Shown: positions 1-64,000 of the stretch, in pieces | How positions within the stretch are numbered: position 1 is the stretch's first letter | Layout: the number at the start of each line of letters is the position of its first letter | Origin: Octopus sinensis | Lineage: Eukaryota | DNA length: 64,000 nt | Assembly (NCBI RefSeq): GCF_006345805.1 | Contig: NC_043003.1 | Location: 74,772,001 to 74,836,000, forward strand | Reading direction: 5' to 3' | Position numbers and translations under genes: made by a program | The notes under the pieces: generated by a model | Databases searched by the model: none | Seen by the model: the letters and a program-made list of their open reading frames with translations, nothing else | What the model was told of the DNA's origin: nothing

Positions 1-30
1 ACATGATAGCTTCATGCTATTCAGTTTTGT

Positions 31-322
31 GAAGGCGTGTGGCTTATTGTTTAGGACATTATGTTCATGATCTTACGGCTCTGATTTTGAATACCGATGG
101 TGCGTTGTGTCCTTAAACAAGACACTTTGTTGCTCCAGTCCATTAAGCTGGCAAATTTGAGATGTGTTTGCAGTTTATTTGGGCCAGGCTTACCACATTC
201 AGTGTCACGCTGATTTTCCCAGAGTGTACACGTGTCTATGGAATGCTGAGTCACTTGCATTTTAATTCTACGATCAGGCTGTTCCGCTGGTCAAATCAAT
301 TGAAACCCTCATCAACATAACT
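31..322 (+). mobile_element. Degenerate tRNA-derived SINE (3' body shared with family A)
   Basis: tRNA-like head (GAAGGCGTGTGGCTTATTGTTTAGG...). The 3' part GGGCCAGGCTT...TACACGTGTCTATGGAATGCTGAGTCACTTGC...CAGGCTGTTCCG...AACCCTCATC aligns with 20281-20430. Confidence 0.7.
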
Positions 323-680
323 ACTCAGTTTTAAGGCACTGTACCTTCTAAGTTCATGTTCCTCTGAAACAAGGCTTGGTTTTCCTCACCTCAAGCATTC
401 AGAATTGAAGTGACAACCTCAGAAATTAATATCTATATGGAGAATTAAGTTGCCTAAATTGTCGTGACTTGAATTCTTGCCACTGTCAATTTTGTATATT
501 TCCTTACATGGTCACTATTTTAAGTTCAAGTTACCAGATACATACCGTGACACATATTTCGACTGCAGCTTTCACACATATTTGGGGCTTTATGCTAAAG
601 CGTAAGCTTGATATTTCAGATTATTCATTTGTAAAACAACTGGATATCAGATTATTGTCGTCACCTTATGATTATTTAGG

Positions 681-732
<52 letters not shown>

Positions 733-1781
733 TCTTGCTTTCAGTGTGATAACTTTATAACCGGTGAAATATCTAACGGCATTCAGCTGTTATTTGCTCA
801 GTTAACTAACTCATAATACATGCATACATACATATATACATGCATACATACATACATATATACATACATACATATATACATACATACATATATACATACA
901 TGCTTGCATGCATACATACATACATGTATACATATATGCAGATATAAACATATTGTTCCTCAATACACTTAAGTATAATTATATCTATATTATTATATGT
1001 ATATATTAATTTTCACCTGTATGGTTTTCTACCTACTGGTCACTGATAAGATCATTAATTGATTTTGTCCTTAATTATACATATATGTGTGTATGTGTGT
1101 GTTTATAAAATGTATGTGTGTATGTGTGTGTGTATGTGTGTGTGTTTGTGGGTGATTGTGGTCAACCCGTGACTCTGGGAAACTATCACTGGTAACATAA
1201 ACAGCAATGCCTATGCAAAATTGTAGCTCCAGTGAAGTTTGCACGACACATAGATTCTCTCCACGCTGCTGGCTTGATCCAGTGACCAACTGAGGAAAGA
1301 TATTAATGCAAATATGGCTCGTATGTTCAGTAATGTGCGATCAACATGATCGCAGATCAAGCAAATGATACCCAAAATTCCCAATCCAATTCCCTATCAG
1401 AATGGCTTTCTAGAAGAGACATGCTTTAATAATGCAGAGAAGGGGCTCACTGTTATTTGTTTTCCTGCTCGCTGGACACAATCTCGGAGTTTTTGAGGAC
1501 CCGTGATATTGTTAGATATTCATTGAACTTACAATATATTTTTCAGAGGTCCTAATTTTAATCCGGCTGGGGTTCTAGCAATGCAATAGCATAAAAGTTT
1601 GTAATGGATTCCAAGTTGCGAGCAGCAATCATATCAGAACTCACAAGTGACATGTCTACAAACAAACGTACAAATACATATTTATGTGCATACACGCACA
1701 GACACACATATACATACACACATAGGTATAGGTAGACTGACAGACAGATAGTCAGAAAGACAGGCACACAGAGAGATAGGA

Positions 1782-1783
<2 letters not shown>

Positions 1784-1841
<58 letters not shown>

Positions 1842-1877
1842 GATAGATAGATAGATAGATAGATAGATGGATAGATG

Positions 1878-1939
<62 letters not shown>

Positions 1940-1941
1940 GA
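1784..1941. repeat. Compound microsatellite (TA)n-(GATA)n
   Basis: Read directly from the sequence. Confidence 0.95.
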
Positions 1942-4900
1942 TACAACTTGTGTGAGAGCCTGTAGAATGAGAAAAGTAAATAAATAAAATTAAATAAGAT
2001 GTGATTTATGTTTGAGACTAAGAAACATACTGTGTGATCACGAACGGCAACGAAGCCAAATATAATCAATTACTCTGTACTATATCAGCAAGTATGACGT
2101 AGTTCTCATGACTATGGCTTCTGAATCTACAACAGAATCTCAAAATTTGTATACACACAATATTGAGACAAGAAAACCATATACAATCAACTTGCAATAT
2201 TTGAATTTATGTGTTAATTGTATCCCTATTCAACATCGGTTATTAATATAATGTATGATAAAGACAATTAAGTATCAGCTTGCACTAATAATTCATGATG
2301 ATTTATTTAAAAGTTAAACCTTTTTTTAAACCTCTAGATTCCAGCCTAATTACGTGTTCTATTAAATTGCAGAATACAAATCATTCCGCCAAACAGACGC
2401 TAGTCTATCAAAGATACTCTTTATCGATTTTCTGATAACTCTGATTTACACTATGTTTACAAATTTACGTACCGCACATGATGTACTCATTGACATAATG
2501 TGATGTGTTGCAATTGAATGCAAATGATGATCCGTGAACTAAATTTTAAATAGCGTCTGTCGTTATGTATTTTACCAGTTTCAATGTTTGCAAGCTTTAA
2601 TGTGGTTTCAGACCATATGAATGGTCATAAAACCAATCTAACAGAAACGTTCTCTATTTCTGATTAATTTTATTTACATATCTACTTTTTGTTATTTTAA
2701 AAGTTCAGAAAGCAAACTTATCTACTAAAATAATCAAGACGATAAATGGTTTTTTAAAGTAATCGAAGCATTAATTTAAAACAAAATTTCAGAAACCATG
2801 ACTGATAACCATGTGATTAATTTTTTGAAATATAATTAGTTTAGTGACCGAAATAGTAGAATAGCGAATACAAAGATATATTTCACTTAGTGTTATAATT
2901 TCTGATTTTCTTTTTAATCTCTAGAAAGTTTGATTTAACGCACTGAAGAAACGGCGATATCTTGTTACACAATATGGTCCGTAACTCGAGGATGCAGGAG
3001 TCTCTCCAGGCCGAGCAGCTACTTTTCCTTATGGAAAGGTCACCGCTCATGTGCTACGCAATTGTGATTAGAATTGAAGGAAAAATTAATCACAAGACTG
3101 AATTTTGAAGTCGAACTAATCTGCAGAAGACCCAGGGCTTGGCCAAGAAAAGAATAGTTAAGTAATATCCAAAATTTCAGTCGACCGTGCTTGGCTTCCG
3201 GACGGAAATTCTGTCACGGTTGCTTATGAATTTCTGACAGGAACCTATGATTCATTCAAGAATCTTCTCTCACGACCCTCCCAGGAAGAGAAGGTAAAGA
3301 AAATGGATGAATTTTCTGAAACGATTATAATACAAATAAATGACGCAGCTAATGTCTGAAATAGATCAAATAAACTGCAGAATATTTTTTGTTGTAGCGT
3401 TTTGCTAAATTTAGTTAAGACAGTATAGTCTCTCCACCAACAGGTGTTCTCATCCTTGTCAAGTTGCAAAGGTATGATGAAAAGAAATTTTAGGAAGAGG
3501 AACAATTATTTGGAGGCTCCTTCATTGGCTCGATGCTTATTTTTGCTACATCACTATCAATATGGAGTTTAAAATACGTGCTTGTGTATTGCGTTTTTCT
3601 ACATATAGTATTATAACTGGAATAACACCAATATAAACGGCAATATTTAATTTTCTTTCTCTTTCTTTCAGTGCTTTAAATCTATATTTCTAGAGATTAA
3701 AAAGAAAAATCAGAAATTAATACACTAAGTGAAATATATCTAAATTGAATATTCATAGTAATTATGGAAAACTTTTCAAATGTATATGCAGCTGGAATTC
3801 TTTAGAGATATTGACAATGGAACATAAATATAATTCTAAGAGACGGACGTGAGATAGATAGATAGATTGATAAAGAGTCAAAAGATAGATAGCAAGAAAG
3901 ATAGATGTATATAGATAAATGCATATATGCATACAATAATGTGAGTACATGCGCGCGTGTGTATGTGCCTGCTTGCGCGTATGTGTAACATCCTGAGAAA
4001 GATTTAGAAGACATGTTTGTTATTGCTTATACACTTAACGGTAGTTTGGCCAAGCTGTCAGTCGAAACTAAAACTCCAATACTTTTAAAATTGAAACTTG
4101 CCTTTACTAAATGTTTGGAATTCATTAAAAATATTGCTTTAAGCGAATGTCTTCTGGTTTTGGAATTTTCCGATAAAGGAATTTTCATTGGAGAGGCGTA
4201 CTCGATTGCATGGTTCCCATAATTTCAAAATTGCTTTAAGATAAGGATTTCTGATTAAGTTACATGGTCAGTAATTTAAACTTATTGCATAGAACTCGAA
4301 TGAATCAAATGCATTGTTAAAAGACAAAACTTGAACTCAGAATGTCAAGGGTTGGAACAAATAGCCTGGAATACTTTCCAAACACTCCATCTTTTCTCCC
4401 AAATAGCTGCTTATTAGTCATTTAAAAATAATATCCTTAACAGAATTATGGACAAACATGCGCGCGCGTAGGCGGCAGCAGGTTGGTGCACAGTGCCAAT
4501 TTGATTATTATAAATGCGTTAATCCTCTCTGGATTAAAAAGAAAAAAAATCTGCATCCACTCTATTTCTGAGTGTAGATTAATACATCGATCTCATCCAC
4601 ACTCGTGAATCTGTTAACATGGGTATATCAGCTCTGTATGACACTTTTAACATATAGCGTATTTATACGTACACTGACATCAGTATAAAATCAGACACAC
4701 AGGTAGATTGATCAATTTATACACATAACTATATTTTGGTTGTTTTAACTAATGGACAAGCATATTTATCAATACTTTTATCAATGCATTTTCCTTAATT
4801 TCTTTATTTCTTTATGCATTGCTATTATAATTAAAATTAATTCATTTGATGACTACACATAGTCAGTTAGAGGCACGATACTTGCCAGCAAATTAATTAA

Positions 4901-5704
4901 TCAAGTGATAGAATGACAAAAGCTAAGGTTTCTCCCAATGGATTTATAACTGTAAAATTAAATGACAATGCACTATCATTCCATAACATTAACTGCTGTG
5001 TTCCTGTGCTTAGGTGTTTCAGATAAATCATGTGTAATTTCTATCCTTAAAATAATTTCACTCCTCTACGCATATTTTATTCTATTGTTATTTATGTCAG
5101 AAGCTACCCCTGTGTCATATGAGATTTAAGATCATAAAACATGGCCATTGGTTTGTTGAAGTCGTAAAGTATTCAATTTAACTTCCAAAGCAAGTTGCAC
5201 TAAATATTCCAAATGCAGAAAGTCACTCAGCCTACACGTACATTTACAATAACAACTAAAAGAAAATCAATTTTTTGTGCGCTCATATGCACTTCCAGTA
5301 TCTTGTTACAAACGGCGTTCTATTTCTATATTTCCTGTTGTAAGCTTAACAGCACTTAGGGGGAACTCTGTAGCAGACATCTCCAAAAATATTCACTAAA
5401 ACTTCCCTTTAGAAACACAACGAACATGCATATTTAAACAGATGAACATATACTTACACACATACATATACGAATTCTCGTACTGTCATCTACCTGCCAG
5501 CTCTTCTTCAGAAAATATCATATTTGACTCTGTAAAGTTTTGAACATGAATGTCAATTACTTAAAAACACACATGCATATGAACATACATACATGCGTAT
5601 CCATATATAAATATATAAATATATAAATATATATATACATATATACACATAAATATGTATAAACATACATATATATATATACATATATATATATGCATAT
5701 ATAT

Positions 5705-5811
<107 letters not shown>

Positions 5812-6136
5812 TACATATATATTCATACATATATACATACAAGGATGGTTAAAAAACTGATAGATTTAGCTATTTGCAAGTAACGTTGAAAAATAAACAC
5901 GAATATAAAATCATGAATCGGAAAATATGGGCGGAATTGTACCTCCGAACGGATAAAACTGCAGGGATTCATAAATGCTTAATGGATCAAAGCTGCCTAT
6001 GATCTTTGTTTATTTGTTTGATGTTTATGACATAATAGTAAAAATACCAGTTACATGTGGAAGTAAAGATTTATATAATCTTATTATGTACACATGCACA
6101 AAGACACACAAGCACACAAAATATATGTATGTTTGT

Positions 6137-6183
<47 letters not shown>

Positions 6184-6711
6184 ATATATATATACGGTAG
6201 AGCATTTGTTGTGATAAATATGGAATATATCATGAACCACTTTCAAGCAGATTTGCCTCTGTTTGCCACGAATTACCATATCTTATTGACTGGCGTACGC
6301 CCGTGTTTCAAAAACATTTCATCTTCGCATTTGGTAATGTATTGATTCATTAATCTATAAATATATTAATATCTCCCCTTAGTGAGTATTTACGTCGTAT
6401 ACATTAGCCTCATAAGGTAAGAAGATGTCAAACGTACCGCATTTAACGACCTCACTACCTTGTAATTTCGATTAGATGAAGGCTGCATAGGGAGATCTAT
6501 ATAGCTCCCTATGCATATATGTGACAAGTTTAACTATTCTTCTGTTGCACATTACACTAATGGCTACTTGGAACTATGCATACTCTTTGAAGGACGAAGG
6601 CATTCATCATATCTGTTTTCAATTTAATTAATGATTGTCATAAGTCTGAAATTATGAAATCTTTCAAGGGATTCTTTAGAATCATTTCGACTTCCCTTTC
6701 TGGGAATTCAC

Positions 6712-6799
<88 letters not shown>

Positions 6800-6919
6800 T
6801 ATATATATATATACAACACACATACATACATATACGCACACAACACAACACATTTATAAAGGAGATGGAAAGTCTTAAATCTACATTCCCTGCTCGTAAA
6901 ATTATCAGACGAGGTGTCT

Positions 6920-6961
<42 letters not shown>

Positions 6962-7261
6962 TTATATTTAATATTTATTAATAATATCAGGGTAATAAAG
7001 ATTTTGGAAAAATTTTTACTACCTGTGGCCTAGCGTGTAGAAAAATTAGTCAATAGGCTAAATATTATATAAATACAGTGTATATTTAAACACATAAAAG
7101 CTATCCTTCATAGGATTCCGTTCACGCTAGAAAGAACAGCTAAAGTCCAAACAACTATTAAAGATAAAAACTTGTCGCCAAACGTATGAGCGTTCGACAA
7201 TTTTTTACCGAACAATCGCACAGAGGATTTGTTTATAGTGTTCAAATGCTTGTGTACACAT

Positions 7262-7457
7262 AAGCTCACTCACTCCATCAGATCGACGTTACCTGGATAG
7301 GTGCAACGTGAGACACATGTTAGATGTCGAAATGATCGCATAGCAACATGAAATGAAGTGATTTGCTCAAGTACACAACGCAATATACGGCCTGAGGATC
7401 GAAGTCACGAGCTCACAATCGTGATTACAATACACTAACCGCTCTGCCATGCGTCTT
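7262..7457 (-). mobile_element. Degenerate tRNA-derived SINE
   Basis: Minus strand reads GACGCATGGCAGAGCGGTTAGTG (A-box-like) ...GTGACTTCGATCC (B-box-like) ...GTTGTGTACTTGAGCAAATCACTT, resembling the head of the copy at 31-140. Confidence 0.65.
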
Positions 7458-7488
7458 AATGTATATATATATACATATATAATGTATA

Positions 7489-7563
7489 GGCGCAGGAGTT
7501 GCTGATGATAAGAAAATCGCCTTCTGAGTGGATTTGGTAAACGGAAACTAAAAGGAGCCCGTC

Positions 7564-7645
<82 letters not shown>

Positions 7646-7864
7646 ATGTGTGTATCTCTGTGCCGGGCTCTGACAATCGCTTGACAATAGGTGTTGGCGT
7701 GTTTATATCCTTTTAACATAGCGTTTCGGCTAAAAAGATCGATAGAATAAGTATCAGTCTTTGAAAATTTACTGGCATTGAATTATTCGACCAAAATTCG
7801 TCAAAGCGGTGCCACATGATTGCCTCCGTCTAATGATTGAAACAAAGTAAAAGAATAAAAGAAT
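7489..7864 (+). mobile_element. SINE family B, head partly deleted, internal (TA)n(TG)n
   Basis: GGCGCAGGAG...GAGTGGATTTGGTAAACGGAAACTAAAAGGAGCCCGTCG-(TA)n-...ATCGCTTGACAA...GATAGAATAAGTA...TGAAACAAAGTAAAAG, collinear with 14401-14768. Confidence 0.85.
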
Positions 7865-9012
7865 ATATATTTATGGGAAAACAGAATATACACAAGACTT
7901 TAATTTTATCTTTTGTACGTTCAACATCACATTTGAAATCACTTTTCACACTCTAAAAATTACATTGGGTGGAGTATGAACAAGCCAGGTAGGTGTATTG
8001 AAAAAATGATGATAGTGAAAAACAAAAACATGCTTAGCAGCACGTGAGTAATTAAAAATTGATTACGAACAGTAAAATAGCGACGGAAGAAGGAGAATTG
8101 AAGGAATTCAGGGAAATATTTTAAAAGAAGGAATTTTATCAAATGTAGCAAGGGGAAAATGCCATTCCCTCAACCAGTACAGTGTGACGTCAGCCAAATT
8201 TATGTATCCATTCTCTCTGACGACTTTGCTCGAAAGATTATAGAACTGAAAAATAAGTCAAGTGTTGCTAATGTCAAAGCAGGTGAAGCACCAGATCAAT
8301 TATCGCAAAAGGAATATGAATGCTAATGCAAGGGAACATGAATCCTTGGATCTGTTCGGCAAAGAACGCTTCGCCAAGAAATTGCAGAACGAAGATTCCC
8401 AAATACAAGCGAACAAAGGTTGCAGTTGAGGACAATAAAATAAGCAGAATATTAAAAAAATACAAAAAATGTGGGGTATATTTTAAATTGAATCCAAATG
8501 ATCATTTAAAATAGAAATGGCACAAACAATTTTCAAAACACGATGCTAAATATATAAAATGTGTGCAAAGATATGATTACAGGGACAAAATTCTAAGAAT
8601 TTGAATTACATATCGTATTTTCAGCTTATGATGTTATATTAAACCGGTGGTTCAACCAACTGATCCTTCTCTGCAAGGCGGAATATGCTTCAAAGGCTTT
8701 CGTTAAGATAACATATTATTGTGAGCATAAATGAAAATAAACAAATCCATACCACATGTCTGTCTTTGAGTGAGAGCTAGAGTGCGTGTATGCATTTATT
8801 TTAATGTTTATACTTAACTTTATATTGACATGCATGATTATTTCGGATACTCTTATATTGTCGCTCTAAACTTCAGGTTTATTGATCGTTATTAAGCACA
8901 TTTCCAAGTATTGTGCAGAGACAAAGATAGTGTGCGTTATATTGGCTGTATTCTGTAACCTATATGAAACATATATATATATATAATATATATATATATA
9001 TATTCTTATATA

Positions 9013-9053
<41 letters not shown>

Positions 9054-9087
9054 AATGTTTGTATGTGTGTGTATGAATATGCATGCA

Positions 9088-9174
<87 letters not shown>

Positions 9175-10224
9175 GATAATAGATATATGCACACATCTAG
9201 GCTTGTAGTGTGTGGGTGTCTCTGATTTCATGTATATATGTATGTGTGTGTTTGAGTGCGTGTAAATATGTAGTTACATGCACCTTCATCGTCGTATGTG
9301 ATTTGTCAGGTTTTCAAATATAAAACATGATTAAAAGCAGCTTACATATCTCGCAGCTCGTAAGCATACGCTTGTCTTTGTACGGAAGCTCGTGTATGAA
9401 TGCTTGTGTCTGTATATTTATATGCATAAATGTATATATGTATTTAAGAATGTGTGTGTCGGTGTCTGTCTGTCTGTGTAAATATGCACGTATGCGGAGT
9501 GTGTATGTGTGTGTGTGTGTGTGGTTTATGTGTAGAAGTTACGGTCGAATAGGTTTCACTATGTTGCTTCTATGAAGCTAAAGACTGACTGATGCAGTAT
9601 GGCATCAGGAGAATTAAGTAGCTTTCCATGTCATCCACTGTTAGCTTAATTTCATTCCACTCCAGCTCACATTCTTTCTCATTTGGTCTAATTCTAACTT
9701 CGTATAGTTCTATTGTATATTATTCTCAGCATTCTGCTCTATATTTATTTCTTTTACATTTATCTTATTATATTTGAAAATATCTATCTTTATATATTTG
9801 TAACGTATATTCCAATCATTCTTTGTATCTCTTTACAATATTACTTTCCTACAAGAGATGTTCCTTTCGACTAGGCTGAACATTTTATAGTTTATGTGAA
9901 ACTGAAGTTGTATGATGCGACTTTAAATTCTTATTCAAACTGTAACATCCCCGTAACTTGTCTCTCTTGCTGCTGTTAGTTTGTTTCTCTTTAAGACGTG
10001 AACTATCAGAAGCTTTGTACTATAAACTGCTTATCATAACAATTACCTCAGGTAGACCAGACTTCCTCTACAGACTCCAGCTAGCATGACATAAATCTCC
10101 GACTAAATTACATCCTTTATTCTTGGCTTGAGAAATTATGTATTCCGTTTCCGCTTCATTGAAGCTCTTATGATTAATTTTCATTGCCTCATTTCAAGAG
10201 TGGTTGAGGAATTATCCTCTAAAC

Positions 10225-10433
10225 CAGCGCCTGTGATTGCTATTTTATTCTACTGGACCCTCATAAATATTGGATATTTAAAACTATCCCTTTATATTTT
10301 TATTATTAAATGTTTTTAACAATTTTGTTTAAAAAATTGTTGAAATATTTTGTATATTTCAGGAAGAATACCCATTTAATTACGCATGGATTTTAACAGC
10401 AAGGGTCATGTGGGCACCATTTGCGAATCACTG
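10225..10433. mobile_element. Non-autonomous hAT (Charlie-like) MITE
   Basis: Ends CAGCG... and ...GCGAATCACTG, flanked by an identical 8-bp direct repeat CTCTAAAC (10217-10224 and 10434-10441). An 8-bp NTCTARAN-type TSD is typical of hAT-Charlie elements. The left TIR is eroded. Confidence 0.6.
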
Positions 10434-10937
10434 CTCTAAACGGTGACTTGGTGCGAATGCCTGTAACACAATAGACTCTTATAAGGTCAGCAAGGTTGGA
10501 GGTGTTAGTGTTAAATTACTTGACAGGCAGATGTTGGTAATAAGTGTTTAAAACGAAATCTGATCAAATAAATATGCTAAATTACTCTGTATATTCATAC
10601 TGGTCGGAATAACGAAACGTGTACGTAATGAGATCGGAATCAATTACAAATCAAAATCGGGAATTTCAATCTCTTGGCAAAAGGTTGCACTCTAAAAATC
10701 AAGGGAGCGGTGTGGGGTTTTCAAATGCTTCTTTTGATACCATTTGCTCAGTAATGTAACTTAAATTAACAGACACACCAATGCATGCATAAATACATCT
10801 GTACACCTATACATAGAAAACTACTCTATTTCATAAAGTCAAATTTCCAAAGAAAGTGCCTTCTTTGTATACTGGAAGCAAGGCTTTCTTTCTCTGGTGA
10901 AATTTTAATAAATAAAACCAAGAACGAAAATATTCAC

Positions 10938-10970
<33 letters not shown>

Positions 10971-13533
10971 TAATCACTCATACGCATATATGTACATTTA
11001 ACTGATAAAAAGAAAGAAAAACAAAAATTCTATCTACATATCTATAACTGTGTGTGTGAGTAGGTATAGATGTATATATAAGTTGATATATGTGTGTGCG
11101 TCCATTTAATATGAACGCTTCTCCGAGATAATTCTCTCCTATTTAAATATGTGAGTAGGTATAAATGTATATATAAGTATTATATTTTACCGAGTAATGA
11201 CGAATGAAGCCTTAACATGCTCGTTGCTTTCACTGGTTATCTGTGAAACCAGCGGTCGCATCTATATATAAGCGTCTCTCTTATATGCGTATTCCATATT
11301 TTGAATGCCACTAGATGAAAATTTTTGTCGCAAAATTACAGGAAAACGTACCCCTTCATGTATATGTTCCTTGCGAATCTGCAGTTGTCCTATAATATAG
11401 TAGAAAAAAAAATTAAATGAATTCACCAGAGCCACTATGGACCACACACCCTTGTACGCATAAAAACAGATAAACACAATCATTCAGGAAACGAAAACAA
11501 CCCTGTCGTTAACAAATTCACGTCACGACTGCGTTGTTTGAGTTTAATATTATGATACAGGGAGTTGGAAAAATGAATAACGCAAACACATAGACAGAGA
11601 TTAACCAATACCCTGTGGGTAGAATCTAATAGACGGAAAGCTAGTGGAAGCCAGTTATATACTGTTGTAAGGATATATGTGTGTTTGTATGAACCCTCAT
11701 CTTTACTTGTGTATGTGTTTACAGTAGGAAAGTGACGTATGTGTATTTGTTTCCCTTTGTGTTAACAAGTGTGAAGTCGATATCTGAATCACTCATGGAA
11801 CTCCGCCCATTCTGGCGGTGACACAAAATGGGTGGTGCCCATTGACTGAAGCTATTAAATGACTAGTGAGCATACACACACACAAACTCTATCTCTCTGC
11901 CTCTATCTCACTCACTCTCTCTCTCTCTCTCTCTCTCTCACTTACACAAATACACATACTCGGATATTAATACCCAGTAGTCTTCAAAGATATTTTATTC
12001 GTTATCGTTCTATGGTAAGCTAGCTGAAGTGTACACCTGCAGAATTTGATTTCAGATCTCTGTTGAATGACATTTTGCACTATCTAATGGACTGGTTAAT
12101 ACAAAATGGATGGGTGTAACCTTGTCGACCATAGCATGTATTCAGGATGTCTATAAAAATGAAAAGTGTATTTGTCTAACAACTATTTCTAATAAGAATC
12201 TTAAGCCATTCTCAACATTTCTATGTACGCGCAGTAGATATAAGGTAAAAGCTTGATCCGTCAATCGCGTTTCCTTTCGCATTTCGACTTTAATACTAAT
12301 TCTTACCATTTTATACGTAAAGGATAAAACTAATGTTGTTGTATCTCAAATATAATCTACGTTCTTATAAAGCTTTTTATATTTTTCCTATTATTTCACT
12401 TGTTCACATATATACATGTGTGTATGTCTGTGTGTATCTGTGTATGTTTGTGAGCGTGTGTGTGTTTATGTGAGTGTGATTGTGTGCGTGCGCACGCGCG
12501 TGTGCATTTATTTTTTTAGCGCCTTCTCGTACACTGTAACGTGAAAGGATTTCACTGCGGGATCATGTCTTGGAAAAGAAAAAAAAACTATTCTTTCCAT
12601 AGAGCTTTGTCAAAATCGCGTCAATGCATTTTTACTCAGCATGTCTGTAGGAAGTAAGTTTTTACGTAACGCAAAATACCGCGGCGAATGCTTTTCACGT
12701 CATAATGTATAATAATGCTTTAAAAAGAAAAGAAACCTCTTCATTTGGATACACTGTACTATGTCTGCGGACGCAACACACACACGCGTTCACACACACA
12801 CAAACATACATTCACACACAGCCTACCTGCCCATTTAGTTGTGTAGAGCAGACGGCAAGAGGAATGTGAACAAGAACAGAAAATAAAGAAAGCAGTTAAA
12901 GGAAGTCGGGATGGGATGACAAGGATATGCAAAAATGGAATAAATTTTAACAACTTACAGAAGAAGGATTTTTCAAAGGATAGATATGCAGTTGCTAGTG
13001 GTAGGTTAAAGCGATCGATCTTTGAATCAATAAGTCACAAATATGCATTTCACATGCAGCAAATGTAAGGAAATCCTGCGAATAATCTATGAAATGGTAA
13101 GAAATTTACAATGAACAATAGGTTGGAGACTAGAAGAAACTTTACTAAGCAGTAGCTATATTCCTATGAGTGTGTAATGACAAATCCCTACGTTTCTGCT
13201 TGACTGTATACATGGCTCTGGAAATAAACTATACATCAAGAAACAATATTTTTTTATGTATGCCACAAAACAGAAATAGATAAATGTGTATTTATGAATA
13301 CTGAAGCTTGTTGCAAACCTGACTTACAACATGCAGGGGAAAATGTTTGTGCCAGGCCATTATGATGTATGCGACAACAGGGAAAAAACAGGATTTTTCT
13401 ATAAGTATAACATACACACGCACGCACACACACACGCACACACATATATACAGAAATGCACACACTACACAGGCATTTATGTATCTATATTTCAGTCTCT
13501 CTCTCTCCTCCTCTCTCTTATATATATATATTA

Positions 13534-13566
<33 letters not shown>

Positions 13567-13692
13567 TATATAGAAAATAGTAAAGAGTGAAAAGATTACA
13601 GAAGGCTTGTTTTAAAAGGTTAAAAAATATATATTTGAGTCAATATGTCTGAAGAATGTTATACATTTTTTTCATACAATGACATAGTATAG

Positions 13693-13731
13693 AAGAAATG
13701 ACCGGTTTCGCGTACAGCTTTTCAAATTCTT
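13693..13731 (-). ncRNA. Minimal type-I hammerhead ribozyme motif, U3-A8 core variant
   Basis: Minus strand: AAGAAT | TTGAAAA | GC-TGTAC-GC | GAAA-CCGG-TC | ATTTCTT, i.e. helix I, core UUGANAA, helix II, GAAA, palindromic helix III ACCGGU and a GUC triplet. Confidence 0.6.
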
Positions 13732-14400
13732 AAATCGTTGTTACGTGAGAGCGGTGATCTAGATAATAAGTGATTCTTCGGTTTGTAAGGGAAATAATCG
13801 CTTAAAATTATTAGACTTTCTTTTGGATTGAGTTTCTCTGTATTATACATATATATATATATATATATATGCACACACATTCATGTGTGCGTATATGTAT
13901 GCGTGTGTGTGTGAATGTGTGAGTTTGTGTGTATGTGAGTGCGTGTGTGTGATCGAGACCAATGGTTTAGTTTAGAGTTTTGTACTGAAATATAACCTAG
14001 ATAAACATTACGCGTGTTTCACTTGCAAATACTTGTATGTTCTGCGGCACTTGTTACGTAGGATCTGCAAAATGACTCTCACAAACAAATCATCAGATAT
14101 AAAATTATATAGGAATTAACGCACTGTCCTTTACCAACCACAATTAATACATATTGGTATTGCTGATTCTTCCTCCTACTCACCAAAGGTCTAGATTTCT
14201 GTAAAATATAAATAAACAGGTTTGAATGTAAATGTGACGAACAGTATTTTAATCATAAAATTCCTTTCCATCATATTGACTGAGGCTTATATATCTAACT
14301 ACCTATCTACGAACACCACCTCGCACATAAACATACACACACACATGTGTATATAATATATATATATATATATATATACATATGAAAATATATATATATT

Positions 14401-14768
14401 GGCGCAGGAGTGGTTATGTGGTAAGAAGCTTGCTTGCCAAGCACGTGGTTCCGGGTTGGGTCTCACTGCGTAGCAACTGTCTTCTGCTATAGCCTTGGGC
14501 TGACCAAAGCCTTGTGAGTGGTTCTGGTAGACGGAAACTGAAAGAAGCCCGTCGTATATATGTGTGTGCATGTATCTGTGTGCCTGTGTTTGTCCCGCAC
14601 AATCGCTTGACAGCCGATGTTGGCGTGTTACGTATCCCGTAACTTAACGGTTCGGCAAAAGTAACCAATGGAATAAATACTAGGTCTACAAAGAATAAGT
14701 CTTGGGGTCGATTTGTTCGACTAAAGACTGTACTCCAGCATCAAATGATTCAAACAAATAAAAGAGAT
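14401..14768 (+). mobile_element. SINE family B (tRNA-Gly-like head), near full length
   Basis: GGCGCAGGAGTGGTTATGTGGTAAGAAGCTTGCTTGCCAAGCACGTGGTTCCGGGTT head, conserved body, internal TA/TG tract and a tail ending CAAATGATTCAAACAAATAAAAGAG. At least six homologues in the window. Confidence 0.9.
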
Positions 14769-14771
14769 TAG

Positions 14772-14810
<39 letters not shown>

Positions 14811-15740
14811 TATGTATACAGTCACGCACACACTCATTCATCTTTCATATATTTCTCTCTCATAAATATCTCTGTAAGCTTTCTTCCTCTTGTCCTTTTC
14901 CCATCCTCCACTTTTCTCTCTTCTTTCTTTCTAACTTATTCTTTTTTATATGCCAAGATATCGACAATTTTCAAAGTGTAGCACAACGATTTGGCTATGG
15001 AATTGTGAAACTATTTTTTCATTTTCTGAAAGAGCAATGATTTTGAGTTACGGCCCTTTTGCATAACAGCAACAATATACATGCATATAGGGATGAATAA
15101 AAAAAATGAAAGGAATTTCAAATGTATATCCAGTGACAGGAATATTTCACAAGTATGGTGACATACTTGTAGCCTGAAGTCGAGCCTTGTATAGCATATG
15201 ACAAGATTTTACCCGGTTTTACCCAAAATGTATTCAACCTCTATACATGCATACATACACACACACATATACATATACATACTACATACATACATACACC
15301 ACACACAAATATATAATATATATATATATATATATAGATTATATATATATATATGTATATATTAGATATATTATATATATATATGTATATATATATTATT
15401 ATATATATATATATATATTATATATATATATATATATTATATATATATATATGCATATTGATATATATATATATATATGCATATATGCATGCATGAATAA
15501 TTTTACATGTGTGAGTGGTCCCTTCGTTTATGAATTTAGTGTTTGTTTACTTTTACCATATTCAATCAACTTTAGCTGAAAATAAAACAAAACTTAATCT
15601 TTTTTTTTCAGAAATATATATTAACTAAAACCAGAATATATCCAAACTGAGATACAAAGTGATGACTGAAGATTGTACATAGGATCTGCCAAAAATAATG
15701 TAAGTGCATTATACTCTTCTCTTTACATATATTGATTTCA

Positions 15741-15922
15741 GTGGAGGGGGTTAAGTCGATTATATTGGTCCCAGTACCTATCTGGTACATATGTTTTCGA
15801 CCACAGAAGTGAAGAAAGACAAATTTGACCTCGGAGAATTTTGAATTCAGATCGTGAAGACGAGCGAAATGACGCTAAGCGTTTCACCCACCGTGCTGCA
15901 GATTCTGCAAGCTTGGTGCCTC
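15741..15922 (-). mobile_element. SINE family C, degenerate
   Basis: Reverse complement aligns with 26348-26562 and 43001-43245 (GCAGAATC...AGCACG...AAACGCTTAGCG...CTGAATTCAAAATTCTCCGAGGTC...ACTGGGACC..TATAATCGACTT). Confidence 0.7.
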
Positions 15923-16464
15923 ATTTACTATCTGGAATATTAATTGGCTAACAAAATCTGCAGAGCGTCGGAAAACAGTCATTGGTTATCATAGGTTTCG
16001 TTTACAATCCAAATATAATTCCCATTACATTCATTCAAAATCCACCTGATGTCAGTAGTAGGCGTTGTCGATTGACACTTTAAGTCGGATATGACTGTCT
16101 AACAGAAGAGCCAAATAATGAACAATCCTACTTTTTAGGAATTGGTTCGGAATTTCTAAAGTTCGATAGCTAAACCAATTCATGATATTGCTGCAAATTC
16201 AATTTCTTATTCAATCCCAACGGTGTCTATTGTCTATTTCATAAATTGTATATTGTGATCTCTCAGATATTCATGTTATTATTGATATATATTTGTCTGC
16301 TTCAGTAACTCTCTACTTATGAAGTATGCATGTATGTATATATCTATCTATCTATCTAGCTATCTCTCACACTCATCATCTCCCTTTCATTATATGCATA
16401 TTTATAAACACACATATACCCACATACTTGAATATATATTATATATATATATATATATATACCG

Positions 16465-16575
16465 ATAGGTCACACAAAGTGTGTCAATAGCCAGCTGGAG
16501 AAGATTTTCTCCTGGGACTACAAGCTACAGTAACACCCACCCTTAATGGTTAGCCACATTTAGATGGCAAATATA
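16465..16575 (-). repeat. Copy of the structured repeat also found at 37115-37226
   Basis: Reverse complement TATATTTGCCATCTAAATGTGGCTAACCATTAAGGGTGGGTGTTACTGTAGCTTGTAGTCCCAGGAGAAAATCTTCTCCAGCTGGCTATTGACACACTTTGTGTGACCTATC aligns end to end with 37115-37226. It is embedded in a (TA)n tract. Confidence 0.8.
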
Positions 16576-16587
16576 TATAATATATAT

Positions 16588-16621
<34 letters not shown>

Positions 16622-18022
16622 CATGTGTGTGTGTATTGTTGGCATATGTGTCTCAGTGCATATGCATGATTCACATATGGATGTATTTGTATATGTATCT
16701 GCAACCTCATAACACTTTTCCTGATTAGTATTATAATGTAACAGCGGCCGAGTTCTACCAGACGTCTTAATTTTGCAAAAGAATAGAATTAGATAATGGC
16801 ATCGCTATAACAATGGCTTTTTATTAATAACAAAGATTTCTTTATTGAGGTCCATAATGGAATCGTAATTGTATATTATTAAACACTGAAACAATATGAA
16901 GCATACTGTGTCATTCAATTTAAAATATCTAATATCCTTTTATATATATTAAAGAAATATATTGTTCACTAAGAACAAATTGATTCTTAAAATGTCTGAT
17001 CCTTCGCACTCTACTCTCTACAAAAATATAATATTAGCAATATATATATATATAAATTATAACATAGTTTTCAATATAAATTCCATAAAAATATATGTAG
17101 AACCTTTTATTAAATTTCTGTACATATAATTGAGAATATTTTTTATTCATAAAAATATAAATTGAGCATATTTAGCAATTTACGGTCCTATACTTCAATG
17201 AAATATGAGAAAAATATGAGGAAGGGAAAAGAATACGAGCTTATAGATTTATCTTATTCCCATTTGCTTTCCTCTGTCTACAAATATGTGTGCATGTGTA
17301 TGCGAGTGTATGTGCGTGTTTCTGCGTATGCTTATTTATAAGAAGTTTGAATCAGAAGAGAATGCGAAATTAAGTCATAAACTTTATTACATCAAGGTTG
17401 TTTCTACTTTAAGATGCAATGCTTGTGTAACGCCCTATATCCTCAACGGAGGTTACAAATGAAGTGAGGCTATATTCGGACAAAATATAAAAGGGCACTC
17501 CATGTTTGATGCTCTGATGAAGTTATAGGGCTATACACAAGCATTTGCTATGAGTGCTTTGATTCTTATAGCAGGAACAGCTGTAACCTATTGGCATTCA
17601 TGATTTAACTTGTTATTCCGTTGTCATTCTAATTTCTTATTATTCCTCTGCACTCAACTGATGCTTCGTTCTGAAGCATTTGCAGAATGCGTTCTAACCC
17701 CAGGTTGTCAGTAATGCATGGTAGATTCTGAGTGTGGTTTCTCACTGGGAACATTCCTTGATTTGGATCTTACGTGTATAGTGTGCCGTAAACTGCATGT
17801 CGGAGTATAATCTCGTGTACCATAACGGATACGATTTGTATTTGGTCTATACTTGTGAATGAATTCGTAACTAAATAGACACACCCGTTCTTGCTTTAGT
17901 AATTTTAGTAAGTACTTGAGTGTTCGTACATATTGCTAGGGCACATTTATGATATCCTCGGCTCTACACTAGTGCTTTTGTTATTAAAATATGCTGAGTT
18001 TATTGGATCCTGGTGCATTTAT

Positions 18023-18097
<75 letters not shown>

Positions 18098-18129
18098 TAT
18101 GTATACACATATACACAATACATATACTC

Positions 18130-18543
18130 ATTTCCTCATTTATTGTTTCAGTCATTTGACAGCGACCATGCTGGAGCACCGCATTTAGTCGAGCAAATCG
18201 ATCCCAGAACTTAATATTTGTAAGCCTGGTACTTATGCTATCATCATTTTTACGGCTAAGTTACGGGGGCGTAAACACACCAGCATCGCTTGTCAAACGA
18301 TGTTGGTAGGGGGACAAACAGACACACGAACACATACACAGACAAGCATATATATATTATATATATATATATACACATATAAGACGGGCTTCTTGCAGTT
18401 CGGTCTACCAAATCCACTCCGAAGGCTTTGGTTGGCCCGAAGCTATAGTAGAAGACACGTGCCGAACGTGTTACGTAGTAGGGCTGAACCTGGGATCATG
18501 TGGTTGGTAATCAACCTACTTACCACACATCCACTCCTGGGCA
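18130..18543 (-). mobile_element. SINE family B, near full length
   Basis: Reverse complement is collinear with 14401-14768 and has the best-preserved tail, GCGGTGCTCCAGCATGGTCGCTGTCAAATGACTGAAAC. Confidence 0.9.
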
Positions 18544-18966
18544 TATATATATATATTTGCCACAGAACGTCCCAAAACTAAGCAGTAGTATCTAAGCCAT
18601 GTCCAAGCCCACTTACTTTACCTCTGAAGGAAACAAATTATACCAAAGTAAGTGATCTCTACAAACTCTGTCAACTTAGCAAGAATGAAGACCGAACCAG
18701 AATTAGAAGATTAAGATACGAAAGATTGACAACTGAGCTTAACGTATGTGCATTCCAGTCAGTAGCTGCCGATTCGGATATGTTTGAAGCTCCGATGAAC
18801 CTATAGGGTTATTTCCCACGCGCGCTTGTGCACACACACGTCTGTCTATATGCACATATATACGGAGAGAAATGCTAAATTTTCTGAATAGATATATGGA
18901 TATAACTTTATTCATATATTTGTATATCCCTGTGTATATATTTATTCATATCTATGTATATATAAA

Positions 18967-19107
18967 ATAACAGTATAATCCAGCTTTGCCCGGGATTAAG
19001 TTAGGATTATTAAGCTAATCAAATTCTGATTTCAAACAAAACTAAGTAACATCGACGTCAAATTGGGCGAAATCCGTTGAAATTGGTTTATATATATATA
19101 TATAAAA

Positions 19108-19176
<69 letters not shown>

Positions 19177-19639
19177 TGTATATGTAACATATATATATAT
19201 TTATATGGGCAACACACACACACATACACACACGTACGTACATACACCTATTGCATGCATGTTTTTGTAGGCATACATGTTCGTCTGTGTGTGTGTGTTG
19301 TCCGTATATCAACAAAACACATTTTTCCTCCATGGAAAAAAAGAATGAAGTCTTTAGAAAACTTACCCGTTGCTAGAAGGAGACTTAAATCTTGTTTGCT
19401 GTTTGCATACAATGGTGATTTCTCCGACTTGGAAATTGTTTAAAGTTTTCGTTGAAAATTAATTTTTGTTGCTATTTGCTGGTGCCTCAGGAAAGAAAAA
19501 GTTGACGAAAATATACCGAGGGTAATGACGAATCTCCACCTAAAATTAGAGCGACATTCGTGCTAATTTGTGGATGTGCATAAATTACATTCACGTACAC
19601 ACACACACACACAAACATCCTGCCATTTATATATACAGA
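18967..19639 (-). mobile_element. Degenerate non-autonomous Helitron
   Basis: The minus-strand 5' end A|TCTGTATATATAAATGGCAGGATGTTTG(TG)n resembles the Helitron starts at 33344 and 35691. The other end, ATAACAGTATAATCCAGCTTTGCCCGGG, resembles CTAGCAGTATCGCCCGGCGTTGCTCGGG at 34124 with the CTAG eroded. Confidence 0.5.
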
Positions 19640-20088
19640 TAAGTGTGTGTTTGTGCTTGTGTGTGTGCTGGTTTCATTGTTAACTGCAATACATGTTTTA
19701 GCTACAAGGTGTAAACGTAGTTTGATATTTTTCCTTATATAAAGTATTGTTTTCGTAAAGGCAGTGAAATATTTAAACGTATTTCACGTTGTTACTGCGT
19801 AGGATGAACAAGTAAGATTTTGGGTCCGATATTGATTCTTAACGAAATCGTGTTTGTTGACCCGTAGTCTCATGGTTAATATTCTCTTAACTTGAATGAT
19901 TATGATACGGTCATGGTTTCAATCCTTTTGTTTTCTAGATTATAAACGTATGCATTTTTTCTGTGGCTTTCCCAAGCTAATGTTCTTTTATATTTTGTGG
20001 GAACACAGTCCAATTACATGCAAATAAATTGTAACGTATATTTACAGATTGTAAATTAGAAGGGGCATCAAATATTTTAGTTGGGCAC

Positions 20089-20460
20089 TAGGGCAGCGGA
20101 CTCGTGGTCATAGGATCGCGGTTTCGATTCCCAGACCGGGCGTTGTGAGTGTTTTTTGAGCGAAAACACCTAAAAGCTCCACGAGGCTCCGGCAGGGGAT
20201 GGTGGTGATCCCTGCTGTACTCTTTCACCGCAACTTTCTCTCACTCTTACTTCCTGTTTCTGTTGTACCTGTATTTCAAGGGGCCGGCCTTGTCACTCTC
20301 TGTGTCGCGCTGAATATCCCCGAGAACTACGTTAAGGGTGCACGTGTCTGTGGAGTGCTCAGCCACTTACACGTTAATTTCACGAGCAGGCTGTTCCGTT
20401 GATTCGGATCAACCGGAACCCTCATCGTCGTAACCGACGGAGTGCTTCTATCCATCCATC
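20089..20460 (+). mobile_element. tRNA-derived SINE family A, slightly 5'-truncated
   Basis: TAGGGCAGCGGACTCGTGGTCATAGGATCGCGGTTTCGATTCCCAGACCGGG (B box), near-identical to the head at 27625, ending in an (ATCC)n tail. Confidence 0.9.
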
Positions 20461-21157
20461 TCCATGTGTGGATTGAACGTTATTTCTTAGAGTTCCAACC
20501 ATAATGGTTTCCATAATATCAAATAATAATGATGTTGTCGCTTTCTATTTTATTAATTTACGATTAAGTTTACGTTGAGGCGTATACGTTCCCTGTTTAA
20601 TTCGTTATCCAGTAGATTTTTGATCCTACGGCATATAAATATCCGCCTACGTTTTACTCCACGTTGTATTGGGACGTTCATATCCTGATATAGGAATAAG
20701 TCTAATTAAATCGACTTTTCATTTGTCCCAAAATTGTAGGTTAATCTTTAAACACGTCTAATATCTAAGTAGTACGAGTTAAAATGTCTTAATAACGTTG
20801 CTTCATCGAAAGTTTATGGGGCTATAAAGGAAATTGGGGGCTACGTACAATCATTTTTAGTTATGGTGAATTTGTGACATGTATGTGTACGTTCGACTGT
20901 ATATATGTATTTATGCGTACTCGTAATGTAATTCTCTAGCACACGATTCGTTAAAAACTGGATGAAAAGGCCGCAAGCTAAACGATAACATTCAATACAG
21001 TTTTCTGCCGCGGAAAAGTACACACTAAGTATACGCCTGCTCAGGGCTACGGAAAGCGATAGATATGATCCGCATTACGGTGACTCCTACTATTCTTGTT
21101 GCAAAAACATCATTTCAACATACTCGCACCTACATGTATATATATATATATATTAAT

Positions 21158-21191
<34 letters not shown>

Positions 21192-21543
21192 CAGAGAGAG
21201 AGAGAGAGAGAAAGAAAGGTTCAGATGAATATGGTGCTTAAGTTGAGGCACCAGAATTTAGTACGGTGTTATCCATAAAATTTCAAAATAAGGGGATTAA
21301 AAATCAAAATAAGCAAGAAGGATATCCACAGGTAATGCATTACAATTGTCTCCTGGATCTCCATTTAATTGAACAATACAACCATCACATTCAATTTAAA
21401 TTGACAGAGCAATCTTCAACTGCACAAGACGTAGGATTAATAAATTAGAACAGATGGACATAGTAGTATATATATATATATATATAATATATAATATATT
21501 AATATATAATATATATATATATATAATATATATATGCATATAT

Positions 21544-21698
21544 ACGACGGGCTTTTTCAGTTTCCGTCTACCAAATCCATTCACAAGGATTTTGTTTGCC
21601 CGAGGCTATAGTAGAAGTCACTTGTCCAAGGTGCCACGCAATGGGACAAAACCCAGAACCATGTTATTCGTAAGCAAGCTACTTACCACACAGCCATT
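21544..21698 (-). mobile_element. SINE family B, 5' half
   Basis: Reverse complement matches 14410-14556. Confidence 0.85.
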
Positions 21699-22071
21699 TC
21701 TTTCCAGAACTGGGCGCCACTGCGTGGTGCCTAGGACTACAAATTTGCCATCAAGATGTAGGACAAGATACTGTGATAGCCTGGGCTTCCGAGGCCCACA
21801 GCTCTTCAATATCCTCCCGAAGAACCTGAGAGACCTGCATGGGGTGGATGCAGATGTCTTTAAAATGAAACTGGATCTCTTCCTGTCAGGTGTCCCAGAT
21901 GAACCAACTTCACGGCAGGAGGTGCAGATGAGGGCAGCTGCATCGAACTCTCTCAGTTGCTAGAGAGCGTTCGTGAAGTAAATCCAAGTAGCAACACCAA
22001 ATGGCGGTGCCCCAGCATGGCCCAGCTCATGAGCTGAAACTAGATTCAGTCGATCAATCAATCAATCAATC

Positions 22072-22072
<1 letters not shown>
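21699..22072 (+). mobile_element. 5'-truncated CR1/L2-group LINE (ORF2 C-terminus, 3' UTR, (ATCA)n tail)
   Basis: RTGRHCVVP...RTRYCDSLGFRGPQLFNILPKNLR...FKMKLDLFL..VPDEP matches the R-x(4-5)-N-x-LP...FK-xx-LD-xx-L C-terminal pattern of CR1-group ORF2. Stop at 21963, followed by a short tandem-repeat tail. Confidence 0.8.
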
Positions 22073-22133
<61 letters not shown>

Positions 22134-22177
22134 TATTATATATATATATATATATATATAATATTATATATATATTA

Positions 22178-22260
22178 TAGGATGGCGAATACAATACTCG
22201 TTATAAATATCACCACCAGTGGACCTAGCATGATATCTATAACGAGTATTCGCCACCCTA
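22178..22260. repeat. Fold-back inverted repeat inside a (TA)n tract
   Basis: TAGGATGGCGAATAC(AATAC)TCGTTATAAATATCA pairs with TGATATCTATAACGAGTATTCGCCACCCTA. Confidence 0.8.
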
Positions 22261-22433
22261 TATATATATGTACCTTATGAATATATTCTTAGCATTCTCG
22301 AAGTTTCAGCTCGGCATTGTATCTATTGCTGAATGTGAATACACATTGCGCGCAATATTTGAAAAATTATAGCATATAATGATGGGACACGTGTTATCCT
22401 GTCTCTGAGTTATAAGCTAGTTGTTTAGGCTGC

Positions 22434-22532
22434 TTACTGACGAGGATTCGCCTGTGAGATAATTGCTAAATTATCTATTAAAAGATAGCAAACGATATTA
22501 TTCTGCTTAAGTAATCCGAAACCAAGATATAA
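22434..22532 (+). ncRNA. Type-I hammerhead ribozyme motif with long helix-II insertion
   Basis: TTA | CTGACGA | GGATT...AATCC | GAAA C CAAG A TA | TAA. Canonical core, 5-bp helix II base, one mismatch in helix III, AUA triplet. Confidence 0.55.
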
Positions 22533-22673
22533 TCGTTATATAACAAGGTAAAGGTTTTATTTTTCATTTACTTCGAAATTTGCTATAAAATTGTGGTGTT
22601 TTGGCCGTGTTGGCTGCTATTTCTAGCATGTAAAATTGCCTGTTAAAGGGTAATTTTCTATTTTGAAATACGC

Positions 22674-22711
<38 letters not shown>

Positions 22712-23156
22712 ATGTATTTATATAAATATACATGTGTGCTTGTGTGCAAGTGTATGCGTACAGTCCATGTATGTATGAATACGTTGTCTGCAATTTCTTT
22801 GTGTAGCCTAAAGAAACTGCAATCATATTGAATATGTTATAGATGTATGATTATAAGGTAACGATTCCACTATAATCTCCCTTTCCCACCCCTTTCTCTC
22901 ACACATATAGGCATCGTATATTGTACCGTATTTGCGTGTGCGTACTTGCGTATTATTTTCTCTGAATCTCCTTTGTTTTTGTTCATAATCAAAGACAATG
23001 CAGTCCCAAATTTAGTATTTGGTTCTCAGATATACTTATTTTCTAATCTGTTTCTATTTCTAGTTTTATTTCTACGTTAATCCGCTGCTTATCCCTGTAA
23101 TATCCCAATATACTTGAATGGTGATTTCACTTTGAATTCGGCTCTCGGAAATAGAA

Positions 23157-23197
<41 letters not shown>

Positions 23198-23548
23198 ACA
23201 TATATACATAAATACATATACATATAGATACACAGGCATACACACACACACCACACACACAAACACACACACACTTATATATATATATTTGACCGTGTAT
23301 GTGTGTAGGATTGTCGGTGATGTGTGTTTGTGTGTGTGTGTATTTGTGTGTATATGCATATACTAACGAACACTCTCATACACGAGGACATATACAAGGA
23401 ATACATCCTTTCTTCGAAATCGAAAGATACAATATTTTTTTCCATTCATATTTGAATAGCATAACATGAAGTTTGTTATATATATTGGCTATAAGCGATG
23501 GAGCGCTTGGAAAATATTCGTAAGTCGATTTCATTGCCGCTGCTGCTG

Positions 23549-23588
<40 letters not shown>

Positions 23589-24155
23589 CTTGAGTAATCT
23601 TCTCCATAATTTTCGAAATACAGAAACATTGTATATTGTGGACATTTTATCAGAGATTTTTCAACAAGAAGTATCTAAGATTATATTATAATATAATATA
23701 TCATATTAATCATATCATATTTTATTTATATGTACATATATATTGCTGTTGCTTGTGTGTCATGATATTTGGACAATATTCAGTCATGCTGATGATCGTA
23801 TTGATGTACCTGATATTTGTTTCAAATTGTGACCAATGGTCAGCAGTTTCCTAGGAGTGTTGTGCTTTTCGCGTTGCGTGTTAACGATCCTGCCAACTCG
23901 CCACCAAGGTGCAGGTGATATTGGAGGAGGTGGTGATGCATTGTTGCTGAACATCTTCCCTCAATTTTCACATATTTACGTAAATTTTCACATGGTATGT
24001 TTTGCCTCTGATGTTTGTACGCATTAGTATGTTTACATTTAGTCTCTTCAACATCACCTTCACTACAAAACAAAACTCACTTTTCTAATTTGGTAGATGC
24101 ATGTATTCGCATCCATCAAATGTATTTTAAGGATACATACATATATATGTGTGTA

Positions 24156-24191
<36 letters not shown>

Positions 24192-24528
24192 ACTTGCTGT
24201 GTGTTATGTGGACTGCACTTGTGTATGTTTTTGTGTTTTCACAAACTTATCTTTATACCTGTGTTCATTCCCGCCACCGCTTGAGAAACGATGTTGGTGC
24301 GTGTACGACCCTTTAACAGACCTGTTGTTCAAAAGGGACCGATAGACTATATCTGTCTCACTTTCAATACCTGTGTATATATAAATTAATATTTAAATAT
24401 ATATCAAGGGCAAACAAGTACGTATACAAGTCGCCTACATGCTTAGAAGAAGACGCCAATACCTAAAATCTTCCTAACATATCACCATAAATTAACACGC
24501 GCCGTACTTGTGCACATAAACGAAACAT

Positions 24529-25035
24529 ATATATACATATATACATACAAAACATATATATATATATATATATTATATACTATATATATATATTATATCT
24601 ACATATAATACATATACATACATATACAATATATACATATACATATATATATATATAACGATATATACATACATATACACTATTATAATATACATATTAT
24701 ATATACATATACATATATATACATATACATATATATACATTTACATATACATATACATATTTATATCTATAATATAATATATACATATCATATTATATAC
24801 ATATATATATATATATACATATTATATATATATAATATACATATATATATATATTATATATATATATATATACATATATTATATAATATTATATATATAT
24901 ATATATATATATACTAATATATACATATATATATACTATATATATATACATATACATATATAATAACACATATATATATATACACACATATACTATATAT
25001 ATGTTTTGTATGTGTATGTATATATATATATATAC
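24529..25035. repeat. Long degenerate (TA)n/(TACA)n microsatellite
   Basis: Read directly from the sequence. Confidence 0.95.
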
Positions 25036-25506
25036 ATGCATACAAACATATGGTGTATATATATTATATGAAGGAGCAAGGATTACGTAGCCAGAAGTGG
25101 TATGGTTAATCTTTTCATTGTGCAGATCGATTTGTCTGCACTTGATGCTTGCTTCATGTTTCATTATTTTATTGATGTAGTTGTGCAGCTAGTCATTGAT
25201 CACACAATACCTTCTGTTTCTGATTTCAGTTCACACCATTTGAGCCATTGTTAGCCTTCACTTTCGTGATTAATATTATCATTTTACTTATTGTTCGAAA
25301 AAGAAACCATTATTTTCTTAAAGCAAGAATTAGTAACAATTCAGAACAGAGCATAAAATGTTCGCAGTTTACACTACGCTGAAATTCTCCACAAGTAATT
25401 AAGTTTAACAGATTAAGAGATTAACTAAATACTAAAGTCTGTGGTAAAAATTGGTAATAAAAAATTGAAATATATAGCAAAATTCATAATATATTTTCGG
25501 CGTCAT

Positions 25507-25665
25507 CAGGAGTGCTGTGTAGTAAGAAATTTGCTTCACAATCACATAGTTCCTAGTTCAGTCCCACTGCGTAGCACATCAGTCAGATGCCTTATACTCT
25601 AGCCTCGGATTGACCAAATCATTGTGAGTGAGCTTAGTTGATGGAAACTGAATAATGCCAGTCAT
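25507..25665 (+). mobile_element. SINE family B, 5' half, degenerate
   Basis: CAGGAGTGCTGTGTAGTAAGAAATTTGCTT...GTTCAGTCCCACTGCGTAGCAC...TTGTGAGTG...GGAAACTGAA aligns with 14405-14556. Confidence 0.75.
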
Positions 25666-26347
25666 ATATAAATACATGCATATATATAATAATAATTGAG
25701 GAAAGAGATGGATGATAGATTAATCATTGATTTTTATTCCGTACGACAATTGTTTCGACCCATCCTGCAACAGTCTGTCATGGGTAGGATTTTGTGCATC
25801 TAATTGTCTTGCATAAATCTGTGCAGTTTGTGTCACATCCGTTACAGCCATAATGAAGGGGATGATACGCTGGGTGTACTGGGATGTCCTAGACATTTTG
25901 TTCGTGTGTCTGCTGTATTTTGGTTATGGCTGGTTACAGTCGTCCGTGGGTATGCAACATAAAATTAAAATCATACATTCATAAAATATAGAGTACAAAT
26001 TATCAAATAAATATTACAAACTTGAGTTACGTCTATCTCCCGTTTCTTTCATCCATTATTATTACCATTATCTCAGCTAACAATGCGAAATTCTTGAAGT
26101 TAATCTACTGAAATATACGCCAACCGTGGATGACACTAGGTACGTTCCCACTCGAACTGGGAACGTGCTTTACTCAACACATTTATTGACATACCAATTG
26201 AACAGTGGGTTCGATAAAATCGACATAGTCTCTTACCAAAAATTGTTAGCCTTATGCCAAAATTTGAAACCATTACACGTTATTTCGAAATTGCATTCAG
26301 GCTTATTCATCCAGAACATATATGTTTTGATTATATATGGGAAAAAA

Positions 26348-26562
26348 GGCGGCAAGCTGGCAAAATTATTAGCACGCCGGCCAAAATACTTAGTGGCATT
26401 TCGTGCGGCCATACGTTCTGAGTTTAACTTCTGCCGGGGCCATTTTGTTTCTTATCTTTCGCATACGATGAAATAATTACCAGTTACGTACTGATGTCGA
26501 TGTAATTGACTAGCCTACTCTAACAAAATTTCAGGCCTTCTAGCTATAGTAAAAAGTATTAT
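26348..26562 (+). mobile_element. SINE family C
   Basis: GGCGGCAAGCTGGCAAAATTATTAGCACGCCGG...GTTCTGAGTTTAACTTCTGCCG...TCGATGTAATTGACTAG...AAAATTTCAGGCCTT, collinear with 43001-43245. Confidence 0.75.
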
Positions 26563-26697
26563 ATATGGGTCATTCCTTTGCTACAAATATTATGAATGCA
26601 AACGCGTGTCTTTAGTATGTCCAATAAGTTGACTTATGCACAATTAGTATATCGGATATAATAGTATGCGCTCTTCTCTCCCTTCCCCTCTCTCTGT

Positions 26698-26698
26698 T

Positions 26699-26743
<45 letters not shown>

Positions 26744-26855
26744 GCATATATCTATATACATAGATATATACATAAATACATATATATATATATATTATAT
26801 ATACATATATATATATATACGTATATAGTAATTACATATATACATACATAATATA

Positions 26856-26917
<62 letters not shown>

Positions 26918-27032
26918 CATTATATATACATATACATATATATATACATATATATTATTCTATATATATACATATATATATACATACATATATATATATA
27001 CATATATATATACACACGTATATAATATATAC

Positions 27033-27065
<33 letters not shown>

Positions 27066-27309
27066 CATTACATATATATACATACATATATATACATAAT
27101 ATTATATATACATACTACATACATATATATACATATATATATATATATATACATTATATATATATACATGCATATATATATATATACATACATATATATA
27201 TATACATACATATATATATATTATACATACATATATATATATATACATACATATATTTATATATATATATACATACATATATATATATTATATATATACA
27301 TATATATAC

Positions 27310-27342
<33 letters not shown>

Positions 27343-27449
27343 CATATATATATACATATACATATATACATATATATATATAATACATACATATATATAC
27401 ATATATATATATACATACATATATATATACATACATTTTATATATATAT

Positions 27450-27480
<31 letters not shown>

Positions 27481-27621
27481 CTACATATATATATATACAT
27501 ACATAATATATATATTATTATATACATATATATACATATATATATACATATACATTTATTATATTATATATAAATATATATATATACATATTATATATAT
27601 ATATACATATATATATATACA
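26698..27621. repeat. About 0.9-kb (TA)n/(TACA)n microsatellite
   Basis: Read directly. It explains the Y/I-rich pseudo-ORFs here. Confidence 0.95.
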
Positions 27622-27624
27622 TGT

Positions 27625-27856
27625 GGAGGCGCAATGGCCCAGTGGTTAGGGCAGCGGACTTGCGGTCGGAGGATCGCCCAGTTTCGATTCCCAGACCGGG
27701 CGTTTGTGTGTGTTTATGAGCGAAAACACCTAAAAGCTCCACGAGGCTCCGGCAGGGGATGGTGTGATCCCTGCTGTACTCTTTCACCACTCTAAAGGCG
27801 GGCTCTAGCATGCCGCGCAGCATCAAATGACTGAAACAAGTACAAAAAAAAAAAGA
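27625..27856 (+). mobile_element. SINE with a family-A tRNA head and a family-B 3' tail
   Basis: 27625-27789 is near-identical to 20089-20229 and adds an intact A box (TGGCCCAGTGG). From about 27792 it switches to CTAAAGGCGGGCTCTAGCATG...CAAATGACTGAAACAAGTA, the family-B tail. Confidence 0.85.
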
Positions 27857-28310
27857 TATTATATATATACAATAATATATATAAATATATACATAATTAC
27901 ACATATATATACACACATATATATATACACACATATATATATACACACATAAATGTAAACACACACACATATTTATATATAATATTATATATATATCTAT
28001 ATATATAGTACCAGCTAATTTCCACAGGAAATTTCGTTATACATTTTTTGCCGGTACAGATATTAATCAATATATACGTAACTTTATTTTTCTGTGTGCG
28101 TCTGTATTGCAAGTGGCAGACATTCCATAAGTTAGAAAATTAATATTCATTTGGTTCATTGATATAGGACATTATTTCCGGATCGAAGTTATAATCATAA
28201 GAACGGTAATTTTGGAGCCGGTAACTCCGAAAACTTAGCCCCATCCCTGAAATTATGGCCTCGTGCAAAAATTTGAAATAATCATTATCATCATCATCAT
28301 CATCCTCATG

Positions 28311-28445
28311 ACGTTGAGCAGCCAGAATGTTTAGTGAATTGGATAAAGTACTTAGCGGTATTTCTTCCATCTTTTGATACATCTCAGTTCAAATTTTACC
28401 GTTGTCGACTTTGCACTTCAACATTTCGGTGTCGATAAATTATAT
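28311..28445 (+). mobile_element. SINE family C fragment
   Basis: CAGAATGTTTAG...ACTTAGCGGTATTTC...AGTTCAAATTTTACCG..GTCGACTTTGC...TTTCGGTGTCGATAAATTA. Confidence 0.6.
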
Positions 28446-29250
28446 AATTTGATAGAAATGCTTTCTTCTTTAGATGTTTTCTATGATATATTTTCTATGA
28501 CAATGCTGGATTTTATTACAGTCTTTAATAGATACAGTGCTCTAATCACGCCTGTTAACATACCAGATAATTACAGCTCATTGATATCCAATTGGATGTT
28601 AATAATTTGCGGAAAGTTTCTGTACAAGTATTTAAGGAATGAATTACGGTAATAGCAGTGATTACAAATAATAAGTGTTATGATATATACTCATTTCAAA
28701 CGTATATATCCTTACTACTGCATGCCTACAAAATATGTAGGTATTTGGTTTAGTGTTTTGCTTGTGGAGAAATTTTAAAAAGGAACATGTCGTCCTTATC
28801 TTCTCAGTGATTCATAACGTCCTCGGATGCTCCAAGAACCAATTGTGTAGAAAATTGTTGTAAACCATCCAGTAATCTTCTCCCTTAACTTCGCACATTT
28901 TTCTCTCAAACTTGGTTTTGATATTTCTCAGACTATGGGATTCAGTGATATAGTTTCTAATACTCGAATGTCAAGTAATGATATTCTTATGGTAGTGGAT
29001 CTTCATGTCTCAAATTGTTTCAGTGGTGTGATTAGGACCTGTAGTGTAACAACATAATAATATGTAACTATTATACGTCATGACAGCCTATATGTCATGC
29101 TTAGAACATCTCTTATTGCTTAGTATACAACAGTTTCGCTAATATCCCATTGCGTACGCTTTACAAACACTCATGCCAATTTGTTTTACCGTTTTTGCGC
29201 TTTTTTACGCGCTTGCTAATAATACTATTAAGATTATGGTTATGATAGAA

Positions 29251-29600
29251 ATGATTGAAATAGAAAGGACGTGGACGCTTAAAGAAACAGCTGTTCCTGT
29301 TATTTTACGTGACCCAGGTATGATAAATAAGGGTTGGTAGAAACATATAAATAACATCACAGGAGAACCATGTCTCTGAAAAATCCAGAAGATTTTGTTG
29401 ATCAATTCTGTCCACATTCTTAGAAAAACCACGAAGATATTTCTCATCTGTCCAACTCTCCAACCTTTCCGTCATACTGCATCATCTCTTATCCTTCACG
29501 TATCCTAGGGCTCTGGTTTTTTTCTTGACAAGCGATTAAAACAAACATGCAGACTGAAAGTAATAAACAATAACAACAACAACAACAATAATAACAACAA
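29251..29600 (+). mobile_element. R4/Dong-like (RLE-clade) LINE, decayed 3' end
   Basis: Translates IEIERTWTLKETAVPVILRDPGMINKGW*KHINNITGEPCL*KIQKILLINSVHILRK, homologous to the C-termini at 45319-45513 and 54623-54865, followed by an (AAC/AAT)n tail. Confidence 0.7.
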
Positions 29601-32464
29601 ATGTTTTGATAGTAGTACGTGTAGTGGTGACAAAATAATAACAAAAATAACAATGATAATAATAATAACTATCATCATCATCATCACCATCATCACCATC
29701 ATTCTCATTATCCTCCTTATCCTCATCATCATCATGGTAACATTATTAGTATTGCAAATATCGATGCTGAGCATGGAAAAAGTAGTAAATATGAAATATT
29801 TAATATTTGCAATACATGAGAAAAATAAAACCAACGAACAGAAAATCAGCCAGCTGTCGATTTTATTGCATATTTTATCTTAGTCCCAAATATGCAAATA
29901 CAAACACATATGATGTATTGAAACATATAGACGAAGATACATTCACACACAAACTCTTATACATATCTATATAGACACCACCACACTAAAAAAGATACTC
30001 ACACACACACATATATATATATATATGAACACATATACGCGCGCACACATGTATTTATATATTTATACATAAACAAATATACATGTACATTCGCCCCTAG
30101 AATTATACGAACCAGACAGACTCATATGTGCTGCATGATTTCAGTCAGCCAATGATTTGCTTGAAACGTAGCGAGAATAAAGAGTCGTAAAATACGAGTT
30201 TAATAGCCTGGAAATTTAAATTTCTTTGTTATTGCAATTTATTTTATGCCAAGTTGTCTCAAATGGTATAGGTATTCGAGTCGGTTATGAAAGACTTTCA
30301 TTATCAACCGGTAAAATTGAAAAAAAAAAATCTCTAGGACTTTTTTCTAGGAAACAATTCTAAATGTGCAAGTATTGTGTTCTTTAATTCGTTTTTATTT
30401 CTTATTTTACACGTTATAAAATATTTTTCACTCGATATTCTCCCATATCATCATACCTGTTTAACTTTGAATAATATTGCCTCGGCGATACAAGCAGCCA
30501 TATTGAAACATATATTCTATTTGTTAATACTTTTAACATATATTTGTACACTGTCCTTTTGAGAAAAATAATTGCTTACAGAAAGTGTAACTATATGTGC
30601 GAGACCGTGTAGTCCTATAAATAGCAGTTTTCTACGATATTCTGCAATAAGATTTCAGTACCCATTTGAAGTATTTTCATGGCCTACACCTCCATGTCAT
30701 ACATACTATTTGTTGTACATCTAATACGTGTATAATTCTGTGTCCTATTCTGCAATCATCCGACAGCCAGTAATTGTTGGAGAAGCATTTGCAAATACAT
30801 GAAAACTTCTATTTCGATGTCCTTTATTTAAATAATAGCTCAATGTCCCTAAATGCACATGTTGTTCCATAGCATGTTGTATTCATGATCCCAAGCTAGA
30901 GGTCGTTGGTGCGCTAATCTTAGCGTTGAACTGACGTGATACAACATTATCATAATAATGGATATATATATTTAAGTTAAACATCGCAGTAGAGATGACG
31001 CAAACAATAGATCTAATGTTTTAGATTTCATAATTCTGAAAATTAGAACTAAGTTATCATATAGTTGTAACAAAAGTTAAAACGCGTTTGTTGTATGGCG
31101 AAGTCAATCAAACAAGAAATAGGAAGACAAGTTTGATACATAGACACACACGTGCACGTATACATGTATGCATAAACACTCACACAAACACACACACATA
31201 TATGATCCAAATTACTCAATTTCTCCTGTATTTCTTAATTTTTTGAAAATACATTAACATCAAAACACCGAAAACATATTACCTGAATGAGTGGAGCTGG
31301 TATATTTTGCTTCGTATTATAACGAAAGTCTGTAAATTATTGCACACCATAATAGAAAATAATACTACACATTAACGCCAGCATCCTTATTAGCTCTCTA
31401 ATAGTCTTAATCCACACAAGTATGTGATCTTTTGTCAAAGTTTACAAAAGTTGTGTGGCCTCCAAACTTTTTCGAATGTGAGCTGCAATGGCTATTAGGT
31501 TTGCAACATGAAATAAGCTGCTTTGTTTACCTAAAATTATCAATTGCGCCTCAGTTAGCGTAACAAAGCGATGGTCATGTTATAGCAAATCTGCTTCATT
31601 GCCATTTCAACGGCGCCTGACGCTGGACATTTGAGTGCTGGAATGTGCTTTCGCATTAATAAAATCTTATCTGCGAAAGAATATAAAATGCTTTCTCGAG
31701 AAAGAAATAAGCTTCAATCGAAGCAGTATTTATTAGATATGTTTTTGCATTTGTGGATTAGTTTTCCAAGACAATGCAGTTAATTTTACCCTATATACAC
31801 ATACCGATAAACGTGTTTGTACACGTATTGATACATTCCGTTCTCCCAGAGCATACACTGAATCATTATAACTTAATATCCAAGTGGCAACGAAAGCTTT
31901 AATACTGATATCACGATAAAATTTTAAATCAGTTGCTGACCTCTTGTGGTAGCTCCCGTCTGTTTCGACACATGAGTGTTTGAAGAAAAGCATTAGAAAA
32001 AAAAAACAAAGAACAAAGAAAACACATGTTTATATATACAAAATTGGTATCTATTTGCGCTGGATGAGTGAGTGTAATTCCAGTCCAGGTATGGGTTTTG
32101 CTATGAAGTCATAATGGAAAAAAACAATGATTTTTTATTTTATTTAGGCTGGGATTGAATGAATGTGTCTGTTGATTGCAGGATATATTCTCTTAGTGTT
32201 CTGTTTCTACAACTCAAATTGTTTAGATGCGTTATGACGCATTTTACGTCACTCAGGACAATCTAGGCCATACGTTACTCAACATATAAAATAAAGCTCT
32301 AGGTATTTTAGCTGTTGTTTCAGATTTTCCTCATACATGTCTACCTGACCTCGGAATCCCTCTCACAACAGGTATATATTTCATCCACCCAGAAAAGACG
32401 AAAGGTGACGTGAACCTTGGTGGAATTTGAACTCAGAACAGGAAGCCGGATAAAATGTGACTGA

Positions 32465-33337
32465 GGAGAATCAGACTTGTACTGAAGACTGAACGCAACT
32501 CTGAAAGTCACAACGAAGCCATTAATACCCCGGTACTTTCAGTAGTCCAGTACAGTTTCAACATCGTTAACTGGAATCCTATGGAAGTCCAGTGACTGGA
32601 CAAGTCAACTATTGACATCCAAGAATACACACCAATCTAAGTCTGACGTAGACTGTGCAAACACGAAGGCAGAAGAAACTCACACTCTATTGTCAAAGAA
32701 GACTATAAATTGGAAATGGAACACGGCATCAACTCTGAATCAGACGAGGATCCTTAAACTACTACTACCAAGTGATCAAAAAAATCAAGCAGACTGCAAA
32801 AAATAACGGGCAGAAACAAATTGAAATCTGCTTGAGCCAGCAGCCCCTATATTAACATTCTCCGAAACCAAAATGCTAAAATACGTCAAGCAACAACCCA
32901 TAAGCGATTGAGGAACTCAGGATTGAAAGCAGAAATGAAAGGCTACATACTGGCAGCACATGATCAAAGCTAGTTTACTAGAAATTGTCATGCTATCATT
33001 CTCCAAAACTATACTGGCACTATATACAGATTCTGTGACACATTTGACAAAACAATTGATCATCCCGTTTTGGGATGTCCTGTTCTGACACCAAGTGAGT
33101 ATTTACATTGGAAAATATATAAACACTACTTAATCGGAACCCCAAGTTACTGGTAAGAACATTATCCTGAGCGGTTGTTGAAGGTAAAAATGTCACTATC
33201 CTCTTGGATTTTCCAGTTCACACTGATAGAACCATCCAGGCTTATCGACCAGACATAACGCTTAAAGACAGGGAAGGAATTACTTGCAGACTAATAGATG
33301 TAAGTGTTCCCTCTGATAAAAATATATCTGTAAAGGA
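32465..33337 (+). mobile_element. R4/Dong-like LINE fragment (RT thumb, zinc knuckle, RLE), pseudogenised
   Basis: RIRLVLKTE...AINT..VVQYSFNIVNW; RNSGLKAEMKGYILAAHDQS; RFCDTFDKTIDHPVLGCPVL; VVEGKNVTILLDFPVHTDRTIQAYRPDI...CRLIDVSVPSDKNISVK (PD..D motif of the restriction-like endonuclease). Contains stops and frameshifts. Confidence 0.85.
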
Positions 33338-33786
33338 TATATATCTCTATATATAAAACTGAAATGCGTTTTACCGCTTGGATCGCTTTCAATGCCACTA
33401 CATCCCGTCCGATTCGCTCCAAAATTTACAGGGACATGTAGAATGAGGTGACGAAGCTCGTGGCCTACATTAGAAATCCTTATCTTAAAAGGTGTGGTTG
33501 CTAGGGGCCATCTTACTCACACACGCTATTCCCTCCAATACCCTCTCACTCCTCTTCATTTATAACTTTGAAAATTCCACTACCGTTAATTAAAGTATCT
33601 GTCACTCTCGCTATTTCCTCTCTTTTTCACTGACTCTGTTTCTTACCTTCCCATCACTTCGGCGGCGTTCTTTTAAGTATCTGTCTGTCACCAACAACAC
33701 ACGAGCATGAGAACAAATATTATGAATCAGATTTTCTTGTGTTCATTTATATGTGTGTGTGTTCTGTATATAAATATGTATATATA

Positions 33787-33825
<39 letters not shown>

Positions 33826-34123
33826 CTATATATAAATATGTATATATAATGTATGTGTGTGTGTGTGTGTTCTATATACAAATATGTATATATACAAAGT
33901 GTATATATCTGTATTTATGTATATTAAACTTTTTCATACTTTTTCATAGTTATATATATTTTTAAACACATTATAAATATAATTTAATAATTTTTATTTT
34001 CAATTTAAATAATTTAAATTTTTCAATTTTATATTTTATATATTTTCTATATCATATTTTTTTTTATGTTTTTGTTTTTGGTTTTTCACTTTTTGATTTG
34101 CCTATTAGTGGTTTTATCTCTAA

Positions 34124-35691
34124 CTAGCAGTATCGCCCGGCGTTGCTCGGGTTTTTAAGGGAAATAACTATTAAACATTTTTAGAGAGTTATAGCCAAAG
34201 AATAGCAAAAAATGCATTCAAAATGGAAAAAAAATAATGGTAATTTTTTTTTTAAATCGTTGACTCATCGTAGACATTTTTAGAGAGTTACTTCCCTTTA
34301 TTAAAAAAATATGCGTTAAAATGGAAAAAAAATAATGGTAATTTTTTTTTTAAATCGTTGACTCATCGTAGACATTTTTAGAGAGTTATAGCCAAAGAAT
34401 AGCAAAAAATGCATTCAAAATGGAAAAAAATAATGGTAATTTTTTTTTTAAATCGTTGACTCATCGTAGACATTTTTAGAGAGTTATAGCCAAAGAATAG
34501 CAAAAAATGCATTCAAAATGGAAAAAAATAATGGTAATTTTTTTTTTAAATCGTTGACTCATCGTAGACATTTTTAGAGAGTTATAGCCAAAGAATAGCA
34601 AAAAATGCATTCAAAATGGAAAAAAATAATGGTAATTTTTTTTTTAAATCGTTGACTCATCGTAGACATTTTTAGAGAGTTATAGCCAAAGAATAGCAAA
34701 AAATGCATTCAAAATGGAAAAAAATAATGGTAATTTTTTTTTTAAATCGTTGACTCATCGTAGACATTTTTAGAGAGTTATAGCCAAAGAATAGCAAAAA
34801 ATGCATTCAAAATGGAAAAAAATAATGGTAATTTTTTTTTTAAATCGTTGACTCATCGTAGACATTTTTAGAGAGTTACTTCCCTTTATTAAAAAAATAT
34901 GCGTTAAAATGGAAAAAAATAATGGTAATTTTTTTTTTAAATCGTTGACTCATCGTAGACATTTTTAGAGAGTTATAGCCAAAGAATAGCAAAAAATGCA
35001 TTCAAAATGGAAAAAAATAATGGTAATTTTTTTTTTAAATCGTTGACTCATCGTAGACATTTTTAGAGAGTTACTTCCCTTTATTAAAAAAATATGCGTT
35101 AAAATGGAAAAAAATAATGGTAATTTTTTTTTTAAATCGTTGACTCATCGTAGACATTTTTAGAGAGTTACTTCCCTTTATTAAAAAAATATGCGTTAAA
35201 ATGGAAAAAAATAATGGTAATTTTTTTTTTAAATCGTTGACTCATCGTAGACATTTTTAGAGAGTTACTTCCCTTTATTAAAAAAATATGCGTTAAAATG
35301 GAAAAAAATAATGGTAATTTTTTTTTTAAATCGTTGACTCATCGTAGACATTTTTAGAGAGTTACTTCCCTTTATTAAAAAAATATGCGTTAAAATGGAA
35401 AAAAATAATGGTAATTTTTTTTTTAAATCGTTGACTCATCGTAGACATTTTTAGAGAGTTATAGCCAAAGAATAGCAAAAAAATGCATTCAAAATGGAAA
35501 AAAATGATGGTAAATTATTTTTAAAATCGTAGACTCATCGTAGACGCGCGCTAATACCCAGAAGGGCTCGATATGAATCACGACTATAAGATACCCGGTT
35601 TTGGTTAAACTGCATTGCAAAATGTGGGAGTATTTAGGAATCTAAATCGGAGAGACAAACACTCACACAACTTCACTTTTATATATAAAGA
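34124..35691 (-). mobile_element. Non-autonomous Helitron nested in the opposite orientation
   Basis: Minus strand begins A|TCTTTATATATAAAAGTG (35691) and ends CCCGAGCAACGCCGGG-CGATACTG-CTAG|T (34124). TC...CTAG termini, subterminal hairpin, A|T insertion site. Confidence 0.85.
34176..35545. repeat. Tandem array of 14 units of about 97-98 bp in two variants
   Basis: Units start CATTTTTAGAGAGTTA at 34176, 34275, 34373, 34471, 34569, 34667, 34765, 34863, 34960, 35058, 35155, 35252, 35349 and 35446. Variant order is ABAAAAABABBBBA. Confidence 0.95.
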
Positions 35692-35767
35692 TTTAATTTA
35701 TACAGATATATATCTCATTTGTATACATTTGTATATATATAATGCGTGCACACACACATACACACAC

Positions 35768-35800
<33 letters not shown>

Positions 35801-36426
35801 ATGTGTGCATTACGTAGTCGGTCGATTCAGCTGAAAATGTGCACACCTATGTTAAAAGAGTTGGCAAGTTTGCATGACAACTATTTTTTTCCTCAAATGA
35901 AAGGCGTGACCTCTAGGACAACATTCCTAATCTTATAAAATGTGGCCCCAGTAGACCCGAATGAAATCGGGTTATATTAACCAAAATGTGAAAAGGGGTC
36001 TAAATGGGGCTGGAAGGGGATTAAAATTTCAAGGAGCGGGTGTTTAGGAATTCTCTGTTACATCAAGCTAAAAAAGTTGCGCCAGCCTTTTAATCGTCAA
36101 TGCGTTGCCGTCCATGATAAAGAAGTTTTGAATGCTTGCCATGGTGAGTCTACTGTCGTGAGAAAGAATCACTTCAAAACTTGGTGTTTACGAATTTTCT
36201 TTTACATCAAGTTCAAAATTTTACGCCAGCCGTTAAACTGTCAATACGTTGTGTGCGTCGTTAAGAAATGCCAGTCATGGTGACTCTACTATCCTCAGAT
36301 TCTATCCCTTCAAACTTTGGTTTCCAATATTTTATTATTTTATATATTTTCTATATCATATTTTTTTTTATGTTTTTGTTTTGGTTTTTCACTTTTTGAT
36401 TTGCCTATTAGTGGTTTTATCTCTAA

Positions 36427-36700
36427 CTAGCAGTATCGCCCGGCGTTGCTCGGGTTTTTAAGGGAAATAACTATTAAACATTTTTAGAGAGTTACTTCCC
36501 TTTATTAAAAAAATATGCGTTAAAATGGAAAAAAATGATGGTAAATTATTTTTAAAATCGTAGACTCATCGTAGACGCGCGCTAATACCCAGAAGGGCTC
36601 GATATGAATCACGACTATAAGATACCCGGTTTTGGTTAAACTGCATTGCAAAATGTGGGAGTATTTAGGAATCTAAATCGGAGAGACAAACACTCACACA
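36427..36700 (-). mobile_element. Second copy of the nested Helitron with a single repeat unit, 5' tip missing
   Basis: Near-identical to 34124-34190 plus 35480-35669. It lacks the terminal ~22 nt. Confidence 0.85.
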
Positions 36701-36953
36701 GTGACCGGGGTCTGGGAAGCCAGGAGGCTGCACCAGGCTCCAGTCTGATCTGGCAGTGTTTCTACAGGTGGATGACCTTCGTAACGCCAACCACTCTGTG
36801 AGTGTAGTGGGTACTTTTTTCGTGCCGCCGGCACAGGTGCCAGGGGAGCTCGCAGAGACAACGATCGTTTGGTGCTTTTTACGTGCCACCGGCACAGAAG
36901 CAAGTCAAGGCGACGCTGCAATCGGCCACGTTCGCATGGTGCTTTTTACGTGC
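36701..36953 (-). mobile_element. SINE-like retroposon fragment with internal subrepeats
   Basis: GC-rich, with three copies of GGT(G/A)CTTTTT(A/T)CGTGC. Minus strand GGTTGGCGTTACGAAGGTCATCCACCTGTAGAAAC resembles a widespread SINE body motif. Confidence 0.55.
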
Positions 36954-37194
36954 TGAAAGGAAGCAACAGAAAGTAACAACCACACTCTTACCCGCGCGTA
37001 GAGCGGGTCACCTTCAGCTAGTATATATATTATATATATTATATTATATAATATATATATATAATAATAAATCTCAGAGCGAGTTATAAACAGTAGCGGC
37101 AATACATCGTGACGTATATTTGCCATTTGAATATGGCTAACCCCTAAGGGTGGATGCTACTGTAGTTTGTAGCCCCAGGAAGACACCTCCTCCA

Positions 37195-37299
37195 GCTGGC
37201 TATAGACACACTTTCTGTGCCCTATCAGTATCTGTGAAGGGAGGGATGACTTCCCTTCACAGATACTGATAGGGCACAGAAAGTGTGTCTATAGCCAGC
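37195..37299. repeat. Perfect 48-bp inverted repeat with a 9-nt loop
   Basis: 37195-37242 is the exact reverse complement of 37252-37299. Confidence 0.95.
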
Positions 37300-37699
37300 A
37301 TATCGGAACGTACATTGTCACAGTGATTTCTTTCCTTTTCTCTTACATATTTTTTGTCTTCTTTATATTCATTTTTTTTTCTATTTCTTCTCTTATTCAT
37401 TTTCTTCCTTTCTTTCTCTACCTCTTTTTCTACCGTATGAGTTTGTAAATGAACAGTTTGGTGTGTTTGTTTTAATGGCCTGCTAATGTGTACAGTGAGT
37501 TTTTTGCTCCCATATGTCGGAAAGACACTCGGCAGGAGATGGAAACTAAATTGAAAGAGGATACTACTACTACTACTATACTACTACTACTACTACTACT
37601 ACTACTATCACTACTACACGACAATAATAATAATGTTAATGGTAATAATAATAAAAACAACATCAACAAGAGCACTCAGAGAGCGCAAAACTCCGTTAG

Positions 37700-39465
37700 T
37701 GTTCCTTTATTTTGCCACTATGGCCACAACACAGTGGGGACACTACATAGACAGACACAACACCACAGTGGGGACAAAAGCATAAAACAAATCAAAAAGA
37801 GTCATATAAAAATGAAAAATGAAATTGTTGCATGGTCCCCACTCTCGTGCAGTATCATTTGAATGTTTATATAAACTATTTACAATTGTTCTATTATCTT
37901 ATTGTCTTTTATCTCGTGTTTCCTCTTTTTTTTTTAAACAATACTATTTTACTTTTTTCTTTCTTTCTTCAATAAAACAATTTTACTTACATTTCCTTTT
38001 TAATATCTCATGAGAGGTTCTAAACCTTTTAGCTCCACTACAGGTGGCTATTCATCGAACTTCACCATCAATCTTGGCAGGTCAATCCCTTCTCCACACA
38101 TGTCTTTCCATCTGTTTTAGGTGTCCTTGTCAACCACGATGGCCTTCACATTCTCGGAATACATATCCGTGTGAACATTTACTCTTATAATATGTTTACA
38201 CTTTAATAATTTCTTTTCAGTTTCTTTTGCGTACGTCACAAAATTCCATTGAACATTTACTTTTCTTATTTCTTTTCTCTTTTCCTGCTCCGTTTCTGGT
38301 ACTTTTTTCTTTTCTTCCACCAATCCGAACTGTCTTTCCAGTTGCGTGTCTAAATTTTTTTCTTCTGCCGGAACAGCTGATATCTTCATCAATGTCTCTT
38401 TCTTTTACAACTTCTCCTTGAACACTTCAAGTTCCTTTTCTCTTATTTCATCCACCACAAGTTTGTCTTCCTTTCTCCTTCTCTCCTCCTTTTCCATCTC
38501 TTCTTTTTTTTTCTCCTGCTTATCTTTCTTTTTTTAAACACCGTGAACCCCTCCTCCGTTGCTTTCTCCTTTATCTCGACCTGTACCACCTGGTCCATGC
38601 TCTCCTGCTTCTCCGACTGCTATATCTGTTGTTCCCTCTGGGGGCAGCGCGCGATTAGGCGGCGTGCCCTCCACTACCTCTCTCAATTTACGTCATCGGG
38701 CAGCACTGCCTCTTCGAAAATTCTCTTTCGGTCTTCCACTGTTGCTTGAACTGTTAACTCTATTCCATATCCCCAGTAGTTAACACTTTGGGTCATTGTG
38801 GCCTTCAGTATTTTGGCCTCCACATTCATGTCATATATTATGGCTGTCATCAGTCATGCCTCTTTCAACTCTGGCGGCACTTTGCCATCTCGCACTCTGG
38901 CCACACTTTTGCCACAGTACGATGGCAAAAGTACCCAGTCGGACAATCTTATTGCTTCCATGGAGTGCTTAACTGCTTCCACTTCTGATGCAAAATCCAC
39001 CTCCAAGTACCGTACTTTCTTCCTCCTGTTATAAATGTGGTTAGTCATTTTATACTCTTCAAACATTCTTCAATATTCTCTATTGTCGCTATATCTATTT
39101 TCCTTGTTGCTATCTTCATTGTCTTATATATCACCGTTCTTTTCATTAATTTGGTTGCTAGTTCCCCGGGTGGCGTTAATTTCAGTGTGTTTTCGTCTCT
39201 TGACAGCAACCTCTTACATCCCTTCATATTTCGAGGTTCAACCTTTATTTCTCGTACCTCCAGCTTTTCCACGTCTATCCCTTTTCCAGTTGAAGATGCA
39301 TAACTGTGGCCACCTGCTGGCGTTTTCTCCATTTTCCCACAATGGGAAAACAGCAATTCAAAATAACACTAGCGGCAATTTGAGCAGTAACATTCGATGA
39401 AACAAATATTTAACACTATGACTGACGTCTAACATGACAAACAACAACTCATACCGCGTTCAGAC
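37700..39465 (-). mobile_element. Gag/ORF1-only retroelement, unit 1 (full length, decayed)
   Basis: Broken ORF: MEKTPAGGHSYASSTGK...KRTVIYKT...EVDFASEVEAVKHS..LLPSYCGKSVARVRDGKVPPE...YWGYGIELTVQ...K/E-rich...IIRVNV..VKAIVV...IDLPRLMVKFDE*PPVVELKGLEPLMRY*. About 300-nt 3' UTR ending in AATAAA (37706-37711). No RT motifs seen. Confidence 0.75.
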
Positions 39466-39495
39466 AACCCTCTGCAAAGGAACACCAACGTCGTG

Positions 39496-41517
39496 ATTTC
39501 TTTTATTAAACATAAGGCCTCTACAAAGATAGGACAATACAAAAACAGACAAAACAATGCAATGGGGGGACATAAAATCACATAGCGAATGAAATTATGT
39601 ATACAATGAAAGTTGAGGATAGAATGACTTACCTGCCTCCCATAAGCGGGTAGTTCCATTTTACTGGTTTTAAATAAAATTCTACTAATAGTTCACACAT
39701 CCTGTCTTGCATGTATTGGTTTTCCATTTATTCTTTAAAAAAAAACACAAAGTAGCTATTTACACAATATATTCCAATAAATCTTAGAATGCCACCACCG
39801 GCGGCAACTCATCGTAACGAAACTGTACCATTGTCACATCTATAGTTTCCTCAAACAACACCTTCAATCTATCTCCTGTTTTTTGTTTGTATGTTTTCTC
39901 TAGCAAAACTTCTTTCATACTTTCATTGTACTCTGTGGGTGCCAATTTCACTCTCATTACGTTCTTCACCTTTGCAATCTTTTTTCTATATCTACTCTTT
40001 CTGTGTATTGTATCATCGTTCTTAGATTTTTCCTTTTTCGTGTCACTCTCTGCTTTCTTTCACCAATCTCTACTGTTACTGGTATCCCTTCCTCTGTTTG
40101 TCTCTCATTCTCTCTATGATATTCCTCCTTCTTCTGTACTCTCTCCTTCTTGCTAGATGTTGGTAACTGTCTCTACGTTTGCTCCTCACTTATATTTGTT
40201 GACCTTCCAGTTTTTTCTGGTCGTTTGTTTTTTCATGTTTTCCACTCTGCGTCTCCTCTCCCCTGTGCCTGTGTTACTTTTTCTTCCTCTTGACCACTGT
40301 ATATTATTCTTCCATTTTTACCTCCTCTACGTTTAAACCCTCTTCTTCTTGATGTTCCTTCTCTATCCCCTCCTCTTCGTGATTCTGGTGGCAGCCATCC
40401 TCCATAACACAGAGGACGACGTTCAAATTTTGAAGATTGCAAGAACTACGGATGTGAACTACAGGGGGATATGGAGTGGAGGTATCGGTTCATAAAAGCT
40501 TACCAGACCTCCACAAAATTGCAGAAGAATTTTTAGTTTTCCGTGTTTATGTTAGGTCTCGATTTGTATTGTCATTACGTGTTGCACTTGTCGAACGAAC
40601 CTTTTCTGTATAGCCTTATTATGGGTAATAAAGAAATATTTGTCGTGAATGTTGTATCGTGTCATTTGATAGCCCGCTGCGTTTGTGTTGTTTTCTCTAC
40701 ATGTGACTGTTGTTACTGCTACATTTTTACTGTTAAACTGTTATATTACTGAATTGTCGGATTTATTGTATTTATTGTTGCTGGAATTTTATTTTCTTCC
40801 CCTGGCTGTCTCCCTCCATTCTCAATATTTGCTGGTACATCTTGACACTTAGCTTTCATGTGTCCCCTTACTTCACATAGAAAGCATACGGGAAGTATTC
40901 CTTTGAGTACAATTCTCAACCTCATCTCGTCTGATAGTACCAATACTTCTGCAATTTTGTGGAGGTCTGGTACGCTTATATGAACCGATAACTCCAGTCC
41001 ATATCCCCTGTAGCTCACCTCCATAGTTCTTACAATCTTCAAAAATTTAGTATCGCCCTCTGTGTTATAGAGGATTGCTGTCACCACCCAAGCCTCGTCA
41101 ATTTCTGGGGGCATTCTACCAATCCTTACTCTGACTGCACGTTTTTTTCTGTTTTTTCTATAACTTCTTTAGGCGGCGTCAGCCTCAGTGTGTCTCCCCC
41201 CATTCTCAATACGTGTTGGTACTTCTTGAAATTAGCTTCGTTTAGTTCAATTTCTCTAACTTGCAGTATATCTGCTGTTTGCCAGTTACTGCAGCGTAAC
41301 TGCCTGCTGGTACTAGTTTACCTTCCATAATATTATCCACAACCTCACCCATAAATGGGGAAGAAAATAAAATTCCAGCAACAATAAATACATTAAATCC
41401 GACGATTCAGCAATATAACAGTTTGACAATAACATTGTTGCAATAAGAAGACTCACATGGAGCGAAAGCATTTCAAACGCAGCAGGCAATCAAATGACAC
41501 GATACAACATTCACGAC
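39496..41517 (-). mobile_element. Gag/ORF1-only retroelement, unit 2 (contains an inverted segment at 40386-40802)
   Basis: MGEVVDNIMEGKLVPAGSYAAVTGK (ATG 41352); PPEIDEAWVVTAILYN..YRGYGLELSVH..LRIVLKG; CCHC knuckle CFLCEVRGHMKAKC (40845-40886); C-terminal VMRVKL..IDVTMVQFRYDELPPVVAF; AATAAA at 39502-39507. Confidence 0.8.
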
Positions 41518-41520
41518 AAA

Positions 41521-42299
41521 TATTTCTTTATTACCCATAATAAGGCTATACAAAACGAGATCTAACATAAACTGGTAAAACTAAAAGTTAATAAAAGATG
41601 ACACACGTAAAAAATTTAAGAAACGAATATCATGAAAATAATGAAAATGAGACGTAATGCCCACTCGACCTCCAAAGTCGAGTAGTTACATTGCTACATT
41701 ATTTTATCACAGTCTTTTCTCTTATTCAAAGTTCACATTATTTTCCTTCCCCACCCAAAAAAGTCCACAATATTTTATATTTTGAAATTTTTCTCATTCA
41801 TCAGTTATGTTTTCATATTCCAACACAGACGGCGGGACGTCTCATAATCAAATTGATTTTATTTCTTTTATCACTTCTCCAAGTTCTCCAAATGTATCTC
41901 TAACTCCCGTGTAACTGTCTTTACGTATCATAATCCCTATGTCGTCCGTTTCCTATTCTCCTCTGGGCAGTTCCATCCTCACCACTCTTTTCCATTTTGT
42001 AATAGTTTTTTTTTCATTTCTATACTCTTTTTATAAACAAGTTGTATTCCCTTATACTTGCATTCTTCTTCCTTTGATGCTACTTTGGCCGCTTGCACAC
42101 TTTTAGATTTAAATTCCTTCTCACCTTTCTGTGTCTCCATCTTAGTTTTCTTAGACTTTTTTCTTCCTTTTGCCTTTTTTCTTTTGGGGCTCATAAACTT
42201 ATCACTCCCACCTTTCACTTCACTCCTTTCCTTTTTGTTGCTGGCTCGCTCACCATCACTTTTATATTCTTTCTTTTCTTTATCTTGTTTCTCCTCTTT
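41521..42299 (-). mobile_element. Gag/ORF1-only retroelement, unit 3 (5'-truncated)
   Basis: K/E-rich linker then YKGIQLVYKKSIEMKKKL, matching the start of the C-terminal domain. The 3' end GGGTAATAAAGAAATA abuts the 5' end of unit 2. Confidence 0.65.
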
Positions 42300-42605
42300 C
42301 TCATATAGCGTAAATTCCGCCAAGGGAAACTGAGCCTTCATATGGCCCCGTGCCCCATAAATGTAGCAAGTACGTTGAAAGACTACGTAAGATAGTAATC
42401 ATGTACATTAAAATAAATATAACAAATAATCCAGAATCTTTGTGCGGTGCAGTGTCGATACCCAAATCTAATATGTTCGTTCCAGTCTCGAGGTCAAACA
42501 TCCTTGAATGTTTTATCCGAATCCATCCTGCGGTTCTGGAGATATCTTAAGCACGGACAAATAAACACAACTGTAAATACCTCCGCCTTCGCGAAGGCGG
42601 AGGTA
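42300..42605 (+). mobile_element. Short non-autonomous element with a 3' palindrome (Helentron/HINE-like); its left tip is at 37664-37695
   Basis: Perfect 28-bp palindrome TACCTCCGCCTTCG-CGAAGGCGGAGGTA (42578-42605). TCCGCC near the left end is complementary to GGCGGA in the palindrome. The left end repeats 37675-37695. Confidence 0.5.
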
Positions 42606-42647
42606 ATAATATTAATAACAAAAACAACAACAACAACAATGATAATA

Positions 42648-43211
42648 ACGGTTTCGAAATTTGGCGGAAGGCCACAAATTTTAGGGGGAGGAGCAGTTTT
42701 AAACTGGTACATATTTGATCGAATTTGTCAGGATGAAATGCAAATTTGACCTTTACTGAACTTGAATTTAGAGCGTAAAGACGGACTAAAAGGAGAAGAG
42801 ATTTTTTACCGCTGTACTAACGACTCTGTCACCTCTGCTCCTGTCATCGAAAGTACAGATTCCGCCGTGGTAGACATTGCCTTAATCCTTTCGGGCTCGA
42901 TAATATAAGTGCCAGTTAAACTCTTGGATCGATACGATCGACTTGTCCTATTCCTCAAAATTGCTGTCCTTTTGCCAAAATTTGAAGGCATTGAAAAAAT
43001 GCAGTGAGTTGGCAGAATCGTTAACAAGCCTGGTAAAATTCTTAGTGGTATTTCCTCGGTTTAAATGTACCGAATCTAAATATAACCGAGGTCGACTTTG
43101 CCGTTTATCCTTTCGGGATAGATAAATTAAGTATCAGTGAAACACTGGGGTCGATGTAATAGGCTAGTCTCTTTCTCTAAAATGTCAGGCCCTGTGATTT
43201 TAGTAGAAAGG

Positions 43212-43245
<34 letters not shown>
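42648..43245. mobile_element. Cluster of three SINE family C copies (42648-42842 minus, 42850-42990 plus 3' half, 43001-43245 plus with (ATT)n tail)
   Basis: Each aligns with 26348-26562. The last is best preserved (GAGTTGGCAGAATCGTTA...CCGAGGTCGACTTTGCC...ACTGGGGTCGATGTAAT...TAGTAGAAAGGATTATT). Confidence 0.75.
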
Positions 43246-43246
<1 letters not shown>

Positions 43247-44145
43247 AACAGCAGAAAATAAAGTTTAAACCAGCTTTCATTTATGAGGCTCTGTCTCACT
43301 GAACATTGCACTGACTTTCAGGCTTCTGCATCGATTTATTTTCATCCTTGATTCTTCAAGGACAATGCATCGTACAACTATGATGTACCTTAACAGAAAT
43401 TAGGATGTAATGGCAATGCAAGGCTTATAACAAGAATAAATCGCATGATTTGAAAAGTGATGGTGAACGTTTTGTTTCCCTCCATCAAACTTGCAAATAA
43501 AACCGAAAATTGACTTATAATGAGTAGGCAAATAAGTAACATTGGTACATCATTTAATTAACGTAGATTAATTATATTTTTTTACCTACTGATAATGTTT
43601 GTTTTGTATTCTATGAAGTTGTAGGACATATGTGAAAACTAGATGTTACAAAAAGAGAATTACATGATGATGGATAGAAGTAAGCGTAAAAGTACATGAA
43701 ATAATCTATATATTGCTCATGAATTAACTATCGAAGTAAAAACTAAATGGCAACAACATTTGTATTATTAATTACACAGAAGTAGAGAGCTAATAGTGCA
43801 ATAATTATGGAGATTTTGTGTTTTTTGAAAATTATTTTCCGGATTACGCAGGTATTCGAACATTATCTCCTTCAATGCCCTTTCCACATCCGCCTGGATG
43901 GCCGATCTCTGGCTGCTTTGTGTTTATGGAAATGCATTTGTACGTCACTCTTTATTTGTTTGTCCCTGCCAACAATTCGTGGGTTGGAATGATATCCACT
44001 CGCAATTTCTTTTATTTATTCAGCTGTCCCAGCCGGACACATGTCTTTCTGAAGCAGATTCATGCCGAAGAATTTCTTACTTATCGCCACCGTTGCAGCG
44101 AGGCATTGTTGGTAGTATTACTGTTGTTAATTAGAATTTTGCTAT

Positions 44146-45285
44146 GTTGCTTCATTAGCTACAAGGGCCCAAATATAGAGGGGAACAAACAAGGGCACCA
44201 CAGAGGGGACGATACATAGAACGAATATGGTCAGATGGTTATACAATAATGGGGTTATGAATGGCTGCATGCGCCCCTCATCACATGAGTTACCATTAAT
44301 CTTTTTAAACTTTCCGTTTTTATCCTGTATTTAACTAACAATTAATTATCGTCTATTTGAACCGTTATATGTTGTCTAAAATTGTTCTTCTATTTTCCGA
44401 TATTATTAAACATAACCTAAAACGCTTACTCTTTCTTTTTTTCTTTTTTTCCTCCTTTTTCTTTTTTCTTTTCTTTTTTCCTGTCGATTTGACATACTTG
44501 TTTACTTTTTAGTAATATTTCATTAGTGGGTCAATTTTTACTAAATCCACTACTGGTGGCAATTCTTTGAATTCCATCCTTACTCCTGGTGGGTCAATAT
44601 TATCTCGACACATTTCATGCAGTCTCTTATAACTTACTTCTTCAATCACTATTGCCTTCATATCCTCTGCATATATGTACGCTGGCACCTTTACTCTTAC
44701 TATTTGGTTGAACTAGAGTATTTTCTTTTCTGTTTCTATATTCTTCTGGTAGGTTACGTAACACCACACATCATTTCCTTTTATTTTCTTTCCTTTATTT
44801 TGGCTTTTCTGTTCTCACTCCCCACCTCCACACTAAACAGTCTCTCCAATTCTGCTCCTGCCAGCTGAATTTCCGAATCCTTTTCTACCAGAGCAGCAAG
44901 TATTTTTACTTTTAACAACGTTTTCTTTTTACTTTGATTGTAATCATGGGACTGCTAATACCTGCTGCTGTTGGCATTGGCATATGCCATTTCAATGCGG
45001 GGAATTCACCTTCGCAGTGTATAATGCCGCTGTTAGTATCTGCTGTTAGACTCCTGCCAGTTACTGCAGCGTAGCTGCCCGGTGCTGGTTTACGTTCCAT
45101 AATATTATTCACAACTTCACCCATAAATGTGGAAGATAAACAAAAATTTGAGCAGCAATTCAGTAATATAATAATTTAGTAAGATAACAGTGTAACAATA
45201 ACAATGTTACAGTAACAGACTCACATGAAGCGAACACACACCAAGTGTAACAGGGAGTAAAATGACTCGACACGACACTAACGAC
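44146..45285 (-). mobile_element. Gag/ORF1-only retroelement, unit 4 (both ends present, middle deleted)
   Basis: 5' UTR homologous to 41357-41517; MGEVVNNIMERKPAPGSYAAVTGR (ATG 45124); C-terminal RDNIDPPGVRMEFKELPPVVDLVKIDPLMKYY; 3' end GTCCCC...CCCTTGTAGCTAATGAAG. Confidence 0.75.
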
Positions 45286-45318
45286 AACGCCAACGTCCTC
45301 TCAACGATTAGCCGGAGA

Positions 45319-45625
45319 CGACTTGGAAATAGAGGTCGAACGTGGAGTCTAAAAACAGAAATATTTCCTCTCATAGTGGGCGCATTATGTATGATAAAAA
45401 TATTTAGACAAATACATAACAAAAACACCAGGACTAACAAATATATATATAACATACGGAAAATAGCGCTACTAGGCACTGCACACATCCTACGTAAAAC
45501 ACTTTCGATATAGTAACAATAAGACCATCACAGCAAACCACAGCACATACCCAAAGCACAAATGTGTGCTCGCTAGTGAAGTGAAAACACGTTATAAAAA
45601 TAAAACTACTGAACAATAATAATAT
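45319..45625 (+). mobile_element. R4/Dong-like LINE 3' end
   Basis: DLEIEVE..WSLKTEIFPLIVGALCMIK...IYNIRKIALLGTAHILRKTLSI*, then a short 3' UTR and an (AAT)n tail. Confidence 0.85.
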
Positions 45626-45780
45626 CATTTTGGCACAATGCTAGCAATTCCGGGTCAAGGAGTAAGTCGATAAAATCCACCAAATTGTTCAACTGGCACT
45701 TACTTCTATCGACACGGAAACGAGGAAAACTAAAGTTGACATCAGCGGAATAATAACTCAGAACATTAGGACGGATGAAT
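45626..45780 (-). mobile_element. SINE family C fragment
   Basis: Reverse complement GTTCTGAGTTATTATTCCGCTGATGTCAACTTT...GTCGATAGAAGTAAGTGCCAGTTGA...ATCGACTTA...AATTGCTAGCATTGTGCCAAAAT. Confidence 0.65.
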
Positions 45781-46659
45781 GATAATGATAATAATAATCA
45801 CAACAATAACATGAACAGTCGGATATTTCACGAAGCAGCTTTAGTTCTTGATATATGTAAGGGAAGTAAAATTTTAGTTACGCAAACGCACTGACATTCA
45901 CTATAAGGAAATTTACGATTGTCTCAAACTTCTATATGAAACTAATATGCCTGTTTTTCACATACACTGTGTACTACCTCTGAAAATACACTATTAACGC
46001 TGTAGTATATTACTACTCAATAGAAAAGACCCATGTATCTCCCAATCAATATATCATCTGTCAAATGTTTACATATTGTCATCAGCATGATCTGTTTATT
46101 TCTCCCTAAATAAGTTGATGTGAACTTCTCCCCAGAAGCCAACTGAGATTCACGGGTAATATGGGTGAAAAATATTAAGATGGATTTTTCAAAGTTAATC
46201 TGAAAGATTTCTATTTTGTACTATTATGATTTCTTTTCTCATGACGAAAATATGGTTACGCAATTTAGTTCGAAAATGTTAGAAATATTAAGTATAGTAA
46301 ATTTTCGCTGACGCGCGTAAACGTTGATGTCAGTGCTATAAGAAATATAATTTTTTTTATGGTGCATGTATTTCGTGTTTACTTTTATATCATATGAGCT
46401 ATGTAGTGAAGTAAAGCGTTAGTAATGTGACTATTCCAATTTCATTTTAAACCAAATTGCTTGGTATCGCTTTAACATCATTTAACTTATTCAATATATA
46501 CTTCCTAAAAGTTGTAGCACATCACTCAGATGGACTCACATAAAACTAGACGCACATTTATCTCTCTTCCTTATTTCGTTGTATATAACTATATGCGCTT
46601 CTCGCTTGTGATGCAGCCTTGTTTGTGTATCTGTGCGTGTGCCTGTATATATATATGTA

Positions 46660-46695
<36 letters not shown>

Positions 46696-46859
46696 CATTC
46701 ATATATATATATATATATATATATATAAGATGAACCAAACTTGAACGAACAGCAAAGGAATGCGCTTAATTCGATATGATATGTAATATTAAATTTAATA
46801 CAAAATTAAAGTATACATCTAAAATAAGCTATTTATTATATCAATGCAATAGAAGGGCA

Positions 46860-47870
46860 CCGAACTTTTTGTCAATGTGTGTATCAAAATCACAGGAGAT
46901 TTTATCAAAGATTGTGCTTAAGTTTCAGTTCAAAATATTTTCTAATATCGCCTAATACTGCAGCATACATTATTGGATCAACATTTTGTGCATTGATTTT
47001 TTAAAATTTATCCACGGGGTAATTCTTGAAATCACCCATGATCAAAGATTCCTCTTCTAAAGTTAGTACTCCAATACTTCCCCTCAGAAAAACAATCCAT
47101 TGAGTAAAGCCAGTTGTATTTAAGTCCTAATCAAAAGGACTAAGTCGTAAAAATGCTTCATCAAGATCAAGATACTTCTTGCCAACTGTTGAGCAATATA
47201 GGAGGGGTATTTTAGAGGAGACAGAGGTCATAGGAGGAAGGGCTTTCTTGTAACTATTGTACAACTCGAATTATTAGTATTTCAAGATACTTTCCCCCTG
47301 TGACTATTCTACAAAAATAGTTTGATATTAAAGACCCATACTTTAAATATGACACGGATAATAATATCAGACTGGTTTACTTGCTGCTATAATGTTAAAT
47401 GCATCTTCTTATACAAGTAAGCATTATAAACTTAAATACACGTTCTCATCCCGTAATACTGCTTGATGTGTCATTAAATTTCATTTGATTTCCTCCAACA
47501 GGTCATGAACTGACAATAGATGATAAAAGTTTAGTCTCATAAACATCATAATTCGAATTGTGAGTTTCTCAAATATTAATTTTTCTTCATTTCTTCTGCA
47601 TCTTTTCTAGTGGACATTTTAAGGCTGGAACAAAAATCTTCATAATCATCTTGTGTATTATTCTTCGCGTAAACTAATTTGTCTTGACCAACTTGCATGT
47701 AAGCAGCCAGTTTCACATTTACTATGAATCTGGTAAATTGAATGTCTGCATGTGGCATTAATATCAAGAAATACAACCTCTTATATTGTCTAAGAGGTAG
47801 AGGATTTAAGAATTTCAATCCCCAGCAAAACCATTTTTCTTGCATCAGTATTAAATTCTTTTACAATATG
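46860..47870 (-). pseudogene. Possible heavily decayed DNA-transposase (hAT-like) remnant
   Basis: Non-repetitive, coding-like sequence with many stops. PVDKF*KI...LGDIRKYFEL..LIKSPVILIH loosely resembles the hAT C-terminal dimerisation region. Weak. Confidence 0.25.
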
Positions 47871-48213
47871 TGTTCACTGAAGTATATGAGAAACAATAAA
47901 ATGATGCATTTAAATCCATAGGTTAAATGTAAATTTAAAATGATTTAGAGTAGTTGTTCTAATATAGCTAAAAACCTAAGAGTTCTAGCTTAAAAACTCC
48001 AGTTATAATATACCACACCCTATTCAACCGCCTGTCCATATACCCTCGGCTCACATACATACAAATACCTATACGATCCATTTTTATTTTCGAGTGCACA
48101 TCTAAATTCTTTAGATACACCAACCCTCACAAACACACCCACACACACGCATACAAATAAACGCGTGCACACACTCACACACATCATACACAACACACAC
48201 ACAAACACACACT

Positions 48214-48974
48214 ATTTCTTTATTACCCACTAGGGGCGACACTGAGGGGACACTACAAGACATGGGGATATAGAACATTATAATTAAATTTATGAAAGAT
48301 GAATTGTTACATGAAAAAATGATAATATGAAAGCGATGCTAAAGGCCCCATCCGTTAGCATCACTTACCTGTCCTTTGGTTTTCACCGTCACTTGAATGT
48401 TCATTCCCAATACGAATACCTTCCATATCCATTCTTACTCCGAAATACTCCTCCATATTTTCCACGAATTCATCGCTCATTCTTCTATCTTTCACCTCCC
48501 AATTCTCCCTTTCACACCTCAACATAAACTCATCTATTCTCTTCTTTTCAATCACAGTATACCTAGTCTCACCAACTTCATACCATTTATACTCTTCCAT
48601 TAGCCTTTTAACTTCTTTCCGTTCTGTCATAGTACAAATGTTCGGCCTGGGTTCGATTTCAATCTCTTGTCTGTCTGTATTATTTTTTTTCTTTTGTTTT
48701 CTTGTTGGAGGGGAGCGAGTGGGTTCACTGTCTGCAGGGATAGGGTGGGACTCAGAGGGTGTGGGTGGTTTTGGGGTGGATTGATGTTCTATATTATTTT
48801 CTTTTCCTCTTATTCTTCTCTTCCTCTTCTTCCCAAATTCTTTCCATTCCTGTGTATTTTCTTCCTCTTCCACTGCCCTCCACCCACACTCTCATGATCA
48901 CGTCTCCCAATCTGATGCTTTCCGCCAGGTCCACCAGTACATCGTTCTCTGCCTGCACGTTCAGTTCCACTGTT
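48214..48974 (-). mobile_element. Gag/ORF1-only retroelement, unit 5 (5'-truncated, 21-bp TSD)
   Basis: VELNVQAENDVLVDLAESIRLGDVIMRVWVEG is homologous to units 1 and 2. Open 170-aa C-terminal frame 48361-48873. 3' end GTAGTGTCCCC...GGGTAATAAAGAAAT. Identical flanks ACACACACACAAACACACACT at 48193-48213 and 48975-48995. Confidence 0.8.
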
Positions 48975-50320
48975 ACACACACACAAACACACACTTGCAC
49001 ACATAAAGTGTTGCAAAACAAACGAAAATCCAAAAAGCAAAAAATTCCTTTGCTTTTAAGTTATATTCTAAAAGTATTGAAGTTAAAATTTACATTAAAC
49101 AATTCCAGAATCATCTACAAAATAAGAGGAACAGTCAAAGATTGCCATTCCAATTATAAAATTGCTGTGAATATGGAATCGTCCAAAATCCATTAATAAT
49201 ACTGACATTTGGCCAGAACATCAATAAATCGTTCAACCATTAATCTATATAGTCATTCTATTTCCGTAAGCACCCAAATAAAAGTTTAAACGACAAAAAT
49301 TAACATTGACAGCTTTCTAAAATCATGTTCTCAAATTGATATAAATATCATTTACCGTTCAAATAATCTTACTCTATGTTAAAGAAATAAATTTATGTGT
49401 GCTATGATACGCGTATCCGAAATTCATTAGAGTAAATATTAATTCGTTTTCAAATCAAAGTATCATAAATTTCGTAATGAATTTGGTCTTGTAAATGATA
49501 TAAATGTAATGTTAATATTTCAGTTACATAGGGAATTAAAATTGCAAAAATAATGATCCATAAGAAACTAAGGGAAATTTCATATAGTAAATTCAGTGTA
49601 TGCAAATTTGTGTCCCGTTGGTGTCACTCGGAAAATATATGAGAATGGAATATAGGTCCATCATAGTATATCCTAATTATTGAATTAAAAATGTTGCTAC
49701 GTGAAGCACACACACACACATATATATAGGAAAAGAAAAGAAGGAAAGAGAGCAAATAGTAATATTATGTGTATGATAGAATTGTATGAACATATGATAT
49801 TTGTTTTATAAATCGAGGGCGGGAGAATGTCTCGAATGTCAGTCGTTAGAAATGTGTTTTCGTGTGGTTAAGATTTTTCTTCTCTTATTTCAAACAATAC
49901 TGGTGGTCATTAGCACCCTCCGTCACTTTGTGACGACCATACATGTTGCATTTCGCCTATAAAATGTGAATGGCCAACTTAATAATTTTTCCACACCTAG
50001 TGTAACTGCCCGATGCTGTAAGGGTAATTTTGTTACTAAACTGATGAGAGGAGGCCAGGAATAACTCGTCCTTGTTTTTTTTCTTGTCCGTCTTCATCAT
50101 CTATCTATCGGGATGATTTATTGTCGTCTCCTGCGTTCTTGTTCCAGTTTTTTGATTTATATATATATATATATATATACATATATAATTTTTATGTCTT
50201 AAATTTATAAGGTTCATGAAGTTATTTATTTACTTATTTAACTTATATACTTGTAATTTATTTGGACAAACATGGTGATATATAAGGAGTAGTTATATAT
50301 ATATAAATGTGAGGAAAGTA

Positions 50321-50416
50321 GACCTGACGATTGGGAGTGCGTAAACATAATTAGTTTTTGAATGAGACTTTGTATTTTGGTAATACCATACGTACCCTCA
50401 TGAAACGCGTGTAGTC
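50321..50416 (+). ncRNA. Type-I hammerhead ribozyme motif, canonical core
   Basis: GAC | CTGACGA | TTGGGAGTGCGTA...TACGTACCCTCAT (11 of 13 pairs including G-U) | GAAA C GCGT G TA | GTC. GUA triplet, predicted cleavage after 50413. Confidence 0.7.
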
Positions 50417-50597
50417 CGTAATTTAAAATTCTGGGATTATGAATATAAATAGTAAGTATATTATTTAAATTTTATGGCTTTGTTGAGTTAATATCATTTG
50501 GAGTTGATGAAGTTGTGGGTGTTTCTATCTCTAACAATAGTTTGATAAATATGAATTAATTGTTAAAAGTAATTCAATTTAAATTCAATAGTTATCA

Positions 50598-50950
50598 CCA
50601 AGCTAATATGGCATTTCAGAAATACAGGACGAATGCTGCCTTTGATTAGCTTCAAGAGGCCATCACCTCCAGCTAGGTACGTGACACACGAACCTGTGTC
50701 CATTATAACCTTCGAACGGGGGAGGTGTTCGCCGAACCCAGCAGGCGTTGCTACTGACCGTTTGTTCGAAGGATTATTTACCTAACTTCAGTGGAATACG
50801 TCCACTGCTTTTCTATAAAGACAAAATATTATTACTTCTAAATTTCTCTCAAGGAGATTACGGCAGCGGTACTGGATATTAATATTTCTCGCCAAGCTAA
50901 TATAGCGGTCCAGAAATATAGGACGAATGCTGCCGATGATTAGCTCCAAG
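50598..50950 (+). repeat. 294-bp monomer with a 59-bp terminal direct repeat (partial tandem), structured
   Basis: 50598-50656 versus 50892-50950 match at 51 of 59 positions. Internal inverted repeat ATAACCTTCGAAC/GTTCGAAGGATTAT. Related to the repeats at 16465 and 37115. Confidence 0.75.
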
Positions 50951-51389
50951 CTAAATTAGGTAGATGCCATACATGTGTATACGTAATGTGCGTGTTTGTT
51001 CCCAAATGGGTGCCACTCTAAAATAATAATTCATTATGAGACATGCGAAGATCACTTAATCAGCAGATATGTGAATCGCACTGTAGTAACCGAATAACAC
51101 TAGATTATGTCTCCAGTAGAACATGAGAGTAAATACATTTTAAATTGTAGATCAATCAAGCAGACGGTCAAGGGTACGTTTGTAGCAAGCACAGTTGCAT
51201 GAGGTTTTGAAGAGGATGGTGAACGACTGCTTTGTACAAACATTTAGGCATAAAAACTTCTGTAATATAATATTCATAGAGGACTTTCAGAAACTCAAAA
51301 ATTTAAATCTCTAGTTTGAGGGGTGTAGTTGCATGTTATTTTGATTCAGTTACTTAGTCATTTACTTATTTCTTTAGTAAAACAAACTG

Positions 51390-51517
51390 TCCCCATTTTT
51401 TGTAAGCCTAGCACTCATTCTACCGGTGTTTTTTGCCGAATCGCTAAATTATGGTAACGTAAACACACCAACATCTGTTGGCAAACGATGGTGGGAGACA
51501 ATCACAGACATACATAG

Positions 51518-51571
<54 letters not shown>

Positions 51572-51697
51572 CGGACTGCTTTCAGTTTCTGTGTACCAAA
51601 TCTATTCACAAGGTTTTGGTCAGTCCAAGGTTATAGCAGAAGACAACTGCCTAAGTTGCCACACAGTGGAACTGAACCAGGAACCATGTGGTTGACA
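51390..51697 (-). mobile_element. SINE family B, both ends truncated, internal (TA)n
   Basis: Reverse complement is collinear with 14437-14700. Confidence 0.8.
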
Positions 51698-53702
51698 TCA
51701 CACTCCCTAATTATTTTTAAACATTTGTTACGGGGCCAAAGCAGCCGAGTCGTACTAAATAGAATATGCATTGTGTGAAATATCTACGTTGTACGGGTTT
51801 TTCAGACACTTCTAAATATCATGCCTCTCACAGTTCGTATTATCTAACATTGCAAAGAGAATTTGTAAGTTTTATTTCCACGGGTATTTGAAAGCCCATT
51901 TTTTATGGCTTCAGAAAAATGAACAAAGATGACGTGATAGAAGCTGACACTCATTATCCCTAACAATAGTAGGTTTTAAAGTTATGTATTGTAAATCAAT
52001 ACCTTTAAGTGTTAAGATCAAGTTAAGAAATACAATTTTTATGTGGTGAAGTAAATACATCTAAAATGTGTTGTCTAATAGAAGAAACAAAATGAAGCCC
52101 AAGCATATTTTGAAATTTTAGAAGAGAGTACACTATCCAGCGATACAAATAGAGGAATTAACATTAGATATCGCTATATTGTCGGATACTGGGGCACAAT
52201 AATTTCAATTTTGTATCTTTCGAGTTCCAGGTTTCCTTCACATTTCATTTAGCGTAGATACGCTATTGAAGCTCATATATTACTGACATGAATACAATTA
52301 AATTAAACAGATTAACAGAAACTAAGTGGCATGAAATGATTTTTAAAAATCGTTAAATTTATAATGAGATTCACGTTTACGTAAGAATGTTAAAGAATTT
52401 TTTAAGCTTTAATAAAAAGGATTTATGTAGTTGATGCCACTTGATTCAAGTGTTAGAATGTTATCAATGTAATATAAGACCATCTCAAATAATATCGACT
52501 GTTAACGTCAATCGTAGAAAGAATACCTTTCAGCACGTTTCCTTTCAATTTAGTATTAAAAACCAAAACGAAACAATGAATTCCTCTAAAGGTTATGGTA
52601 ATAACTATTTTCTAGATTTATTCTTTATTTCTTTAAATCATTCTGAATGACATAAAATGTAACAAAGATGAAACTACAAAACAAAAACTAGAAAAAAAAA
52701 AGAATTATAAAGAAAGGAGTGGATTTTCCAATGGGGAAATTCCAGAGAATAGATAAAATGTATAAGTAAATGGAAATATATTTTTGTCATTACAAAAAAT
52801 AGATAAATAAAATAAAAAATAAAAGAAAAAATAAAATTTATCATGAATGAAAGAATGGTGAAGGAAAGAACACTAGTGGGTGTATCTTTATGTGCCGTTA
52901 AATTATTGTTTTGCTTTTCGGAGGAAATGGAATTTCAATCACTTACTGCTGCTATCAGCTTTTAACGAGTAAAAATGTCAACCTCAGCATATATTTTTAA
53001 AGATCAAAGCAAATTTTCTTAGGCTTTCACATTATTTCTCGTTGTTGGTGTCATTTATTGAGCTAAAAATGCGAGACAAGATAACATTTATTCAAAATTA
53101 AATTATTGCTTATATTTTATATCAATTTTATATACAACTGAATATAAATTAGTCATTTTTATCACAGAAATAAAGAGATATAAAAATGTTTGTTTTTGAC
53201 CGCCAAATCTAAAACTTTAATGTTTAAATTGAGTACTCCAATATATTCTAACGGTAATGAACAAAGTATAGCCATATTTTACTATGATGTGTATAGATGG
53301 AAGTAAATGAGATCTACTTAAATCACAGTGTTTCAGAAAACAAAAAATATTCAATGTTTTCTAAACGAAACTCTGAATAGTAAATATTCAAAAGTGTAGT
53401 AGGTGGTAAAGTATATCACGCCATATATGGCATGATCTGAACGGGTAGTATTGTATACCTTTTGAACTCTTTTGTATATATAAGATTGTTAAACTAACGT
53501 CGATGTCACCTGCCAAGAACTACTTTATCCATACTTTTCTAAGAATGTCCATAATAGAGGCAGAAACACATTACACTTCCTGGACGAAAGTGGTGCGATC
53601 ATACAACTTATAATTTGCATATTCTACTGTGCATGATCGGTAGAATGCATGCACTTTTGCTTCATCTAATAACATAGATTCTTGCTTTTAGGCGGGTGAG
53701 TG

Positions 53703-53773
<71 letters not shown>

Positions 53774-54481
53774 TTATGTATGTGTGTATCTGTGCGTGTG
53801 AATGTATGCGTGCCTGTGTCCGTGTTGTGTTTTGCTGAAAATATGGTTGCCTATGAGAATGAGCGGATGTTCTTTGTATTTAAATTTGGTTTCGTGTTTC
53901 CTTCATAACTTGTCTATTTTCTTAGGGCTAACGTGCTTCTAGCGCTTTCTGGCCTCATCGTCTGAATTAAATAATGGTTGCTGGTCACTCATTTACAGTA
54001 AAACAGAGCAATAATTTTGGCATATATACATTTTGGTATAACATGGACTCGATATACGAAGCAAATTTGTTTATAATCTTTTTATGGTTGATGTTGGAGT
54101 ATATTACTATCAAATATGGAATTCGACATTTCTTCTGTGAATGTAGCAATATCGGTTAATGGTGGCAATATAAAATTTATATTGGTGCCGTTGAACCGGA
54201 TGCAGTACTAGTACAACTCTGTTGTATTATACTTTGTTACTTTGAGCAGATTTTATGTTTATATTCGTGCCAGTTATGAAAAAATTCATAATACTGATAG
54301 AAAACTTTGTATGTATATGTATTTTGTATTTTACAACATCAAATTCTTCATGGTTGTTTATGAATTTATAAAATAATTAACAGTCACCTTGATGGAGTGA
54401 TATAAGTTACTACATTTCTGCGGCAAATTTATGAATAAACAGTGATTGCGTAACTATGTTACATGTCTGCTATTACTGTCA

Positions 54482-54482
54482 A

Positions 54483-54534
<52 letters not shown>

Positions 54535-56075
54535 TGAAAACTCACTGCTCAGCTTTCTGGGTGTGATGGAAACTCACTGCTCAGCTTTCTGGGTGTGATG
54601 GAAAGCTTTCTGGGTGTGATGGTCATGCTTCGAGAACCCAGCGAAGAATTCTTGCAATTTCAAGCAATAATGGTTTTTGTAGCTGTCCTACCTTCCCACT
54701 TGCACCGTTCTTTTTCAGCCATGCTGGTAGTTGAATGCTGACACTTCCAAGGGCAACAATTACTATTGGTATCACGTCTACCCTCTTCTTTGAGTACAAA
54801 CATCGTATTTCCCACTTCAAATTGTCACAGTAGTTTATTTTTGGTTCTTCTTTCACATTGATCATGTTGTCACCGGGCCATTTATGTCAACAACTGAAAA
54901 TATTTTATCAAAAGTCCTTGTACGCCATCAGGTCCTGCTGCTTTCCAATTGCTTATCGTTTTGCCCATTCTTCTGATAGTGTGAACATCATCTTACTAGA
55001 TATAAGAAGCCGTTTGCTTCAGGCTGTATAGCCATTCAGCTGTAGTTTTATTTTGTTCTTGCTTACTCAATATCTTACCCCCAAAAAGCCGATTTCCCTC
55101 AGCATCAGGTACTAACATTTCACGTTTTTATCGTCATTAATCTCTTAATAAAATCTCTTTTGGTCGGTTGTAAACAATTTATTTTGCTGGTATTGCTTAA
55201 TTCGTTATTCAAATCTAGCTTTACCTTTTTTGCATGTATGCGTTGCTTCAGTTCTTCAATTAAAACAATCATGCCTTTTGTATCGACATTCATGCCTTTT
55301 GTATCTTCTTAAATTTTTCGAATTTCCTTTCATTCTTATGTTATCAAATTCTTTTCCTGACAAGTATTGACACTACACTGTTCAAGGAGTTTATATCTTA
55401 AGAAATTCTCCTTTGCCACTACGGTTGTTTATTTCCACTTTTATCTATCGCTGTTTTATCTCAGTAGTTCTAAATCGCATCCCTTCCGACACAATCCTAC
55501 TACCAGCCTTGATACGATTATTTGTTTGTGTGATGTTTTTTTTATTTCAATGTGTCTCAGTACATTATTGACTTTACTCGTCTCTTGATTTAGTCACCGT
55601 TGGTCAGCCTTCTTAAAGTCACCCATTAAATTATGTCTCTTCTGTATTTAATAGATCGAAAATCCTGTCTCTTATTAATCAATATCCCTTGTTTATGTAG
55701 TCACTGATCTCAATTCTTTCACAATTCTGTATTATGTTCTCGCGAACATTTGCCCATCTCTTTCGTTTCGTTTCTCGCAGTCCAGCATCACCCGATATCA
55801 TTCTTTTAATAGCTTCTCGTTCCAGTTCTGTTAAACATCCATTCTTTCATATAGCCCATGATTGGTCACATAATCTCGGTTCTTCCATTCACTGTGCTTT
55901 TGTTGTCTGTACCTTCTGAGTGGCACGCCGTTTGCATCCACCGCGGTGTTCCGGTAGCAACACTACATAACAATCCTTTCTAGTTGTTTACTCCATTTAT
56001 GTCTTGTAGCGTGGTTAACAGTTGCTGGATTACAACTGGGCCCAACCTGCTGCACAGTGCGTCATTTTAACCGTT
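54482..56075 (-). mobile_element. R4/Dong-like LINE derivative with both ends but the RT deleted
   Basis: N-terminal RHKWSK...RLCDQSWAI*KNGCLTELEREAIKR; VPDAEGNRLF..AEWL; ISNWKAAGPDGVQG joined at about 54895 to VVDI..GDNMINVKEEPKI..NLKWEI..VDVIPIVIVALG..LQKPLLLEIARILR; (AAT)n tail at 54482-54533. Confidence 0.75.
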
Positions 56076-57259
56076 GTTTCCAGTCCCGTTATTAATATCC
56101 TGATAATGATGGTGATGATATAACAACAACAACAACAACATCTTTATAAGATGAAAATCCTACCGTGATCAGTATTTTCTTGTACCGATAAAACACGTAC
56201 CTATCAAATACTAGAGTGGATTTAATCAATTCCACATAACCTCCACCCCAAAATGACCTTTTTTCATTTCTGCTTTATTTGTTACACCAATATTGGTGAT
56301 ATTGACAAAAGTGAGACCAATAAATGAATTGATGCTAACTATGTTTCAGAACCGCATAATTATACTATATGCCCTACAATTGTTTCTGATAAGTTTCTAT
56401 TACTAATACTGCATTCTTTTCTATCTATTTTCAGATGCAAATAAGATAACATTTGAACGAATCAATTATACCAGCCGAGAAGAAGGACCAGTTTGAAGAT
56501 ATTGTAAACCATTCAAACAAAGACAGAGCAGGTCAATAAAATATATCTACACACCAAATAAATAAACAAACAAAAATAGATGATGAAATGATACATTCAG
56601 CGAAAGAGATTTAAATCTTTGCAGCTATTGAAGGATACTAACAGAATATATTTTTGAGAATTCTACGAAGATACGATATTCTTAACGAAGTTTTACTTCA
56701 TTGCATACAACTGAGCGATGTCCTGTGGGAAGAATATTAATATATAGTTTTTGATCATATATTTTTTAGCATCGTCATCTTTCACTCCTTTTTCACGTCT
56801 CAATTGGAGTTTGAGATAGATTCAATTTCAGTGACTATAAATTAGTATTAGTATGCTTTATCCTCTTATCCCATACAATATAAACAGAAAAAGAAATCCA
56901 GTAGTCTACCAAGACATCCTCAGTAATGGTAACTGCAAGCATATGTTTCTTTGTTAAAATTTTTGCATCACTTACACTTTTTGACAAAGTTTTATAGATA
57001 ATGAAAGTGAAATGCTCTCCCCGATTTGGTGATAAAAACACAGCAGACTTAATACGTGTATTATGGAATACTGAGAAACGGGAAAAATAACATATATAAA
57101 TCTTTCTATATCTATCTATTGAACAACATTTATATGTATATATATATTTATATATATATATATATATATGAACAAAAGTAAATATTTATTATGAAGTACC
57201 TTCAAGTGTCACACCTGGGAACATTTGTTTGTTCTCCAGGAATAATTTTACGCAGAGCC

Positions 57260-58426
57260 ATGGCGCTGTGTTCAGTATCGGGTATTTTTGGTTCAATTCT
57301 ATTACTTTCACTGAGCTTTAGTTTCCCAGATGAACTCTCTGAACATCCGCTTCATTCTTTTGACAATAACGTACGCAGAAAATCTACAGGGAATTCACAT
57401 TTTGGTGGCTTGCATTCAGTAAGGAAATTTACACGTGTTGCTATGTCAAGCAACGATTACGATGCACGCGCCAATCATTTCCAGCAACAGCATTCAAATG
57501 AAACTAATTCCACAGTATTTCAACGTTCACGCCTAAAGAGTGGTGTGTTTCAGCAAAGTATAAATTTGCTAGAAAAAGATGAAGTTAACGTCACAACTGA
57601 AGTGGGTATAGTGCCTAAACACTTTCAACAGTATAATAGTGCATTTCTAGTTGTAATTGTATGTAGTCATCCAGAAAGACTGGAGTACCGCCAAGCAATA
57701 CGGGAAACATGGGGTTCATCTAGGGGTCAAGAATTTCATGTATTATTTCTAACTGGTAAACACGAAGATCCTTACTGGAATGCATTGATGGATAAAGAAA
57801 ATGCTCTCCACGGTGACATCTTACAAGTGGATGTCATTGATAGTTACAGAAATTTATCTTTGAAGGTCATTGGTGGCCTATGTTGGATAACAGACAGTTT
57901 CCAAAGTATCGATTACGTCATGAAAACAGACGATGACGTATACATAAATGTTTGGTATTTATTAAAACTTTTGAGAGAAAAAGTAATAAGTCAACGGCAA
58001 ATACTTGGGGCTTTGTCGATAATGTCCCCTGTAAAAAGAGACCTGAGGGATCCGTGGGGTGTGCGATTCAGTGAGTTTGCCCCAAAGACGTACCCTCCCT
58101 ATGTATCTGGAGGAGCTTACGTCATGTCACAGAAGGCAGGTAAGAAATTATGTGTGGAAAAATGGAAAAGACAATCGCCTTTTATTCATTTAGAAGACGT
58201 TTATGTAACAGGAATTTTAGCACAGGCAACTGGCATAAGCCATGTGGCACATCCAGGCTTTTCTTTTTGGACAAGTAAAAAGGCTAAGGCTGCCGATATT
58301 GCCAACAACAAAAGAGTGTCAAGTGTTAATATGACACCCGATCAAATTTACAAACTTCACAGACAATCGAACGCTTTACTTGTAAGTACCACATCATCGG
58401 TAAATTCTAAGAAAGTCGAACGCTGA
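57260..58426 (+). CDS. Beta-1,3-galactosyltransferase-like glycosyltransferase (GT31 / Galactosyl_T family), type II membrane protein, about 388 aa
   Basis: Intact ORF, open from 57191. N-terminal hydrophobic anchor; GT31 motifs RQAIRETWG, E..HGDILQ.D..DSYRNLSLK, YVMKTDDDVYIN (DxD), YPPYVSGGAYVMS and LEDVYVTG. ATG 57260 is in GCCATGG context just after a splice-acceptor-like TTTGTTCTCCAG (57239). AATAAA at 58492. Confidence 0.93.
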   Translation: MALCSVSGIFGSILLLSLSFSFPDELSEHPLHSFDNNVRRKSTGNSHFGGLHSVRKFTRVAMSSNDYDARANHFQQQHSNETNSTVFQRSRLKSGVFQQSINLLEKDEVNVTTEVGIVPKHFQQYNSAFLVVIVCSHPERLEYRQAIRETWGSSRGQEFHVLFLTGKHEDPYWNALMDKENALHGDILQVDVIDSYRNLSLKVIGGLCWITDSFQSIDYVMKTDDDVYINVWYLLKLLREKVISQRQILGALSIMSPVKRDLRDPWGVRFSEFAPKTYPPYVSGGAYVMSQKAGKKLCVEKWKRQSPFIHLEDVYVTGILAQATGISHVAHPGFSFWTSKKAKAADIANNKRVSSVNMTPDQIYKLHRQSNALLVSTTSSVNSKKVER

Positions 58427-58710
58427 AGGGAGTCAAAAATTGTGCATGGCATATGTGTATTGTGTACGCTGCGATAGGAGGAGTTCGTCGGAATAAAAAA
58501 AAATGAGAATAATAGAAATAAATAAATTGAATCATAATTGATCACCTAAGAGCAAAATGACTTAGAGGTGAAAAAGCTGTAGCCAGCCGGAGAAGGCAAA
58601 GAAGAACGTTAAATGAAATATGAAAAAAAACAAATGGTGGAATATGTGACGTAAAAAATGGCGCTATAAGCAAATATCCTAACGTAGCAAGATTATATAT
58701 ACATACATAC

Positions 58711-58802
<92 letters not shown>

Positions 58803-58907
58803 ATGTGTGTGTATATATATGTTTATATATACATATACACATATATTCATGTATATATATATACACATACACATTAATTTATATGTATACATACATACTT
58901 TTATATA

Positions 58908-58947
<40 letters not shown>

Positions 58948-59600
58948 TGAATACAAATAAAAATATTACAATAACAACAATAATAAAACAAAAAATTTAA
59001 CAATAACGAAGAGAGAAAGTAATGATAATAATTGTGATAATATTAATAGTTCAATGAATAAAAGAAATAAATTAATAATAAGCAAAGTTTCTAAAATATT
59101 ACTTAAATATTCCGGAAAGAATATGTACGATATATAATAAATAACTATTCTTTCATATTTAAGTGAAAAAATCCAAGTGAAAACCCCGTAAACAATATAA
59201 TTTAAAAATACATGCTAATCGAAACAAAATCTACAACAATATTACAAAATGAAAAAAAGAAAAGAATGCAACAAAGTATATAACCATATTGTATTTTGAT
59301 CGAAAGGCAATTAATATTGCATAAGATACACCGTCCTATAATATTTGACGTTTCACAACCACAAACTCTATAATTACATACACTGGTATTACAACTATTA
59401 ACTGAAAATAAAATGAAATCAGCAAAATATTACCAACACTAAGACAAAACACCAATACAAATACCAATAGTGACGCCAACAATTCGGTGTACTTTTTACG
59501 AAAACTGGAAGAAGCTGCCTTAAATATTTTTTTTGTATTTATTTTAATACAATGTCAATAGATAAATCTTTCACCCTCTATTCCCATATATCCATGTATA

Positions 59601-59657
<57 letters not shown>

Positions 59658-59690
59658 ATATATATATATATGTATATATATGTGTATGTA

Positions 59691-59747
<57 letters not shown>

Positions 59748-59777
59748 TTTCGTGTGTATGCAAATATATAAATCTGG

Positions 59778-59810
<33 letters not shown>

Positions 59811-60944
59811 ACATTTACGTATGTACGTATATATAAAAGTATGTGTGCCTGCCTGTATTGGTGTGTGTATGTCTGTGCATGTTTGTGTATGTATAGTTTA
59901 GCGTAAAATGCTCAATAGACACCTGATATAGAGCGTGTAGAATTGGTTTTGGTCAACACAGTAATTTTCTCATTCTTAAAGACTACTTGCGGTTGCTGTC
60001 TTTACGTGTTGGTAAATGTGTTTCTACACACACTCACACACACACACACACACACACATATTGTCAGAAACACATATATGTTTTGATAAAATACGTACAT
60101 ATGTGTATATATAGAGACATACATACATACAAATATATATATATATATATATATATGCGTGTGTGTGTGTGTCTGTGTGTGTGTGTTTGTGTGTGTGTGT
60201 GTTTGCGTACGTGTGCGTGAATGTGTATGTGTCTAGAAATATCCGTACATGTATGTTCAGATTTTTTTCGTTTATGCAAAACATGTTCCTGTATTTGTAC
60301 CAACTAATTGTTCCTCCTCGCTTACCACGCAGTCTTTCAAACTTTCTACCTTCCATTCCCTTTCCTCCCTTATTTCTCTATATATTGTTTGGCTTTTTTT
60401 TCTCAGACGCCAACATTAGTCCTCAATGGTTTCTTTTGTCAAACTGAATACGAGATATTTCTTCAAGAGATATTTGTCGCCTCTCTTCCATGAATATTTA
60501 AGTTCTTTTGTGAATGGTAAGTTATGATCCTTGGGAAAAGCAAACTAACTATGTTTTCTACATTTTATTGATACATAATTTATCGACATGTACATTATCT
60601 AATGCATCCATACGTTCTAACGAGGGAAACGACATGCAAGTCACTTCCTTGACTCGAAGCGATGATTTTGATGGGTAACGGAATCAGAATGTACATGCGA
60701 ATATCTCTACCTGAACTAAAATCAATAACATATTTTATTAGTCTTAGTATTTTAACAGACAAGATTAGTTAAAGCATTTCCATCCGGAGCTTCAACATAT
60801 TTAAATAAATTTTTCTAGGTAAATAAAATCATTTCAAGAACAGTAAAATCTATAAATGGTATATTAATTATCAATTGCAAAGATAATCATATGTGTTTAT
60901 CTTCGGACTGATTTGAAATCTGACCATATTTAACGGTGTAATGC

Positions 60945-60982
<38 letters not shown>

Positions 60983-61022
60983 AAATACATATGCATACAT
61001 ATATAGATGCATACATAGATGC

Positions 61023-61070
<48 letters not shown>

Positions 61071-61616
61071 GTGTATATTAATGCACATACATACATGTGT
61101 GTGCGTCGGTGTGTCGGTGTGTGTTTGCAGGCTTAAATAAGGCAAGACTGTGAACTAAGGCAATTAGCGTATACGTTGCTCTCACAACATAATTTGCTGG
61201 AATAAATACTAGGAATAATCATTATCCTGACTCTGTAATAATTCAACCAGCCCACTGCACCTGATTGATAATATGTGGCGTAAAGGCAGAGCTATTAAAA
61301 CTTTGGTTAGAATGTTGGATGGTGTTGGTAGTAGGTTGCCATACTTGAATCCACTGAGTGTTCTGTGTTCGAATCTGGCCGAAGTCAGCACAAATATTTC
61401 CTAATTTAGAATACTTAAGATTAGATAGCTGAGACTGATATATGGTGTAGAACAATATGAAAACAGGAATAAAAAATATATTCGTCATATTCGAAACGGT
61501 ATGACGTTCTCGAATATATGACATTTTTATCGTATATTTACGCAAGCAATTATAGGAGATATTGAATGGAGGTTTTCTAAACGATACTACATTTAAAACG
61601 AAACACACATATAATT

Positions 61617-61666
<50 letters not shown>

Positions 61667-61815
61667 CAGAGAGAGAGAAATAGATATATGTGTGTGTATG
61701 TGTATGTGTGTATATGTGTATATATACATATATGCATATACATACATACACACATATATGTGTGTCTCTGTGTGTGTGTGTATATATATCACGTGATCAC
61801 GTGATATATATATGT

Positions 61816-61878
<63 letters not shown>

Positions 61879-61942
61879 TATATATATATAAGGAAAAAAA
61901 GTCAAGATAGAAAGTGCTAAAATAATTTTATAAAAAACTCTT

Positions 61943-61979
61943 CAGGACCGGTTTCAGTCATTGAGAATTTTTTCAACTG
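61943..61979 (-). ncRNA. Minimal type-I hammerhead-like motif, U3-A8 core variant, helix II imperfect
   Basis: Minus strand: CAG | TTGAAAA | AATTC-TCAAT-GACT | GAAA-CCGG-TC | CTG. Confidence 0.5.
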
Positions 61980-62121
61980 TAAGAATGGAAATTAATTATA
62001 TTTATAAAATAAAAAAAACAAAGAAAAGTTTTTTAAAAGAATATTTGTATAGTGTTCAAATACAAGTGGCATTTTCCTTGTTTCTGCCTCTCTCTCTCTC
62101 TCTCTGTAAATATATATATAC

Positions 62122-62149
62122 TAAAGGAAAGTGTACACCTATTGATATA

Positions 62150-62192
<43 letters not shown>

Positions 62193-62219
62193 ATATCAAT
62201 AGGTGTACACTTTCTTTTA
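62122..62219. repeat. Inverted repeat (27 of 28 bp) around a (TA)n spacer
   Basis: TAAAGGAAAGTGTACACCTATTGATATA pairs with TATATCAATAGGTGTACACTTTCTTTTA. Confidence 0.9.
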
Positions 62220-63225
62220 TTCATTGACGAACATATTAAAATTAATGAATAGAAGGAAACAGGAATGTAAAATATAATGAAAACAAACACGTTAACTAAG
62301 TTTTGATTAATAATTTAAAAGAAACCGAAATAATTAATAATGTAGGTGTAAAAGTTGTTGAATAGATTTATGGTACATAGTTACCTGTAGTAGATGAATT
62401 AAGAACCATAGGAATTAATTAAAAGATGTAATTAAATGATTATTATCTCTGAACTATTTGAGTATACGCATATGCTGAATAATATCGTTAAAGAGAAGAC
62501 GTCATTACGTTTCCGTGTTATATTATGAGGGCATATTCTGTCTTAGAAATTGATTTAAATCATCTCAGACTATGGCCGCGTTCAGGCAAAGCTAATTATC
62601 TGATCAAGTGTAGTAAATTTTCTATTGAAAAACTGTGTTCATCAGTAATGAGAAATGTAGAATATATCAAATACCAATATTGTTACAAAATGGAATATTT
62701 GTCATAAACATCTACTCATCGCTCAATTTAAATTAGTCTGGTAATGGCAGTATTGATAAAATTCGCTGAAGAGATTTGAGCTGGCAGAAATATTCCCTAA
62801 ATTGTTTCCACAACACATTCACTTATACACACTCGCCAAGGTGTTTCTATAAAATTCTAACGGAAATTAATGAGTGTACTGTGAAAGTGTTCTTAACCAA
62901 AACACAAAGAACATTGTCATTCGATACGATAATGTAGCTCTAAGCTTTAAAATCTAAGAATATCATCTTAGTATAATCTATAGCATATTCTACAATCTAA
63001 AACTTGTTTGGCTTCCTGTATTCCACGTATAAAAAGATTTGAAGAACGGATGAAATTATTTAGCATTGTACCTCTTGCTATAAAGAACTATACATATATA
63101 CATGTATGTATAAATATACACATCCACTCATACACGCAGAGACACACACACCGACCTGCACATTCCGTATGTATGTATGCATTAATGTTTATTTTTCATA
63201 TATTTGTGTAAATATATGTACATAT

Positions 63226-63279
<54 letters not shown>

Positions 63280-63669
63280 TATATATGAGTGTGTGTGTGT
63301 GTCTATATATGTATATGTGTTTTGTGTGTGAGTGTGTATATGCGTCTAGCGTATGCGTGTGTGCTTGTGTGTGTATGCATAGGTATAGGTATACATGCTT
63401 AAATTTATTCAGAGTAAATAATTTTTTAGAAATGTTCCAAACAGCTATCGTTTCAAATATTGATACCTTTTCATAGCCAAAACCTAATTTCAACAATCAT
63501 ATTTTAAAATTGTTACTCTAAGTTTCAGTAGCTATTTTAGTTATACTTTCATTATGTTTAATTATGTACTAAATATTATCGATGTATCAAATATTATCAA
63601 AGATGCGATATGTGAAAGTGTATATTACAAAGGATTTCTAGAATTTTAGTTATTTACATTTGACGAATA

Positions 63670-63885
63670 TGTGCCCTCCTCTTGTTTCTTGTTAACACAA
63701 CGCTTCGGTTGATATACCCTCCAGCATTCAAGAGGTATCTTGGGGAAATTTCGAATCTGACATCTTATTCCTAAGGTATTTTTCGATATTGCTGTTGTTG
63801 CTGTTATTCTTCTTCTTCTTCTTCTACCTCTTCTTCTTCCTCTTCTTCTTCTCTTCTTCTTCTTCTTCTTCTTCTTCTTCTTCTT

Positions 63886-63916
<31 letters not shown>

Positions 63917-64000
63917 TTATTATTATTATTATATTATTATTATTATTATTATTATTAGTATTCTTCAAGTCACTGCCTGGAATTGAACTCGAAATAACGT
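63670..64000 (-). mobile_element. Probable SINE-like element cut by the window edge: B box, (AAT)n(AAG)n tract, degenerate hammerhead
   Basis: Minus strand GAGTTCAATTCC (B-box-like, about 63979-63990), microsatellite 63805-63958, then ATAC-CTCTTGA-ATGCTG...CAACC-GAAGC-GTT-GTGT. Confidence 0.45.

What the first reader, a model, noticed from the sequence alone, without database searches (positions are those of the whole stretch)
37664..45318. Same target sequence recurs at four junctions of the ORF1-only elements
Seen: CTCAGAGAGCGCAAAACTCCG (37675-37695, at the 3' end of unit 1), AACCCTCTGCAAAGGAACACCAACGTC (39466-39492, between units 1 and 2), CTCATATAGCGTAAATTCCGCCAAGGGAAAC (42300-42330, beyond unit 3) and AACGCCAACGTCCTCTCAACG (45286-45306, at the 5' end of unit 4). 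These tile into one sequence, roughly CTCAGAGAGCGCAAACCTCCGCCAAGG-AACACCAACGTCC. The first and third match at 16 of 21 positions and look like a decayed TSD around the whole 4.6-kb array. The sequence is the left end of the short palindrome-terminated element at 42300-42605. Established: Tx1-clade LINEs are often sequence-specific, some targeting other transposons. Inference: these elements repeatedly insert into the terminus of another mobile element, which builds the array.
Basis: partly seen in the sequence, partly recalled or inferred. Interest (0 to 1): 0.72.

Follow-up and report, generated by a model that had tools for sequence, protein, structure and literature searches.

The report
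Half-LINEs targeting a Helentron end
In an octopus genome, several short jumping genes that keep only their RNA-binding protein sit at two fixed points 15 bases apart near the end of an abundant, likely rolling-circle transposon, and other copies sit at the same base, so they are likely pasted there on purpose by a borrowed, sequence-specific enzyme.

Summary
Largely confirmed, with one piece wrong. Public contigs from 4 of 4 runs give the uninterrupted host. The host is a HINE/Helentron-type element: 3' hairpin, subterminal inverted repeat, palindromic far end at 42578-42605. Unit 1 sits after ...CTCCGCCAA with a decayed 14-nt duplication. Other unit-1-family copies (2-7 contigs per run, roughly 6-10 copies by depth) join the host at the same base. 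Unit 2's 3' end, unit 4's 5' end and one paralogue mark a second site 15 nt further on. Piece 3 is not a junction or a duplication round the array: it is in-frame coding sequence of unit 3, just after its zinc knuckle. A fifth relative at 48213-48974 sits in a (CA)n repeat, so targeting is subfamily-specific. Best reading: ORF1-only non-LTR elements moved in trans by an unseen sequence-specific partner. No genome was held, so hitchhiking of loaded hosts and inherited 5' tags are not excluded, and Tx1 membership is untested. The kind is known (Tx1L/Tx1D, Tx1-Mar, HAL1); a Helentron end as target was not found in my searches.

The parts
37665..37699 (-). 3' end of the HINE/Helentron-type host: terminus, small stem-loop (37672-37686) and most of the subterminal inverted repeat; piece 1 lies here
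   Evidence: high-depth bin and shared continuation; same 28-mer in 120 metagenome loci with unrelated interiors; 6-bp stem, weak, z -1.5
37686..37699 (.). left copy of unit 1's 14-nt target-site duplication (site 1), decayed; last four bases differ from other copies
   Evidence: other contigs read C,C,A at 37696, 37697, 37699 (table 3)
37700..39464 (-). unit 1: full-length ORF1-only element, 1,765 bp, broken ORF about 39332-38000, ends 5-8 nt after AATAAA with no poly(A)
39465..39492 (-). middle piece of the host: right copy of the site-1 duplication (39465-39478), then host up to site 2; piece 2
   Evidence: 25 of 29 columns to host (continuation plus the 28-mer)
39493..41516 (-). unit 2: second subfamily (about 45% aa to unit 1), 3' end at site 2, zinc knuckle near 40850-40890
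   Evidence: paralogue aligning from 39483 (table 8, records 13 and 18)
40387..40844 (+). 457-nt rearranged, mostly inverted insert in unit 2 that copies the unit-3/unit-2 junction and part of the ORF at 87-89%
   Evidence: contigs skipping it in 4 of 4 runs (table 5)
41521..42398 (-). unit 3: third subfamily, 5'-truncated near 42400, 3' end three or four bases from unit 2's 5' end
42300..42330 (-). piece 3: coding sequence of unit 3 (FPLAEFTLYE) that resembles the host end; not a junction
42420..42608 (-). far (5') part of the host ending in a perfect 12-bp-stem palindrome that carries the matching subterminal repeat; start approximate; same host copy as 37665-37699 is inferred
   Evidence: fold z -6.8; (AAT/AAC)n flanks 37637-37669 and 42604-42636 alike at 85%
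44150..45284 (-). unit 4: internally deleted element, 5' UTR 75% like unit 2, C-terminus of another subfamily; 3' end approximate and not flanked by a recognisable host end
45285..45308 (-). host sequence resuming 12-13 nt before site 2 (expected duplication of a site-2 insertion); piece 4
   Evidence: 23 of 24 to the continuation
48213..48974 (-). unit 5: 5'-truncated relative with unit 3's 3' end, in a (CA)n repeat with a 20-nt direct repeat (48193-48212, 48975-48994)

Best explanation
ORF1-only non-LTR retroelements of at least two subfamilies sit at two fixed sites 15 bases apart in the 3' end of an abundant, likely Helentron-derived element, and are likely inserted there by target-primed reverse transcription using the sequence-specific endonuclease and reverse transcriptase of an autonomous partner that is not in this window. 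Shown: the host sequence, both junction positions, other copies at site 1, 12-14-nt duplications, no ORF2, no poly(A). Inferred: the element RNA is bound in trans through its 3' UTR; the first nick is after ...CCGCCAA (unit-1 type) or ...CCAACGTC (unit-2/4 type), the second 13-14 nt away; the duplication leaves target sequence between units, so later insertions stack head to tail in one host copy. Unit 3 then landed at unit 2's 5' boundary, and a deletion removed its 5' half and the middle of the host.
For: Empty host continuation in 4 of 4 runs (table 7). At 37696-37704, 2-7 contigs per run carry host end plus unit-1-type 3' end, start at 37658-37675, run on past 37733, and differ from this locus at four bases; by depth about 6-10 copies of a family of about 23-41 (depth is only a rough guide). 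A paralogue of unit 2 (86% identical) starts aligning 10 host bases before unit 2's 3' end in two runs (table 8). Each 5' flank resumes the host 12-14 nt before the matching 3' junction. Units 2 and 4 share a 5' UTR that starts after the host piece, and unit 1's is different, so the pieces are not UTR. Retrotransposition hallmarks in the family: unit 5 is 5'-truncated with a 20-nt direct repeat. ORF1 of a full-length relative models as tandem RRMs plus CCHC knuckle. An O. bimaculoides gene model joins a unit-1-type C-terminus to a unit-2-type ORF (P0014), as expected of mixed arrays there too.
Against: No assembly, so no genome-wide flank count: copies with other flanks may be clipped before 37704 and go uncounted, and 1,843 loose-end rows were not shown. 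The four runs share the same loci and are not independent. Unit 4's 3' flank shows no host end. Units 3 and 5 are not at either site. The two copies of the site-1 duplication match each other at only 8 of 14 (10 and 11 of 14 to the host). No partner was found. 0 of 98 distinct metagenome loci with the same 28-mer show such an insertion.
Confidence: 0.7

Rival explanations
1. Hitchhiking or duplication: few insertions hit the host, and the loaded host was then copied by rolling-circle transposition or segmental duplication, producing the shared junctions.
For: Site 1 leaves intact the 28-mer that is conserved in 98 distinct metagenome loci, where the next bases vary, so a loaded host could stay mobile. 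Contigs cannot show what lies at the other end of the paralogues.
Against: Units 1 and 2 are different subfamilies at different sites of one host copy, needing two hits within 15 nt. Unit 4's host flank is 23 of 24 like the host while its UTR is 25% diverged from unit 2's.
Confidence: 0.13
2. Inherited landing tag: a master copy inside the host is transcribed from upstream host sequence, so daughters carry 24-45 nt of host at their 5' end wherever they land, and that tag is the target for the next unit.
For: Unit 4 has host at its 5' side only; no far host end follows it in the window. Crocodilian SINEU-2B has a target-derived 5' extension (PMC4494074, passages). Earlier scan notes propose this for other octopus arrays (unchecked).
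Against: For units 1 and 2 the pieces are exactly those expected from in-place insertion into one host copy. Unit 2's 5' end and its inverted copy carry only three host-like bases. The host flank of unit 4 could be traced only as far as the 30-letter consensus reaches.
Confidence: 0.12
3. No real specificity: a loose preference for CA-rich DNA plus a high host copy number.
For: Units 3 and 5 sit after CA-rich sequence; the host is high-copy.
Against: Several copies join at the identical base; a few thousand host copies in a gigabase-scale genome make even one exact hit among about 40 copies very unlikely (inference).
Confidence: 0.05

Closest known systems
Tx1L in the DNA transposon Tx1D of Xenopus (PMC1950540, passages)
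   Same: non-LTR element at a fixed site in another mobile element, guided by a sequence-specific endonuclease
   Different: Tx1L encodes its enzyme; here only ORF1 is present and the target is a Helentron-type end
Tx1-Mar and SINEU in Mariner-N4_AMi, Tx1-9_AMi in Harbinger, crocodilians (PMC4494074, passages)
   Same: non-autonomous passengers share a transposon target; two sites used by different families; tandem copies sandwich a duplication; hitchhiking was the rival there too
   Different: passengers there are snRNA-headed SINEs, the sites are about 600 bp apart and opposite; here protein-coding half elements, sites 15 nt apart in the subterminal repeat region
HAL1 (half-L1) of mammals (PMC5753468, passages)
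   Same: non-autonomous, encodes only ORF1
   Different: ORF1 here is RRM+CCHC (type I, PMC5203782, passages), no poly(A) at the junctions, fixed targets
HINE / DINE-1 non-autonomous Helentrons (PMC4067079 and PMC7492417, passages)
   Same: subterminal inverted repeats, inverted repeat nested at the 5' end, 3' stem-loop, no coding capacity
   Different: no autonomous partner or empty site was examined here

Membership tests
HINE / non-autonomous Helentron (host) | subterminal inverted repeats at both ends | tested here: met
   ACCTCCGCC near the left end and its complement at 42594-42602; 13 of 120 metagenome loci show the same far end within 1.5 kb (exact pattern, 40 loci had only 300-nt flanks)
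HINE / non-autonomous Helentron (host) | inverted repeat or palindrome at the 5' end | tested here: met
   12-bp stem at 42578-42605, z -6.8
HINE / non-autonomous Helentron (host) | short stem-loop near the 3' end | tested here: inconclusive
   6-bp stem at 37672-37686, z -1.5, 20 of 200 shuffles as good; sequence conserved in 120 loci selected for it
HINE / non-autonomous Helentron (host) | insertion at TT without duplication | tested here: inconclusive
   microsatellite flanks continue on both sides; AA at -7/-6 in 36 of 98 loci; no empty site
HINE / non-autonomous Helentron (host) | shared ends with an autonomous Rep/Helicase Helentron | not testable with these tools
   no genome held
Non-LTR retroelement moved by TPRT (units) | target-site duplication and 5' truncation | tested here: met
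   unit 5: 20-nt repeat, truncated; unit 1: decayed 14-nt duplication
Non-LTR retroelement moved by TPRT (units) | ORF1 with RRM and CCHC knuckle (type I) | tested here: met
   model of relative P0011 (pLDDT 76.7) hits tandem-RRM proteins, E 3e-5, low TM; zf-CCHC in relatives; ZCCHC3-like RNA-binding clusters
Tx1 clade | reverse transcriptase phylogeny and APE endonuclease | not testable with these tools
   units have no ORF2; no fused or partner protein found
Half-LINE (HAL1-like architecture) | single ORF1, no ORF2, own UTRs, multi-copy | tested here: met
   unit 1 complete at 1,765 bp; many contigs at 80-95% along its length
HAL1 proper | derived from mammalian L1 (Transposase_22 ORF1) | tested here: not met
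   no Transposase_22 hit in 4 window pieces or 14 relatives
Target-specific element | most independent copies at one site, genome-wide | tested here: inconclusive
   several copies at the identical base; denominator and independence not measurable from contigs

The most novel reading that the evidence does not exclude
A retrotransposon lineage has evolved to ride a rolling-circle transposon: site 1 spares exactly the 28-base end signal conserved across distant animals, so the loaded Helentron stays mobile and carries its half-LINE stack, while sister subfamilies of the same enzyme-less lineage switch targets (Helentron end, CA repeat, and by earlier notes a SINE) by switching which partner enzyme their 3' UTR recruits.
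Probability: 0.15. Interest if true: 0.78.

Novelty: new variant of a known kind. Interest (0 to 1): 0.5.

Why it matters
Base-exact insertion into a harmless, very abundant repeat is a safe-harbour strategy. Here it is used by elements with no enzyme of their own, with neighbouring sites split between subfamilies. Finding the partners would give natural endonuclease variants with targets 15 nt apart, a direct way to study how LINE specificity changes and how non-autonomous RNAs choose a partner. It also explains head-to-tail CCHC 'gene' models in octopus annotations as element stacks.

Tried and rejected
No genome held. My first reading, that pieces 2 and 4 are the units' own 5' ends, was rejected; window-only shuffles could not link piece 2 to 42300-42345 (33% of shuffles as good) or pieces 2 and 4 to 42300-42605 (61%, 67%) because that stretch is not their host. 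A terminal-inverted-repeat element reading of unit 1 (14 of 15 match between its flanks) was rejected: other copies lack it (table 3). Rfam: 11 matches at E up to 1, none at its gathering score. Pfam on four window pieces: nothing at cut-off. Longer-protein searches for an ORF1-ORF2 fusion: none (weak evidence). No octopus-type host continuation in prokaryote or viral contigs. No unit-like sequence in the 120 metagenome loci. No RNA holder listed among the runs. Consensus fold of five 3' UTR segments gave no pairs; the fifth row was misaligned. Literature: searches listed no paper on a LINE targeting a Helitron/Helentron end or on octopus ORF1-only elements (listings only, apart from the seven papers read as passages). 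The O. vulgaris repeat annotation PMC13282606 has 0 occurrences of 'target', 'ORF1', 'nested' or 'Helentron' in its main text; its supplements and Repbase were not seen and may describe these families.

Full report
Setting. No genome is held for the window. The nearest protein relatives of the units are Octopus bimaculoides, O. sinensis and O. vulgaris gene models (10 of 10 looked up), so the window is taken as octopus. The four units are on the minus strand. Each carries one broken ORF and ends 5-8 nt after AATAAA with no poly(A).

Is the tiling real? The window alone could not show it. Laying public contigs on 37630-42420 did. In 4 of 4 runs, 12-19 contigs align up to 37695 and continue CCAAGGCAACACCAACGTCCTCTCAACGAT. 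Piece 2 matches this at 17 of 19 columns and piece 4 at 23 of 24. The bin holding piece 1 has several hundred times single-copy depth, part of which may come from the microsatellite beside it. So pieces 1, 2 and 4 are consecutive, overlapping parts of an abundant host element.

What is the host? A 28-base pattern of this end occurs in 120 metagenome loci (about 260 estimated in the collection; 98 distinct), with unrelated interiors. Thirteen of the 120 show, within 1.5 kb, a far end like the palindrome at 42578-42605. Subterminal inverted repeats, a nested 5' inverted repeat and a 3' stem-loop are the described features of HINE/DINE-1 non-autonomous Helentrons (PMC4067079, PMC7492417, passages). 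The left end (37665-37699) and the far part (about 42420-42608) are inferred to be one copy split by units 1-3: the repeats match and the same microsatellite continues on both sides. The far part had no BLAST match to the metagenome loci, so this link is not shown by homology.

Site 1. At 37696, 37697, 37699 and 37704 other contigs (2-7 per run) read different letters from this locus. They begin at 37658-37675 and extend past 37733 (table 3, 40 of 1,379 rows shown). They are therefore other unit-1-family copies whose 3' end joins the host right after CTCCGCCAA: about 6-10 copies by depth, in a family of about 23-41 at 37826 (the tool warns that depth is no copy number). Unit 1's 5' flank resumes the host 14 nt before that point. 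The two copies of this duplication match the host at 10 and 11 of 14 and each other at 8 of 14.

Site 2. Unit 2's 3' end joins 15 nt further into the host. A paralogue at 86% identity starts aligning 10 host bases before that end in two runs (table 8, records 13 and 18). Unit 4, whose 5' UTR is 75% like unit 2's, is followed by host that resumes 12-13 nt before site 2.

Piece 3 is different. It is in frame in unit 3's 139-codon open frame, directly after a decayed zinc knuckle that matches P0011 at 14 of 21 residues. Paralogous contigs cross it unbroken and its bin has no host-level depth. It is not a duplication round the array. Its likeness to the host end (22 of 27 columns, 1 of 300 simulations) may be chance or an old capture of target DNA into the gene; I could not decide.

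Results against a simple picture. Unit 3 sits at unit 2's 5' boundary, not at either site. Unit 5 (48213-48974) has unit 3's 3' end and lies in a (CA)n repeat with a 20-nt direct repeat. Unit 4's 3' flank has no recognisable host end. None of 98 distinct metagenome loci has such an insertion. Copies with other flanks may be under-counted by the contig method.

The protein. 89 relatives at E up to 0.001. A model of a full-length one (46-sequence alignment, pLDDT 76.7, pTM 0.48) best matches tandem-RRM proteins and carries a CCHC knuckle: type I ORF1, described as consistent with Tx1-type elements in non-mammalian animals (PMC5203782, passages) but not diagnostic. No ORF2 is present in the units and no partner was found.

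Mechanism. Most likely (0.7) target-primed reverse transcription in trans by a sequence-specific partner, with each subfamily using its own site and 13-14-nt staggered cuts; repeated hits stack units in one host copy. Junctions, duplications and shared sites are shown; partner, cut chemistry and independence of the paralogous insertions are inferred. Hitchhiking (0.13) and inherited 5' tags (0.12) remain open and can coexist with targeting.

Comparison. It works like Tx1L in Tx1D (PMC1950540) and Tx1-Mar/SINEU in Mariner-N4 (PMC4494074), and is built like HAL1 (PMC5753468); all read as passages. It is not HAL1 proper, and Tx1 membership is untestable here. Seven searches listed no report of a Helentron end as target; Repbase and supplements were not seen. 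Earlier notes of this scan describe octopus ORF1-only elements in a SINE; they are unchecked leads, and none mentions a Helentron target. Verdict: real, new variant of a known kind, interest 0.5.

Noticed in passing
window 37694-37708 and 39476-39490: The two flanks of unit 1 are inverted repeats at 14 of 15 bases, while other copies differ at four of these bases. The left junction looks overwritten by an inverted copy of the adjacent target, as by a template switch.
   Followed up: partly
window 48213-48974: Fifth ORF1-only relative, 5'-truncated, in a (CA)n repeat with a 20-nt direct repeat.
   Followed up: yes
window 40387-40844: 457-nt rearranged inverted insert in unit 2 that copies the unit-3/unit-2 junction at 87-89%.
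   Followed up: partly
window 37822-37871, 39622-39671, 41650-41699, 44256-44305, 48326-48375 (minus): Each 3' UTR has a predicted hairpin at a similar distance from the 3' end; significant in 2 of 5 (z -3.5, -3.7; others -0.5 to -1.0). Possible partner-recognition signal.
   Followed up: partly
loci L001-L120: The 28-base host end is letter-for-letter conserved in animal-like DNA of metagenome contigs with many unrelated interiors, suggesting a deeply conserved Helentron end signal.
   Followed up: partly
window 42300-42326: Unit 3's coding sequence resembles the host end at 22 of 27 columns; chance or old in-frame capture of target DNA.
   Followed up: partly
window 37195-37299: 105-nt near-perfect fold-back formed within a repeat that also occurs at 16459-16575.
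   Followed up: no
window 34123-35669 and 36500-36700: Tandem array of 97-98-nt units, with a 193-nt stretch repeated at 98% about 1 kb further on.
   Followed up: no
window 57182-58426 (+): 414-codon open frame that by eye resembles a beta-1,3-galactosyltransferase (motifs recalled, no search run).
   Followed up: no
protein P0090: A gene model in which an ORF1 element of this family interrupts an RGS-domain protein, probably an annotation of an intronic insertion.
   Followed up: no

What the first reader, a model, noticed from the sequence alone, without database searches (positions are those of the whole stretch)
37700..48974. Family of Gag/ORF1-only retroelements (no RT) forming a head-to-tail array
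Seen: five minus-strand copies (37700-39465, 39496-41517, 41521-42299, 44146-45285, 48214-48974) are mutually homologous at protein level but strongly diverged. The reconstructed unit is about 1.8-2 kb: 5' GTC start, about 150-nt UTR, one ORF (SYA motif, RRM-like block, CX2CX4HX4C knuckle, K/E-rich linker, C-terminal domain), 150-370-nt 3' UTR and an AATAAAG(A)AAT-type end with no poly(A). In all five the ORF is followed by the 3' end with no room for an endonuclease/RT ORF. Units 3, 2 and 1 are joined tail to head. Established: SYA + RRM + CCHC is the layout of L1/Tx1-type ORF1 proteins, and ORF1/Gag-only non-LTR elements are known (HAL1, Drosophila HeT-A, the latter in head-to-tail arrays). 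Inference: an old, diversified, protein-coding but non-autonomous retroposon lineage that borrows an RT in trans. I do not recognise it as described in cephalopods.
Basis: partly seen in the sequence, partly recalled or inferred. Interest (0 to 1): 0.85.

Follow-up and report, generated by a model that had tools for sequence, protein, structure and literature searches.

The report
ORF1-only parasites of octopus Tx1 LINEs
This octopus genome carries many short jumping genes that encode only an RNA-binding protein, stack head-to-tail at fixed sites inside other repeats, and likely borrow the copying enzyme of full-length Tx1-type LINEs, with which some of them share their last 28-40 bases.

Summary
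Largely confirmed, with corrections. The five pieces are decayed copies of 1.3-1.9 kb elements that encode only an L1/Tx1-type ORF1 (two RRMs, CCHC knuckle). None of 90 related ORF1 copies is followed by an endonuclease. The genome holds intact two-ORF Tx1-like LINEs with a homologous ORF1. A young ORF1-only subfamily (52 near-full-length matches at 90-100%; 9 of 30 with intact ORF) shares only its last ~40 nt and its target duplication with a LINE beside it in mixed arrays, while their ORF1s are 28-37% identical. Arrays come from repeated site-specific insertion: units 3-2-1 sit inside one Helentron-like repeat, at a site duplicated as ~15 bp (176 exact empty sites). ORF1 evolved under purifying selection (dN/dS 0.22-0.29). 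Corrections: only unit 2 keeps a full knuckle, unit 2 holds an inverted duplication, unit 4 is a composite, and the units come from several subfamilies, probably two origins. No helper was found for units 1, 2 and 4. This is a new, likely Tx1-derived, variant of the HAL1/HeT-A/Ag-Sponge kind; seven paper searches showed no description, Repbase/Dfam unchecked. The scan earlier noted Tx1 arrays at Penelope tails in another genome.

The parts
37665..37695 (-). 3' remnant of the host Helentron-like (HINE-type) repeat: part of the 3' subterminal repeat and the terminal hairpin
   Evidence: same end follows filled and empty sites
37697..39480 (-). Unit 1: near full-length ORF1-only element (L034/L048 subfamily), broken ORF, knuckle deleted
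   Evidence: 79% over 1.6 kb to L048; tree
39481..39495 (-). Target-site duplicate between units 2 and 1 (degenerate copy of the HINE site)
39496..41520 (-). Unit 2: ORF1-only element (L032 clade) with intact RRM2 + CCHC (40749-41168), about 280 nt deleted in RRM1
40386..40855 (+). Inverted, scrambled duplicate of unit 2's 5' part and the unit 3/2 junction, inserted in unit 2
   Evidence: blastn 85-89%
41521..42390 (-). Unit 3: 5'-truncated ORF1-only element (L187 subfamily, sister to the young L088/L090 group); degenerate knuckle near 42325-42368
42400..42609 (-). 5' part of the host Helentron-like repeat (palindromic 5' subterminal repeat), truncated against unit 3
   Evidence: matches 48 loci at 77-81%
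44146..45284 (-). Unit 4: composite of a unit-2-type 5' end and the 3' part of an L034-related subfamily; no RRM or knuckle
45285..45320 (-). HINE target fragment ending in the 15-bp site at the 5' junction of unit 4
   Evidence: exact pattern hit L126
48214..48974 (-). Unit 5: 5'-truncated element of a second lineage (L095 type), knuckle deleted; 28-nt tail identical to the L083/L095 LINE
   Evidence: 89% to L095; trees

Best explanation
These are non-autonomous retroposons that encode only an L1/Tx1-type ORF1 protein and are likely copied in trans by the endonuclease and reverse transcriptase of co-resident two-ORF Tx1-like LINEs, which likely recognise their short 3' tail and cut a preferred site inside other repeats. 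Each insertion duplicates 11-15 bp of the target and so restores the site; later insertions of the same or other subfamilies, or of the LINE itself, build head-to-tail arrays. Shown: ORF1-only structure, ORF1 homology to the LINEs, target duplications and empty sites, mixed arrays, tail identity with a neighbouring LINE for two lineages, purifying selection on ORF1. Inferred: target-primed reverse transcription by the LINE's ORF2p; that the element's own ORF1p acts on its own RNA (coating it and helping it reach ORF2p), which is why the ORF is kept; that units 1, 2 and 4 used a helper now extinct or not sampled. The window's copies are dead.
For: 0 of 90 ORF1 copies in 79 loci have an EN within 1.5 kb downstream; a near-identical rule flagged the LINE loci. 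Intact LINE ORF2s of 1128-1140 aa carry Exo_endo_phos, RVT_1 and zf-RVT behind an ORF1 27-39% identical to the short elements. AlphaFold model of an intact short ORF1 matches tandem-RRM proteins (IMP3 RRM12, E 7e-6); Atlas feature hit to ZCCHC3 RNA-binding domains at 0.90. 176 exact empty HINE sites; one 1.2 kb insertion has the 15-bp site at both ends (L107/L131); 22 of 30 unit-2-type tails are followed by it. Young subfamily: 52 near-full-length matches at 90-100% on many contigs, 9 of 30 with an ORF of 450 aa or more, with locus-specific duplications. Seven of seven fetched downstream neighbours are two-ORF LINEs with the same tail and a matching target duplicate (chosen from the 8 of 16 whose 3' flank matched a LINE 5' end). 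The only DNA match between short element and LINE is the last 55 nt including the duplicate, at 96%; ORF1s are 28-37% identical. dN/dS 0.22-0.29 at dS 0.5-2.5; shared variants by codon position 99/71/274 against private 158/140/103.
Against: No helper found for the clade holding units 1, 2 and 4: their tails share at most 11 nt with eight sampled LINE tails, within the shuffle range; 0 of 30 exact unit-2-type tails and 0 of 14 further HINE junctions have ORF2 upstream; a candidate from L225 proved to be a microsatellite-targeting LINE with another tail. In L092 a short-clade ORF1 start is joined to a unit-5-type piece and then an ORF2 start, so the unit-5 lineage may have, or have had, autonomous members. 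13 of 90 copies showed neither C-domain nor tail, and 34 a C-domain without a recognised tail. 11 of the 90 rows are one segmental duplicate. LINEs were sampled only from the top zf-RVT hits. Trees are quick and unrooted. No transposition or expression was shown.
Confidence: 0.85

Rival explanations
1. The short elements are recent, repeated deletion products of autonomous LINEs (dead-on-arrival or briefly amplified), and the selection signal on ORF1 was inherited from autonomous ancestors that I did not sample.
For: LINE sampling was limited to the top 150 of 24042 zf-RVT candidates. The unit-5 lineage sits among the LINE ORF1s and one chimera links it to ORF2.
Against: 0 of 90 copies, 0 of 30 tails and 0 of 14 junctions of the main clade carry ORF2 in register. 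The young subfamily's own partner has an ORF1 only 28-37% identical and shares no DNA beyond the tail. The short clades lie behind a branch with 99-100% SH-aLRT support and include O. bimaculoides proteins.
Confidence: 0.08
2. ORF1 was captured by the Helentron-like repeat and spread and arrayed by rolling-circle transposition or unequal recombination, with no reverse transcription.
For: Units 3-2-1 lie inside a HINE-type repeat; some young arrays are homogeneous with a period near 1780 bp, and recombination may have added units there. One group of copies did spread by segmental duplication.
Against: Target duplications at each junction and empty sites; other subfamilies sit in unrelated targets (hammerhead-like motif, SINE-like head); arrays mix distant subfamilies and full LINEs; many copies are 5'-truncated.
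Confidence: 0.04
3. They are Gag-only LTR elements (TR-GAG or LARD type) whose AATAAAG ends are LTRs.
For: A short sequence recurs at both ends, and CCHC knuckles occur in Gag.
Against: The repeat is 11-15 bp and belongs to the target; the protein is homologous to ORF1 of EN+RT non-LTR LINEs in the same genome and folds as tandem RRMs.
Confidence: 0.02

Closest known systems
HAL1 (half-L1) of mammals
   Same: Non-autonomous L1 derivative that encodes only ORF1p, with several independent origins (PMC5753468, passages read).
   Different: Here the parent group is Tx1-like, target-specific and without poly(A); the elements form arrays with their helper, and in the young subfamily share only about 40 nt with it. 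The primary HAL1 paper was not held.
HeT-A of Drosophila (and Ag-Sponge of Anopheles)
   Same: ORF1/Gag-only element in mixed head-to-tail arrays with RT-bearing partners, ORF under negative selection, RT source inferred (PMC5537684, passages); listed with HAL1 and Ag-Sponge as ORF1-present bipartite non-autonomous LINEs from the Jockey, L1 and CR1 clades (PMC5786205, passage).
   Different: HeT-A adds to chromosome ends, has a long 3' UTR and poly(A). These elements are interstitial, have 150-400 nt 3' UTRs and 11-15 bp target duplications. Tx1 is not among the parent clades named in that passage.
Tx1-clade LINEs (Xenopus Tx1L, Keno, Kibi, Koshi) and crocodilian SINEU-3
   Same: Preference for sites in other repeats; SINEU-3 inserts in Mariner-N4 and forms tandems sandwiching a target duplication, explained as sequential insertion (PMC4494074, passages).
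   Different: Tx1L has two ORFs; SINEU encodes no protein. The elements here encode ORF1 only.
Octopus vulgaris 'L1-Tx1' repeat families
   Same: 80 families, 56 Mb, 13 recently active (PMC13282606, parts 1-2 and supplement table row); likely includes the helpers and perhaps these short elements under the same label.
   Different: The text and supplement that I read have no mention of ORF1-only structure, targets or arrays; the library on Zenodo was not seen.

Membership tests
ORF1-present non-autonomous LINE (HAL1/HeT-A/Ag-Sponge kind) | Encodes an ORF1-type protein homologous to that of an autonomous LINE | tested here: met
ORF1-present non-autonomous LINE (HAL1/HeT-A/Ag-Sponge kind) | No EN/RT between ORF1 and the 3' end in independent copies | tested here: met
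   0 of 90; 30 young copies of about 1.75 kb
ORF1-present non-autonomous LINE (HAL1/HeT-A/Ag-Sponge kind) | Amplified as a unit by retrotransposition (target duplications, 5' truncation, dispersed copies) | tested here: met
ORF1-present non-autonomous LINE (HAL1/HeT-A/Ag-Sponge kind) | 3' end shared with an autonomous partner | tested here: inconclusive
   met for the L088 and unit-5 lineages (38 and 28 nt), weak for unit 3 (16-17 nt), not found for units 1, 2, 4
ORF1-present non-autonomous LINE (HAL1/HeT-A/Ag-Sponge kind) | Mobilisation in trans shown by assay | not testable with these tools
   needs a cell assay
Tx1 clade (helpers) | Two ORFs; ORF2 = APE-type EN + RT + C-terminal zinc domain | tested here: met
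Tx1 clade (helpers) | Target-sequence preference with duplications | tested here: met
Tx1 clade (helpers) | RT phylogeny places it in Tx1 rather than L1 | tested here: inconclusive
   no tree with reference clades; one weak named hit, 'Transposon TX1 149 kDa protein', 26%
HAL1 proper | Derived from mammalian L1 | tested here: not met
   homologues found only in Octopus
HeT-A | Telomere-restricted arrays with poly(A) | tested here: not met
   interstitial copies on many contigs, no poly(A)
LTR/Gag-only elements | Long terminal repeats | tested here: not met
   only 11-15 bp target duplicates
HINE (host repeat) | Short non-coding repeat with 12-15 bp subterminal inverted repeats and a 3' palindrome | tested here: met
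   seen in 2 of 5 empty elements fetched against the description in PMC4067079; the other 3 gave no 5' motif match
HINE (host repeat) | Autonomous Rep/Helicase partner with the same ends | not tested
   none sought

The most novel reading that the evidence does not exclude
The ORF1-only elements are a long-lived satellite lineage with its own protein, older than its present helpers, that survives by swapping a ~40-nt tail to track whichever Tx1 LINE is active and so inherits that LINE's target. Its divergent ORF1p would be kept to capture, or interfere with, the helper's ORF2p. Octopus would then hold a radiation of protein-coding LINE parasites with a living, intact parasite-helper pair.
Probability: 0.5. 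Interest if true: 0.72.

Novelty: new variant of a known kind. Interest (0 to 1): 0.55.

Why it matters
For HeT-A and HAL1 the RT donor and the reason for keeping ORF1 are inferred, not shown. Here a young ORF1-only subfamily with intact ORFs lies beside intact helper LINEs, shares only a short tail and a defined target with them, and has an ORF1 about one third identical. That pair allows a direct test of trans-mobilisation, of tail recognition and of what a parasite's own ORF1p does. It also means that octopus 'L1-Tx1' annotations and some predicted genes (O. vulgaris proteins 94-96% identical to the short ORF1) likely include non-autonomous elements.

Tried and rejected
Pfam finds only zf-CCHC in the ORF1s. 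A Penelope RT abutting one copy (L034) was taken as a nested insertion: seen once, and it cuts the element. L225 was followed as a possible helper for unit 2; its family is a two-ORF LINE in (TTA)/(TCA) microsatellites with another tail. The apparent young burst on small contigs is one segmental duplicate. Rfam at gathering thresholds found no hammerhead in 12 loci, only U1, and single-strand folding did not give the hammerhead fold, so that label rests on recalled motifs. Sequencing runs: no RNA holder listed; contigs of four runs covered L035 and showed joints that skip the array, which says nothing on expression. The window's array was not checked against reads. The careful tree did not finish; no outgroup was obtained, so trees are unrooted. 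One C-domain query (unit 1) was out of frame and uninformative. No complex prediction was run. Earlier scan notes by place and by sequence: none.
Full report
Setting. The window is G000:C7:74772001-74836000 in a 2.72 Gb genome. Protein homologues of the elements are named only from Octopus bimaculoides and O. vulgaris, up to 96% identical, so this is an octopus.

Observation. The five pieces are real and homologous. No ORF2 similarity lies in the window. Several details need correcting. Only unit 2 has a full knuckle (40749-41168). Unit 1 lost it by deletion, unit 5 lacks it, and unit 3 has a relic upstream of the stated boundary. Unit 2 contains an inverted, scrambled duplicate of its own 5' part and of the unit 3/2 junction, 85-89% identical; at the rate quoted in PMC13282606 (0.0036 per million years) that is very roughly 15-20 million years, an inference. 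Unit 4 joins a unit-2-type 5' end to the 3' part of another subfamily. All window copies are broken.

The protein. The unit-2 piece has 7780 first-look candidates in the genome, 150 scored; this is not a copy number and includes LINE ORF1s. Natural copies with long open frames give the layout SYA motif, two RRM-like blocks, CCHC, K/E-rich linker, small C-terminal domain. An AlphaFold model of an intact 466-aa copy (mean pLDDT 60.6, about 70-87 over residues 41-260) matches tandem-RRM proteins, best IMP3 RRM12 at E 7e-6. The Atlas gives CCHC clusters at 0.92 and ZCCHC3 RNA-binding domains at 0.90, a lead only; that ZCCHC3 derives from an L1/Tx1-type ORF1 is recalled.

No ORF2 in cis. I examined 79 loci around places. 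Of 91 ORF1 copies one had too short a flank; of the other 90, none has an endonuclease within 1.5 kb. Forty show C-domain and tail (knuckle to tail 456-1471 nt, median 856), 34 the C-domain only, 3 the tail only, 13 neither; two are followed by C-terminal ORF2 fragments of truncated LINEs. Eleven rows are one segmental duplicate, leaving about 80 independent. A near-identical rule flagged the LINE loci.

Autonomous relatives. A zf-RVT search (24042 candidates, 150 scored) led to 20 fetched regions with two-ORF elements. Three ORF2s tested (1128-1140 aa) carry Exo_endo_phos, RVT_1 and zf-RVT. Their ORF1s are 27-39% identical to the short elements. They end in the same AATAAAGAAAT-type signal without poly(A), have duplicated targets and form arrays. 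One lies directly before a U1 gene. Assignment to Tx1 rather than L1 rests on this behaviour and one weak named hit, not on a tree.

Targets and arrays. The unit-1/2 subfamilies insert at one site near the 3' end of a ~370-bp repeat with subterminal inverted repeats and a 3' hairpin, as described for HINEs (PMC4067079, passages, 5' motif seen in 2 of 5). The empty site occurs 176 times exactly, control 0. Of 30 examined variants of the 5' junction, five are filled, including unit 4. One 1.2 kb insertion has the 15-bp site at both ends (L107/L131). Of 30 examined unit-2-type tails (31 found), 22 are followed by the site within four mismatches. In the window the host's 5' part lies at 42400-42609 and its 3' remnant at 37665-37695, so units 3-2-1 are stacked in one host copy. 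Other subfamilies use other targets. Sequential insertion at a restored site was proposed for SINEU-3 tandems (PMC4494074, passages).

A living pair. The short element in L088 belongs to a young subfamily: 731 candidates, 30 scored, 52 near-full-length matches at 90-100% including itself, in arrays with a period near 1780 bp. Nine of 30 have an ORF of 450 aa or more, and the duplications differ between loci. Eight of 16 examined 3' flanks matched a LINE 5' end; seven of these were fetched and all are two-ORF LINEs with the same tail and a matching target duplicate. Between one short element (1779 nt) and its neighbour the only blastn match is the last 55 nt, duplicate included, at 96%; ORF1s are 28-37% identical in three comparisons. 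Window unit 3 shares the 3' UTR hairpin with this subfamily (74% over 89 nt) and its full-length relative L187 groups with it. Unit 5 shares 28 terminal nt with the L083/L095 LINE, against at most 12 in 300 shuffles, and its relative sits behind such a LINE in L095.

History and selection. Quick unrooted trees separate the main short clade plus the unit-3 group from the LINE ORF1s (99-100% SH-aLRT); the unit-5 lineage lies among the LINEs, so ORF2 was probably lost at least twice. O. bimaculoides proteins nest in the main clade; their genomic structure was not seen. Among 52 de-duplicated copies (21 rows dropped as duplicates or chimeras; 1326 non-independent pairs, 382 saturated) median dN/dS is 0.50-0.59 at dS under 0.3 and 0.22-0.29 at dS 0.5-2.5. 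In 36 rows, shared variants fall 99/71/274 on codon positions and private ones 158/140/103. So ORF1 was constrained along source lineages and decays after insertion.

Against. No helper was found for units 1, 2 and 4. One chimera joins short-type ORF1 pieces to an ORF2 start (L092). LINE sampling favoured young families. Transcription and mobility are untested.

Literature. Seven searches showed no description of Tx1-derived ORF1-only elements or of these octopus elements. I read passages of PMC5753468, PMC4494074, PMC5786205, PMC5537684, PMC4067079, PMC8967140 and PMC11203168, and parts 1-2 of 3 plus a supplement search of PMC13282606. PMC5786205 names HeT-A (Jockey), HAL1 (L1) and Ag-Sponge (CR1) as the ORF1-present kind. 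Subscription papers, Repbase, Dfam and the Zenodo library were not seen and may hold these families.

Verdict. A real and well-supported new variant of a known kind: target-specific, array-forming ORF1-only parasites of Tx1-like LINEs, with an identifiable intact helper for a sister subfamily of unit 3. Interest 0.55.

Noticed in passing
L035:1440-1460 and 6600-6680; L033; L036: One ORF1-only subfamily inserts right before a CTGATGA...GAAAC motif with flanking complementary arms, like a minimal hammerhead of Penelope-type ends (label recalled; no Rfam hit at gathering score). L084 and L086 LINEs have similar flanks.
   Followed up: partly
L071:2228-2391: An L084-type LINE tail is followed at once by a complete U1 snRNA sequence (Rfam 125 bits), suggesting insertion at the U1 5' end.
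   Followed up: partly
L026, L152, L173, L249 3' flanks: Several short elements end at the head of an abundant SINE-like repeat (identity recalled), a third recurrent target.
   Followed up: no
L265-L279: An older two-ORF LINE family of the same group sits in (TTA)n/(TCA)n microsatellites at both ends.
   Followed up: partly
L092:2798-3900: Three-part chimera: short-clade ORF1 start, unit-5-type ORF1 piece, then ORF2 start; possibly serial template switching among co-packaged RNAs.
   Followed up: partly
L033:3801-4177: An inverted 3' part of the element lies before its 5' end, next to an inverted ORF2 fragment.
   Followed up: no
L149, L153, L156, L157, L162, L166, L169-L171, L174, L099: A segment of 4 kb or more holding one broken ORF1-only copy is duplicated at least 11 times at 90-99.9% identity.
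   Followed up: partly
window 45320-45500 (+): A fragment resembling the C-terminus of an R4/Dong-type LINE (motif recalled) replaces the host repeat upstream of unit 4.
   Followed up: no
window 57182-58426 (+): Single-exon 413-aa galactosyltransferase-family ORF (PF01762, E 5.5e-42).
   Followed up: no
window 34175-35545: 14 copies of a 98-bp tandem repeat at 93% identity, possibly the internal array of another Helentron-like element.
   Followed up: no
L034:2600-4517 (-): A long Penelope-like RT frame (571 aa) cuts into an ORF1-only copy.
   Followed up: partly
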